Source: a virus
DNA length: 43,889 bases
IMG/VR virus record: IMGVR_UViG_3300006155_000030
Reading direction: 5' to 3' (one strand)
This document shows positions 1-43,889 of the stretch, piece by piece. Numbering within the stretch: the first letter of the stretch is position 1; every line of letters starts with the position of its first letter. The notes beneath the pieces are model-generated. The model made no database searches, was not told where the DNA came from, and saw nothing but the letters and a program-made list of their open reading frames with translations. Made by a program: the position numbers and the translations under genes.

Positions 1-77
1 CCACATTTGGAACACTGACAGATACACAGGCGCAACGGATAGCCCATTTCGTCCTGTTGGAGAGCGTTTGACCGTTC
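1..77. repeat. terminal direct repeat, left copy (assembly overlap of a circular or circularly permuted genome)
   Basis: The first ~77 nt (CCACATTTGGAACACTGACAGATACACAGG...TTGACCGTTC) recur at 43814-43889, possibly one T shorter in a T-run. A small ORF reads cleanly through the join. Confidence 0.9.
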
Positions 78-122
78 CTTTACCACATAATTATGCGAAC
101 ACATTTTCTTAAACAGTCCCAT
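1..122 (-). CDS. small Cys-rich ORF crossing the circular junction (N-terminal part; remainder at 43789-43889)
   Basis: ATG at 122-120 has GAGGA 8 nt upstream and overlaps the stop of 109..678. It reads MGLFKKMCSHNYVVKERSNALQQDEMGYPLRLCICQCSKCG, then KSEQEVA-stop through the repeat. It is split by the window edge, so it is absent from the ORF track. Confidence 0.35.
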   Translation of the reverse strand, partial: MGLFKKMCSHNYVVKERSNALQQDEMGYPLRLCICQCSKC

Positions 123-678
123 CTTCTTTATCCTCGCTTTCCTCCGGCTCCGTTGGCTTCTCCACTGGCTTATCCTCCGGCGGTCTGCTTATCGGGGCAT
201 TGCGGCGTGGGTAGGGGATTCCGGCATACAGAAGATTCACGCCGTTGCTGTCTTTGATACCACTAAGCCCATCCCGTACCATGCCATATACCATAGTGTC
301 ATCCACTTTCTTATCCTTTGCCGCCTCCATTATTGCGGTACTGGCAGAACCGGCGGCGGAATAGCCTATGCTTTCAGAGCCGGACGATATGGACGTGATA
401 ACCTTTCCCTTTACCGTTCCGTCAGCCTGCGCCACCGTTCCCATGCTCTCCATAGCGGCGGTATTGTAGCTGTCAATCTGATAGAGAAAGTCTGTCAGTT
501 CGCAGACGCAATCCCTGACCGCCTCCACCGCCCGGCTGTCGGTTGGAAAAGCAAATTGCAGCTTATTCCCGGTTATCCCGTCAATCCTGCGCTCTGCCCT
601 CCGTCCAAATCGCTTGTAATCGTCCGCAGACATCTTGCCGCCGTATTCAGTTTGGTAATATTCGTAATCTGCGTACAT
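109..678 (-). CDS. head-tail connector/adaptor protein (gp6-like), putative
   Basis: 189-aa ORF directly downstream of the capsid gene. The N-terminus MYADYEYYQTEYGG..YKRFGRRAERRIDGITGNKL resembles connector proteins of Firmicute siphophages (recalled resemblance, not searched). The C-terminal tail is Pro/Glu-rich. Confidence 0.55.
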   Translation of the reverse strand: MYADYEYYQTEYGGKMSADDYKRFGRRAERRIDGITGNKLQFAFPTDSRAVEAVRDCVCELTDFLYQIDSYNTAAMESMGTVAQADGTVKGKVITSISSGSESIGYSAAGSASTAIMEAAKDKKVDDTMVYGMVRDGLSGIKDSNGVNLLYAGIPYPRRNAPISRPPEDKPVEKPTEPEESEDKEDGTV

Positions 679-687
679 AACTGCTCC

Positions 688-1674
688 TTATGAGAGATTG
701 CTCTCTTTTGCCGCTTTTGTGGTTTTTGCCGCCGGAGTTACCGGGGAAACGTTTTCAGATTCCGGGTTTGTGCTGTTCGGGTTGATTGTAACGACTGCAA
801 TAGCGTCAATGTATTCCGCAAAGAGTGTAAAGCCCATCAGAGCATACGAAACGCCTGTCGCCCGGTCATAATCTCCTGCCACCGCAAAACCAATCAGATT
901 TGTCACGCCATCTGTGGTGTAATGCAACCCTAACTTTGCAAAGCCGCTGTTCTGCGGATTGACATAGTAAGATACGATATTGTTGATAGGTGTGGCAATC
1001 ATCTGTCCTCTTGGAATCTCGCTGGAAACGAAAGTCAGTTCCGCACCGAGGAAGTTTTTCAGATAGGTAAAACCAAAAGCCGTCTGCATGGTAATTTCGG
1101 AACTTCCAAGATATGCGTACAAGTCAAGCGTATTTACGAATACCGCAATGCCGGTCACATTCCTGTGCATTTTCTTGAACTTGTCCTTAACTTTTCCAAG
1201 AGCCATAGCAAACGCCATCTGGAAAGTCTTTTCCTCGAATGTCATTGTGCCTGTCTTGAGATAATCGTAGAATCTGCCAGTGACGTTCTCCTGCAACTCG
1301 ACAAGAAATTCCTCATCAGTCATATTGATAGCCGCTTCTTCGCCGTGTTCTGCGACTGCTTCGATAGATACTTCTTTAGCGTATTTTTCAACCGTAATCT
1401 TTGCATACGGCTTTTCTTTTACGGTAAAGTGCGAACGGGGGATAAACTCGCCCTCTCCGACTTTCCCGTCCTGCAACTCGCCCTCTGCATATTTAGATGT
1501 AAGCTCTGTGCCGTTCGGCTTCTCAATAGGGCGTGTAATTCCCATGATTTCCTGCAACGCTTCCCAGTTACGGGCAAACTGCGTTACAAAGTCTATTTTT
1601 CTCGCCGTAACCTGAATGTCAGCACTTTTGATTAAGTTCTCATGTGCCGCTGTTGTAATGTTTATATCTGCCAT
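688..1674 (-). CDS. major capsid protein
   Basis: 328-aa ORF immediately after the scaffold gene with SD AAAGGAGAATAATCATG. Size, position and sequence character fit major head proteins of Sfi11/A118-type phages. Confidence 0.8.
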   Translation of the reverse strand: MADINITTAAHENLIKSADIQVTARKIDFVTQFARNWEALQEIMGITRPIEKPNGTELTSKYAEGELQDGKVGEGEFIPRSHFTVKEKPYAKITVEKYAKEVSIEAVAEHGEEAAINMTDEEFLVELQENVTGRFYDYLKTGTMTFEEKTFQMAFAMALGKVKDKFKKMHRNVTGIAVFVNTLDLYAYLGSSEITMQTAFGFTYLKNFLGAELTFVSSEIPRGQMIATPINNIVSYYVNPQNSGFAKLGLHYTTDGVTNLIGFAVAGDYDRATGVSYALMGFTLFAEYIDAIAVVTINPNSTNPESENVSPVTPAAKTTKAAKESNLS

Positions 1675-1689
1675 GATTATTCTCCTTTA

Positions 1690-2325
1690 CTAAAATTCAG
1701 AGAGATTCTCGGCAATAGCCTGCCGTCTTGCGGTCGTATCCTTAATGCCGAAGATTTCCTCCCTTGTCATTTTCTTTGCGACGCCGCCATTCGGATTCAG
1801 CGGTCCCGTGAACGGTTTCGCCCGTCCTGCTTCAAGCTGCTCCTGCTTTTCGTCAACGAAAGCGGAAGCGTCTTTCTCTTTCATCTGGGAGATTAGGTCG
1901 TTCAGACCAAGGATTTTACCGTCTTTCAGCTTAAGACCGGCTTCCTTAATGTCAGCCATAACAGACTTTTTCGCCGCTTCACTGGTAAACTTTACGTCCT
2001 CTAATTCTGTTTTTAAGGCATCCGCAAAATCACGCTCATACAGTTTTGCGTCCCGGTCTTTCTCTGCGTCCTCGGCTTTCTTTTTATAGTCTGCCAACTG
2101 CGACTGCACCTGCGCCGGGTCGATACCCTCAAAGCCTTTCAAGGTTTCCTCTGCACTCTCGGCTTTTTCTTTCCATGCGTCCCGGTCGGCTTCCAGTTTG
2201 GAAATCGCCTTGTTATGCTCCGCTGTGTTCTTGTAATGCTCGGATAAGGCTTTCTTTACATCAGCCTGCTTGTCTGCCGGAATCTCAATCCCAAATGATT
2301 TCAAAGTTTCAATAAGTTTCTGCAT
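1690..2325 (-). CDS. scaffolding protein (GP20-like)
   Basis: 211-aa highly charged, helix-rich ORF (KQADVKKALSEHYKNTAEHNKAISKLEADRDAWKEKAESAEE) directly upstream of the capsid gene. SD AGGAGGATAAATATG. Confidence 0.75.
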   Translation of the reverse strand: MQKLIETLKSFGIEIPADKQADVKKALSEHYKNTAEHNKAISKLEADRDAWKEKAESAEETLKGFEGIDPAQVQSQLADYKKKAEDAEKDRDAKLYERDFADALKTELEDVKFTSEAAKKSVMADIKEAGLKLKDGKILGLNDLISQMKEKDASAFVDEKQEQLEAGRAKPFTGPLNPNGGVAKKMTREEIFGIKDTTARRQAIAENLSEF

Positions 2326-2401
2326 ATTTATCCTCCTGGTCGTGTTTATTGACCTGCCGCCGCAGGTATGGATTTAGGCAGATAGACCACTGCCGGGGTA
2401 A

Positions 2402-2484
2402 TTGAAGCGGCTGGAATCGAACCAACATCTACCCCATGAGTGATTAGCTATCTAGGGCGTTCTGTCCTTTTGAACTACGCTTCA
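2402..2484 (-). ncRNA. tRNA-like element T1 (canonical acceptor/D/T arms, 16-nt anticodon loop)
   Basis: Minus strand: TGAAGCG-TA-GTTC/AAAAGGACA/GAAC-G-CCCTA[GATAGCTAATCACTCA]TGGGG-TAGAT-GTTGG/TTCGATT/CCAGC-CGCTTCA. The 7-bp acceptor, GG D-loop and GGTTCGATTCC box are canonical. The loop closed by the 5-bp anticodon stem is 16 nt, so no anticodon can be assigned by hand. Confidence 0.55.
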
Positions 2485-2584
2485 AGGGGGTGCGCCCGCC
2501 CGCAATGGGCAGACGCTTGATAGGGAAATGTTGCACCTGCGCCATAGATCGCCTGCAAGCAGACAACATAGCCACAAGCACAAA

Positions 2585-2653
2585 TGCATCCGTGCGGAAT
2601 CGAACCGCCTTTACAGCGGGGTTTTATCCCCAGTTTCCATTACTGACGGATGC
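2585..2653 (-). ncRNA. tRNA-like element T2 (short, degenerate anticodon arm)
   Basis: Minus strand: GCATCCG-T-CAGT/AATGGAA/ACTG-GGG[ATAAAAC]CCC-GCTGTAAAG-GCGG/TTCGATT/CCGC-A-CGGATGC-A. The 7-bp acceptor and T-box are good. The anticodon stem is only 3-4 bp and the T stem 4 bp. Confidence 0.5.
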
Positions 2654-2712
2654 ACCCTCTTAGGAGGGTAAAGATAGGAATTTATCAAAAATTAGATAAT
2701 GTCAAAATAAAA

Positions 2713-3000
2713 TTACAAGTCATGTTCTGACATGATTTCTATTTCCGTTACATTGGCAAACTTAATAACATTCTCAAAGTCAATGTTTGCGTGTTCCAGT
2801 CGGTCAGCACATTTTACAATAACGTTGCCGCCCACGTTCTCCAATAGTTCAAAATGATTACATGAATATCCTTTATAATCAAAACGCTTCGGATTCATTT
2901 TTCTGTAATTATGCGTATACACCATATGACATCCGACAGTATTTCCTTTTCTTGTCCTCAAAATCATAAGGCTGTCAGTATATTTCATTTCTCCGCACAT
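2713..3000 (-). CDS. hypothetical protein (95 aa)
   Basis: Start moved to ATG 3000 (MCGEMKYTDS...) because of SD TTTTAGGAGGTAAAAAGATG. The track ORF extends to 3036 without an SD. Confidence 0.5.
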   Translation of the reverse strand: MCGEMKYTDSLMILRTRKGNTVGCHMVYTHNYRKMNPKRFDYKGYSCNHFELLENVGGNVIVKCADRLEHANIDFENVIKFANVTEIEIMSEHDL

Positions 3001-3013
3001 CTTTTTACCTCCT

Positions 3014-3057
3014 AAAATAAAAATGCCAGCAAACACGATTTCTCGTATCTACTGGCA
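3014..3057 (-). terminator. hairpin + T-run (possible terminator/attenuator)
   Basis: Minus strand TGCCAGTA-N18-TGCTGGCA followed by TTTTTATTTT. A second copy of AGTGCCAGTA lies 20 nt upstream (direct repeats TACTGGCACT at 3050-3059 and 3070-3079). Confidence 0.45.
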
Positions 3058-3082
3058 CTGAAACTTTGTTACTGGCACTAAA

Positions 3083-3355
3083 CTAATCTGTATTCAATTT
3101 TCTGCCACACATAGGGCAATAATTCATTTTTACTGTAAATTTAGATAATCTTTCTTTGCTTTGGAATAAAGAAACTTTTGATTCCAAAACACCTTCTTTG
3201 AAATTCATCGAAACATTATGCTCAAGCTCTGATGTTGTTTTGATTTCTATTTTCTGAACATAGTCGCGTATCGTTTGATTATTTTCAATGTTTATTTTTC
3301 GGCTTTTCATCGTAAAATAATCTCCGTTGCTTTTTCCTTCACAATATTTACACAT
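3083..3355 (-). CDS. zinc-ribbon-like small protein (CxxC...CxxC)
   Basis: Start at ATG 3355 (MCKYCEGKSNG...) with a purine-rich tract (GGAGAGCAGGGAGAAAAATG). The C-terminus contains CPMCG. It overlaps the upstream ORF stop (ATGTGTAA). Confidence 0.5.
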   Translation of the reverse strand: MCKYCEGKSNGDYFTMKSRKINIENNQTIRDYVQKIEIKTTSELEHNVSMNFKEGVLESKVSLFQSKERLSKFTVKMNYCPMCGRKLNTD

Positions 3356-3509
3356 TTTTCTCCCTGCTCTCCATATCATTAATATCCATAACCGTTTCCC
3401 TCTTGCACTTCGGGCAGAACACTATGAGGTTTTTCGCCTCCGTGTCCGGTCTTATTTTCGTCCGGGTTTTTCCTCCGCAGATGGGGCAGAGTACAAACTT
3501 TTCTGTCAT
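3348..3509 (-). CDS. Cys-rich KTR-type small protein (53 aa)
   Basis: Hand-translated: MTEKFVLCPICGGKTRTKIRPDTEAKNLIVFCPKCKRETVMDINDMESREKNV. The CPxCGxKTR...CPKC pattern matches the Cys_rich_KTR family as recalled. Below the track length cutoff. Confidence 0.55.
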   Translation of the reverse strand: MTEKFVLCPICGGKTRTKIRPDTEAKNLIVFCPKCKRETVMDINDMESREKNV

Positions 3510-3513
3510 GGTA

Positions 3514-3705
3514 TCACTTCCCTTTTAACATACTTTGGACAATGCACATAATAAGCCATATTCCAGTTGCTACCAGCCAGCTAAACCCAAAACCAAAGCA
3601 CATAGTTATCAGTTTGATGATTCCACACGTCATTATCCAGCTAATGAAATACAGAAAAACAACAATAAGTATCACAAACAAACCTTTCTTTAAAATGTCC
3701 TTCAT
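3514..3705 (-). CDS. small two-TM membrane protein
   Basis: 63-aa ORF, hydrophobic throughout (LFVILIVVFLYFISWIMTCGIIKLITMCFGFGFSWLVATGIWLIMCIV). First gene after the late promoter at 3855-3888. Confidence 0.5.
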   Translation of the reverse strand: MKDILKKGLFVILIVVFLYFISWIMTCGIIKLITMCFGFGFSWLVATGIWLIMCIVQSMLKGK

Positions 3706-3854
3706 TTCCCTATTCCTTCCGATTTCCTATATTATAAAAAGCATTAGTACCGCAGAAAACGCTTCGCATTTGTTCCTGTCTTTGATTACATTCAGTGCCT
3801 ACATATCGGTCTTACCTTATGTCGCGCCCATTTCCTAATGCCTTTTATGCTTAT

Positions 3855-3888
3855 ATTGTACCGCAGTTTGGCGGGGTAGTTGTACCAA
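3855..3888 (-). promoter_or_regulatory. phage late-type promoter (TGGTACAA box + -10)
   Basis: Minus strand TTGGTACAACTACCCCGCCAAACTGCGGTACAAT: the box, then exactly 22 nt after TGGTA, then TACAAT. Intergenic. Confidence 0.6.
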
Positions 3889-3896
3889 GTTAAAGG

Positions 3897-4034
3897 CTAT
3901 TTCTTTTTGGAATCTCCGAAAATAGCATAGAAAATCAGAGTAAGCATTATGCCAATACTCCAAATCAAAACAACTGTTCCGCTGAACACCCAAAAACTGC
4001 TAAATATGTACTTTAAAATTTCCAACATTCCCAT
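3897..4034 (-). CDS. small membrane protein (45 aa), putative
   Basis: Hand-translated MGMLEILKYIFSSFWVFSGTVVLIWSIGIMLTLIFYAIFGDSKKK with a weak SD AAGGGA upstream. Below the track cutoff. Confidence 0.35.
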   Translation of the reverse strand: MGMLEILKYIFSSFWVFSGTVVLIWSIGIMLTLIFYAIFGDSKKK

Positions 4035-4124
4035 ATCATCCCTTTTGCGGTTTCCGACAGGGAAAACTCCCCTATCAGAGTTATTTTGTTTTCAACAGGG
4101 CGGTGACCGCTTGCTCCTGTCTAG

Positions 4125-4640
4125 CTATATATTCTTAAAACTTTTTCTTATAGCAGCCAACCTTATTGCTTCTGGTTTTACACCAAATCTTTTTGCTAAC
4201 TGTGTTGTATTATAATTCTCTCTGTGATTATCATATAAATCTCTTATAATCAAAACGTCCTCGTTTTTCAATTTTGACTTATGGCTTTCTTCTCCAGATT
4301 TAACCATGCCATGTTCTACCGCATGTATTATATTTTCTTGATTTGTACACCATTCCAAATTATCAACACAATTATTTAGGATATTTCCGTCTATATGATT
4401 CACCATTGGCTTTCCAAGCTCATTTTCAATAAACGTTTCGGCAACAGCTTTATGGACTTTGATTGTTTTCTTGTTTTTCTTTGAGCCAAAAGTACCAGAA
4501 AAAGCATAATATCCTTGTGTATTAAAAGAAAGTTTTCTTATTCTTCCGTTAGTTGCATTTTTAACTCTTCCTTTGTTGGAAATTAAGTAATAATCTCCCA
4601 AATCCTTACCTTGATAGATAAGTCTTCTCCATTCCTCCAT
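4125..4640 (-). CDS. HNH homing endonuclease (NUMOD4 + HNH_3 type)
   Basis: 171 aa. WRRL..YYLISNKGRVKN (NUMOD4-like) is followed by VNHIDGNILNNCVDNLEWCTNQENIIHA (HNH_3 motif). SD GGAGGGATTATG. A/T-rich relative to its neighbours. Confidence 0.8.
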   Translation of the reverse strand: MEEWRRLIYQGKDLGDYYLISNKGRVKNATNGRIRKLSFNTQGYYAFSGTFGSKKNKKTIKVHKAVAETFIENELGKPMVNHIDGNILNNCVDNLEWCTNQENIIHAVEHGMVKSGEESHKSKLKNEDVLIIRDLYDNHRENYNTTQLAKRFGVKPEAIRLAAIRKSFKNI

Positions 4641-4675
4641 AATCCCTCCAATATACCATAAATACTGCGCAACAT

Positions 4676-4790
4676 TTGGAAGAATGGATTTGAACCATTA
4701 CCTAATAGCGTGCTCCCAACAGTCATAGAACGGAATCGAACCGCGATAACGTATCGTGCTCCCAATTACACCACTTCCAAACCTAATCTT
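4676..4790 (-). ncRNA. composite tRNA-like element T4
   Basis: TTGGAAG-TG-GTGT/AATTGGGA/GCAC-G-[54 nt]-AATGG/TTCAAAT/CCATT-CTTCCAA. The 54-nt insert contains a second TTGGGAGCACG (D-arm duplicate), a CGATA/CGT/TATCG hairpin and a second GGTTCGATTCC box. Confidence 0.5.
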
Positions 4791-4820
4791 TAATTTATAC
4801 ATGCGTCAACTACATGTTAA

Positions 4821-4934
4821 ATGGATAGGCAGGAATTGAACCTGCATATTAGGCACACTATAGCCACGGAGATTTGCACTCCTTTTCGTTTTGGTTAGCC
4901 TCCTACTCCGGCTCTACCATTAAGCTACTATCCA
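4821..4934 (-). ncRNA. expanded tRNA-like element T3
   Basis: TGGATAG-TA-GCTT/AATGGTA/GAGC-C-[64 nt]-GCAGG/TTCAATT/CCTGC-CTATCCA. The insert has three GGAG tracts competing for one CTCCG, an inner GGAG/TGCAAAT/CTCC hairpin and a GGC...GCC arm. Confidence 0.5.
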
Positions 4935-5158
4935 CTTTTGCACCGAATAGTCCCACACAGTTCACGGTGCTATGGTCTGCTTCCTGTAAGTCGCCGCCGT
5001 CCATCACGGATTTTACCCGTGTCGCTCTTTCAGACCTCTTACACTGTCCATTTTCTGTCTGCAAGGACTGTGCAGTTCCGAAGATGCGTTCCCTAACTTT
5101 TATATCCTGCAAAACAGGACAATCCAGAAAGTTCATTCATCTTGTACGGATTGATTGA
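4935..5158 (-). ncRNA. structured non-coding leader upstream of T3/T4
   Basis: ~220 nt between the late promoter and T3 with no SD-led ORF. Visible helices: 5105-5109/5115-5119, 5059-5063/5071-5075, 5005-5009/5017-5021, 4940-4945/4965-4970, and long-range 4974-4979/5031-5036. Confidence 0.45.
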
Positions 5159-5192
5159 ATTATACCATAATTCCAGAAATTATTTGTACCAA
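5159..5192 (-). promoter_or_regulatory. phage late-type promoter (TGGTACAA box + -10)
   Basis: Minus strand TTGGTACAAATAATTTCTGGAATTATGGTATAAT, with the same 22-nt geometry and a consensus TATAAT. It lies directly after terminator 5199-5224 and drives the non-coding region. Confidence 0.65.
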
Positions 5193-5198
5193 CTTAAA

Positions 5199-5224
5199 GC
5201 AAAAGAGCGGCATCACTGCCGCCC
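5199..5224 (-). terminator. Rho-independent terminator
   Basis: Minus strand GCGGCA-GTGA-TGCCGC followed by TCTTTTGCTTT, immediately after the stop of 5234..5779. Confidence 0.7.
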
Positions 5225-5233
5225 CTTGCAATA

Positions 5234-5779
5234 TTACATCTCTGCAATTTTCCTTGCCCAGTTCTGGATAATCTCCCTTTCCTCCCGACAGTCCGCATCC
5301 TTGAACATCTGTTTCATCATGCCATGCACGCCGGACATGAAATCTTCCAAAGCGTCAAGCATTCTGTTCTTCGTTCCATCATCCCGGCTGTTGGAGTATT
5401 CCATCTTCCGGCTACGGTACTCGTCCATGTCTGTATCATCACCAGACAGACGGGAATAGTTCGGGCGGTGAACATATCTGCCAGTGGTTGCGCTTCTGCC
5501 CCGGCGGTAAGAATTGCCGTTGTCGTAGTCGTTGGAGTAATTCCCCTCCCGGCTGTAATCGCCGTTACGGGAATACCCGCCACGCTCCCGGCTGTAATCC
5601 TCCATGTCCCGGCTGTAACCGTCCCTGGAATAACCGCCGCCGTCCTGCATCATTTCAATTTTATCCACGCCTTTCATAATCTCCACCAGCTTATAGGCGT
5701 TATCCAGGTTGGAAGAAGTCAAGCCTTTTTCCTCAATCGCTTTCAACTCTTTTTCTGCGTTTTCTCTCAATTTATGCAT
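5234..5779 (-). CDS. low-complexity protein with (G)YSR repeats
   Basis: 181 aa with SD GGGAGGGCTGATTATG. Helical ends flank a core of GGGYSRDGYSRDMEDYSRERGGYSRNGDYSREGNYS. The DNA shows repeated CCCGGCTGTAA(T/C)C units at about 5545-5625. Confidence 0.6.
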   Translation of the reverse strand: MHKLRENAEKELKAIEEKGLTSSNLDNAYKLVEIMKGVDKIEMMQDGGGYSRDGYSRDMEDYSRERGGYSRNGDYSREGNYSNDYDNGNSYRRGRSATTGRYVHRPNYSRLSGDDTDMDEYRSRKMEYSNSRDDGTKNRMLDALEDFMSGVHGMMKQMFKDADCREEREIIQNWARKIAEM

Positions 5780-5781
5780 AA

Positions 5782-6204
5782 TCAGCCCTCCCTTACTGCA
5801 ATCAGGTTAGCGTTCTGCACCTGAATCGCCTGTGTTGACGTGTTTTCGACTGCAACCGGCACACAGCACCCTCTCGAAACGTCTATGTACGCTTGTGCAG
5901 ACACGTTGAAGAAGTTCTCAACAGCTGCCGGGGTTACAATCATACGGGTAGACTGCAAAGGCTCTCCGTCAACCGCAATCGCTACGGAGATAGCTTCCAC
6001 CGTGCCTCCTGTCGGAATCTGGATATTTCCCGAAAAGCTGACAAGAAATCTTGCCTTGCAGTTATTGGTAAGTCCTCTCAATTTCACAATGCCGCTCCCC
6101 TCCCTGTGCTGAATACAGTTTGAACCGCACACGGGGGTTTCGGTTAATACAACATTCTGCCCTGCGTCTACGGTTTGCAAGGCAATTCCTGTAAATTCTG
6201 CCAT
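5782..6204 (-). CDS. beta-rich protein, possibly BclA-C-terminal/C1q-TNF-like fold
   Basis: Start moved to ATG 6204 (MAEFTGIALQTV...) with SD GGAGGAAAATAACATG. The 141-aa sequence pattern (..VLTETPVCGSN..GIVKLRG..ARFLVSFSGNIQIP..ISVAIAVDGEPL..) recalls BclA C-terminal domains. Not verified. Confidence 0.5.
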   Translation of the reverse strand: MAEFTGIALQTVDAGQNVVLTETPVCGSNCIQHREGSGIVKLRGLTNNCKARFLVSFSGNIQIPTGGTVEAISVAIAVDGEPLQSTRMIVTPAAVENFFNVSAQAYIDVSRGCCVPVAVENTSTQAIQVQNANLIAVREG

Positions 6205-6279
6205 GTTATTTTCCTCCAGATAAAAAACTACCAACTGTTTATAGTCGGTAGTTTCTGTTCTCCTACTGTATTGCAAATA

Positions 6280-6807
6280 TTATCTTTTCTTCTTTCCATA
6301 TCCACATTTAGGACAGGTTTTTCCGTCAACATACGCATTATTCACATGACCGCATTTAGGGCATTTATAACCGCCTTGCTCGGCGGTTCCGACCATTATA
6401 AAATCACCGTAATCTACATTAGGGTTATCATCCTCAATGCGGTATTCCGTTTCTACCCTCATTTGCTTCATAAATTCAAGCACATTTTTATCTGTATCAG
6501 TTATTCCAGCAGATGAAAGAATGCCTTTGATAGACTTTTTCAATTCGTCAAATTTACTATCTAACATTGTTCGGATTTCTTTTTCTCTGCGTGTGGTTTC
6601 GTCCATGAAATCCTCATAATCCTGCTTTGTACTGTTTCCACTGTTCAGGATAATATCGTCATACCACGGAAACTCCGCTGTCTTTGATTCAATAAAATGT
6701 GCCGACGCTTCTGTTCTGTCAAAAGCGTGTTCGATTAAATCAGATACGCTTTCATAACACTCGTTTACGTCCAAAACAAACATAGATACTTTATGCAATC
6801 TTGCCAT
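6280..6807 (-). CDS. hypothetical protein with C-terminal zinc ribbon
   Basis: Start at ATG 6807 (MARLHKVSMFVLD) with SD AAAGGGGTGGAAAAATG. The C-terminus is KCPKCGHVNNAYVDGKTCPKCGYGKKKR. Confidence 0.6.
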   Translation of the reverse strand: MARLHKVSMFVLDVNECYESVSDLIEHAFDRTEASAHFIESKTAEFPWYDDIILNSGNSTKQDYEDFMDETTRREKEIRTMLDSKFDELKKSIKGILSSAGITDTDKNVLEFMKQMRVETEYRIEDDNPNVDYGDFIMVGTAEQGGYKCPKCGHVNNAYVDGKTCPKCGYGKKKR

Positions 6808-6831
6808 TTTTCCACCCCTTTCCATACATCT

Positions 6832-6865
6832 ATTATCCCATAGATTAGAGTGGAATTTGTACCAT
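6832..6865 (-). promoter_or_regulatory. phage late-type promoter (TGGTACAA box + -10)
   Basis: Minus strand ATGGTACAAATTCCACTCTAATCTATGGGATAAT with the same geometry. Intergenic, upstream of 6280..6807. Confidence 0.6.
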
Positions 6866-7044
6866 TTTAGAAGAACACAAACTATCGTCTATATTCGGTT
6901 GTCAATGTTCAGTTAATCGCAAAAGGACAGAATCAATGTTCTGCCCTCCCACGTTGTAATAACGGCTCATGCCGAACATTTCCGATGTTTCACGGAAAAG
7001 ATACATTATTATTCAGTTAGTGCTGCTAGAAATAGCAGCTACTT

Positions 7045-7872
7045 TTAGCAGCTACCGCAGCCATTACAGCCGTTTCCCCAACCGCCGCCGTTGAACTGTC
7101 CGCAGCAGTTTGTCGGGAAAGTCACCTGCGCCGGGGGCTGCACGACATATGCCGGAATCGGGCAGTCGTTGCCAGTTCTGCGGATAATCTGCGCTGTGTT
7201 TGCGTCCATAGCTGCCATAAGGGTAGCGTTCTGTGCTGCCTGGCTTGCCTGAAGCTGTAACGCCTGAATCTGGGCAGCCTGCTCTGCGATTTTCTCATTC
7301 TTTGCGTCAATCTTCTCCTGGCACAAATAGTCAAGAATCGCCCTGGTGTTGCTGTTCTGGCTTTCCAGAATATCCCTGGTGCTGTTGTTCATCTGGTTAG
7401 TGATTGCACAGGTATTTGTCGCCATATTGTAATTTACGCCGTCAATCGCGCGCTGCGTCTGGCAGCAACAATCAGAAAGCTGGCTGGACAAGTTGCAGAA
7501 TCCACGCTCTACGCCGTTGAATCCCTGCATCATGCCCATCTGCGTGCTGTTAAATCCGCTGTTTACTGCGTTTGTCAGTGCGTATGTACTGTCGCAGATA
7601 CCCTGCTGAATAGCTGTAATTCCACTCTGCAGATTGTTGAGGGCGAGTCCCTCGTTGATGTCTGCTCTTGTTGCCAATCCCTGCAAACCTGCGCCGTTTG
7701 CTCCACCGCCGAAGCCACCGCCCCAGCCACCGAAGCCGCCCCAGCCGAACATACCGAAGATAAGGAAAAGGATAATCCATGCTCCCCAATCTCCGCCCCA
7801 GCCACCGTTGTTGTTATTCCCGGTTCCGGCCGGCTCTACATTCATAGTAATAGGTACTCCTGATTCCATCAT
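7045..7872 (-). CDS. Gly/Trp-rich membrane-anchored, Cys-rich protein
   Basis: 275 aa with SD AAAGGAGTAAGAAACATG. GGWGGDWGAWIILFLIFGMFGWGGFGGWGGGFGGG forms a TM-like segment. Then come a Q/N/A-rich helical region with scattered Cys (incl. CCC) and the C-terminus NCCGQFNGGGWGNGCNGCGSC. Confidence 0.65.
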   Translation of the reverse strand: MMESGVPITMNVEPAGTGNNNNGGWGGDWGAWIILFLIFGMFGWGGFGGWGGGFGGGANGAGLQGLATRADINEGLALNNLQSGITAIQQGICDSTYALTNAVNSGFNSTQMGMMQGFNGVERGFCNLSSQLSDCCCQTQRAIDGVNYNMATNTCAITNQMNNSTRDILESQNSNTRAILDYLCQEKIDAKNEKIAEQAAQIQALQLQASQAAQNATLMAAMDANTAQIIRRTGNDCPIPAYVVQPPAQVTFPTNCCGQFNGGGWGNGCNGCGSC

Positions 7873-7923
7873 GTTTCTTACTCCTTTAATATATTTACAA
7901 AATCATGGCCATTGATTTGTATG

Positions 7924-8148
7924 CTATTTAAAAAATCCTTTGAACATGCCCTGCATTTGCTGGGCTTGCTGTTGTGCTGCATTAAGCTGCTGCTGGCTTA
8001 CCTTGCCAGATTGGAGCAGCTTGTTTATTTCCTCATTTGGGTTTTTACCTTTCATTTCCTGCATAAAGCGTTGGAACTGCTGGAACATATTGCCGCCCTG
8101 CGCCTGTCCTCCGCTCATTGCTCCGAAAACTGGACTACTCATTAGCAT
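7924..8148 (-). CDS. small Gln-rich protein
   Basis: Start moved to ATG 8148 (MLMSSPVFGAMSGGQAQGG...) with SD AAGGGAGGAAATG. 74 aa, rich in Q/M/F. Confidence 0.5.
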   Translation of the reverse strand: MLMSSPVFGAMSGGQAQGGNMFQQFQRFMQEMKGKNPNEEINKLLQSGKVSQQQLNAAQQQAQQMQGMFKGFFK

Positions 8149-8674
8149 TTCCTCCCTTACTTCTTGCACCGCCGCTTGATTTCTCTGTTCTCTTGGCTGT
8201 ATCGCCACTGTTATCAGCGGCATGAAAATTGTTCAACCGCTCCAAAATCTCCATGTATTTGCCCTGCAAAGCGTCATATTCCTTCCGTGTGACGTATTTA
8301 TCATCTAAGTTGATTTGCTCATTCTGTGGGGATTGTGGAACGCCCTGCGGTGTGTTATGTGTGCGCTCTTTATAGTCAAATATTTGAAGTGGCAGCGGAA
8401 TACCTGAAGCGTCTGCCGACTTGATATAAAAAACGGGGTTCTCACTGTCCATCAGCAATACGGACTGTCTGGCTCCCACCATCCAGCTTTTGGCTGCTGC
8501 CTCCCCTTGCACATATGCCCATGTCTGATTTGTTTGCGGCGGCTGCACTTCCTGTTGCATCTGTGGTAACTGGTATTGCTGTGCCTGCAACTGTGCGAGC
8601 CTGTCCATTGGCGGCTGCACTTGCAGCTGATAAGTATACGGGTAAGGTTGGGAAAACTGGTTCGGGTAAGCCAT
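8135..8674 (-). CDS. Pro/Gln-rich N-terminus protein, unknown function
   Basis: 179 aa with SD GGAGGAATCAGAGCATG. The N-terminus is MAYPNQFSQPYPYTYQLQVQPP..QQYQLPQMQQEVQPPQ, followed by a globular region WAYVQGEAAAKSWMV..VLLMDSENPVFYIKSADASG. Confidence 0.6.
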   Translation of the reverse strand: MAYPNQFSQPYPYTYQLQVQPPMDRLAQLQAQQYQLPQMQQEVQPPQTNQTWAYVQGEAAAKSWMVGARQSVLLMDSENPVFYIKSADASGIPLPLQIFDYKERTHNTPQGVPQSPQNEQINLDDKYVTRKEYDALQGKYMEILERLNNFHAADNSGDTAKRTEKSSGGARSKGGNANE

Positions 8675-8796
8675 GCTCTGATTCCTCCATAGATTTCATA
8701 AGTTGTTCGGTCATAATGCCGTCACTTGCGCTTTTATAGTCGGGGCAGAAGTCCCATAAGTTGAATAGTATTCCTGTGTTCATGGTTATATTTTTG

Positions 8797-8834
8797 CATA
8801 AAAATAGAGGGCTTCCCATACTCGGAAAACCCTC
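8797..8834 (-). terminator. Rho-independent terminator
   Basis: Minus strand GAGGGTTTTCC-GAGTAT-GGGAAGCCCTC (11-bp stem including two G-U pairs) followed by TATTTTTAT, just after the stop of 8859..9119. Confidence 0.7.
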
Positions 8835-8858
8835 GTTTTTTCTTCTATTTTTATTCAA

Positions 8859-9119
8859 TTATTGTCCGTATTTTTCGCAATATTTTTTGAAATACACATC
8901 TCTCAATGGTAGGACTTTGATAATTTTGTCTGTAACAGATTTAGAAAGATCGCTGATTTTTGTCATACCATAACCCGTTTGTCCTGCAATTTCCTCAAGG
9001 CTCATACCGTCCCCCTCATTTCTTAAATCAAAGAACATAGATTCGTCCGGCGTAAAATTGCACTCATTTCTAAAAAGTTCCAATTCCCATTTAACAAAAC
9101 CTTCTACTTTCTTCTTCAT
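8859..9119 (-). CDS. small HTH protein (sigma-70 region-4-like), putative regulator
   Basis: 86 aa. MSLEEIAGQTGYGMTKISDLSKSVTDKI looks like a region-4/LuxR-type HTH. Followed by a strong terminator. Confidence 0.45.
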   Translation of the reverse strand: MKKKVEGFVKWELELFRNECNFTPDESMFFDLRNEGDGMSLEEIAGQTGYGMTKISDLSKSVTDKIIKVLPLRDVYFKKYCEKYGQ

Positions 9120-9142
9120 ACAGACACTACTTTCTCTTTTTC

Positions 9143-9412
9143 TTAGTTCCCTTGCTGCTTCCCTTCTTTTTCACCCGTGCTTTCTGCCCCATTGTATACG
9201 TCACCTCCGACTTCATGATTAAAGTAATTGTATCCTTCTCCGTCCTGCGACACATAATCGTAAGACTGGAATACATACAGCCATACCATATTAGTTCCAA
9301 CCAGCAGGACGATTAGCAAGATAATCACGATCCACATTATTTTAAGTTGCTTAACCAGTGCGCCTAATACGTCTGTGGCGCTGTTTTCTTTTACATTATC
9401 CCTATTTTCCAT
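9143..9412 (-). CDS. single-pass membrane protein
   Basis: Start at ATG 9412 (MENRDNVKENS...). TM segment IMWIVIILLIVLLVGTNMVWLYVF. Confidence 0.5.
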   Translation of the reverse strand: MENRDNVKENSATDVLGALVKQLKIMWIVIILLIVLLVGTNMVWLYVFQSYDYVSQDGEGYNYFNHEVGGDVYNGAESTGEKEGKQQGN

Positions 9413-9431
9413 AATCCATTTCCTTTCACCC

Positions 9432-9842
9432 TTATTTTGTATCCAAATATTCAGGAAGAACACCATCATTGAATGATTTTAAAATACTAAGCGGTATTCC
9501 TGAATGTTCGGATATTTCCTCTATCGTTCCTCGGCGGCGAACTCCGTCAATCACGCACTCCATCATTATTGGTTCTGTGTGAAAACGGTTTGGAATCCAA
9601 AAATATTCACGACCCGTTTCTTCTTTCCGCTGTCTTACCCAATCAGAAAAACACTCTTGACGCTCCCTGAATGTCATGTTTTCACAGTATTTGTCCCACG
9701 CTTGTTGATTTTCTCTCAAATATCTTTTTCCAAAGAAAATCCGTTCTCTGCTTTTCGGATTAATTACAGCATATAAACCGCCAATAAACAGACCTGGAAT
9801 CATCATAATTATAATTGATGTCAAAAATTGAATCATCCACAT
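9432..9842 (-). CDS. N-terminally membrane-anchored protein
   Basis: Start at ATG 9842 (MWMIQFLTSIIIMMIPGLFIGGLYAV) with SD GGAGGTATG. The track ORF starts at an upstream TTG. Confidence 0.5.
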   Translation of the reverse strand: MWMIQFLTSIIIMMIPGLFIGGLYAVINPKSRERIFFGKRYLRENQQAWDKYCENMTFRERQECFSDWVRQRKEETGREYFWIPNRFHTEPIMMECVIDGVRRRGTIEEISEHSGIPLSILKSFNDGVLPEYLDTK

Positions 9843-9893
9843 ACCTCCGCTCTGTATTTCCCTCATTATAGCAATTTTAGGGAGTGGTTGCAA

Positions 9894-10178
9894 TCAGTCT
9901 TTCGTATTTTCTCCGTCCAATATTTCTTCTGGTGTCCTGTCCTCAAATTCAGACCATCTAAATTCTTCTGTTGAAAAATCACCCTCAACAGAATCGTCAT
10001 AAACATTCACTTCTGAATTTTGATATAGTTTTTCGACTGCCTTTAATATCTTCTCTTTGCCAGACATAAATTCAAATTCTTCTGGATTTTCCTTTATATA
10101 ATTCAAAACTTTCTGACCGTCTTCATCGGACAAAGAACATGTATAATATGCAGTTGCAACTGCTTCTAATTTAAACAT
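9894..10178 (-). CDS. acidic small protein
   Basis: 94-aa ORF rich in D/E (..DDSVEGDFSTEEFRWSEFEDRTPEEILDGE). Tightly packed between its neighbours. Confidence 0.5.
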   Translation of the reverse strand: MFKLEAVATAYYTCSLSDEDGQKVLNYIKENPEEFEFMSGKEKILKAVEKLYQNSEVNVYDDSVEGDFSTEEFRWSEFEDRTPEEILDGENTKD

Positions 10179-10182
10179 TCAA

Positions 10183-10554
10183 TTATCCCCTCTCCCAAAA
10201 ATAAATAACTTTCCTGTCCGAACTATCCCAAGTATCGTAAAACATACCATCAACCACGGTTACAACATGTTCATTAACCCCTAAAACATATGTACCTCTT
10301 GTAAAATTACAGCAGAATTTATGTACATCCATAGGATAATCCGGCTCTACCCTCACAAATCCATTCCGTTTGAGATACTCTCCCCACACTGCATTGGAAG
10401 AATTGCACCCGTCTGCCATGTCAAAAGCTATATTTGACAAATCCCAGTATACTTCATCCCAGCTTCTCCCCGTAGCCTTGCAACACGCACGAATGGCGCA
10501 GTCGCCGACACGCCTATCCTTTGGATTGGGGTTGTATTTTATCCATCTATCCAT
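10183..10554 (-). CDS. putative papain-like cysteine peptidase-fold protein
   Basis: 123 aa. The early motif VGDCAIRA (candidate nucleophile Cys) and the late NEHVVTVVDG..YDTWDS (candidate His/Asp) are in the order seen in C39/papain-like folds. Inference only. Confidence 0.45.
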   Translation of the reverse strand: MDRWIKYNPNPKDRRVGDCAIRACCKATGRSWDEVYWDLSNIAFDMADGCNSSNAVWGEYLKRNGFVRVEPDYPMDVHKFCCNFTRGTYVLGVNEHVVTVVDGMFYDTWDSSDRKVIYFWERG

Positions 10555-10738
10555 TTTCTTCCTCGCTCCGATTACAAACAGTCACGGTATATTTCACACT
10601 GCAAAAGGGGAAAGTCATAATTCTAATACCATCCCTCACAGCGCAATAATGACTGCTATCTGTTATAACTAAATCATCACAATCAACACTGATTTGTGTT
10701 CCGTCATTGAAAAATACTTTTACGGTAAATTCTCGCAT
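10547..10738 (-). CDS. hypothetical protein (63 aa)
   Basis: First ORF after the late promoter at 10759-10792, with SD GGTAGGAGGTAGGGAAGATG. Confidence 0.5.
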   Translation of the reverse strand: MREFTVKVFFNDGTQISVDCDDLVITDSSHYCAVRDGIRIMTFPFCSVKYTVTVCNRSEEENG

Positions 10739-10758
10739 CTTCCCTACCTCCTACCACA

Positions 10759-10792
10759 ATTTTACAATAGATTCGGGCAGGGGTTGTACCAA
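10759..10792 (-). promoter_or_regulatory. phage late-type promoter (TGGTACAA box + -10)
   Basis: Minus strand TTGGTACAACCCCTGCCCGAATCTATTGTAAAAT with the same geometry. Intergenic. Confidence 0.6.
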
Positions 10793-10793
10793 T

Positions 10794-11033
10794 TTAATAA
10801 ACATACACATAAGACTGTTTTAACTCCATTATCTCAATCTCAATTTTAAATCTTCCATGCGGACAGTACGCATATTTCCCACATTCATCAGCAAGGCAGA
10901 GTGTTCCGTCCTCGTCTATATGAAATCCCTCCATATCGCAATACATGAGGCCTTTCGCCCATTCTTCTGTTAATGCGATATTGCTCATATCCGGCTCTTT
11001 ACCTGTGAGTATATCAATAACACTAAACCTCAT
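10794..11033 (-). CDS. hypothetical protein (79 aa)
   Basis: ORF overlapping the stop of the minor head gene by 4 nt. No recognisable motifs. Confidence 0.45.
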   Translation of the reverse strand: MRFSVIDILTGKEPDMSNIALTEEWAKGLMYCDMEGFHIDEDGTLCLADECGKYAYCPHGRFKIEIEIMELKQSYVYVY

Positions 11034-12295
11034 TCTTCCTTCTCCTTTTTATATCTCCTTGCCCCTGCATTACTCCGCTTTGTCTGCTCCCTGCCAAAAT
11101 CAGCTACCTTTATACGGTCATATTGCGGCTGTAAATCGTTGGTGGCGCAGAAATCGTTATACGCCTTGTTTTTCTGTGTCAGTTGGTACGCCATGCGATC
11201 ATATTCTTGTTGCAGCTTGCCAACGTCCATATCTTCACGGGGATTGTTTATCTGCTCCTGTTTCTCTATCAGCTTTCGCTTCCATGCCCGCAGGCTCCGC
11301 TCCATAGCACGCTGTTTCTGCTGAAGCTCATAGCGTTTTTTATTTTCCTCGCTGTCAATTTTCAGATTGCCTTTTTCGTCCACATAGGGATTGCGTAAGC
11401 GTGGATCCCATGGCTTATGTGAATGCCTGCAATTATACCCATGCAATCCAAGCGGATTGTCAACCTTGCCCTGCCCGGTCGTCGGGTCAATGTCATACCC
11501 TGTGGATTCCAACAGATTAGGATAGCCCGTCTCGCTCCCTCTTATCCGATAAGCCTTACCTTGCCAGTCAGCATGAGAAGCAAGCGGCGGCTGTCCTTTC
11601 TGCGCCACTCTCGCCCCCAAATGCGCCGATACAAGGACATACTCAATTCCACCCTCAACTATGTATTGATTCGTCACTTGCGCCGCTGTCTGGTTCATGC
11701 TCGTTACCACGCAGCACCGCACCGCCGCTTCCAGCGTCCGGCGTGTACCGCTCGGATAATCAACATATATCCCCCGTCCTGCATATATATCTAAAATATC
11801 ACACACCGCCGCTGAATAGCTTTGCACTCCTGCCGCCACTCTCAAATCAGCTTCATCAAGCATATTGATAAGATCAATCTGGCTTTGATTCATTGTAGTA
11901 CGTGTCAGATTAGCCAGTTCTCCTAAACTCTTTTTATATTCTGCATCCATAACACGTATCACAGCCGGATTTTTTAACGGAGATTTTACAACATTATTCC
12001 CCATCCACTGCACCATGGATTCCTTATCATCTTCCCATGATACCATAACAGCTTCTTGCAGTATTTTTTTTAGTTCATACCGTGTTAATCCGGTCAATTT
12101 CGATAGCTTATTTTCTATCGCCCGTCTACTTTCTCCCATCTGCTTTAATTTCCAGATAAGCCGGTCGGCGGTGGCGGTCATTTCCCCGGCGGATAGTAGG
12201 CGGCGGGTTATGTCTTTTAGGATAAAGTTTTCCAACTCTGAATATAGCTGTAAAAGCCTATCCTCACGATTTGTAAAGTAGTCCGGCGGTAACAT
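11030..12295 (-). CDS. minor head protein (Mu F / SPP1 gp7-like)
   Basis: 421 aa in the portal-proximal head module. The central region (..VDYPSGTRRTLEAAVRCCV.., ..GYNCRHSHKPW..) is typical of MuF-like head morphogenesis proteins as recalled. Confidence 0.7.
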   Translation of the reverse strand: MLPPDYFTNREDRLLQLYSELENFILKDITRRLLSAGEMTATADRLIWKLKQMGESRRAIENKLSKLTGLTRYELKKILQEAVMVSWEDDKESMVQWMGNNVVKSPLKNPAVIRVMDAEYKKSLGELANLTRTTMNQSQIDLINMLDEADLRVAAGVQSYSAAVCDILDIYAGRGIYVDYPSGTRRTLEAAVRCCVVTSMNQTAAQVTNQYIVEGGIEYVLVSAHLGARVAQKGQPPLASHADWQGKAYRIRGSETGYPNLLESTGYDIDPTTGQGKVDNPLGLHGYNCRHSHKPWDPRLRNPYVDEKGNLKIDSEENKKRYELQQKQRAMERSLRAWKRKLIEKQEQINNPREDMDVGKLQQEYDRMAYQLTQKNKAYNDFCATNDLQPQYDRIKVADFGREQTKRSNAGARRYKKEKEE

Positions 12296-12555
12296 TACGC
12301 CATCTCCCCATTTTCAATCAATACAGACTGCCCACAATGCCAGCAAAACACTTTATCGTCTTTTACTGTATTTGCCCGCTTCTTCCATGCTTCATTATGT
12401 GTTCCGCATCTCGGACAAGTAAATTCATGTTCTACTGCCATAGGAATATTGTTACTTGTAGCACTTTTTACAATGTCAAAAGCTCTAAGTATTCTTTCAG
12501 ATGGGCTTATCCCGATAAGCCTTTTTATTACTCCCAATGCTTCTAACTCTGTCAT
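12295..12555 (-). CDS. zinc-ribbon protein
   Basis: Start at ATG 12555 (MTELEALGV...) with SD GGAAAGGAGCAGGGGAATG. Contains CPRCG...CWHCG. Confidence 0.5.
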   Translation of the reverse strand: MTELEALGVIKRLIGISPSERILRAFDIVKSATSNNIPMAVEHEFTCPRCGTHNEAWKKRANTVKDDKVFCWHCGQSVLIENGEMA

Positions 12556-12697
12556 TCCCCTGCTCCTTTCCAGAAATATCTTCCACCGCTTCAAGAATGT
12601 TTTTAATCAACACATTCCAAGAATTTACTACCATGTTTGTACCGCGTATTAGCGGTTCAATAGTGTTGATGATGATTTCCATTTCCTCAATTATCAT
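12497..12697 (-). CDS. hypothetical protein (66 aa), overlapping next gene
   Basis: SD GGAAAGGAGTAGGGGAATG is nearly identical to that of the next gene. The ORF overlaps 12295..12555 by 59 nt in another frame. Confidence 0.35.
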   Translation of the reverse strand: MIIEEMEIIINTIEPLIRGTNMVVNSWNVLIKNILEAVEDISGKEQGNDRVRSIGSNKKAYRDKPI

Positions 12698-12733
12698 TCC
12701 CCTACTCCTTTCCTGCTGTCCTTTTGACTAAAT

Positions 12734-13450
12734 CTATCCAAATGCACGCTCCACGCCAAAATCAAAAACTGTAAGCTGCGCCCTATGCTCCTGCAGTCTT
12801 TTATTTGCCAAATCGTAATAATATCTGTCCTTTTCAAAGCCGACATAATCTATTCCGTATTCCTCATAGGCTATTAAGCTACTGGCAGAACCAACATGAG
12901 TATCAAGGACTTTCCAGCCTTTTTCTATGTATTTCTGTGCTATCCACCGATAGAGATTGACCGGCTTCTGCGTTGGGTGTATACGCTTCTCATTCAGTTT
13001 TTTATTACCTTGCTGAATATGCCCTTCCTCTATGGATTTTCCCTGCATCATGCCATTCCACATATACCTAAATAGCCGTACAGAATCGTGCATACTGCAG
13101 TAAGCAATCTCACAGTCTGAAAAACTGCTGTCGCCGTTGCATTTATCCCATACAATACGGCCAGAACCAAAAGGATAATCAAAGTAGTTGCATCCCCATA
13201 TAATCTGATGTTTTGAAACTCTGGACAGTTCTTCAAAATATGTTTTATCTGGAACACTCCACTCGTCAGACGGTTTATAATGTCTCTGTACTCCGATAGG
13301 GCTTACTGTCCGGCCATAATAATTTCGTTTTTCTGGCCCGCTAAAATACGGAGGATCAACCACCGCAATATCAAAATACTTGTCCGGGAACTGCGGCAAA
13401 TGTTCCATGCAATCCCCGCAAATAAAGCTGTTCATTTCAACCATATCCAT
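12734..13450 (-). CDS. DNA methyltransferase (beta-class N6-adenine or N4-cytosine)
   Basis: VVDPPYFSG (motif IV) precedes HPTQKP and LDTHVGSASS (motif I), which is the beta-class order. Start at ATG 13450 after SD AGGAAAAGGGG. Confidence 0.85.
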   Translation of the reverse strand: MDMVEMNSFICGDCMEHLPQFPDKYFDIAVVDPPYFSGPEKRNYYGRTVSPIGVQRHYKPSDEWSVPDKTYFEELSRVSKHQIIWGCNYFDYPFGSGRIVWDKCNGDSSFSDCEIAYCSMHDSVRLFRYMWNGMMQGKSIEEGHIQQGNKKLNEKRIHPTQKPVNLYRWIAQKYIEKGWKVLDTHVGSASSLIAYEEYGIDYVGFEKDRYYYDLANKRLQEHRAQLTVFDFGVERAFG

Positions 13451-13475
13451 ACCCCTTTTCCTAACCATTTATTAT

Positions 13476-13509
13476 ATTTTAGGGTATTTTTGTATGGCTG
13501 ATGTACCAT
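13476..13509 (-). promoter_or_regulatory. phage late-type promoter (variant box TGGTACAT + -10)
   Basis: Minus strand ATGGTACATCAGCCATACAAAAATACCCTAAAAT with the same 22-nt geometry. It lies between 13511..13963 and the methyltransferase. Confidence 0.55.
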
Positions 13510-13510
13510 T

Positions 13511-13963
13511 TTAATCTCTGCCAGCGGTCTGTTTAACAAGCCGTACCCATTCGTCTTTGTGCTGCTGCTTCGCCTTTTCAAACCAATGGTCGCCCCGCTC
13601 TGTTCCTTCTGGATGATATTTTAACTTTTCGCCCGTCGGGTGTTTGCTCGGAGGGGAATACCAGCCAGTAATATTTCCTTGACTGTCTTTAATCGGGATA
13701 TTGGGGCCGTACTTAATCCCTTGGTATAAATAATTCGCATACGGTACACCAACCGAAGCACCGCCCCATTGAATAGTGCCGCCGTATATTCCGTCCGGGT
13801 ATTCGACACTTCCAATAAGCGCGCCTTGCTGGAATGGTATCAGAGGGTCGCAGTCAGCTACCACTTGCATATTCAGAAGTTTCTGTGCCTCCCGAATATT
13901 GCGGTCAATCCTATCGGTATTCAGTTGTACATCAACATTCCCTATGTGCTGTCTGATTCTCAT
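13511..13963 (-). CDS. putative minor capsid/virion morphogenesis protein
   Basis: 150-aa ORF two genes after the portal. Assigned by position only, plus a vague resemblance to minor capsid proteins. Confidence 0.4.
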   Translation of the reverse strand: MRIRQHIGNVDVQLNTDRIDRNIREAQKLLNMQVVADCDPLIPFQQGALIGSVEYPDGIYGGTIQWGGASVGVPYANYLYQGIKYGPNIPIKDSQGNITGWYSPPSKHPTGEKLKYHPEGTERGDHWFEKAKQQHKDEWVRLVKQTAGRD

Positions 13964-13967
13964 AAAA

Positions 13968-14159
13968 CTACTCCTTGCACTCTATACAGTTTGTTTCAAT
14001 CTCCAAAAACTCCCCGTCCACAATTTCCCGTTGTGGCTTATTCAGAATTTTTTTGAAATCCATCAGAAACAATGCGACATCTATCTTGCTTGTTTCGCTA
14101 TCCATCAGCATTTCAATAGCTTTATCTATACTGAATGATATGTATTGTATAAGATTCAC
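13968..14159 (-). CDS. hypothetical protein (63 aa)
   Basis: ORF packed between the portal and 13511..13963. Confidence 0.4.
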   Translation of the reverse strand: MNLIQYISFSIDKAIEMLMDSETSKIDVALFLMDFKKILNKPQREIVDGEFLEIETNCIECKE

Positions 14160-14162
14160 TTC

Positions 14163-15611
14163 CTATTCCTCCCCAAACAATCCCTCTTTCGGCTCATTCT
14201 CGCTCTTAGCTTCTGCCGCTACTGCCTTTGCTTCTTCCTCGCTCATTCCCTCAAACTTGACATAATACAGCCAAAGAGGGTATTTACCAAGCGTCACATA
14301 CTGCCAATGCCTTGCCCTGTCCTCTTCCCAGTTGTATGTTATATCGCCAAAATCATAATTGACTTCATACACTCCAACAGGTGCAAGGTTGTATATATCT
14401 GCATACTTATCCAGCGCATAGATAAGTCCGTCCGTAGCCGACTGGAAGCTGTCCCGTATCTGCTTTATGTACTGTATAGTCTCCCGGTCATCCGCTTCTA
14501 CCTGCGTGGCGGTAACGTGCCCTGTCCTGCCATTCAACACAAATTGCCCCGTGCTATACCCACACTTCACGCCGACAAGGTTCAAAAAGTGGTCTATTCC
14601 GCTTAATCTGTCCGCTGTCTGTAATGCAGGGTTTACTTCGTGGTATTCTTCCCCGGTAGTGCTGCCGGGCAATATACGAACGTGCCGGGGTAATGCTTTC
14701 CCGGTCTTATCCACCGCACCACCGGGAGCGAACCGGCTACGCACCGGCCGGCCGGGTTCGTCAATCAGCATATCCCCCAGGAACGTAATTTTCTGACTAT
14801 CGAATATTTCATCTTCTAAGCGTGTCCACGCAATATCCAGAGATTTCATCTCCTTTTGAGCGTTGGAGAAAATAGAAACGCCAAGAGGACTGCTCATATC
14901 AATATTATTAGACAGCGGCATTTTGAAAATGGAGAAAAGCGGCTGTTCTATATTCTGATAAGCAATATCTTCCTGCAGGTTCGCCCATACCGTCTCTTTT
15001 ATGCTGCACTCCTGCCCGATACCATTCGCCCCGGTTGCCTTGTATGTCTTGTTGGTGATCCGGAATATCCGCACATCTTCCGACACATCTTCAAACCGCT
15101 GCCACTCTAACCGGGTATAATACCACTTATCCCCCGGCTCATGGTAATGGTCGAAGAATATTCCGCCATCAATCTTCCCATCCGTGGCGTGTGTCGGGCA
15201 AAAATCCCACGGCATGACATAATCTATGCCCTCACCATTTGGCTTTAAGATGATATGCCCAAACGCACACGCTTTCTCACATTCCTCATTCTTCATCCGT
15301 GCAATATAACTTCTCATAAAGCCATTGATCCAGTCCGCTCTTGCTGAACCCTCTACCGTGATTCCAAGTGCAAGCGTGGTAAGCCTTGCGGTCTCGTTGC
15401 ACAGCTTCTTTGCAAAGTTAAAGGATTCAATGTCAATATTCCCTTTATCGTCTGGCAGTGTCCAGTCTGGCTTGCCCTGGTAGATATTCACCCAATCCGT
15501 CAGTGCCGCTTTCATCACGTCGCTTTCGATTGTCTCAACCCCGAATTTGTCCTGCGCTTCTTTCTGCCACAAACTGTCCCACCACCTTTTTATTGTTTGA
15601 ATTATTCCCAT
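14163..15611 (-). CDS. portal protein
   Basis: 482-aa ORF overlapping the TerL stop (shared nt 15611). Size and position are canonical for SPP1-gp6-type portals. Confidence 0.85.
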   Translation of the reverse strand: MGIIQTIKRWWDSLWQKEAQDKFGVETIESDVMKAALTDWVNIYQGKPDWTLPDDKGNIDIESFNFAKKLCNETARLTTLALGITVEGSARADWINGFMRSYIARMKNEECEKACAFGHIILKPNGEGIDYVMPWDFCPTHATDGKIDGGIFFDHYHEPGDKWYYTRLEWQRFEDVSEDVRIFRITNKTYKATGANGIGQECSIKETVWANLQEDIAYQNIEQPLFSIFKMPLSNNIDMSSPLGVSIFSNAQKEMKSLDIAWTRLEDEIFDSQKITFLGDMLIDEPGRPVRSRFAPGGAVDKTGKALPRHVRILPGSTTGEEYHEVNPALQTADRLSGIDHFLNLVGVKCGYSTGQFVLNGRTGHVTATQVEADDRETIQYIKQIRDSFQSATDGLIYALDKYADIYNLAPVGVYEVNYDFGDITYNWEEDRARHWQYVTLGKYPLWLYYVKFEGMSEEEAKAVAAEAKSENEPKEGLFGEE

Positions 15612-16885
15612 TACGCACTATTCCCCCTACTTAATGCCATAGGACTGATTGCATACCGTGTCGCATCAATCCAGTGGTTGTTTTTATCGGGGTATGCCTG
15701 TATGACTTCCCCGTTTGCATCGACTTCCAACTCATACTCTATAAACTCTTTATACAGTCTCGGCGTTCTGCGTGGGTCTATAACGTGCTTTCGGCACTGC
15801 AACCACTCCATTGTATATTTCACGGAGCCGCCCCACTGGCTCATGCGTCCTACCTCTGCCGCCCTTGCCGGAAGTCCTTTATCCCTAAAATCAACCGTAC
15901 TTTCGTTTTCGTCTGCTCCGCAGATAATTTGGTAATCGTCATATCCTTTTTCCTTAATCTGTGCCGCCATGTCTGCCACACGGATTTTACAGCCACCCAT
16001 TTCATCAAGATAATACAGCGTTTCTTTGTTCCTGTTGTACCCAAGTCTGACAAAAGCTTTCGGGTCGGGATACCAACCCCAATCCTGCCCTTGATAGATT
16101 CGCTCCATATTGGAGATTTCTTCGTCTGTGATTTCTCGTATCTCAATAAATTCAAATACGGTCGTTCCAAGTCCGACAGGAATACCTAAATACTCATGTT
16201 GATAGGCTTTTATATTGGTTTCTTTTAGGTGTTCCGCATCATCTATAAATTGCTGTCCTAGCCAATCGCGGGGGACTGTCGTATAGTCCGATTTATGTCG
16301 CAGTGCGTCCGCTCGCGGCTCATTTACATACTGATTTGCCCAGTTTGCATTTGTGATAGGCGGGTTGAAACTCTTAAACACCACAAACTTACTGCCACCA
16401 CGGAGTACCGACTGCTGTACGGTTCGGATTTCCTCAATCCCGGCAAACTCGTCCAATTCCTCAAACCAGAGATACTTAAAATATCCATGCGATACCTTTA
16501 TGGACTTCGTTTTCTTTGCTTTATCTAGTCCACGGAATAATATCTTTTGCCCTGTCGGCTTATAAACAAATGAAAGAGGGCTGACCTTTGCCTCCCACAA
16601 GTCAGTTGCCCCCAGTGCGTCTATACCCCACTGTATCTGCTCATATACGGATTCTCGGAGCGTGACCGCATATTTACGGAATATAACTGCATTTGCCAAC
16701 GGGTCTTGCATCATGCCAAGAGGTATCTCCACGCCGATAAATGATGATTTCGTACTACCCCTACCGCCGTAAAGGTCATAGTATATATGCTTGCCCTCTT
16801 GTATATCTCTATGAACATAATAAAATGCAGGGGCAATCAGTTCAGTTAATTTTACCGTCGTCTGTTCTTGGTATATCATCGACAA
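15611..16885 (-). CDS. terL: terminase large subunit (PBSX/Terminase_3 type)
   Basis: 424 aa with Walker A YGGRGSTKSSF near the N-terminus and a C-terminal nuclease region (..GADENEST.., ..NNHWIDATRY..). It follows TerS. Confidence 0.9.
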   Translation of the reverse strand: MSMIYQEQTTVKLTELIAPAFYYVHRDIQEGKHIYYDLYGGRGSTKSSFIGVEIPLGMMQDPLANAVIFRKYAVTLRESVYEQIQWGIDALGATDLWEAKVSPLSFVYKPTGQKILFRGLDKAKKTKSIKVSHGYFKYLWFEELDEFAGIEEIRTVQQSVLRGGSKFVVFKSFNPPITNANWANQYVNEPRADALRHKSDYTTVPRDWLGQQFIDDAEHLKETNIKAYQHEYLGIPVGLGTTVFEFIEIREITDEEISNMERIYQGQDWGWYPDPKAFVRLGYNRNKETLYYLDEMGGCKIRVADMAAQIKEKGYDDYQIICGADENESTVDFRDKGLPARAAEVGRMSQWGGSVKYTMEWLQCRKHVIDPRRTPRLYKEFIEYELEVDANGEVIQAYPDKNNHWIDATRYAISPMALSRGNSA

Positions 16886-17201
16886 TTGTTATAGCCTCCT
16901 GCGCCTTGATATCAATATTTTCTTTTTGGTCAAGGTATTGTTTTCCAAGCCATATCGCCATATTTGCATTTTTTTCAGCAAGCCTAAACTGGCTCCGGCG
17001 TAGACTTATTCGCCCCATTACAGCTTTTTCCTTATAAATGTCCGAAAAAGTCTTTTTGTAAGTCCTTTTACACCATGAATTAAGAGTGTCTTCGCAGCAC
17101 CCAAAGCAAGAACAGATTTCTTTTTCAGTACATTGTATACCACACAACTTTTCAAACATATTTTTATCTATTTCAATTTTAGGCCTCCCTGTTCTCGCCA
17201 T
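16842..17201 (-). CDS. terS: terminase small subunit
   Basis: 119 aa. MARTGRPKIEID..LCGIQCTEKEI..DTLNSW (HTH) followed by SLRRSQFRLAEKNANMAIWLGKQYLDQKE matches the small-terminase pattern common in Firmicute phages. Confidence 0.75.
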   Translation of the reverse strand: MARTGRPKIEIDKNMFEKLCGIQCTEKEICSCFGCCEDTLNSWCKRTYKKTFSDIYKEKAVMGRISLRRSQFRLAEKNANMAIWLGKQYLDQKENIDIKAQEAITIVDDIPRTDDGKIN

Positions 17202-17213
17202 TGTGCATCACCT

Positions 17214-17672
17214 CTAATTCAAAAATTCAAATATTTCAAACATCGCTCTTGCTTTATCTATTTCTTTGTTTCTCAGTAATTTCCTAAAAGCAATCATCAT
17301 TTCAATAGTTTCATAGTCTACAAATTGCGTTGCATTTGCTGACTTCCACCACCCTTCTACTCTTGGCAGATATTTGTTTATCCCCCACGTTGCTTTTACT
17401 TTGTTGTAATATCTCCACGTCTCGTAAAGTGCTATTAAATGGGCTTCAAACGCTTCCACTTCAGAACGGTTTTCACATTCAAAATACTGGATTTCCCAAT
17501 TTTTTCCGATGCACCATTCATCACGATAAGCATGATCCATTATTCGCTTTTCTAAATCTGATTTGTATACAATACCGATATATTTTATTATCCGATCTTC
17601 TGTGTCTATGTATCTGTATACGCATGGTTTTGTGTTGTTTATTTTACCACGTCTTGTATTTATCCTTGCCAT
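17214..17672 (-). CDS. GIY-YIG-like nuclease-fold protein
   Basis: Start at ATG 17672 (MARINTRRGK...), 2 nt after the radical-SAM stop. Contains CVYRYID..IKYIGIV (GIY-YIG-like), then R and E residues (..RSEVEAFEAHLI..). The track ORF's 65-aa N-terminal extension overlaps the upstream gene. Confidence 0.5.
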   Translation of the reverse strand: MARINTRRGKINNTKPCVYRYIDTEDRIIKYIGIVYKSDLEKRIMDHAYRDEWCIGKNWEIQYFECENRSEVEAFEAHLIALYETWRYYNKVKATWGINKYLPRVEGWWKSANATQFVDYETIEMMIAFRKLLRNKEIDKARAMFEIFEFLN

Positions 17673-17673
17673 A

Positions 17674-19002
17674 TCACCACATCTTTTCCACCTTTGCATA
17701 GGTTCTGATATTTCTTGTCGGGAGAGTATCGGGCGTAAACTCCCCAAACAGCGTATCAACGTCAAAATACTTCTCAAGCGTTGCCTGTTTGACTTTCGCG
17801 CTTGCAGACTGGAATTTGCTGCTGCAAGCCAGCTTAACAATATTATCCGCATCTTTTTCAGTTCCACGCCATATAATAGCCGATTGTATCACCGTGCTAA
17901 GGCTCTCCGTTGCCATGCTCTCAACTGCCCAAATAGAATTGCCCTGATAGAAGATATTTCCCTTATATCTCCCATGCCCTAATTTCTTTGCGATCATTCC
18001 ACGGTAATTCATGTATGACATAGGTTTGCAGGCTAAAGGAGTTGCCGGCATTGCCCTAAACGGTGTGCTATGCAACAATATGCTGGTCTGTTTTTGCGTC
18101 TTTGACAATCCGCTGTCAACAATCCGTATATCCTCGACAAATTCCTCCCAATCCTCAAAGGTTTCAGTCGGATAGCCGATAATGTTGTAAAATTTGACCT
18201 GATGCGGTTTCTCGCACTTTGCCAAACGCTCCAAAAACTCACGCAGCATATCCCTTGTGATTTTCTTGTTGACCATGAAACGGATGCGCTCTGACAAGCC
18301 GTCAATAGCGGTAGTCCGCAACTTAACAAGGTCAACATCAATCCCGTTGTGCATATCAATCATGGCTCGCTCACGGTCAACACCGCCGTTCCACAATCCA
18401 GAATAGTTAAATTCCTCCTGCGCCGCCTGTTTCCTGTGCCATGTATAACCGCAGAATAGGCATTTGTGATTGCAGCCAATAACATCTTCGTGATATGTTT
18501 GCCCGTTATCAAGCTGTATGTCATATGGATATATGCTATCAACCTGATTGATATAATACAGCTTATCCATGCTGAAGCTTTTGGAAGATACTATATGCTC
18601 GTCAACGCACTCCTCGTTGTCCAGTATGGCTTGCGCCATCTTATCTTGTATGCCCTCCGCTCTGCCAAGCACAAAGTAATCAACGTATTGCAAGAATGGG
18701 CAGGGATTTAACACCCCTTGCCCTCCCACGCATACTTTGTAATCGCCTTTCTGCCATGTGACACGTTCCGCAATAAATTCCCACCAATCGCAATCAGATG
18801 TAACGCTGTACATTACCATGTCAAATTTATGCACCGTTGCCGCACTGCAATAGTCAATGTTGGAAAATCCGGCACGCTTCAGTATGTCGCATACAACCGC
18901 CATGCCAGCGTTAAGGCGCACATTATAACATTCTTTGCTATATGTCTGCTTTGCGTACTTATTCAGCACATATATACCGATTTTAAGATTATCCTTATCC
19001 AT
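17674..19002 (-). CDS. radical SAM enzyme with N-terminal B12-binding-like domain (class B-like)
   Basis: 442 aa with CNHKCLFC (C177/C181/C184 = CxxxCxxC) after a ~170-aa Rossmann-like N-terminal region. This architecture resembles B12-binding-domain radical SAM proteins. Confidence 0.7.
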   Translation of the reverse strand: MDKDNLKIGIYVLNKYAKQTYSKECYNVRLNAGMAVVCDILKRAGFSNIDYCSAATVHKFDMVMYSVTSDCDWWEFIAERVTWQKGDYKVCVGGQGVLNPCPFLQYVDYFVLGRAEGIQDKMAQAILDNEECVDEHIVSSKSFSMDKLYYINQVDSIYPYDIQLDNGQTYHEDVIGCNHKCLFCGYTWHRKQAAQEEFNYSGLWNGGVDRERAMIDMHNGIDVDLVKLRTTAIDGLSERIRFMVNKKITRDMLREFLERLAKCEKPHQVKFYNIIGYPTETFEDWEEFVEDIRIVDSGLSKTQKQTSILLHSTPFRAMPATPLACKPMSYMNYRGMIAKKLGHGRYKGNIFYQGNSIWAVESMATESLSTVIQSAIIWRGTEKDADNIVKLACSSKFQSASAKVKQATLEKYFDVDTLFGEFTPDTLPTRNIRTYAKVEKMW

Positions 19003-19010
19003 GTTTCACC

Positions 19011-19484
19011 TCAAATCTGAAACTCAAAACCGCACTTAGGGCAGTGGCATGTCTTCATTTCTTTTTCCGGCTCCGGCTTGCTATCGTCCAAATCAAGCGC
19101 TAAATCGTCCTCCGGCATATCCATTTCTGCAAATCCAAAATCCGACATATCGAGGTCAAATATCCCGTCCAGCTCGTCAGCAAGCAAATCCATATCCCAT
19201 TGAGAGGATTCGCCCACCTTGTTATCCACCAGGCGGAACGCTCTAATCTGTTCTTCTGTCAAATCATCAGCCACGATGCAGGGCACGGTTTCCATTTTCA
19301 GTTTGACTGCTGCTTTATATCTCGTATGCCCTGCAACAATCACGCCGTTGCTATCAATCACAATCGGAACTTTAAAGCCAAATTGCGATATGCTATTAGC
19401 CACATAATCCACGGATTTATCGTTTTTACGCGGATTGTTTTCATATGGTGTTAAATCATTTATTTTTTTCTCTATTATCTGCAT
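19011..19484 (-). CDS. ParB N-terminal (ParB/Srx nuclease-like) domain protein with C-terminal zinc ribbon
   Basis: 157 aa. Contains YENNPRKN and GHTRYKAA motifs of ParBc, an acidic linker DLDMSDFGF, then CHCPKCG. SD AAAGGTGATAATATG. Confidence 0.8.
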   Translation of the reverse strand: MQIIEKKINDLTPYENNPRKNDKSVDYVANSISQFGFKVPIVIDSNGVIVAGHTRYKAAVKLKMETVPCIVADDLTEEQIRAFRLVDNKVGESSQWDMDLLADELDGIFDLDMSDFGFAEMDMPEDDLALDLDDSKPEPEKEMKTCHCPKCGFEFQI

Positions 19485-19623
19485 ATTATCACCTTTGCTT
19501 TCTGCTTTGGAGTTAGCTTATCCATTCAACCACCGCCAATAATGAAAATTTATTCCTTTTCTTTAACTATCTCAAAATATTCTTCCAACTAATCAAACAC
19601 AAAACCCAGATTATAAGAACTAT

Positions 19624-20496
19624 TTAGATGCTAGATTTATGATTTTGGCATTCCATACCACATTTATTTTCTGTCGCCTTTATCATAATTTCGTCTATTG
19701 GCATTGAGAGGTAATCGTATTGATTGGAGCAGTTCGCATATGCTGCATCAGAACATCCGAAAGTCATGCCATCACATCGAATAAATAAAGTGCCGTACCA
19801 TGAGTTACACGCGAAATGAGGAGAATACCAAACATGATTATTGATATTTGGGTCATAACTTTTTTCAAACGCAAAATTTTTATAAAACATTGGTATTCTA
19901 AGAGCTGTTTTTCCCTTTGTTAATTTCGGTATTAAACGTTTGCAAAAATCTCTGTATTCATTATCTTCCATAATTAAATCATATCGCATTTTTGCTGCAC
20001 CCTGCGGGTAAATCGGATTAACAATTACAGAAATTCCATCATTTGATAAATCTATTATTTCACGCATTGCATCTTCGATGTTATTTTTGGAAACATTTTC
20101 GACTATTTCAATTTCGCAATTTCCAATAAATCCGCTCAAATCTGGTAAATTAGTTCCTGGATCGTGCGAAATTCTAAATCTATTGAAATTGTGAGATAGT
20201 ATATCTGATTTATATTTTTGCAGATTTATACCATTACTGAGAAAAGCTAACCCGTTCGGCATCTTATTCCAGGTGGAACTCAAATAATCCAACAGCAAAA
20301 ACATTTCTTCGTCATACAATGGTTCTTTTCCGAAAAAATATAACAAAAGGTTATGAGGTTCTGGAAAATCTTTTTTTATTTTATCTATAATTTTACATTT
20401 CTGTTCAAATGACAATTCCCTATACCTACAATCACCTACAAAACAATATTCACAATTTTTATTGCATTTATCGTTAAATCCCCATGATATTATCAT
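19624..20496 (-). CDS. radical SAM enzyme with C-terminal Cys-rich (SPASM/twitch-like) region
   Basis: 290 aa with CNKNCEYC at residues 11-18 and C-terminal ..ACNSWYGTLFIRCDGMTFGCSDAAYANC..CGMECQNH. Markedly A/T-rich DNA. First gene after the late promoter at 20549-20582. Confidence 0.75.
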   Translation of the reverse strand: MIISWGFNDKCNKNCEYCFVGDCRYRELSFEQKCKIIDKIKKDFPEPHNLLLYFFGKEPLYDEEMFLLLDYLSSTWNKMPNGLAFLSNGINLQKYKSDILSHNFNRFRISHDPGTNLPDLSGFIGNCEIEIVENVSKNNIEDAMREIIDLSNDGISVIVNPIYPQGAAKMRYDLIMEDNEYRDFCKRLIPKLTKGKTALRIPMFYKNFAFEKSYDPNINNHVWYSPHFACNSWYGTLFIRCDGMTFGCSDAAYANCSNQYDYLSMPIDEIMIKATENKCGMECQNHKSSI

Positions 20497-20548
20497 TCCT
20501 TCACCTCATTCCCTTTCCCTCCACAATCCCTCTAAATCCCCTAATTCT

Positions 20549-20582
20549 ATTGTACAGCAGATTTGAGGGGGATTTGTACCAA
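20549..20582 (-). promoter_or_regulatory. phage late-type promoter (TGGTACAA box + -10)
   Basis: Minus strand TTGGTACAAATCCCCCTCAAATCTGCTGTACAAT with the same geometry. It is the first box in transcription order, at the boundary between the regulatory genes and the radical-SAM/terminase block. Confidence 0.65.
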
Positions 20583-20583
20583 G

Positions 20584-20766
20584 TTATCTCTGCACCAAAT
20601 TCAAATCCTCGTCAACCTCATTGATTTTGATACAGAAAAGCCTTTCGTCAATCTTGTAATAAAATTCATTGGACGTTTCTGCGTCAATATAGCCGATATT
20701 CTTATGTTGCATCTGCTCCAATGGCTTTCTAATCTCGCCCATCAGTAATGTTTCTAAATGGCTCAT
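20584..20766 (-). CDS. hypothetical protein (60 aa)
   Basis: ORF overlapping the stop of 20763..21215 by 4 nt. Its 3' end abuts the late promoter box. Confidence 0.4.
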   Translation of the reverse strand: MSHLETLLMGEIRKPLEQMQHKNIGYIDAETSNEFYYKIDERLFCIKINEVDEDLNLVQR

Positions 20767-21215
20767 TTCCCTATCCTCCTTAACTCCTTATCAAACAAAC
20801 TGTAAAAATATCTCCTAATCCCATAAAAATCCGTCCGGCAGTACGGTATCCGCTCCATTTCTTTCAACTCCCATTTTACCCTGAGCGCGTCATAGGACTT
20901 GTTTTGAGTGACAGACAGTAAAATGTACTCTGCAATCGTTTCATTGGCTGTATGAGCCGCCTGTGAAGCGAGAGAGGCATATCTGCCAGACCGTATGTAC
21001 TCTGTCAACTGCCTATACCGCTCTTTGGTGATTCCGTAATGCTGCCATGAGTTCCGGGGGACTGACTGATACTGCGGATTGGCTTGCTGCTCGAAAATGC
21101 TAAGCTGCCTAAATCCGCTATATCTCTCGCATGATTCTTTCTTCCCCGTGCAGCCCTCACATTTGCATACATTCAAGCATGTCCGGCATAGGCAGGTGTG
21201 GCATTTTCTGCGCAT
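20763..21215 (-). CDS. Cys-rich protein, candidate late-gene regulator
   Basis: 150 aa. N-terminus MRRKCHTCLCRTCLNVCKCEGCTGKKESC, then a helical region (ITKERYRQLTEYIRSGRY..). It occupies the position usually held by late activators just before the packaging genes. Function is inferred from position only. Confidence 0.45.
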   Translation of the reverse strand: MRRKCHTCLCRTCLNVCKCEGCTGKKESCERYSGFRQLSIFEQQANPQYQSVPRNSWQHYGITKERYRQLTEYIRSGRYASLASQAAHTANETIAEYILLSVTQNKSYDALRVKWELKEMERIPYCRTDFYGIRRYFYSLFDKELRRIGK

Positions 21216-21219
21216 GGTA

Positions 21220-21405
21220 TCACCGCCTAACTCTTCTTCTCAATTCCGCTTCCAGCACCTTTAACTTGGTCTTTACTCCGCTCTTTCCATCAAGATTAGA
21301 AATTGTCGCTTGAATTTCTTCGTTTGTTGCCCTTTTTAATGCACTTTTAAAATTACAATCACCAGATGGCGTTGTCATAAGCCAGCTAATATTATTGCTC
21401 ATCAT
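21220..21405 (-). CDS. hypothetical protein (61 aa)
   Basis: Start at ATG 21405 (MMSNNISWLM...) with SD AAAGGAGATAGGGGAAATG. Confidence 0.4.
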   Translation of the reverse strand: MMSNNISWLMTTPSGDCNFKSALKRATNEEIQATISNLDGKSGVKTKLKVLEAELRRRVRR

Positions 21406-21736
21406 TTCCCCTATCTCCTTTCCTTTTCCTGCACCACTGCGGGCAGTTTGATACTTTCTGTTCAATCAGGCGCATTTTGTCAACACACAATCTTCTATAT
21501 CCGTCCTGCTTCTCCTTTTCCACTAATATACAGTTTTCGCATTCATCACAGTGCGGTAGGTTTGCTTTTACTCTCACTCTGTAATCTCTCTGTTTCTGCT
21601 GATACATTTCTGGATTTATTGCCCATCGCCTACGCTTAAGCATGGCGGCAATATCTTTGTTTTCCTTGTTGCAATCTTCTCTTGTACAAGATACACAATT
21701 CGGATATTGGCAATCATCAGAAATCAATTTGATCAC
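21392..21736 (-). CDS. Cys-rich (multi CxxC) protein
   Basis: 114 aa with DDCQYPNCVSCTREDC and HCDECENC motifs. Confidence 0.5.
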   Translation of the reverse strand: MIKLISDDCQYPNCVSCTREDCNKENKDIAAMLKRRRWAINPEMYQQKQRDYRVRVKANLPHCDECENCILVEKEKQDGYRRLCVDKMRLIEQKVSNCPQWCRKRKGDRGNDEQ

Positions 21737-22632
21737 CTCCCAGAATTGTTTGAAAGTAACTGTTTTTCCAATTCCGTAAAGTCATACTCTCTTTGCGGAA
21801 AATCGCTAAAGCTGTTCTTTGGCCTTTTGGACACAGGATTTGTGTTAGTATAATTCTCATCCAGATAATCTACATAACCGCCATTAAAGAATGTGCCGCC
21901 GTTTTGGTACTGCAAATAATCAACGCTATCAACATATTTCTTATAGCGCTCTATTGCCCTTGACATTTCATCGTAGCCAATCTTGAGCAGCTGCATCTTC
22001 TTTGCATCAGATACCTGTCCTTTTCCTTTCTTAACTGGGTATAATTTCCATAGTTTTTCAAAAAGTGCCAAAGCGTCAGCTTTGCACATATTATTTTTAT
22101 TATTTCCTTTACTTTCCTTTACTTTACTTTCCTTTATGTCATTTCCGCAGGATTTACTCTCATTTCCGCAGGATTTACTCTCATTTCCGCAGGATTTACT
22201 TGAATTTACGGTAACTTTAATATGGGAAGCAGTTTCTTTTGTGTTTAAAAGCCAGATTTCAGAATCAACATTCACATCCCGTTTCCGGCTTTTCACAGCT
22301 TCCTGGTACCGTTTCTGTATTCCCGGTGAAGTAATGGTAGCGCCCTCTGTATTCAGTGTTCTCTTTATGAGTAGTGACCTGGTACACAAGTATGCCAAAA
22401 CTTGCTCTATAAACCCTTCCTTGAGACGAAGGTCTGTTGCGGCATCTTCTGCCGATTCCTCATCCCAACTTATGTAATATCCGTTACGGTAGATTTCTGT
22501 CAGCAGATAGATGTAAAATATTATTCCGTCATTTCCAAATTTAGCATGAAACCTCTTAATCCGCTTATCTGCGTAAAAAAAATCCGTGTCAAAAGGAAAG
22601 TAGAGTAATCCGTTTTGTTTCGGACGTGCCAT
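21733..22632 (-). CDS. replisome organiser / replication initiation protein (Lin1244/DUF4373-type N-terminus)
   Basis: 299 aa. The N-terminus MARPKQNGLLYFPFDTDFFYADKRIKRF..GIIFYIYLL is typical of phage replication organisers. A central SKSCGNE x3 repeat is encoded by 21-bp iterons. The C-terminal domain is DnaD-like. Confidence 0.7.
   Translation of the reverse strand: MARPKQNGLLYFPFDTDFFYADKRIKRFHAKFGNDGIIFYIYLLTEIYRNGYYISWDEESAEDAATDLRLKEGFIEQVLAYLCTRSLLIKRTLNTEGATITSPGIQKRYQEAVKSRKRDVNVDSEIWLLNTKETASHIKVTVNSSKSCGNESKSCGNESKSCGNDIKESKVKESKGNNKNNMCKADALALFEKLWKLYPVKKGKGQVSDAKKMQLLKIGYDEMSRAIERYKKYVDSVDYLQYQNGGTFFNGGYVDYLDENYTNTNPVSKRPKNSFSDFPQREYDFTELEKQLLSNNSGR
22141..22203. repeat. three tandem 21-bp iterons (putative origin) inside the organiser gene
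   Basis: ATTTCCGCAGGATTTACTCTC occurs at 22141-22161 and 22162-22182, then ATTTCCGCAGGATTTACTTGA at 22183-22203. Preceded by short CCTTTACTTT-type repeats at about 22105-22135. Confidence 0.8.
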
Positions 22633-23073
22633 CTACTTTATCTCCTTAATCAAAACCTCAATCCGTGGATTTTCCCTGTCCACTTCAAACCTGTCGGAAA
22701 ATCCGACAACATGCTTCCAGCCATCATCTTTTAATACCCCGGTACTCACAAGTGCATCCTGGATCACTTTCCTACCAAATGACGAAATATTATCCTTATC
22801 GCGCCGCTTACTCGGTTCCACCCAAAGATATTCCATGAATACCGGTTTCTCAATCCTCACGCCCCTAAAACACTGCCTGATTGCCGCCGCAACGATTTTT
22901 CCGCTGTCCGCTTTCATTTTAGCCCCTTTGTGGCGGTTCGTGCGTTCTGCAGCTATGTAGTCATTCAGGTTTGGCAGTGTGCCGGGTATTGTCAGCTTGT
23001 ACTCCACATAAGTCCTCCTTTCCGGCGGCAGAGACCAACCCGCCGCCGATTCCGTGATATATCGCATGAACAA
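22633..23073 (-). CDS. rusA: RusA-family Holliday junction resolvase
   Basis: 146 aa. The pattern (..PNLNDYIAAERTNRHKGAKMK.., ..RRDKDNISSFGRKVIQDAL..) matches the RusA family as recalled. Located in the recombination module. Confidence 0.7.
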   Translation of the reverse strand: MFMRYITESAAGWSLPPERRTYVEYKLTIPGTLPNLNDYIAAERTNRHKGAKMKADSGKIVAAAIRQCFRGVRIEKPVFMEYLWVEPSKRRDKDNISSFGRKVIQDALVSTGVLKDDGWKHVVGFSDRFEVDRENPRIEVLIKEIK

Positions 23074-23093
23074 ATACTACGGTTGATAGTTAC

Positions 23094-24008
23094 CTACAAT
23101 CTCTGTATATGCAACCTGTATTCTGTCCGTTCTGGCACCGTATAGGATTTCTTCTGTATGCACTTTCTCTGCACCAGATAATCTCCAGTAATAACCTTCT
23201 CGCGCTCTCCGACCTTGCTTTTTATAGCCTTGTCAACCTCACTGTGTTCTTCAACATACTTTTTCAAATCGTATTTTCGCGAAATCAAGTCGTTCAGTTC
23301 ACCATCCAATTCCACATCCGGCTCAACACCCTTGTGTATGCCGCAGATATGTGCTAACTTACAGCCTTCACACATCGCCATGTCTTCCACTGCATCCGGC
23401 TCTTTCTTATCCTCTATAGCCTTGTAAATCCGTTCTGCCTTTTTCAAAAGTCCGTCTGCCATATCCCAGTCAAAGTCCATGCGTATCATTTTGGTTTCTC
23501 CTGTCAATTTGTTTGTAAGAGCGAAAAATCCGTACATCTTACCAAAGTGATACATATAAATCTGAAGCTGCGCTGGATACTGCCGGATGTAATACCGTTT
23601 TGAGTGCAAGAAATCCTCTACCGTGTTCAGCTTGTCAAACTCAAACGGGGATATACCCTTGACCTCGACAGGGATCAGTTCCCCGTTCTCATCCTTAATG
23701 CGCAAATCTTCCCTACCAGTAATCAGCGGGTTTTCTATCTGAAAACTCCACTGTGTCGGTGTTATGACTTCATAACCGGCCTCTTTCAGGTTGTTGATCG
23801 TATGCGTCTCCAACGTGTTCCCCAAGTCAAACACATTCTGCAAGCCCACATCGTGCGGCTGCTGTTCCTCCCACCGCGTAATCAGCAAATACAAATACCT
23901 TTCACATGGATGCCCTATATTTGACGCCCTCAAATTCCGGCATGGATATACCTTTATCTTCGCCTCTTTCGCCGCCGAAAGCCTTTCATTAATTTCCTGT
24001 GCTGTCAT
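23094..24008 (-). CDS. PD-(D/E)XK exonuclease, Cas4/RecB-like with Cys cluster
   Basis: 304 aa. Contains GREDLRIKD...IPVEVKG (D..EVK core), an N-terminal Cys (GHPCERY) and C-terminal CEGCKLAHIC, i.e. a Cas4-like Fe-S arrangement. Confidence 0.75.
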   Translation of the reverse strand: MTAQEINERLSAAKEAKIKVYPCRNLRASNIGHPCERYLYLLITRWEEQQPHDVGLQNVFDLGNTLETHTINNLKEAGYEVITPTQWSFQIENPLITGREDLRIKDENGELIPVEVKGISPFEFDKLNTVEDFLHSKRYYIRQYPAQLQIYMYHFGKMYGFFALTNKLTGETKMIRMDFDWDMADGLLKKAERIYKAIEDKKEPDAVEDMAMCEGCKLAHICGIHKGVEPDVELDGELNDLISRKYDLKKYVEEHSEVDKAIKSKVGEREKVITGDYLVQRKCIQKKSYTVPERTEYRLHIQRL

Positions 24009-24750
24009 TCGTACCGCCTCCCGCAGACGCTACTTTTTGGCAATCCATACAGTACATGTGACCGTCATAACGGCTCTGTGAGTAAGATGCTACTTTCTGA
24101 CTGATAGACGCGCCACATTTCTCACATTTTAAGCCGGAATCTGCCGCTTTGCTTGCGCCGCCTTTTCCTCCGTCCTTAAAGGTATAACCCTTAATCTTTC
24201 CCGTATCAATTCCAGCTTCCTCAAGCGTCCTAGCATCAATACCACGAAGACCGGGGATGATACGCTTGATACCGTTATTAATGCAGTTTGTGTACGCTGC
24301 CTGGCGTACGTTTCTTTCAGAGATTTCATCCACGGGCTTTCTTGCGTCCGGCTTGCCGCCAAAGAAATCATCCTTCATGCTGCGGCTTCCTTCGCACTCA
24401 ATAAACTGACCGCGCATCTCGAACCGCCCTTTATATGTAAAAGTCTTGTAACCCTCTGTGTCGCACTCAATCTTAGGCTCTCCAATTTTCCAGCTTATGC
24501 CAAACAGCCGCGCTACCTTTGTTGCGCCAGACTCTTGCAAATATGGCTTGCCGCCGATCAGCGTCCAGTCATGCTCTGATGTAATCTTAAGCGCTGCTGA
24601 CATGATCTTGTTCATGGCGGTAATCATCTTGTCCGCCTTTTCTGCAAGATACATAATATTATCTGTAGATGTATCCAGAATCCCCGTGCTGCGGTCCCCT
24701 GCGTCCATAGCCTGCATAGGCTCCATAATTTCAATACTTGTGTTATCCAT
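23989..24750 (-). CDS. putative single-strand annealing/recombination protein with C-terminal zinc ribbon
   Basis: 253 aa directly upstream of the exonuclease, the classic exo + annealase pairing. The C-terminus has CEKCG...CMDCQ. Family not identified by eye. Confidence 0.45.
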   Translation of the reverse strand: MDNTSIEIMEPMQAMDAGDRSTGILDTSTDNIMYLAEKADKMITAMNKIMSAALKITSEHDWTLIGGKPYLQESGATKVARLFGISWKIGEPKIECDTEGYKTFTYKGRFEMRGQFIECEGSRSMKDDFFGGKPDARKPVDEISERNVRQAAYTNCINNGIKRIIPGLRGIDARTLEEAGIDTGKIKGYTFKDGGKGGASKAADSGLKCEKCGASISQKVASYSQSRYDGHMYCMDCQKVASAGGGTNDSTGN

Positions 24751-24753
24751 TCC

Positions 24754-24915
24754 CTAATCCTCCTGCCTTTCATAAATTATAAAACTGCTCCCCTTGCCAT
24801 CCACAACCTTGCCTTTTTTGATACTGACTGTATATCCGGCCTTCACCAAAAGCCGTGCAATATCAAGCTGTTCCTCCTTTGTAATAGCAGATGCTGTAAA
24901 TTTTAATTTGACCCA
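24754..24915 (-). other. start-less 53-codon ORF in frame behind the TGA of 24916..25341
   Basis: Reads ..GAG GAA TGA TGG GTC AAA.., giving W-VKLKFTASAITKEEQLDIARLLVKAGYTVSIKKGKVVDGKGSSFIIYERQED-stop. There is no in-frame ATG/GTG/TTG before codon 23. Confidence 0.3.
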
Positions 24916-25341
24916 TCATTCCTCCTTAACCCAATTCCCAGAATAGAACCACTCCATAAATATTACTTTAAACTCTTGTTTTAAATCCTCATCCAGAGAA
25001 ATCCTTTCCATAGCATATTCATATGCATCCTCCTCTGGGACAAAGATCCCAGTTCCCAACTCCGTATATCCTGCACCTCTTAATTTTTCGCTAACTTCTA
25101 AAGGAGTATTCTGTTCCCATTCTCCATCTACCACCATGCGGTTTTCTAATTGATATACCATTGCACTTTCCTTTTTTTCTGCATATTCATCCATAGCAAT
25201 ACCAAGAAAAAAACTCCCAAATCCTAAAAAAGCCATGGATGCTTCCATCCCGATTCCAAACTCGATTGCTCCTGCTATTCCTCCAAGGCCTATTAAAGCG
25301 CACCAAAAACCAATGCCGCCTATAATCTCATGCCATTTCAT
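24916..25341 (-). CDS. membrane protein (two TM N-terminus)
   Basis: 141 aa with GGIGFWCALIGLGGIAGAIEFGI and MAFLGFGSFFLGIAM, then a soluble acidic domain. Confidence 0.5.
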   Translation of the reverse strand: MKWHEIIGGIGFWCALIGLGGIAGAIEFGIGMEASMAFLGFGSFFLGIAMDEYAEKKESAMVYQLENRMVVDGEWEQNTPLEVSEKLRGAGYTELGTGIFVPEEDAYEYAMERISLDEDLKQEFKVIFMEWFYSGNWVKEE

Positions 25342-25598
25342 TTCGCCGCCCCCTTGTCCAGATAAAGAGCGTCCAATATGTCTTCTTTGGGAATTTCCAA
25401 AGTTTTTATGTATGCCCGAAGCTCCCCCAGCGTAATCTTGTCCGGGTCGCGCAAGTGCTTGTAAAATGTCGGCATACTAATACGGGCTTTTGCAACCAGC
25501 TTTTCCCGGTTAGTTCCCGTCCTCTCCATGCATGACCTGATTGACCGGGAAAGACTTATATTTTTATCCGTCCATATCCCGAGCGATACTTTTCCCAT
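25338..25598 (-). CDS. HTH DNA-binding protein (early)
   Basis: 86 aa. REKLVAKARISMPTFYKHLRDP looks like an XRE/Cro-type HTH. Confidence 0.5.
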   Translation of the reverse strand: MGKVSLGIWTDKNISLSRSIRSCMERTGTNREKLVAKARISMPTFYKHLRDPDKITLGELRAYIKTLEIPKEDILDALYLDKGAAK

Positions 25599-25603
25599 TT
25601 CCT

Positions 25604-25756
25604 TTACCTCCCCGCAAAATAAATAATCATATAAAGGGCGATAAACCCCATCACCATTGCCACCATGCCCGCGGCAAAGTAGCAGATAAATTTCAGCCGC
25701 TCAAAACTCATCGGCTCCCGGCCTTTCTTGCCGCTCCTTAAAATGATTTCTTCCAT
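25604..25756 (-). CDS. small membrane protein (50 aa), putative
   Basis: Hand-translated MEEIILRSGKKGREPMSFERLKFICYFAAGMVAMVMGFIALYMIIYFAGR with SD AAGGAGGAAAGTATG. Confidence 0.4.
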   Translation of the reverse strand: MEEIILRSGKKGREPMSFERLKFICYFAAGMVAMVMGFIALYMIIYFAGR

Positions 25757-25877
25757 ACTTTCCTCCTTATCTTGCGATTTCCAGAGGAAAATGATATAAT
25801 TCTCTCTGTAATCGCATTAGTCTGGTTAATGTGGTTACAGTCCCGGTTGGTGTTGCCGCACCGCCGGGGCGTTTTTG

Positions 25878-26018
25878 TTAGATAAACCTAAATTCTCCAT
25901 CGCTGCGCATGTTTAGCGCGTCCACTATTTCTCTTGCCCACCCTTCCGTGTCGGCCTGTGCAATCATGTACCATATATCCGGGTCTAATGTGCTTCTTTT
26001 TTGGATTTCATATTTCAT
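25878..26018 (-). CDS. small hypothetical protein (46 aa)
   Basis: Hand-translated MKYEIQKRSTLDPDIWYMIAQADTEGWAREIVDALNMRSDGEFRFI with SD TAGGGGGTATGTAAATG. Confidence 0.35.
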   Translation of the reverse strand: MKYEIQKRSTLDPDIWYMIAQADTEGWAREIVDALNMRSDGEFRFI

Positions 26019-26114
26019 TTACATACCCCCTATATTGAATTTGATCCCCTTATCTCCTATACTGTAAGTACCAGACTGTCATCTGGAATACGAAAGAAAG
26101 GAGATAAAACACAT

Positions 26115-26306
26115 ATGACAAAATTTTGTCCATTCATGAGCAAAGACCCATCCATTCCAGATAAGTCAAGCACAGACAAAAATATGATTCCTTGTATGGA
26201 TACCTGTTCTTTGTACTGGAAGGGATTCTGTTCAATTAACATCCTCGCCCAAAAAGCGATACATGACGGCGAAAAAGAAAAGAAGGACAAATCAGTCTCT
26301 GAATAA
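26115..26306 (+). CDS. small Cys-containing protein (63 aa)
   Basis: Start at ATG 26115 (MTKFCPFMSKDPS...) with SD GAAAGGAGATAAAACACATATG. The track ORF starts earlier without an SD. Converges on 26292..26516. Confidence 0.35.
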   Translation: MTKFCPFMSKDPSIPDKSSTDKNMIPCMDTCSLYWKGFCSINILAQKAIHDGEKEKKDKSVSE

Positions 26307-26516
26307 TTCTTTTCCGTCAAGGCGGCAAGCGATATGTTGCGAAGGGTAATCGACTCTACTTGCACTTTCTTTCTCTACCAAAGAATGCGCACCGATTCCC
26401 TTCGCTGTATCTGCCGATTTGCAAAGTTCATAAAAAGTCAGTCCTTCCTCTGCCGCAAGATTGATAATCTTCTTGGCGAACTCCTCTGTCTTTTCATAAA
26501 ATTCTTTTCCTTCCAT
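26292..26516 (-). CDS. hypothetical early protein (74 aa)
   Basis: Start at ATG 26516 (MEGKEFYEKTEEF...) with SD GGGGAGGTGAGGGAAATG. Second gene of the rightward-facing early operon. Confidence 0.4.
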   Translation of the reverse strand: MEGKEFYEKTEEFAKKIINLAAEEGLTFYELCKSADTAKGIGAHSLVEKESASRVDYPSQHIACRLDGKELFRD

Positions 26517-26775
26517 TTCCCTCACCTCCCCTCTGCACCAGAACCTTGTCCGGCTCTTTGCCTGCATTCTCTTTGAAAAGAACACGAATAGGTATGTCCG
26601 GAAAATATGTTCTTTGGATGTTGAATGCTTCATCCAGATTCAAGCATGAACGCCCAGATAACTTTCTCGAAAGTGTATCTCTGTTCATGCCGATTCCTTT
26701 TGCAATATCCATGATTGTCAAATCTTTTCTTGCCATTTCAGCCCTTACATTTTCGTACATCACACAACTTTTCAA
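26494..26775 (-). CDS. Cro-like HTH regulator
   Basis: HTH MARKDLTIMDIAKGIGMNRDTLSRKLSG. Divergent from the CI-like gene. The start is uncertain: TTG 26775 lies 5 nt after GGAGGTGG, and ATG 26760 is the alternative. Confidence 0.6.
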   Translation of the reverse strand: MKSCVMYENVRAEMARKDLTIMDIAKGIGMNRDTLSRKLSGRSCLNLDEAFNIQRTYFPDIPIRVLFKENAGKEPDKVLVQRGGEGNGRKRIL

Positions 26776-26815
26776 TGCTTCCACCTCCAATCGCTCATTG
26801 AGTGATTACAAGTAC

Positions 26816-26844
26816 ATTAAATCACGCTATGAATGATTTGTCAA
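26816..26844 (-). promoter_or_regulatory. early promoter (PR-like), sigma-70 consensus type
   Basis: Minus strand TTGACA-AATCATTCATAGCGTGA(17)-TTTAAT. The -10 is overlapped by the dyad GTGATTACAAGTACATTAAATCAC (26802-26825). Confidence 0.7.
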
Positions 26845-26865
26845 CACATATTTTGAAAATAAATC

Positions 26866-26893
26866 TTGCAATGCGTGATTTTTTATGTATAAT
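26866..26893 (+). promoter_or_regulatory. repressor promoter (PRM-like)
   Basis: Plus strand TTGCAA-16 nt-TATAAT (TG immediately upstream of the -10), 27 nt before the CI-like start. A TGATTT half-site lies in the spacer. Confidence 0.6.
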
Positions 26894-26919
26894 GTAAGAT
26901 ATAGGAAGGAGGGAAACAG

Positions 26920-27699
26920 ATGGATGTATACGAAGTTTTATCGGATATAATGGCTTATGAAGGACTTTCAATAGCACAAGTGGCAAAGAAATGTGGTCTT
27001 CCAGATTCTACGGTTAGAGGCATTACAACCAGAAAACAAAAAACTGTCTCACTTGATGTTGCATATAAACTTTCTGATGGATTAGGTGTTTCACTCGAAC
27101 GATTGAACGGGATGAAAGACCCCAATGAAAATAAAGAAAGAAGTTATTATGAAACTCATGCCACGGATAAGGAATTTGAGGACATTATAAGAAAATATCG
27201 TATTATATCCGAATATTCCCCGGACGGAGCAGTCGTGGTTGATACGGTACTGGATAGGGAGTATGCTATTGCGGAGAAGTTGAGGGAGCAGAAAGAGCAG
27301 TTGGAAAAGGTTCAGAGGATGAATATAGAAGTATCGGAAGAACTTATACCATTAAGGCTGTGGGCTTATTACGGGAAAATCGCTTGCGCCGGAACTGGAT
27401 TTATATTTGATGATATTCCATCAGATACCGTTCAAGCCCCGGACGCAAACGCAGACTTTATAATAGGTGTAAACGGTGATTCTATGGAGCCTGACTATTC
27501 TGACGGAGAAAAACTGTATATTAAAAAGGTAGAGCGTATAAATCCGGGCGAAGTCGGCATATTCACTATCAATAATGAATGTTTCTTGAAAGAATATGGA
27601 AAAGACGGGCTTGTTTCCAGAAATAAAAAGTATGACGATATTCCGGGAAACGAAGATGTACGTCTAATTGGGAAAGTAGTTGGAAAAGTTGAGGAATAA
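26920..27699 (+). CDS. CI-like repressor (XRE HTH + S24 LexA-type peptidase)
   Basis: 259 aa. N-terminal HTH LSIAQVAKKCGLPDSTVRGI, C-terminal GDSMEP..K catalytic pattern of S24 autopeptidases. SD GGAAGGAGGGAAACAGATG. Confidence 0.9.
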   Translation: MDVYEVLSDIMAYEGLSIAQVAKKCGLPDSTVRGITTRKQKTVSLDVAYKLSDGLGVSLERLNGMKDPNENKERSYYETHATDKEFEDIIRKYRIISEYSPDGAVVVDTVLDREYAIAEKLREQKEQLEKVQRMNIEVSEELIPLRLWAYYGKIACAGTGFIFDDIPSDTVQAPDANADFIIGVNGDSMEPDYSDGEKLYIKKVERINPGEVGIFTINNECFLKEYGKDGLVSRNKKYDDIPGNEDVRLIGKVVGKVEE

Positions 27700-27747
27700 T
27701 TAAACCGTTACGACGATTTAATAAAAATTTAAAAAAGGGAGGAAAGT

Positions 27748-28023
27748 ATGGAACAAAAATATTGTAAACACTGTGGAGAACTCATAGATAAAGATTGCGT
27801 TGTTTGCCCGAAATGCGGAAAGCAAGTTGAAGAATTATCCGGAGTTGATAAAAATATTATTATTAACAATTCTTCCAGTGCGTCAGCCGCCGCGTCATCT
27901 ACAGTGACAGCACCAACAAAAAGAAAGAAAAAATATAATTTTTTATTAGACCTTATTCTTATTTGCTGTACAGGCGGATTATGGATAATATGGATGATTG
28001 TCAGACCAAAGTATGAGTATTAA
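27748..28023 (+). CDS. zinc-ribbon + C-terminal TM protein (prophage-expressed; possible exclusion function)
   Basis: 91 aa with CKHCG..CPKCG, a Ser/Ala-rich linker and the TM segment FLLDLILICCTGGLWIIWMIV. SD AAGGGAGGAAAGTATG. Located between the repressor and the integrase. Confidence 0.6.
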   Translation: MEQKYCKHCGELIDKDCVVCPKCGKQVEELSGVDKNIIINNSSSASAAASSTVTAPTKRKKKYNFLLDLILICCTGGLWIIWMIVRPKYEY

Positions 28024-28179
28024 AAGAAAAAACCGCCCGGCGCTACCAACACCGAACGGCTTACATAGATACCAGAAGATGATACCTACAACCCAAAAAT
28101 ATTGTATCATCTTCGGGGGCGGCTTGCAAGCGGATTTCCCGCAGGCTGTTATTTTTTTACAAAAAAGGAGGATGATACC

Positions 28180-29214
28180 ATGGCAACAGCAAAAAAACTA
28201 CCGTCCGGCAACTGGCGCTGCCAAGTCTACGATTACACGGACGGAGCTGGGAAACGGCATTACAAGTCCTTTACGGCCGCCACGAAAAGGGGAGCGGAGC
28301 ATCTGGCCGCAGAATACGCCGACACAAAAAAGGAGCGGCCGCAGCCGCTTAAGGTGACAGTGGGCAAGGCGCTGGATAATTATATCAATATCAAAAGCAA
28401 TGTATTATCCCCCAGCACGGTAAGGGGGTACCGCGCGATGAGAAGCAGCAACTATTCCGATATCGAAGATATCCTGCTGGAAGACCTCACGCAGGAAGTG
28501 GTGCAGATATGGGCAAACTCCTTGGCTGCAAAGAAAAATGCCAAAACGGTTAAAAACGCCCATGGGCTGCTGTCGGCCATGCTCTCCGTGTATATGCCAG
28601 ATTTCATGCTCCGTACCGCCCTTCCGAAAAAGCAGAAGGAAGTGCCGTACATACCAACAGAAAGCGATATAAGGCTCATAATGGAGTTTTTCAAGGAAAA
28701 GGATACAGAAATGCTTAAGGCGGTTTACCTGGCCGCGTTCGGCACGCTGCGGCGTTCAGAGATATGCGGGTTGACCGGGGAAGATATAGAGGGGAATGTG
28801 ATCCACGTCCACTCGGCTGTTGTTATGGATGATTCGGCTAACTGGATCAAAAAAAATACAAAAACATCTTCCAGCGACAGATATATACCTCTTCCAGATT
28901 TCGTAATCGATGCGCTGCCAAAAAGCGGCAATGTAGTTCTAATTGAACCTTCCAAAATATCTGCACGGTTTTCGTCCGCATTGAAAAGACTTTCCATACC
29001 TCATTTCCGCTTCCATGATTTGCGCCATTATTCGGCCAGCATCATGCACGCGATCGGCATCCCGGATCAATATATCATGCAGCGGGGCGGTTGGAGTTCG
29101 GATGGGGTTTTAAAATCAATTTACCGCAATACCATGGACGATTACGCCAAAAAATTTAGCAGCCAGATCAACGATTATTTTAAAAATGCAACACAAAATA
29201 TCACACAAGAATAG
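28180..29214 (+). CDS. int: tyrosine integrase
   Basis: Start at ATG 28180 (MATAKKLPSGNWRCQVY) with SD AAAAGGAGGA. The C-terminal catalytic region is LRRSE..HFRFHDLRHY..GGWSS..LKSIYRN (R..HxxR..Y). Confidence 0.9.
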   Translation: MATAKKLPSGNWRCQVYDYTDGAGKRHYKSFTAATKRGAEHLAAEYADTKKERPQPLKVTVGKALDNYINIKSNVLSPSTVRGYRAMRSSNYSDIEDILLEDLTQEVVQIWANSLAAKKNAKTVKNAHGLLSAMLSVYMPDFMLRTALPKKQKEVPYIPTESDIRLIMEFFKEKDTEMLKAVYLAAFGTLRRSEICGLTGEDIEGNVIHVHSAVVMDDSANWIKKNTKTSSSDRYIPLPDFVIDALPKSGNVVLIEPSKISARFSSALKRLSIPHFRFHDLRHYSASIMHAIGIPDQYIMQRGGWSSDGVLKSIYRNTMDDYAKKFSSQINDYFKNATQNITQE

Positions 29215-29249
29215 AAAAGTGCTATATTTAAAGCAATTCCATTCCTGTG

Positions 29250-29277
29250 TGTGTGGGTTCAAGTCCCATCTTCCGCA
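29250..29277 (+). other. attP core candidate: 3' portion of a tRNA gene (T arm + acceptor strand)
   Basis: GTGGG/TTCAAGT/CCCAT-CTTCCGC-A lies 40 nt after the int stop. No matching 5' acceptor or D arm occurs upstream, so it is a fragment, as expected for phages that integrate into a tRNA 3' end. Confidence 0.7.
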
Positions 29278-29286
29278 GTTTTTATA

Positions 29287-29339
29287 AAACCCCATATTTG
29301 CGATAGGCAAATAAAAAGCCTTGCAAATATGGGGTTTTT
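29287..29339. terminator. bidirectional Rho-independent terminator
   Basis: AAAA-CCCCATATTTGC (29290-29301) pairs with GCAAATATGGGG (29323-29334), followed by TTTTT. It sits between the convergent int and endolysin genes. Confidence 0.8.
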
Positions 29340-29425
29340 AATTATTACCAAAAATAAAAAAATTAAATAGAATATAATAAAATATTATGTAATATAAAAT
29401 TATGCAACACGAAATGCAACACAAG

Positions 29426-30211
29426 TTAATTAATCGCCGTCCATGTTTTTACCCCCACAATCCCATCAACAATAAGACTGTTTTCTGCCTGAAATGCTTT
29501 TACTGCTTCTAATGTTTTTTTACCAAAAATTCCGTCAATATTACCAACCCCATAACCTTTTGCCGTAAGACGCTGCTGCAGATATGTCACATCATCACCA
29601 CGGCTTCCTGTTTTAATAGTGCTGCGTTTCGGAGCAGTTCCCTGAAGATTCCCATAATATATATTCATGTCTACATTGGATGGTATGCCTGATATCCTGC
29701 CTTTTGAAGAATGCTGCCACATAAACGGATTGTATCCGTCTATATTAGAATTATACCTTGCCAGCCACAAGGGATATTTGCTAAGATCACCAAATTTATT
29801 TTCTATATAATCAATATTTGAATAGACCCCAACCTCATAACCTTTGGCAGACAAATAATCACAAAAAGCTTTTACGCTATCCGTCCGGCCTTCTTTTGTT
29901 TGCGGATTGCGCTTATCGGAATCATACTCCCAGTCAGCCCATACCCGCATAGTAATAATATCCTTATAACCCTCAATGCATTTTTCGCACATTTTGGCAT
30001 TAAGGACGGCCTCGTCCTTGTTGGCGGCATAAATAAACCAGTAAATGCCTATTTTTACTCCAGCCGTATGAGCGCCACAGATATTATTGATAAACTGCTT
30101 GTCCATCTGCGACTTTCCATATCCGGCTCGAATAATCGCAAAATCTATTGACTGGCTTGCTTTTTTCCAGTCAATTTTTCCATTATGGTACGATACATCA
30201 ATCCCTTTCAT
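29426..30211 (-). CDS. endolysin: GH25 muramidase + PG_binding_1 domain
   Basis: 261 aa. MKGIDVSYHNGKIDW..DFAIIRAGYG is a GH25 N-terminus. The C-terminal ..GDDVTYLQQRLTAKGY..IDGIFGKKTLEAVKAFQ is a peptidoglycan-binding repeat. Confidence 0.9.
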   Translation of the reverse strand: MKGIDVSYHNGKIDWKKASQSIDFAIIRAGYGKSQMDKQFINNICGAHTAGVKIGIYWFIYAANKDEAVLNAKMCEKCIEGYKDIITMRVWADWEYDSDKRNPQTKEGRTDSVKAFCDYLSAKGYEVGVYSNIDYIENKFGDLSKYPLWLARYNSNIDGYNPFMWQHSSKGRISGIPSNVDMNIYYGNLQGTAPKRSTIKTGSRGDDVTYLQQRLTAKGYGVGNIDGIFGKKTLEAVKAFQAENSLIVDGIVGVKTWTAIN

Positions 30212-30221
30212 CTGGCTGCCT

Positions 30222-30461
30222 CTACTTTCTTAAGTCTTTTAAATGCTCGTCAGCTATAATGGCCGCCTGTGTAAAACTATTGTTTTTCCACCACGCACAC
30301 AGTGACGCTCCTACAGTCAAAGCCATGGACACGGCCTGCCCGAAATCCTCGTCCGCAAACGGGAGAGGGCTATAGCCGCTGATTGTCAGCACTTGGTTGA
30401 TAAGTGCAAAAACTAATACCGCAGTTCTCACGATGGTTCCTGTTTCAATTTTCTTTTTCAT
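30222..30461 (-). CDS. holin (phi LC3-type)
   Basis: 79 aa. IVRTAVLVFALINQVLTISGYSPLPF plus a second TM segment. Located between XhlA and the lysin. Confidence 0.75.
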   Translation of the reverse strand: MKKKIETGTIVRTAVLVFALINQVLTISGYSPLPFADEDFGQAVSMALTVGASLCAWWKNNSFTQAAIIADEHLKDLRK

Positions 30462-30721
30462 GGTTTTATACCTTCTTTCTTTTCTAAATTATCAATACGG
30501 TGGTTAGCCGTTCTGATTCGTTCCTCCATCACATCAGCCCGTGCCTCCAGCCTGTCCACGCGCCCGTCCATGACAGAGCAGTTTTCACACTGCTTTTTCA
30601 ATTTTTCCTCAAGCTGTGTTACACGGTATGTAAGCACCTTTGCGCTACCAACGACACCTACAACGGAACCTATCAGACTTGCAACAGCCGGTATGATGAT
30701 GTTAAGTAATTCGTTTGACAT
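30458..30721 (-). CDS. xhlA: XhlA-like hemolysin/lysis accessory protein
   Basis: Start at ATG 30721 (MSNELLNIIIPAVASLIGSVVGVVG: TM), then a coiled coil (RVTQLEEKLKKQ..RVDRLEARADVMEERI). Confidence 0.7.
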   Translation of the reverse strand: MSNELLNIIIPAVASLIGSVVGVVGSAKVLTYRVTQLEEKLKKQCENCSVMDGRVDRLEARADVMEERIRTANHRIDNLEKKEGIKP

Positions 30722-30751
30722 ATAAACACCTCTCAAACATTTCTTAAGTAT

Positions 30752-30785
30752 ATGATACCTTACGAAAGACTGGACATTGTACCAT
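30752..30785 (-). promoter_or_regulatory. phage late-type promoter (TGGTACAA box + -10) for the lysis cassette
   Basis: Minus strand ATGGTACAATGTCCAGTCTTTCGTAAGGTATCAT with the same geometry. It overlaps the last codons of small ORF 30760..30885. Confidence 0.55.
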
Positions 30786-30885
30786 TTTTATCGATCCAAT
30801 CCTTAGTCATTTTTTTCCACAGCTTTGGAACGTCCCCTATATGCATATCGCCGTTCAAAATCTTCAAACCATAAAATTTTCCCAT
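30760..30885 (-). CDS. small conserved-looking protein (41 aa) preceding the lysis cassette
   Basis: Hand-translated MGKFYGLKILNGDMHIGDVPKLWKKMTKDWIDKNGTMSSLS with SD AAGAGGG 9 nt upstream. It resembles the short FY..I..G...DVP..W proteins found after tail-fibre genes in clostridial phages (recalled). Confidence 0.45.
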   Translation of the reverse strand: MGKFYGLKILNGDMHIGDVPKLWKKMTKDWIDKNGTMSSLS

Positions 30886-30955
30886 TAAGCAAGCCCTCTT
30901 TCTTCAGCGAATTCGTTAATTGTTTTAAAACCTTCCTTTTGCTGTTAATAGATAT

Positions 30956-31315
30956 TTAATTATTCAGCTGTAATGCAAATAGTCTGTTATTGCCAGATGC
31001 GTTTATGGCATAAGGTTTATCACTCCTGTTTTGCGCGGTAATCACTAACGCGTTTTGCGAGGAAAGACGTACAACATCCACGCCGTTTTGCCCTAATAAG
31101 ATGGATACATAGTTGCCTGTCGTACTAAGATTGATATGGTATACAGTATCAAGGTTATAGTTTGACATCCGATATCCGATTAGGTATAGCCCTGGCTGTA
31201 AAATTACTGTCCGGCATAATTATGTTCCAGTTGTCATGTTTGCTGGCAGAGTAATTGCATTAGTAACACTGCTAATTATTAACCTACTGTTTATGATTCC
31301 TAAATTGCTGTTTAT
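30956..31315 (-). pseudogene. silent tail-fibre C-terminal cassette C (in-frame TAA)
   Basis: It begins at repeat rC and reads INSNLGIINSRLIISSVTNAITLPANMTTGT-TAA(31220-31222)-LCRTVILQPGLYLIGYRMSNYNLDTVYHINL...LQLNN-stop. The track lists only the distal 70 aa (30956..31168). Confidence 0.6.
31301..31315 (-). repeat. cassette-boundary site rC (ATAAACAGCAATTTA)
   Basis: Plus-strand text TAAATTGCTGTTTAT, identical to rB in the opposite orientation. The degenerate copy ATAAACAGTAGGTTA follows 6 nt downstream on the minus strand. Confidence 0.85.
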
Positions 31316-31524
31316 CTCTTATTATAGAATGCTTTTATCCGTATCCCCATCCCTTCATATGGCTCACCTCCTTCCAAATACTTGTTAACGCCAAATAAGC
31401 CTGCTGTCTGGCAGGCTGTTTCATGGTTCCTATTCGCAAGCACACAGTACAGAACGCCTTTCAGTTCATCCATCCTTTTCCCTGCCATTCCAAGCAGTAC
31501 TTTGCCGATAATCTGTTCTACCAT
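31312..31524 (-). CDS. hypothetical 70-aa protein inside the rB-rC spacer
   Basis: SD GGGAGGCAGTTATG with its own extended -10 (31548-31556). The stop codon lies inside rC (AAG AGA TAA ACAGC). No recognisable motif. Confidence 0.45.
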   Translation of the reverse strand: MVEQIIGKVLLGMAGKRMDELKGVLYCVLANRNHETACQTAGLFGVNKYLEGGEPYEGMGIRIKAFYNKR

Positions 31525-31547
31525 AACTGCCTCCCGTTTTTGCTCCC

Positions 31548-31556
31548 ATTATATCA
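31548..31556 (-). promoter_or_regulatory. extended -10 promoter element (TGATATAAT)
   Basis: Minus strand TTTGATATAATGGGAGC lies about 25 nt upstream of the 31524 start. No good -35 is present. Confidence 0.4.
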
Positions 31557-31581
31557 AACAGGCAGATGGGGCGTTGGTGAG

Positions 31582-31596
31582 ATAAACAGCAATTTA
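31582..31596 (+). repeat. cassette-boundary site rB (ATAAACAGCAATTTA)
   Basis: Read directly on the plus strand. Inverted relative to rA and rC. Confidence 0.85.
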
Positions 31597-31905
31597 GCGC
31601 CTGAAGTATTAACAAACGGTATTGATTTTGAAAAATATTACCGCATCGACATAGTAATAAGAGAAGAAAGAATATCATCCGCGATTTATACAGCAAGCTT
31701 TTTAGAACCATCAAAACGTCGTTCGCAATTTTTTAGCTATATAACGCACAATCTAAACTATATGTATGCTGGTATAGCTAAAATCGAATTTATGAATGAG
31801 GGAAGTATATCCGCTACCCATAGGATGGGAATTAACCTAAATACTGGTGATCCAGCTACCAACAACTATACTATCCTTGGTATAATGGGATATAAGCATA
31901 TTTAA
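31582..31905 (+). other. silent, inverted tail-fibre C-terminal cassette B (no own start)
   Basis: Open from rB to TAA 31903-31905: INSNLAPEVLTNGIDFEKYYRIDIVIREE...NNYTILGIMGYKHI (107 aa). It converges on the fibre gene stop, 13 nt away. The only upstream ATG (31423) lacks an SD and is antisense to 31312..31524. Confidence 0.6.
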
Positions 31906-31918
31906 GATATCTGCTTTT

Positions 31919-33031
31919 CTATTTATAAATAATATAGCTGAAGGATGTGTCTATTCTGGCCGGATCAGTGTTTGCAGGGAAATAAATTTCCAAAGTGCCA
32001 GTACCCGATGAATTAGCATATATTCTGGCCGAATAGCATTTCCCATTTGTGCATTGCAATGATAAATAGTTTGTAAATAATGGTTTTGGTACACCAGTTA
32101 AAACAATATCTCCGTTTTTTACATTACTGCTGGGAGAAGTTTCAAAACTAATGTAACAAATTCTTCCAATTAAATAATAGTCTGCTCCTTTGGTAAATTT
32201 TTCTCCTTTTACTGCGGATTTCTTTGTTATTTTAGTTTCGTTTGTTAAATCGCTGTTTATTTGATCAAGCCGACTTTGCAAACTGCTTTGCTCTTCTTTC
32301 AAAACCCTTCCTGCATCTGCATCCAGCGCTACTATTCCCGGTGTATCCACAAGAAAATTATTTGCAAGTTCTGCAAATGCATGTGGTTTTAAATCCTCGC
32401 AGAATTTTGATAGCTTTGCAAAAGCAATTTCTAGGTTGTCACCTGACTGGACGTTTGCGCGTTCCGTTGCTTGCTCAAATGTAATGATTGCTTTAGAAGC
32501 ATCCCCGTCCTTTCCTAACTTTTTATTTAATTCTTCCGTTATCACTTTATTCTGCACTGGATTTGTCGATGTTGTGCTTAGTTCCGAATCGATATCAAAT
32601 CCTGCAATGGAAGCTGCCCGGTCGGCCTCATCTTTTGCCCTGTCTGCTTCGCTTTTCGACTGCTCGCTCCAATATTTGCTGTTATTTGTATCTTCTCCTT
32701 CGCGGGTGTTTGTACCGCCTACAGCCCATGATTTGGATGCAACAGACCATTCTTCCGCTTGTGTTGCATGTTGCTGTGCCAATTCTTCAAATCGCTCTAC
32801 CGCAGTCTGGATATTTTGGCAAGTCGCAAGGATGGTCTGTATTTCAATCATATCCTGCTCAAACGCTTCATATGTAGCCATTCTTCTGACAATCCCCGGC
32901 GCAAAGCACATCCAGACCTTTTTAGAATCCATGGACACCGCCCATTCGCTGGCGGTCATCTGGTCTGGGTCAAAGTTTTCTTCTGCTCCTCGCCGCATCT
33001 GCATCGTTGCTTTGATTGTCTGTATTGCCAT
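31919..33031 (-). CDS. tail fibre / receptor-binding protein (BppU-like N-terminus)
   Basis: 370 aa. The N-terminus MAIQTIKATMQMRRGAEENFDP..MTASEWAVSMDSKKVW resembles baseplate-upper/fibre N-domains. A coiled middle follows. The C-terminal 113 aa start at repeat rA (INSDL). Confidence 0.7.
   Translation of the reverse strand: MAIQTIKATMQMRRGAEENFDPDQMTASEWAVSMDSKKVWMCFAPGIVRRMATYEAFEQDMIEIQTILATCQNIQTAVERFEELAQQHATQAEEWSVASKSWAVGGTNTREGEDTNNSKYWSEQSKSEADRAKDEADRAASIAGFDIDSELSTTSTNPVQNKVITEELNKKLGKDGDASKAIITFEQATERANVQSGDNLEIAFAKLSKFCEDLKPHAFAELANNFLVDTPGIVALDADAGRVLKEEQSSLQSRLDQINSDLTNETKITKKSAVKGEKFTKGADYYLIGRICYISFETSPSSNVKNGDIVLTGVPKPLFTNYLSLQCTNGKCYSARIYANSSGTGTLEIYFPANTDPARIDTSFSYIIYK
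32246..32260 (-). repeat. cassette-boundary site rA (ATAAACAGCGATTTA) inside the expressed fibre gene
   Basis: Plus-strand text TAAATCGCTGTTTAT, covering codons 258-262 (INSDL). 14/15 identical to rB and rC. Confidence 0.85.
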
Positions 33032-33231
33032 TATTCTTCACCATCCACGATATCCTGCGCAAAATCTTCCAGCTCCGCAACGCAATCCAAAGCAGCGCGG
33101 TTCACTACCACTTTGTTTGTGCGTTCATTTTCTTTTACGATGTTTCCGTTTCCATCAATTTCAGAAAACGTAATAGATAGACGTTTTCCTTCTGCTGTAG
33201 TCAATATTGTCATACTGGTTACTTTTCTCAT
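33031..33231 (-). CDS. hypothetical small tail-module protein (66 aa)
   Basis: ORF coupled by overlapping start/stop codons to both neighbours. Confidence 0.45.
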   Translation of the reverse strand: MRKVTSMTILTTAEGKRLSITFSEIDGNGNIVKENERTNKVVVNRAALDCVAELEDFAQDIVDGEE

Positions 33232-35852
33232 ATTTTTAATGCCTCCTTGTAAAAACTTTCTATGTAATTTTGTGCTTCTTTCTCATAATTGATAAATTCT
33301 TCTGGTTCTTCCTGCACAAAATTTTCCATTCTTTCTGTTTCAAATCCCAACTGCCTTGCTTTTATTTCCCATCCAAATTTAAGGAAAGGAGTTCCTTTAA
33401 CAAGGAAGTAATTCGGTTTCCTTTCCTCCACACACACATCCCCTTGCCCGTATTTTTGCAGGAATACCTGATACTGGCAGGATGTATTTATGGTTTCATA
33501 AAATATGTCATCTATGGATATGTAACATATTCCATTTTCATCTAGTGTAGCTTCCCCGATATCCCCAAAATATGGCTTGGTGGTTTCATAGCAGTATAAT
33601 AGGCGGTCGGAATAATTTTGAGTTTTTGCAAGGCGTGATTTACTTCCGTCTGCCAATAAATATCCATCCACAGATAAATTTTTAAGTTTGCAAAGCTGCG
33701 TAGTTCCATTATCTGAAAGAAACATTTGAGAGCCGATGCCTATTCTGCATCCATAATTACCTCCTCCAAACATTTTTATATCATTTCCTATGTTTAAATT
33801 TGTTTCACCATTTGCCAAATATTTTGCAATATATATTCCTCCAAATTTTATATGTGCAGTTTCCTCATCTTTAAAACTAATTTTGTTTTCTCCTACAAAA
33901 TTTATAGTATTATATTTTTCGCCGTTTCCTCCTTCAAACGCAAGAATTTCCAAAAGTTTTTGTTCGTTTTTTGTTACATAAATTCCCGAAATTCCTATTT
34001 TAATTTCTGAACTTCCATATATGTACACAGTTCCATTGAATTTGGAATCAACAGCTCCTATATTAACGTATTCTTTTGAATCACTATTAATTTTTAATCC
34101 AGTGGCAGAAATAGCTGTGAATGAATCACCAGTGGTATATCCACATCTAATAGATAACGCTGACATACCAGTTTGCCACCCTCCACTTCTTAAAATTATT
34201 CTGGAATCTTTTTCGTTGCTTGTATGAATGTTGACGATTCCCCCGGTAATATTCGCAGAATTAGTGGTAATTCCATCTTTATCAAATCTTCCTATCTCAT
34301 TTCCTTTTGCATCATAAATCACACACGAGCCATCAATATTGTTATCGCCGCCAAGGGTAAGAGTGCCGCCTTTTATCCAGTCGGCTACAATGCCAATCGC
34401 ATAAAGGATATTTACTACTGCATTTCCGTTTTTATCGAATCCGGCCGTATAGGTTTTCCCCCCGTCAGTTGATATAAAAAACCCGTCAATGGTCTGTTTG
34501 TAAATTGTTTTTGATCCTGCTAAACTTGGCTTATCATGGAGATAAGTTATAACACTTCCGTCCGGCTGTTTTTCTACCGTTGTATGGTATCCAAGGGCGT
34601 TTCCGGCAATCTGCGTCATATTCTGCACGGCCTTGTCATAAGTGGAAAGCTGTTTTTCTGTGTTTCTCCGCGCTTCCACAACTGCGGCCGCCGCTTCAGA
34701 ATAATACATGCTGCCGTTCCTGACCGGGTCTTCCGCTTCGCAGGATACTTGCGTATAAGAACCGACTGTATAGGAAACGGAATTTATTATCGAAACATAC
34801 ACATTCCCTTTCCAATCCGACACCCTTACTACTTCAAAAGGTTCGTAAAGAGGATTATTTAATATCTGCGCGGAAAAAGGCCGGAAAACCATGCCAACTA
34901 TGCGGCCGCCAAGGTAGTTTGCTACTTCCTGCTCTTTTCCTGCTGCAAAAGGATTTTTTACTTCAATCAAATATCCTTCTTCACCAAATATAGCAAAATT
35001 ATCGTCTTCGCCAATTACTTTAACTCCCGTAATCTGCACATCATCCGTATGCACGTCAAGAGATTTTACACGGAATATATGTTCCGGCATATCTGAAAAA
35101 TTGCCGCCAGAAATAATGGTGTTTGTGCTGTAATCCGTAAAATTGCCGCCGTCAAGTATGGTATCATGAGGATATGTCTTAAAATCCCCACCAACATAAT
35201 TATACTGCTCCAATAATGCGGAGTTGTACCAAATTAACTGCATATATCCGTCATTGTCTATCCGGGCGTTATATCCGGCTATCTGGCAGGCATAGGAAAC
35301 AATCTGCCGGTAAGTTCCCGATTCCGGCTTTTCCTTTACGGTAAAAGACATATTATCAAACTGCCGGAAGCCTATGGGGATGCCGCAGTCAAGGCAGGCA
35401 TCCGTGAGAATTGTCTGCAAAGTGGCCGGATATGAGGTTTTGCTGGTGGAATAGTCCTTATCCAGCAAAAACATTCCATCTACTGCATTGATTTCTATGA
35501 TTTCCCCTTTTGTAGACGGAATCGTGGCATAATACACTCCTTTGCGGATTTTTTCTATGGTTCCATCATCCATGGCCATTGCGACATAAACGCGGATTAT
35601 GGAGTTATAGAAGTCATATCTGGAGAACCGTTCATCATGGTTTGCAATCTTTATGGCCAATGTCTTCCCAACCACAAAACCTACACCAAATTTACCATCT
35701 GTGGTCTTGTCTTCTATGCTGCATCCTCCTATCATGAAATCCTTTGGTTCCAAGTGCAGGACGGTACCGTCTGACAGAGTCACGTCTGCATAATTTACGA
35801 CCGCCGCGCCGTTTTTCAGTTTTTCCTTAAATTCTTTACTTGCATTTATCAT
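33228..35852 (-). CDS. tail-associated/baseplate hub protein (Tal-like, prophage-tail endopeptidase family)
   Basis: 874 aa, third gene after the tape measure. The N-terminus MINASKEFKEKLKNGAAVVNYADVTLSDGTVLHL..FMIGG is typical of the Prophage_tail/Tal N-domain as recalled. Confidence 0.7.
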   Translation of the reverse strand: MINASKEFKEKLKNGAAVVNYADVTLSDGTVLHLEPKDFMIGGCSIEDKTTDGKFGVGFVVGKTLAIKIANHDERFSRYDFYNSIIRVYVAMAMDDGTIEKIRKGVYYATIPSTKGEIIEINAVDGMFLLDKDYSTSKTSYPATLQTILTDACLDCGIPIGFRQFDNMSFTVKEKPESGTYRQIVSYACQIAGYNARIDNDGYMQLIWYNSALLEQYNYVGGDFKTYPHDTILDGGNFTDYSTNTIISGGNFSDMPEHIFRVKSLDVHTDDVQITGVKVIGEDDNFAIFGEEGYLIEVKNPFAAGKEQEVANYLGGRIVGMVFRPFSAQILNNPLYEPFEVVRVSDWKGNVYVSIINSVSYTVGSYTQVSCEAEDPVRNGSMYYSEAAAAVVEARRNTEKQLSTYDKAVQNMTQIAGNALGYHTTVEKQPDGSVITYLHDKPSLAGSKTIYKQTIDGFFISTDGGKTYTAGFDKNGNAVVNILYAIGIVADWIKGGTLTLGGDNNIDGSCVIYDAKGNEIGRFDKDGITTNSANITGGIVNIHTSNEKDSRIILRSGGWQTGMSALSIRCGYTTGDSFTAISATGLKINSDSKEYVNIGAVDSKFNGTVYIYGSSEIKIGISGIYVTKNEQKLLEILAFEGGNGEKYNTINFVGENKISFKDEETAHIKFGGIYIAKYLANGETNLNIGNDIKMFGGGNYGCRIGIGSQMFLSDNGTTQLCKLKNLSVDGYLLADGSKSRLAKTQNYSDRLLYCYETTKPYFGDIGEATLDENGICYISIDDIFYETINTSCQYQVFLQKYGQGDVCVEERKPNYFLVKGTPFLKFGWEIKARQLGFETERMENFVQEEPEEFINYEKEAQNYIESFYKEALKI
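35199..35232 (-). promoter_or_regulatory. late-type promoter box inside the Tal-like ORF
   Basis: Minus strand TTGGTACAACTCCGCATTATTGGAGCAGTATAAT with perfect geometry and a consensus -10. Located at about codon 207 of 33228..35852. Confidence 0.45.
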
Positions 35853-36220
35853 ACTGGATTTATCCCCACTGCATTAAATGATAATGATTCCCAAACAAAA
35901 TGGCTGTTTGATACCCTTAAAGTTCCCAAGCTGTAATTTGATGTGTAAAACTGGCCCGTTTTCCAACCGCCTGTTACCGGGCTTAAATACCGCATGGTGT
36001 AGCCGCTCCTGTTTAGTATTTGGCCGATGATTTTAGCCACTTCCTCCGGCTCTATGTACCTCCATTCAAACGCATAGCTTTCTATCGTTCCCATGGGCGT
36101 GTTGTGCATTACCAAGTCTTGCGTCCTGTCCGAATCTTCCGTTGATGTCGTTGCCATGGATGGACGGAAGGCATCTGGCGTTTTGACTTTTATTCCATTA
36201 AATTCAAATGGCCTGTTCAT
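35849..36220 (-). CDS. tail component in the distal-tail-protein position
   Basis: 123-aa ORF directly after the tape measure. It is shorter than typical Dit proteins, so the call rests on position only. Confidence 0.4.
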   Translation of the reverse strand: MNRPFEFNGIKVKTPDAFRPSMATTSTEDSDRTQDLVMHNTPMGTIESYAFEWRYIEPEEVAKIIGQILNRSGYTMRYLSPVTGGWKTGQFYTSNYSLGTLRVSNSHFVWESLSFNAVGINPV

Positions 36221-36232
36221 GATACCTCCCTC

Positions 36233-39200
36233 CTATGTTGTTCCAAGCGCAAACATATTGTTTCCTGTTGCCATCTGCTGAATTTTTCCTTCTTTTACCA
36301 CTGACTCTGCAACTTGTTTTCCGTCAAGATATTGCTTTATAATGATTGTTTGCGGATTGCTATTGATCCTGTTTCCAGTTATTCCAAGTTCCGACAGCAC
36401 TTCCAAAATAGATTCCCTGTTAGCTTTTTTTATTGTATCAAGCGGAGCCTCGACATTTGTACCATGTTTCTGATCGCCCAGTACGGCCAAAAATTCTTTG
36501 TTTGCCGGTATTACCGCTCCTGTGGCCAGCTTTGGTATTGGAGTGGTTCTTAGCGAATCAAACGCCGGACTTTGATACATTGACAAAGAAGCTGGTGTGA
36601 AAGAATAACTTCTCCCGTAAGAATAAGAGCTTGTGCTTCTGGATGAAATTACCCGCGAGGTAAGGCTTCTTAAAGAATTGCCAAGCGATCCGATTGTGCT
36701 GGAAATCCATCCAAATACGGAACTTATTGTATTTTTTACCGAATCCAGCACGGAGCCGACCTTGCCCTGCATTCCTTCCCATGCCCGCGACCATATATTT
36801 TGCGCACTGGATGAAAAATTGCTGATCGCGCTTTGCATCCCGGAAAATTTATCCCGGACGCTCCCGGCCATGGACTGCGCGGAGGATACTGCCTTTTCCT
36901 TTATATTGCCCCATGCGGATGCTGTTGTTTCCTTGGCTTTCGCCCATGCATTCGCAATATTGGTTTTTACATTTTCTGCCGACTCTTTTACGTTGGATTT
37001 AATATTTGTCCATGATTCCTTTATTCCATTTTTCACATTATCAAACGTGGCCTTTGCGCCGGATTTTATATTGTTCCATTTTTCGGAAAGGTTCTGTTTG
37101 ATGCCATCCCAAACTTGCGATGCCGTCTGCTTAATGGAATTCCAGGTATTTCCAAGAAAATCCTTCACCCCATTCCAAATATTGACCGCAGTTTCTTTCA
37201 TCCCTTCCCATATGGCTTTTACATCGCCTACAAGGCTCAATATGCCGTTCAACAGGCCTTGGATGATGTATTTTCCCATTTCGGCCATGACGGTGGACGG
37301 GGAGTGGATGCCGAAAAGGGATTTGAATGCATCCATAAAAGGTTTGAATATATGGTCATGTATCCAATCTCCGATTCCGACTATAGCATCCACAATTCCC
37401 TGCATAAGTCCAAAGATTATATCTTTACCAATTTCCCATATTCCAGATACTATAGTTCTAATTCCTTCTACAAATCCTTCAACAACAGTTTGCAATCCCT
37501 TAAAAGCTAATTCCCAATCTCCAGAAAAGACTCCTGTTAAAAAATCAATAATTCCTCCTATAACCGTTATAATAGAATTTATAGCATCTGAAACATATCC
37601 TACAAATTTTACTAATTCATCCCATACAGCCTTTATAACTGGAAGGATTTTAGGAAGAACATTATCTATAATCCACGCAATAAAAGGTTGCAATATGTTT
37701 TCCCATAAAGCTTTCAACAAATCTGCAACTTTACCCAAAAGTTCAATAAAATTATCAACCATTGGCTGTATATGGGTTTTCCACAATTTGTCAAAATCTT
37801 TTGCCATTTGTTTAAGAATTGGTTGTACTTTTCCATTCCAAAAATCTAAAAATCTTTTAACTAAATCAGATAACCCATCAGCAATCGAATCAAAAAACGG
37901 TTTAAAATGTTCATCATACACTTCATTCAGTTTGTCAAACGTATCATCCACCGCATCCTTTATAGTTCCGGCCACATCTGCCAGGACTCCAAGAAACCCT
38001 TCTAAAGCTGTGCGGAACCCTTCCTTGTTTTCCACAAATGGCTGTATAAATATATTGAGAACATCCCTTATAAGTTTTGATGCAAGCTCCGTCACTCCCA
38101 TAAATGCATCCGTAAATATGCCAATAAGGTTTGCGGTAAGCCGCTGGCCATCTTCGCTTGCAAATGCTTCAAATACATATGCAAAGGACTGGAATAAGTC
38201 TGATAACAGGTAGTTTACTTCTTCCCATATGTCAAACATAGAAACAAGATGATCTTTTATCCTTTCCTTATTTTCTTCCAGGTATTTTGCAATGCCGCCT
38301 ACAATGTTAGTAGCAATCGTCAGCCCTATGCTTGCCGTAGCACCGACAAGGCTGCCCAACATATACGCGACAGATTTCACGAAACTGTCTGCGGCAGAAA
38401 TAACTTCCGGGTTCGTAAAAATATCCTTAAGACTTTCCTTTATGGATGCTATGCTGTCCTTTATGGAGTCCCACCGATACTCCCAATCGCCCAGCCCGTC
38501 AAAAAAGCCCTGTTTGAAAATCCCGGCCAACTCTTTCAATTTCCCTATTAAACCGTCGGCCGATTCGCTTACTTTATCTAGGACATTTTCACCCTCTGCG
38601 ACCTTACCATAATCTATATTTTCAATTTCACTGATATTTCCAATGTCTATCCCTGCTTCCGGTTGCTCTAAATCAGCAAGTTCTTCATTTTTACTGAATT
38701 TGTTTATTTCATCAAGAGGGCTTAAATATCCTTCTGCGGCTTTTTCCGCATCTTTGGTTGCATCGGCCACTTTTTCTGTAGATATTGCCAAATTATCTGC
38801 CGCGTCTGCCGCATCATTATATCCGTCAATGGAGTCACCTAAACCGCCTCCAGCCATTCCGGCTTTTGCCGCCACTCCGCTTCCTGCAGAAGCTTTTTTG
38901 CCTGTTATTAACTCCGTAAAAGATTTAAAGGCATTGGCAACCGTTGCAAGTTTTTCAAGCAATATATTGATAACCTTTATAGCAGGCGTAAAGATATTGA
39001 TAAGTCCCTGTCCTATGGTTGCCATTAAGCTTTCAATCTGCAATTTTAAAATTCTTGTCTGGTTTGCCCAACTGTCTGATGTACGGATAAAATCCCCGGA
39101 TGCTCCGGCAAGCTGGTCTATCACAAATTGATACCTTAAGGCGACTTTTTCCTGCTCCGTCATTTTGCTTGTAGTTTTCCCGAAACCATTGGCAAGAGCG

Positions 39201-39736
39201 TACTGGTCAAGAGCAGCTTGCGTCATGACAACGCCAAGTTCTTTCAATGTCTCTGTTTCTCCCGTAAATACGGATTTCAGCTTTATGTATGCTTCGTCTT
39301 GCGAGATGTTATAAAAAGATGCAACATCCCCTGATAATTGCGTCAGAGCAGTAGACATCTTATAGGCTTCATCCTCCGCAAAACCAAAAGATTTTGACAT
39401 GGCACCAAACGTACCGACATACCTTTTTGCCATGGTTTCCGATAAACCGGCAGATACGGCAGCGTTTTTTGCAAATTCATTCACTTTTTCTGACATGGTG
39501 GTAAATGTCACGTCCACAACATTCTGCACTTCTTCCAAATCAGAGCCTAATTCTATGGCTTCTTTTCCGAACTGAATAAGTTTTTTTACAGCAAAAACAG
39601 AAGCAAGTAGAGCGGCAGTACTTCTTGCAGCTTCGCTAATACGGCTTAAAGACCCCCTTACCGCTGATTCTCCACGCCTGATTCCATTTGTATCAATTTC
39701 TGTATTTATCCTTATGCTTCCGTCATACTGCGCCAT
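36233..39736 (-). CDS. tape measure protein
   Basis: 1167 aa, the largest ORF, downstream of the chaperone genes. It has an N-terminal TMP-type region, hydrophobic central segments, and a long run of ~11-residue W..(I/V)K periodic repeats (..AIWEGMKETAVNIWNGVKDFLGNTWNSIKQTASQVWDGIKQ..). Confidence 0.9.
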   Translation of the reverse strand: MAQYDGSIRINTEIDTNGIRRGESAVRGSLSRISEAARSTAALLASVFAVKKLIQFGKEAIELGSDLEEVQNVVDVTFTTMSEKVNEFAKNAAVSAGLSETMAKRYVGTFGAMSKSFGFAEDEAYKMSTALTQLSGDVASFYNISQDEAYIKLKSVFTGETETLKELGVVMTQAALDQYALANGFGKTTSKMTEQEKVALRYQFVIDQLAGASGDFIRTSDSWANQTRILKLQIESLMATIGQGLINIFTPAIKVINILLEKLATVANAFKSFTELITGKKASAGSGVAAKAGMAGGGLGDSIDGYNDAADAADNLAISTEKVADATKDAEKAAEGYLSPLDEINKFSKNEELADLEQPEAGIDIGNISEIENIDYGKVAEGENVLDKVSESADGLIGKLKELAGIFKQGFFDGLGDWEYRWDSIKDSIASIKESLKDIFTNPEVISAADSFVKSVAYMLGSLVGATASIGLTIATNIVGGIAKYLEENKERIKDHLVSMFDIWEEVNYLLSDLFQSFAYVFEAFASEDGQRLTANLIGIFTDAFMGVTELASKLIRDVLNIFIQPFVENKEGFRTALEGFLGVLADVAGTIKDAVDDTFDKLNEVYDEHFKPFFDSIADGLSDLVKRFLDFWNGKVQPILKQMAKDFDKLWKTHIQPMVDNFIELLGKVADLLKALWENILQPFIAWIIDNVLPKILPVIKAVWDELVKFVGYVSDAINSIITVIGGIIDFLTGVFSGDWELAFKGLQTVVEGFVEGIRTIVSGIWEIGKDIIFGLMQGIVDAIVGIGDWIHDHIFKPFMDAFKSLFGIHSPSTVMAEMGKYIIQGLLNGILSLVGDVKAIWEGMKETAVNIWNGVKDFLGNTWNSIKQTASQVWDGIKQNLSEKWNNIKSGAKATFDNVKNGIKESWTNIKSNVKESAENVKTNIANAWAKAKETTASAWGNIKEKAVSSAQSMAGSVRDKFSGMQSAISNFSSSAQNIWSRAWEGMQGKVGSVLDSVKNTISSVFGWISSTIGSLGNSLRSLTSRVISSRSTSSYSYGRSYSFTPASLSMYQSPAFDSLRTTPIPKLATGAVIPANKEFLAVLGDQKHGTNVEAPLDTIKKANRESILEVLSELGITGNRINSNPQTIIIKQYLDGKQVAESVVKEGKIQQMATGNNMFALGTT
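36432..36465 (-). promoter_or_regulatory. late-type promoter box inside the 3' end of the tape-measure ORF
   Basis: Minus strand ATGGTACAAATGTCGAGGCTCCGCTTGATACAAT with the same geometry. Located at about codon 1091 of 1167. Confidence 0.45.
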
Positions 39737-39842
39737 AAAATCACCCGTAAAATAAAAAAGTGCCAGAATAACGTCAACACGTACTTACCGGCACCGTTTA
39801 GCCGTTATCTACAACCGTTTATGCAGATCTCATATTTAATTT

Positions 39843-39876
39843 ATTTTAGCATGGTTTTTGAGTGGATTTGTACCAA
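39843..39876 (-). promoter_or_regulatory. phage late-type promoter (TGGTACAA box + -10) for the tape-measure operon
   Basis: Minus strand TTGGTACAAATCCACTCAAAAACCATGCTAAAAT. It lies immediately after the moron terminator at 39879-39901. Confidence 0.6.
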
Positions 39877-39878
39877 AT

Positions 39879-39901
39879 TAAAAGAGCAGTATTTCTACTG
39901 C
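39879..39901 (-). terminator. Rho-independent terminator closing the moron
   Basis: Minus strand GCAGTA-GAAA-TACTGC followed by TCTTTTAATTT. The hairpin includes the stop codon of 39895..40077. Confidence 0.6.
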
Positions 39902-40077
39902 CCTTTATCCATAATTTTATATTTTAAGTCTATCCCTTGTCGGATAAGTTCTGATTTTGAGATTCCTTCTTTTTCACATATAGCCTTTACCTTTTTTTCT
40001 GTTTCCTCGTCTACTCGTATTTGATAGAGTATATCTTTGGGTGTATCGGTTAGTTTAGTACCTTTTTTTATTCCCAT
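39895..40077 (-). CDS. ribbon-helix-helix (CopG/MetJ-type) DNA-binding protein
   Basis: 60 aa. ILYQIRVDEETEKKVKAICEKEGISKSELIRQGI follows the beta-alpha-alpha RHH pattern. Confidence 0.6.
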   Translation of the reverse strand: MGIKKGTKLTDTPKDILYQIRVDEETEKKVKAICEKEGISKSELIRQGIDLKYKIMDKGQ

Positions 40078-40080
40078 ATT

Positions 40081-40323
40081 TTAGACCTCGTACCATTCGC
40101 CATAAAAACCAAAATCTCCAAACTGACAGGTCACAACATCATCTTTCTCGGGAGCAACGCCGTACCAAGGTAAATTCGCAATAACTTCTCCGTCCTCGCC
40201 CTCAATCCTAACAGACTGTTGCGTGTATGTAAGACCTTCTTCTGCAACTCTCATAGCATCTTCTAAAGTTCCCTCGATTTCCTCGTTTCCTGCTCCCGTT
40301 CCGTAATTTACATAATATTTCAT
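40081..40323 (-). CDS. strongly acidic small protein (80 aa)
   Basis: Start at ATG 40323 (MKYYVNYGTGAGNEEIEG...) after AAAGGTGG; the track ORF starts at an upstream GTG. By hand count there are 17 D/E and 4 K/R. Confidence 0.5.
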   Translation of the reverse strand: MKYYVNYGTGAGNEEIEGTLEDAMRVAEEGLTYTQQSVRIEGEDGEVIANLPWYGVAPEKDDVVTCQFGDFGFYGEWYEV

Positions 40324-40375
40324 ATTTTCCACCTTTAAGCCTTTTGGCTTTCCTCTCTGTTTTGTTTGTAATTAC

Positions 40376-40404
40376 ATTATAACAGAAAGTTTTTTCTTTG
40401 TCAA
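40376..40404 (-). promoter_or_regulatory. consensus sigma-70 promoter of the moron
   Basis: Minus strand TTGACA-AAGAAAAAACTTTCTGT(17)-TATAAT, with both hexamers perfect. Confidence 0.8.
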
Positions 40405-40419
40405 TACAAAGTTAAATTT

Positions 40420-40455
40420 TTAAAAAATAAAGGAACGATATTTCTACCGCTCCTT
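40420..40455 (-). terminator. Rho-independent terminator ahead of the moron
   Basis: Minus strand AAGGAGCG-GTAGAAATAT-CGTTCCTT (8-bp stem, one G-U pair) followed by TATTTTTT. It includes the stop of 40444..40581. Confidence 0.6.
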
Positions 40456-40581
40456 ATCTGACTTTACAATTTTAAGTTTTTCTTCCAAAATCACAATTCC
40501 GTCTTTATTCTTTTTGACTTTTGCAGTGTTGCCCTGCCCCGCAATCTCCCGGGCAGTCTTTCCAATCTCTTTATCCGTCAT
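40444..40581 (-). CDS. small hypothetical protein (45 aa)
   Basis: Hand-translated MTDKEIGKTAREIAGQGNTAKVKKNKDGIVILEEKLKIVKSDKER, with an ATGA overlap onto the stop of the Gp15-like gene. Confidence 0.35.
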   Translation of the reverse strand: MTDKEIGKTAREIAGQGNTAKVKKNKDGIVILEEKLKIVKSDKER

Positions 40582-41171
40582 CCTAACACCTCGTCCAACA
40601 ATGCTTTATATTCGTCCTCCTGTTCCTGTTCTTCTTTGGTCTTTGGCTTTTTCATCAGCACCAGTTCTTTGTTATGAGAGAGGAACTCTTTCTCATGCTT
40701 TTCCAGCTTCTTACCCTTATTCAGCTTATTTCTAATCCCTACAATAAAGGAGAATGTACCTTCTCCCACTTCGTTAAAATATCCAAGAAACGTCCACCAG
40801 TGCAGGTAATCCAGTTCTCTCGTTTCTCTCCCGGCAACCTTATTGACCGCAGAAAAAATCATTTGTTCGTCTTGCGTCCAGCTATATGTTGGCTGTTCAA
40901 GCACCTGTTTTTCCGGCTGCCCGGCAGAAATGAACCATGATATTTGTTTCATTGCTTCTTCCAAGTCAAAGCCATTCTGCCCCGCCTGCAGCACATCATC
41001 ATCACAGGAAAAATTATCAAACAGCAGATAGATTGCCACAATCCATTTTTCCTCTTGGGTCAGCTCTGGGTCTTGAAACGCTTCAAAGACTTGAAGGACA
41101 TTGCGGTAGTCGGTTCGGATAGGGTAATCCACGCCGCTAACCGTCAACACCTCCGGCAATGCGCCTATCAT
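40578..41171 (-). CDS. Gp15-family tail assembly protein
   Basis: 197 aa. VDYPIRTDYRNVLQVFEAFQDPELTQEEKWIVAIYLLF matches the phage Gp15 (A118-type) family as recalled. Located between the chaperone and the tape measure. Confidence 0.65.
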   Translation of the reverse strand: MIGALPEVLTVSGVDYPIRTDYRNVLQVFEAFQDPELTQEEKWIVAIYLLFDNFSCDDDVLQAGQNGFDLEEAMKQISWFISAGQPEKQVLEQPTYSWTQDEQMIFSAVNKVAGRETRELDYLHWWTFLGYFNEVGEGTFSFIVGIRNKLNKGKKLEKHEKEFLSHNKELVLMKKPKTKEEQEQEDEYKALLDEVLG

Positions 41172-41680
41172 TTTGCTCCTTTCCTTTTATGGTCCTGCGG
41201 CTGATACTTAGCCATGCGCTGCTTGCTTGCCAGTTTATTCAGCTTGACCTTGTGTTCAGACAACCTTTCAATGACCGGAATAAGAGAATCCCAGAAATCC
41301 ATAAAGCACTCTAAATCCGGCTGGAAGTTCGGAATCACCGCATACACATCACCAAAGAATTTCCGAGTTGTTCCCTCGCCGAAAACGTCGTCCATGATAG
41401 CAGTTGCCTTTTCAGAAAAATACTTTCGTTCCTCGATTTCCTTTTTATAGTCCATCTCGCCGGAATCAGACTCTTTCTTCTCCATTTCCTCTGCTAATGC
41501 AATCAATTCATCGCCAGCCGCCCGGAACCTGTCAAAGATAGAAATGTCATTGCCGGAAATCACGATAAAATCATCACCGCCGCCGACATAGACCTTTGTA
41601 AGCGTCACCCGGTTGTCAATCCTGATCTCTTCTGTTTTTGTATTTTCATTTTCAATTTTCATTTCTTCAATTTCTGTCAT
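41168..41680 (-). CDS. tail assembly chaperone, putative
   Basis: 170-aa acidic ORF directly after the major tail gene. Assigned by position. Coupled to the next gene by an ATGA overlap. Confidence 0.5.
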   Translation of the reverse strand: MTEIEEMKIENENTKTEEIRIDNRVTLTKVYVGGGDDFIVISGNDISIFDRFRAAGDELIALAEEMEKKESDSGEMDYKKEIEERKYFSEKATAIMDDVFGEGTTRKFFGDVYAVIPNFQPDLECFMDFWDSLIPVIERLSEHKVKLNKLASKQRMAKYQPQDHKRKGAK

Positions 41681-41733
41681 ATTATTGTCCTTTCAAAAAC
41701 GGGGCATATCCAAAACGAATACACCCCATTATT

Positions 41734-42321
41734 TTAACTAAGATTGCTCTTGCTGCTTGATTTGGTCTGCGCTGGTTCGCTTAATGCTGCCGGGGATGTT
41801 ACGCTCTCCGGTGTAAATGTTGGCACTTTGTTAGACACAGATACCGTTCCCTGTGTTCTTCCGCCGTCCTCCGAAATCGTGAATGGGATTGCGTACCCGG
41901 AAGTACCACCTCCATCACTATCAAATACAACCTTGACAGGAACGCTGAACCCTTTCCCCGTCAGCGTCTTTGTTGTGGAATCTTTAACCTCGTCTGTCAG
42001 GGTTGCGACAATCAGCGTGGCAGATGTGCGTTCATCATCAGTAGCAAGCGTGTCAACAATCGTCTGCAAGAAGGGATAAATCGCGTCCTCTCTCCTTGCT
42101 ATGTAACCGTCATTACTAAGCGTAGGCGTATAGCCATTGTTCACGAACGTGACTTCGCCCTGTACGTTTTTTACCTGCTCGCTGTCATTGTTTCCCTCAA
42201 TGCTCAAATCATCACTGTCTTTACCAAGGCATGTGTAACCTTCATTATCAAACGTCAGCCACATCGCCCGGCATCCCCTTAAAATCTTTCCCGTTTTCGG
42301 GGTTGCTGGTGTTTCAGGCAT
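41734..42321 (-). CDS. major tail protein
   Basis: 195-aa ORF preceding the chaperone/TMP genes. It is beta-rich and Thr/Ser-rich, and its size is typical of siphovirus tail tube proteins. Confidence 0.65.
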   Translation of the reverse strand: MPETPATPKTGKILRGCRAMWLTFDNEGYTCLGKDSDDLSIEGNNDSEQVKNVQGEVTFVNNGYTPTLSNDGYIARREDAIYPFLQTIVDTLATDDERTSATLIVATLTDEVKDSTTKTLTGKGFSVPVKVVFDSDGGGTSGYAIPFTISEDGGRTQGTVSVSNKVPTFTPESVTSPAALSEPAQTKSSSKSNLS

Positions 42322-42335
42322 AATATTTCTCCTTT

Positions 42336-42794
42336 CTACTCTACTTCATATTCCATCACCGCATCGGCGGCATAGACAGTGCTTTTATCCTGCCCTGTTT
42401 CATCCTTGTAAGGAATTGCCCCGGATGCCGTAATCTTCGTTATCGTCCTGCCGTTAGTCAGCAGGGGTAAATCTTTTGTGTTTTCAAGCCACCGCATGAC
42501 ACGCCCCACAAACGCCTGCGAATTGATACGCTGTGGCGAGGTCTGCGGAGAACTTTTGTAAGCCACACGGAAGTTGATTTCAGCGGTAAATCCGCCAAGC
42601 ACATTCCGACTTTTATATCTTCCGCCAAGCACGAATACCGCAAGTGAACTTTTGGTGTCCAGTTCGTCATATTGCGCTATTACGTTCGGATCTCCCTGCT
42701 CTTTTGGATACTGTTTTACCAGTTCCCACAAGGCTTTCTCGATTATGTCATATTCAGTTGCACTTAATGGTTCTATATTTGTTTGCTCATTCAT
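42336..42794 (-). CDS. head-tail joining / tail completion protein, putative
   Basis: 152-aa ORF immediately upstream of the major tail gene. It resembles the 'minor capsid'-type connector proteins of streptococcal phages (recalled). Confidence 0.45.
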   Translation of the reverse strand: MNEQTNIEPLSATEYDIIEKALWELVKQYPKEQGDPNVIAQYDELDTKSSLAVFVLGGRYKSRNVLGGFTAEINFRVAYKSSPQTSPQRINSQAFVGRVMRWLENTKDLPLLTNGRTITKITASGAIPYKDETGQDKSTVYAADAVMEYEVE

Positions 42795-42859
42795 GGAATT
42801 TCCCCGACCTTATCATATTCCGTTTTTGACAGGCGTTCTTTGATTTCTTCGGGCATAGG

Positions 42860-43036
42860 CTACTCTCCCTTGTGCGGATGTTCCAACTCATACAAGCGTC
42901 TATCCATATCCATAAGCTGTCCTTCAAAACGCCCAATACGTTCCATGAGAAAGCCGTTCATTTCTGCTTTCTGTCGCAGGTCAAAATATTCATCAACAGA
43001 TATTGTTACTGTTGGAACTTCTCTTTTTTCCTCCAT
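42860..43036 (-). CDS. small hypothetical protein (58 aa)
   Basis: Hand-translated MEEKREVPTVTISVDEYFDLRQKAEMNGFLMERIGRFEGQLMDMDRRLYELEHPHKGE with SD GGAGGAAGATAATG. Confidence 0.4.
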   Translation of the reverse strand: MEEKREVPTVTISVDEYFDLRQKAEMNGFLMERIGRFEGQLMDMDRRLYELEHPHKGE

Positions 43037-43080
43037 TATCTTCCTCCAATCTCAAACCTCGGTATCAGCGTATAAACGGC

Positions 43081-43242
43081 TTACTTCTTTATAATGATAG
43101 AAACAACGCTGTCCATATTGTAAATACCTACCCACTGCTCACCTTTGATAATAATGAAACACTTGCCGTCATACTTGTAATCTGTCCACTGTTCCTTTTT
43201 CCATTTTGCAATACAGCCGTTTTTGAAAACAATTTTAATCAT
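43081..43242 (-). CDS. small hypothetical protein (53 aa)
   Basis: Hand-translated MIKIVFKNGCIAKWKKEQWTDYKYDGKCFIIIKGEQWVGIYNMDSVVSIIIKK with SD GGAGGAAGATAATATG, nearly identical to the next gene's SD. Confidence 0.4.
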   Translation of the reverse strand: MIKIVFKNGCIAKWKKEQWTDYKYDGKCFIIIKGEQWVGIYNMDSVVSIIIKK

Positions 43243-43243
43243 A

Positions 43244-43717
43244 TTATCTTCCTCCTATTTCAAATCTTGGTATTAAGGTGTAAACATCCACCGTATCAAC
43301 GCTGAACGCATACCCGTACTTGGTTTTGATATACTCAAAAAAACCGCCGGGGTACTTGGTTTCGTCTTGGTCTATCAGTCCGGTAGGGACATCAATGTCC
43401 ACACCAAGTTCAGATTTTTTCACAATGACTAAGAAATTCTTTCCCTCTGTATCAAGTGTGAAACTTTCCAGCATTTCATCAGTCGTAAGGTCGTTCCACA
43501 CTTCCGGGGCTTTGTACGGTTTCGGCAGATTGCCATTGTTCGGGATTTTCACCACGCATACACTGGCGTTTTCCATGCCGCTTGTCTTTTGGTTTGCTCC
43601 CTGCGTCAGTTCAATCCGCACATTATCAAACCGTGTGCCGAAATATGTTTCTGTTTCCATCAGCCCATTTATGTAGCGGTTATAGACAACCACGCTGTCA
43701 ACATAGCCTATTCCCAT
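43244..43717 (-). CDS. head closure / head-tail joining protein, putative
   Basis: 157-aa ORF in the connector block between the capsid and tail genes. Assigned by position. Confidence 0.45.
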   Translation of the reverse strand: MGIGYVDSVVVYNRYINGLMETETYFGTRFDNVRIELTQGANQKTSGMENASVCVVKIPNNGNLPKPYKAPEVWNDLTTDEMLESFTLDTEGKNFLVIVKKSELGVDIDVPTGLIDQDETKYPGGFFEYIKTKYGYAFSVDTVDVYTLIPRFEIGGR

Positions 43718-43788
43718 AGCGTCACCTATCCCACTTTACAAGGAATGATTTCCCAGTCTTTATTTCATTAAGTGCGCTTTCATTGGTA

Positions 43789-43889
43789 TCAAGCCACTTC
43801 TGCTCCGATTTTCCACATTTGGAACACTGACAGATACACAGGCGCAACGGATAGCCCATTTCGTCCTGTTGGAGAGCGTTTGACCGTTC
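43789..43889 (-). CDS. C-terminal part of the junction-spanning small Cys-rich ORF (same gene as 1..122)
   Basis: Reads ..LRLCICQCSKCGKSEQEVA-TGA (stop 43789-43791). The upstream part lies in the terminal repeat and continues at 78-122 of the circular map. Confidence 0.35.
   Translation of the reverse strand, partial: TVKRSPTGRNGLSVAPVYLSVFQMWKIGAEVA
43814..43889. repeat. terminal direct repeat, right copy
   Basis: Matches 1-77 (see the left copy). The contig ends inside otherwise continuous sequence. Confidence 0.9.

Follow-up and report, generated by a model that had tools for sequence, protein, structure and literature searches.

The 3′ end of the tail-fibre gene in the window (by which we mean the whole 43,889-nt stretch of viral DNA analysed here) is most likely a tail-fibre shufflon of the tyrosine-recombinase kind whose recombinase has been deleted and which is frozen with one head, cassette A, expressed; we put the probability of this reading at about 0.75. 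The locus is probably a decayed, locked member of a class of shufflons that is already known. With the recombinase reduced to a stump, the host-range switch is probably frozen, and we infer that the array is now inactive. The original prediction had recognized a shufflon layout here, with a fibre whose 5′ part is constant, a single short site, and 3′ cassettes that have no start and lie in both orientations, and the comparative data strongly back it.

The fibre ORF (31919-33031, minus strand) encodes 370 amino acids. Its constant 5′ part (32261-33031, codons 1-257), belonging to a receptor-binding protein (RBP) and closing with a long helix that leads into the site, is common to 459 homologues, the sequences of which diverge past the junction. 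At the gene's 3′ end, each copy of the site opens a start-less cassette of about 107-119 codons, and the reading frames first proposed for the three cassettes all held. Cassette A, the expressed head domain (31919-32245 including the stop, minus strand; codons 258-370 of the ORF), has homologous tails in P0003, P0009, P0041, and P0042. Cassette B (31597-31905, plus strand) is silent, intact, and convergent on A, the two stops being 13 nt apart; it is open for 107 codons from its site, rB, and has no start of its own; the nearest ATG is 53 codons upstream and lies antisense to the 70-aa ORF discussed below. A B-type tail occurs fused to another fibre in P0126. Cassette C (30956-31300, minus strand) is a stranded pseudogene cassette, open except for a TAA at 31220-31222, and carries a second motif, IINSRL, at 31280-31294, which is typical of the family and confirms the degenerate repeat noticed earlier near rC. 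Its sequence matches the expressed tail of P0017 at 76% identity and is homologous to a silent cassette of L024 that is intact, with GAA in place of the window's TAA.

All three cassettes are start-less and bounded by the site, as originally described, but the third is a pseudogene that inversion cannot reach, because rA and rC are direct repeats and an array of three sites offers no inversion that would join cassette C to the constant part. The suggestion that A, B, and C are diverged paralogues found no footing at the sequence level, since no pairwise similarity between them is detectable past the site. Judged from their sequences, the silent cassettes appear to be under purifying selection: dN/dS is 0.11 for B against its silent homologue in L001 and 0.15 for C, figures that are approximate because dS is saturated (1.6-2.0).

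The window contains three copies of the 15-mer ATAAACAGC(R)ATTTA, at the positions and on the strands first reported and nowhere else, where none would be expected (100 dinucleotide-preserving shuffles gave 0 exact matches); matches with three mismatches elsewhere in the window stay at chance level (8 found vs 5.2 expected). Copy rA (32246-32260, minus strand; ATAAACAGCGATTTA) is the crossover site within the expressed fibre gene, where it encodes INSDL at codons 258-262. Copy rB (31582-31596, plus strand; ATAAACAGCAATTTA) is inverted, and the segment from rA to rB measures 679 bp, as had been calculated. The third copy, rC (31301-31315, minus strand), is direct relative to rA and inverted relative to rB. 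Taken together, rB and rC make up an inverted repeat of 19 nt without a mismatch, GAGATAAACAGCAATTTAG (31300-31318 / 31579-31597), whereas rA departs from both at position 10 (G vs A) and also in its flanks. The upstream flank of rB, TTGGTGAG, is identical to the flank found in the expressed genes of the relatives L024 and L022. When the sites are aligned, the core reads as a 14-bp imperfect dyad, TAAAY-N4-RTTTA.

The AF2 model of the fibre places a helix (residues 234-266) across the end of the stalk, followed by an all-β domain in cassette A (268-370, pLDDT 92-96). Foldseek matched this domain to the RBP heads of lactococcal phages, namely TP901-1 ORF49, p2, and bIL170 (TMt 0.55-0.72, prob 1.0; matches 4ios, 2bse, 3da0, and 2fsd). 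On the predicted structure, cassette A is thus a C-terminal β-sandwich RBP head of the TP901-1/p2 type. The proposal that the cassettes encode receptor-binding heads is in this way supported for A; the AF2 model of B, built on a three-sequence alignment, is of low confidence (mean pLDDT 57) and was left out of the fold search.

The 70-codon ORF (31312-31524, minus strand) is, by homology, the 5′ stump of a gene for an Xer-like tyrosine recombinase, the shufflon's own. BLASTP aligned it with residues 3-31 of the 329-aa recombinase of a relative, L080 (19/29 identical, 26/29 positive, E=1e-11). The homology is confined to codons 1-29 (31438-31524); the remaining codons run across what was the 3′ UTR and end at a TAA that lies in rC. 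Of a dedicated recombinase, distinct from the integrase and lying in or next to the array, the window holds this 29-codon stretch only, which is also all that tblastn returned from it with the recombinases of two relatives, and the stump itself has no match in Pfam or PHROGs. Upstream of it lie the putative former promoter and leader of the recombinase gene (31525-31581, minus strand), with an extended -10 element (TGATATAAT, 31548-31556) and a Shine–Dalgarno (SD) sequence, GGGAGG (31530-31535); this region is colinear with that from site 3 to the recombinase start in L080 (83% over 71 nt). The colinearity takes in the site, the extended -10, the SD, the ATG, and the first 29 codons, and the terminator and the far site match as well. 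A hairpin read directly from the sequence, AGCCTGC-N6-GCAGGCT followed by TATTTGG (31391-31417, minus strand), would be the remnant of the terminator region 3′ of the gene, and its region matches that downstream of the L080 recombinase stop at 18/19 nt. Scans of the window with sigma-70 and terminator consensus sequences called neither the extended -10 nor the hairpin; both calls rest on the L080 homology and on direct reading. By the same comparison, the window has lost about 0.9 kb of the recombinase gene, catalytic domain included. The remark that no invertase lies nearby therefore stands insofar as the window holds no intact gene, but the homology with L080 shows the 70-aa ORF to be what is left of one. 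Because it is the stump of the system's own recombinase, we regard the system as a decayed Rci/Rin-type shufflon and not as an invertase-less novelty.

What the complete gene looks like can be seen in L080 (from IMG/VR), where the site, extended -10, SD, and first 29 codons recur and lead on to an intact recombinase of 329 aa, encoded between identical sites. The gene is placed between a minus-strand site at 4685-4702 and a third site at about 5890, and each site opens a cassette. Its product matches PF00589 (4e-36) and PF13495 and scores 238 bits against a XerA-type NCBIfam model (cut-off 220). A second Xer-like recombinase, of 339 aa and about 30% identical to that of L080, is found among 4-5 copies of the core in L072-L076. 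This co-location in two loci suggests that an Xer-like enzyme acts on the core. Most of the related two-cassette loci have no recombinase within 6-10 kb, yet their silent cassettes are intact, which implies either recombinases acting in trans or recent and repeated loss. Further scans of IMG/VR with the L072 and L080 recombinases, the 70-aa ORF, the back-to-back site, and recombinase-leader patterns brought up nothing new.

Recombination at the core can be read from the relatives. In about 15 related prophage loci of Lachnospiraceae type, convergent cassettes, expressed and silent, are delimited by the core TAAACAGCAATTTA. L066 shares 821-826 nt at 99.6-99.9% identity with L072-77 on one side of TTAAACAGCAATTTA and differs from them on the other. 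In L084, the silent cassette of L083 and its minus-strand site reappear inverted (97% identity) and occupy the expressed position; no recombinase is visible on these short contigs, and L083 begins at the fibre gene, with the upstream side unseen. A whole segment has been swapped between L032 and L038: between their two sites they are unrelated, while outside these the identity is 100% and 99.6%. Eleven loci have a silent cassette that is open for 84-135 codons, with a stop near or overlapping that of the expressed cassette (-11 to +23 nt). The site variant co-varies between both copies within each genome, and cassette families that are expressed in one phage are silent in another.

We propose the following mechanism. 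The 14-15-bp core encodes the last turn of the stalk helix (I/L-N-S-N/D-L), just ahead of the β-sandwich head, and an inverted copy of it opens each alternative head cassette. Where the system is intact, in relatives, the Xer-like recombinase encoded between the sites would recombine inverted copies, and the flip of a segment with two convergent cassettes would fuse a different head to the constant stalk. In the window, an internal deletion of about 0.9 kb has shortened the gene to the 70-codon ORF, leaving the promoter, the SD, the first 29 codons, and the terminator. To be of use, cassette B would then need a matching recombinase acting in trans.

This last provision leads to the main rival of the frozen reading, namely that the array is still active and that rA/rB inversion is carried out by a trans-acting Xer-like recombinase from a co-resident prophage or the host, in which case the loss of the phage's own enzyme would not matter. 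The intactness of rA, rB, rC, and cassette B speaks for it; intact rB, rC, and cassette B are unexpected if the system is long dead, and so count against a frozen array. The same core is present in recombinase-bearing arrays on other fibre families, so that a compatible enzyme circulates in the same phage pool, and one metagenome, ERZ28595077, has yielded a fibre contig of the orphan type as well as an array with a recombinase, the two being linked by a spacer and site in common. Most relatives, moreover, have no recombinase and keep open silent cassettes under purifying selection, and the L083/L084 flip took place in a locus with none in sight on its short contigs. There is precedent in the trans-acting Mpi (cited in PMC6109161 and PMC9881135) and in bifidophages integrated at tRNA-Met, which have an orphan invertible locus of about 500 bp with an 8-bp repeat and genes of unknown function, for which the authors proposed a trans-acting invertase (PMC6109161). 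That locus resembles ours in that a segment of the fibre region, with no recombinase beside it, is inverted from one relative to another at a short repeat, and differs in that it bears no trace of a former recombinase, where ours has the stump (PMC6109161). Against activity in trans stand the difference between rA and rB inside the core (position 10), the decay that cassette C has already undergone, and the assemblies of this phage. Four independent ones (L061-L064) are 100% identical to the window and in the A state, assemblies reporting the majority orientation only, so that low-level inversion in this phage may escape notice; neither the constant-B nor the constant-C recombinant junction of the window has a match (0) in JGI metagenome contigs. 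On balance, we consider continued activity rather unlikely.

A further assembly, L003, has the same arrangement as the window at 99.8%. The record on whether the arrangement is fixed is accordingly split, with every assembly of this phage in the A state and relatives showing flips or alternative junctions at the site. As signs of decay or locking, one can list the nonsense codon in cassette C and the A state in all the assemblies examined. INPHARED, searched by DNA and by protein, holds no close relative of this phage, and a scan of IMG/VR with the fibre protein gave short, distant matches only.

It could also be argued that there is no site-specific recombination at all, INSxL being a conserved stalk-head peptide and the cassettes the mosaic debris of homologous recombination with microhomology at the junction. 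The junction peptide is indeed loosely conserved across the family, as [IL]N[STG][NDK][LIM], and one fibre type (L056) has a different inverted repeat of 52/56 nt, long enough for homologous recombination. The codons tell otherwise: in the core, Ser is always AGC and Leu TTA (the one deviation being TTG in L038's silent copy), although each makes up only about 21-22% of its codon family in this phage, and this constancy extends over about 10 lineages with flanks unrelated at the DNA level. Inverted copies also lie in non-coding DNA right behind stop codons, where no peptide constrains them. These near-constant codons and non-coding copies speak against conservation as a peptide only. Breakpoints coincide exactly with the core, genes for Xer-like recombinases lie among the sites, and silent cassettes are still open despite having no start; we therefore hold this explanation to be very improbable.

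Least credible of all is a segment of the Mu G or P1 C type, to which the layout was initially likened along with the R64 shufflon, or use of the phage integrase as the invertase. The systems of Mu G (Gin), P1 C (Cin), and p15B Min employ serine invertases, 26-bp gix/cix sites, and a Fis-dependent enhancer. The locus is like them in its inversion geometry, with two convergent cassettes (alternative fibre 3′ ends) between inverted sites, and in its host-range logic. It is unlike them in the enzyme: Pfam and PHROGs searches of the cassette neighbourhood and seven other ORFs, with the other translations read by eye, found no serine recombinase, the remnant in the window is that of a tyrosine recombinase, and the enzymes that adjoin the core in relatives are Xer-like tyrosine recombinases. 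The tyrosine integrase (28102-29214) is the sole recombinase domain found in the window, and in the ORFs scanned with Pfam and PHROGs it is, as claimed, the only intact recombinase. Its similarity to the shufflon recombinase is insignificant (24% over 172 aa, E=0.46), and the att core it uses, a tRNA gene's 3′ end (..GGGACTTGAACCCACAC), is unlike the fibre site; we rejected it as a doubling invertase. Elsewhere in the window, the ORFs at 22633-24750 had been considered as a RusA / exonuclease / SSAP module, for which Pfam gave no support.

Among known tyrosine-recombinase systems, the shufflon of R64 and other IncI1 plasmids uses the recombinase Rci, with rci outside the shufflon, and sfx sites made up of a 19-bp core and an arm, to vary pilV. 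Our locus shares with it a tyrosine recombinase, multiple segments of convergent cassettes, back-to-back sites in both orientations, and exchange of the C-terminal tip of an adhesin, a likeness drawn in part from PMC9881135. The target in R64 is the tip of a conjugative pilus and here a phage fibre. Prophages of Bifidobacterium carry the Rin shufflon (Mavrich et al. 2018, PMC6109161), which has an 11-bp rix site, TTCCCTAACCC, and a rin gene flanking the array. Both involve the RBP of a temperate siphophage with a constant N-terminal part and several start-less C-terminal cassettes akin to the TP901-1 RBP head; crossover sites are short and asymmetric in both, and both systems have an Xer-like tyrosine recombinase that has no arm-binding domain and is distinct from the phage integrase (PMC6109161). 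They differ in the site, 14-15 bp here, and in host phylum (PMC6109161); the recombinase gene of our system, in L080 and as the window's stump, lies between inverted sites inside the array, and in the window it is deleted. The BV01-like phages of Phocaeicola vulgatus (PMC13596623, 2026 preprint) have a 10-bp motif, TGGGAGAACT, and activity shown by read counts. They too are gut temperate phages, and resemble our system in a multi-cassette array that overlaps the distal end of the fibre gene, a flanking recombinase, and short directional motifs; their host belongs to the Bacteroidota (PMC13596623). In the window the enzyme is deleted, and the locus is known from assemblies.

The tyrosine-recombinase tail-fibre shufflons described so far are those of bifidobacterial and Bacteroidaceae phages; this locus and its approximately 15 relatives extend the strategy to Lachnospiraceae-type gut prophages, with a distinct and very widely shared core that falls exactly where stalk meets head in a TP901-1-like RBP. 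What the window records is the death of such a switch: a deletion has left a stump of the recombinase, but the sites and one spare head are still there. It shows how the orphan state arises, and deletion of the recombinase with retention of the sites would account for many "invertase-less" invertible fibre loci. More tentatively, and as something possible but doubtful, the core could be a shared "docking site" across unrelated fibre families of Lachnospiraceae prophages, at which recombinases acting in trans flip orphan segments or swap them between co-resident phages. Wholesale swaps would then proceed by double crossover at two inverted sites, and a minority of phages would carry the recombinase, the majority, with this one among them, being orphans. 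If true, this would make the system a community-level network for the exchange of RBP heads and not a private phase-variation switch.

For those annotating such genomes, a 70-aa "hypothetical protein" at this position should be recorded as a recombinase pseudogene, and one of 121-160 aa as a silent head cassette. The core motif offers a handle for finding swappable RBP heads and should be useful in host-range prediction and engineering. Directly 3′ of the cassette C stop, a degenerate site-like sequence (30935-30958) matches the site at 10/15 positions in either orientation; by an inverted-repeat scan and direct reading, it resembles the degenerate site right behind the stop in L022, and it may be a relic of a fourth site.

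The array at the 3′ end of the tail-fibre gene is a decayed tyrosine-recombinase shufflon, and neither its site nor a fibre shufflon of Lachnospiraceae phages was described in the published full texts that we searched. The 43,889-bp window contains three copies of the 15-mer ATAAACAGC(R)ATTTA: rA (32246–32260, minus strand), which forms codons 258–262 (INSDL) of the 370-aa fibre ORF at 31919–33031, rB (31582–31596, plus strand), and rC (31301–31315, minus strand). Dinucleotide-preserving shuffles gave no exact match to the 15-mer, and looser matches elsewhere in the window stayed at chance level. Over 19 nt (GAGATAAACAGCAATTTAG), rB and rC are perfect inverted repeats of each other; rA mismatches rB at position 10 of the core, TAAAY-N4-RTTTA.

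Each site opens an alternative C-terminal cassette, of which A, behind rA, is expressed. Cassette B runs from rB on the strand opposite to the fibre, with 107 open codons and a stop 13 nt from that of A, and cassette C runs from rC on the same strand as A, open except for a TAA at 31220–31222. Site counts and ORF frames bear out the three sites and reading frames of the original prediction; its description of the cassettes as diverged paralogues is not supported at the sequence level, as pairwise comparison of A, B, and C detected no similarity. Two codons past the site, every C-type cassette repeats the junction motif in degenerate form (IINSRL, IINSAL, or MINSTL; window 31280–31294; ~9408–9422 in the related locus L024; residues 254–260 of the homologous fibre P0017); this is a conserved trait of the family and may be a scar left by an older junction.

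The original prediction also stated that no invertase lies nearby. Pfam and PHROG scans of the cassette neighbourhood and seven further ORFs, tblastn with the recombinases of two relatives, and reading of the other ORF translations revealed no serine recombinase and no second recombinase in the window, but the 70-aa ORF between rB and rC (31312–31524, minus strand) is the stump of a recombinase gene. Its counterpart is in L080, a locus retrieved by scanning IMG/VR for GAGATAAACAGCAATTTA, in which the fibre end and a (+) site are followed by a convergent cassette pair, a (−) site, the recombinase, a third site, and an extra cassette. The L080 recombinase, encoded on the opposite strand, is an Xer-like protein of 329 aa (PF00589 at 4e-36; NCBIfam XerA-type model 238 bits, cut-off 220), and the 70-aa ORF aligns to its residues 3–31 with 19/29 identities (E=1e-11). 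The DNA of the two is colinear through the site, the extended −10 (TGATATAAT, 31548–31556), the Shine–Dalgarno sequence (GGGAGG), and the first 29 codons, and matches again at the far end in a terminator hairpin and the sequence AAGAGATAAACAGCAATTTA; the ~0.9 kb absent from the window includes the entire catalytic domain. This homology, the colinear flanks, and the loss between them argue that the odd ORF is a recombinase pseudogene, reading through the former 3′ UTR and ending inside rC. Relative to the fibre, the stump segment is oriented opposite to the L080 gene, an outcome that inverted sites on both sides of a segment would predict. Contigs L072–76 likewise encode, among the sites, an Xer-like tyrosine recombinase of 339 aa (PF13495 and PF00589). 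From their sequence context, these enzymes would act on the core, with the crossover point probably within TAAAY-N4-RTTTA; the window integrase is unrelated to them.

Most of the 459 fibre homologues come from gut metagenomes or from MAGs and isolates of Lachnospiraceae. They have in common ~250 N-terminal residues, with complete divergence past the junction [IL]N[STG][NDK][LIM]. Many pairs are 94–100% identical before this motif and unrelated beyond it; P0079 and P0082, for example, share 326 aa at 100% identity before becoming unrelated. In the AF2 model of the window fibre, a long helix (234–266) ends at the junction and is followed by an all-beta domain (268–370, pLDDT 92–96) that matches the receptor-binding protein (RBP) heads of lactococcal phages TP901-1 (ORF49), p2, and bIL170 (TMt 0.55–0.72, prob 1.0). 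The modelled junction and the RBP-head match thus put the site exactly at the predicted stalk-head boundary of a receptor-binding protein. Cassette B, for which the structure model is too poor for use, may likewise encode a functional head.

Almost every complete related locus has the junction site and an inverted copy ~530–760 nt downstream, and the two copies co-vary by lineage, with the forms ATAAACAGCAATTTA, CTAAACAGCGATTTA, [GC]TAAATAGCAATTTA, TAGACARCAGTTTAG, TAAACACGGG.., and, twice in L001, ATAATCAGCAATTTA. The silent cassette starts at the inverted copy and heads back toward its expressed counterpart. Across 11 loci, its reading frame stays open for 84–135 codons and stops near the expressed stop or overlaps it (−11 to +23 nt). 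Since the DNA upstream of the inverted copy is non-coding, often with a stop codon immediately before it, peptide constraint cannot account for the repeat. The core Ser codon is AGC in every copy and the Leu codon is TTA, the sole exception being a TTG in the L038 silent copy, while AGC and TTA each make up ~21–22% of their codon families in the phage. Silent cassettes have an approximate dN/dS of 0.11–0.15, with dS saturated. A given cassette family may be the expressed one in some phages and the silent one in others: window cassette C matches the P0017 tail at 76%, the silent cassette of L039 resembles the expressed one of L038, and the expressed cassette of L054 and P0105 matches the silent one of L050. 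In L056, whose 1102-aa fibre has the same N-terminal family, a 52/56-nt inverted repeat encoding STSGLMSAADKTKLDGL (8956–9011 and 9631–9686) replaces the short core and encloses a pair of convergent open cassettes; such repeats form a separate, much longer class that might recombine homologously.

Comparison of close relatives places the breakpoints at the core. Loci L032 and L038 are 100% identical through the end of the (+) site and 99.6% identical from the (−) site on; exactly between the inverted sites, the 645 nt of L032 (10979–11623) and the 539 nt of L038 (10979–11517) are unrelated, each comprising a cassette pair. Segment replacement between the sites recurs in L050 and L053, and both differences look like cassette exchange by double crossover. 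In the window's own fibre family, L083 (P0061) and L084 (P0009) have constant parts 96% identical, and the expressed position of L084 holds the silent cassette and (−) site of L083, inverted, at 97% identity. The B-type cassette led, in a representative search, to contigs L066–71, where it is joined to a different fibre, and L072–77, where the same 821–826 nt (99.6–99.9% identical) stand behind unrelated DNA; the breakpoint lies exactly at TTAAACAGCAATTTA. These contigs hold 3–5 cores per 2–3 kb in both orientations, in back-to-back pairs 45 nt apart, and their ends coincide with site copies. Many independent short-read contigs (L066–L071; L023 at 9236–9254; L073) stop precisely in the spacer and a site copy, so assemblies break at that repeat.

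In this phage, the switch is most likely frozen. Besides the recombinase loss, cassette C has decayed (its TAA stands at a GAA codon of the intact L024 homologue), the array is 100% identical to the window with A expressed in all four loci examined from different assemblies (L061–L064), and no recombinant junction was present in the JGI contigs. In L003, the arrangement is again the same, at 99.8% identity. The direct orientation of rA and rC relative to each other prevents inversion with the remaining sites from joining cassette C to the stalk, and past the cassette C stop there is only degenerate site-like sequence (10/15). Against these observations stands the intactness of rB, rC, and cassette B, together with the compatible recombinases that phages with the same core keep in circulation, which makes activation by a recombinase supplied in trans a live alternative, if an unlikely one. 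Loci L022 and L023, which share fibre P0003, show a comparable contrast between presence and absence. In L022, the closest full-length relative, the fibre stop is directly followed by a degenerate inverted site (9105–9120), with no silent cassette behind it, and then the next gene; this is a further decay state. The L023 contig runs into the spacer and site of a recombinase-bearing array from the same metagenome (L073, ERZ28595077), and the matching ends suggest that the two may be one phage.

In mechanism and parts list, arrays of the window type match tyrosine-recombinase shufflons. These include Rci/sfx of R64 and, as the closest counterpart, Rin of bifidophages, where the cassettes likewise show a resemblance to the RBP head of TP901-1 (PMC6109161). 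Only the logic is common to the serine-invertase segments Mu G, P1 C, and p15B Min. Bifidophages also include an orphan invertible fibre locus without recombinase (PMC6109161), a shufflon is reported in a BV01-like Bacteroidaceae phage (PMC13596623), and tail-fibre genes are enriched for programmed inversions (PMC9881135).

As a whole, the window (JGI 3300006151 Ga0081143_1000165) is the full genome of a temperate siphophage, which is integrated in MAG GCA_949472125.1. On the minus strand, tape measure, 123-aa protein, 874-aa tail protein (phrog_6616), 66-aa protein (present on 23 contigs), and fibre are followed by the cassette array, holin-like genes, and a GH25 endolysin; the plus strand then carries attP, the tyrosine integrase, and a CI-like repressor. 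Identity between circular phage and prophage (window ~29225–29251; L062 9950–9981) stops at ...CTGCGGAAGATGGGACTTGAACCCACAC, a tRNA 3′ end whose gene continues into the host flank, which places attP between endolysin and integrase; its core, near 29251, is dissimilar to the fibre site. Accessory genes (17674–19002, 19624–20496, 19011–19484, 17214–17867, and 4125–4640) comprise two radical-SAM-domain proteins, a ParB-N-like protein, a weak GIY-YIG match, and an HNH/NUMOD4 homing-endonuclease-like gene, the last within the structural region. Judged from translations only, the coding-strand ORFs at 5234–5779 and 7045–7872 are of low complexity, one with YSR(D/E/N)G-type repeats and the other with a Gly/Trp-rich N-terminus and a Cys-rich C-terminus.
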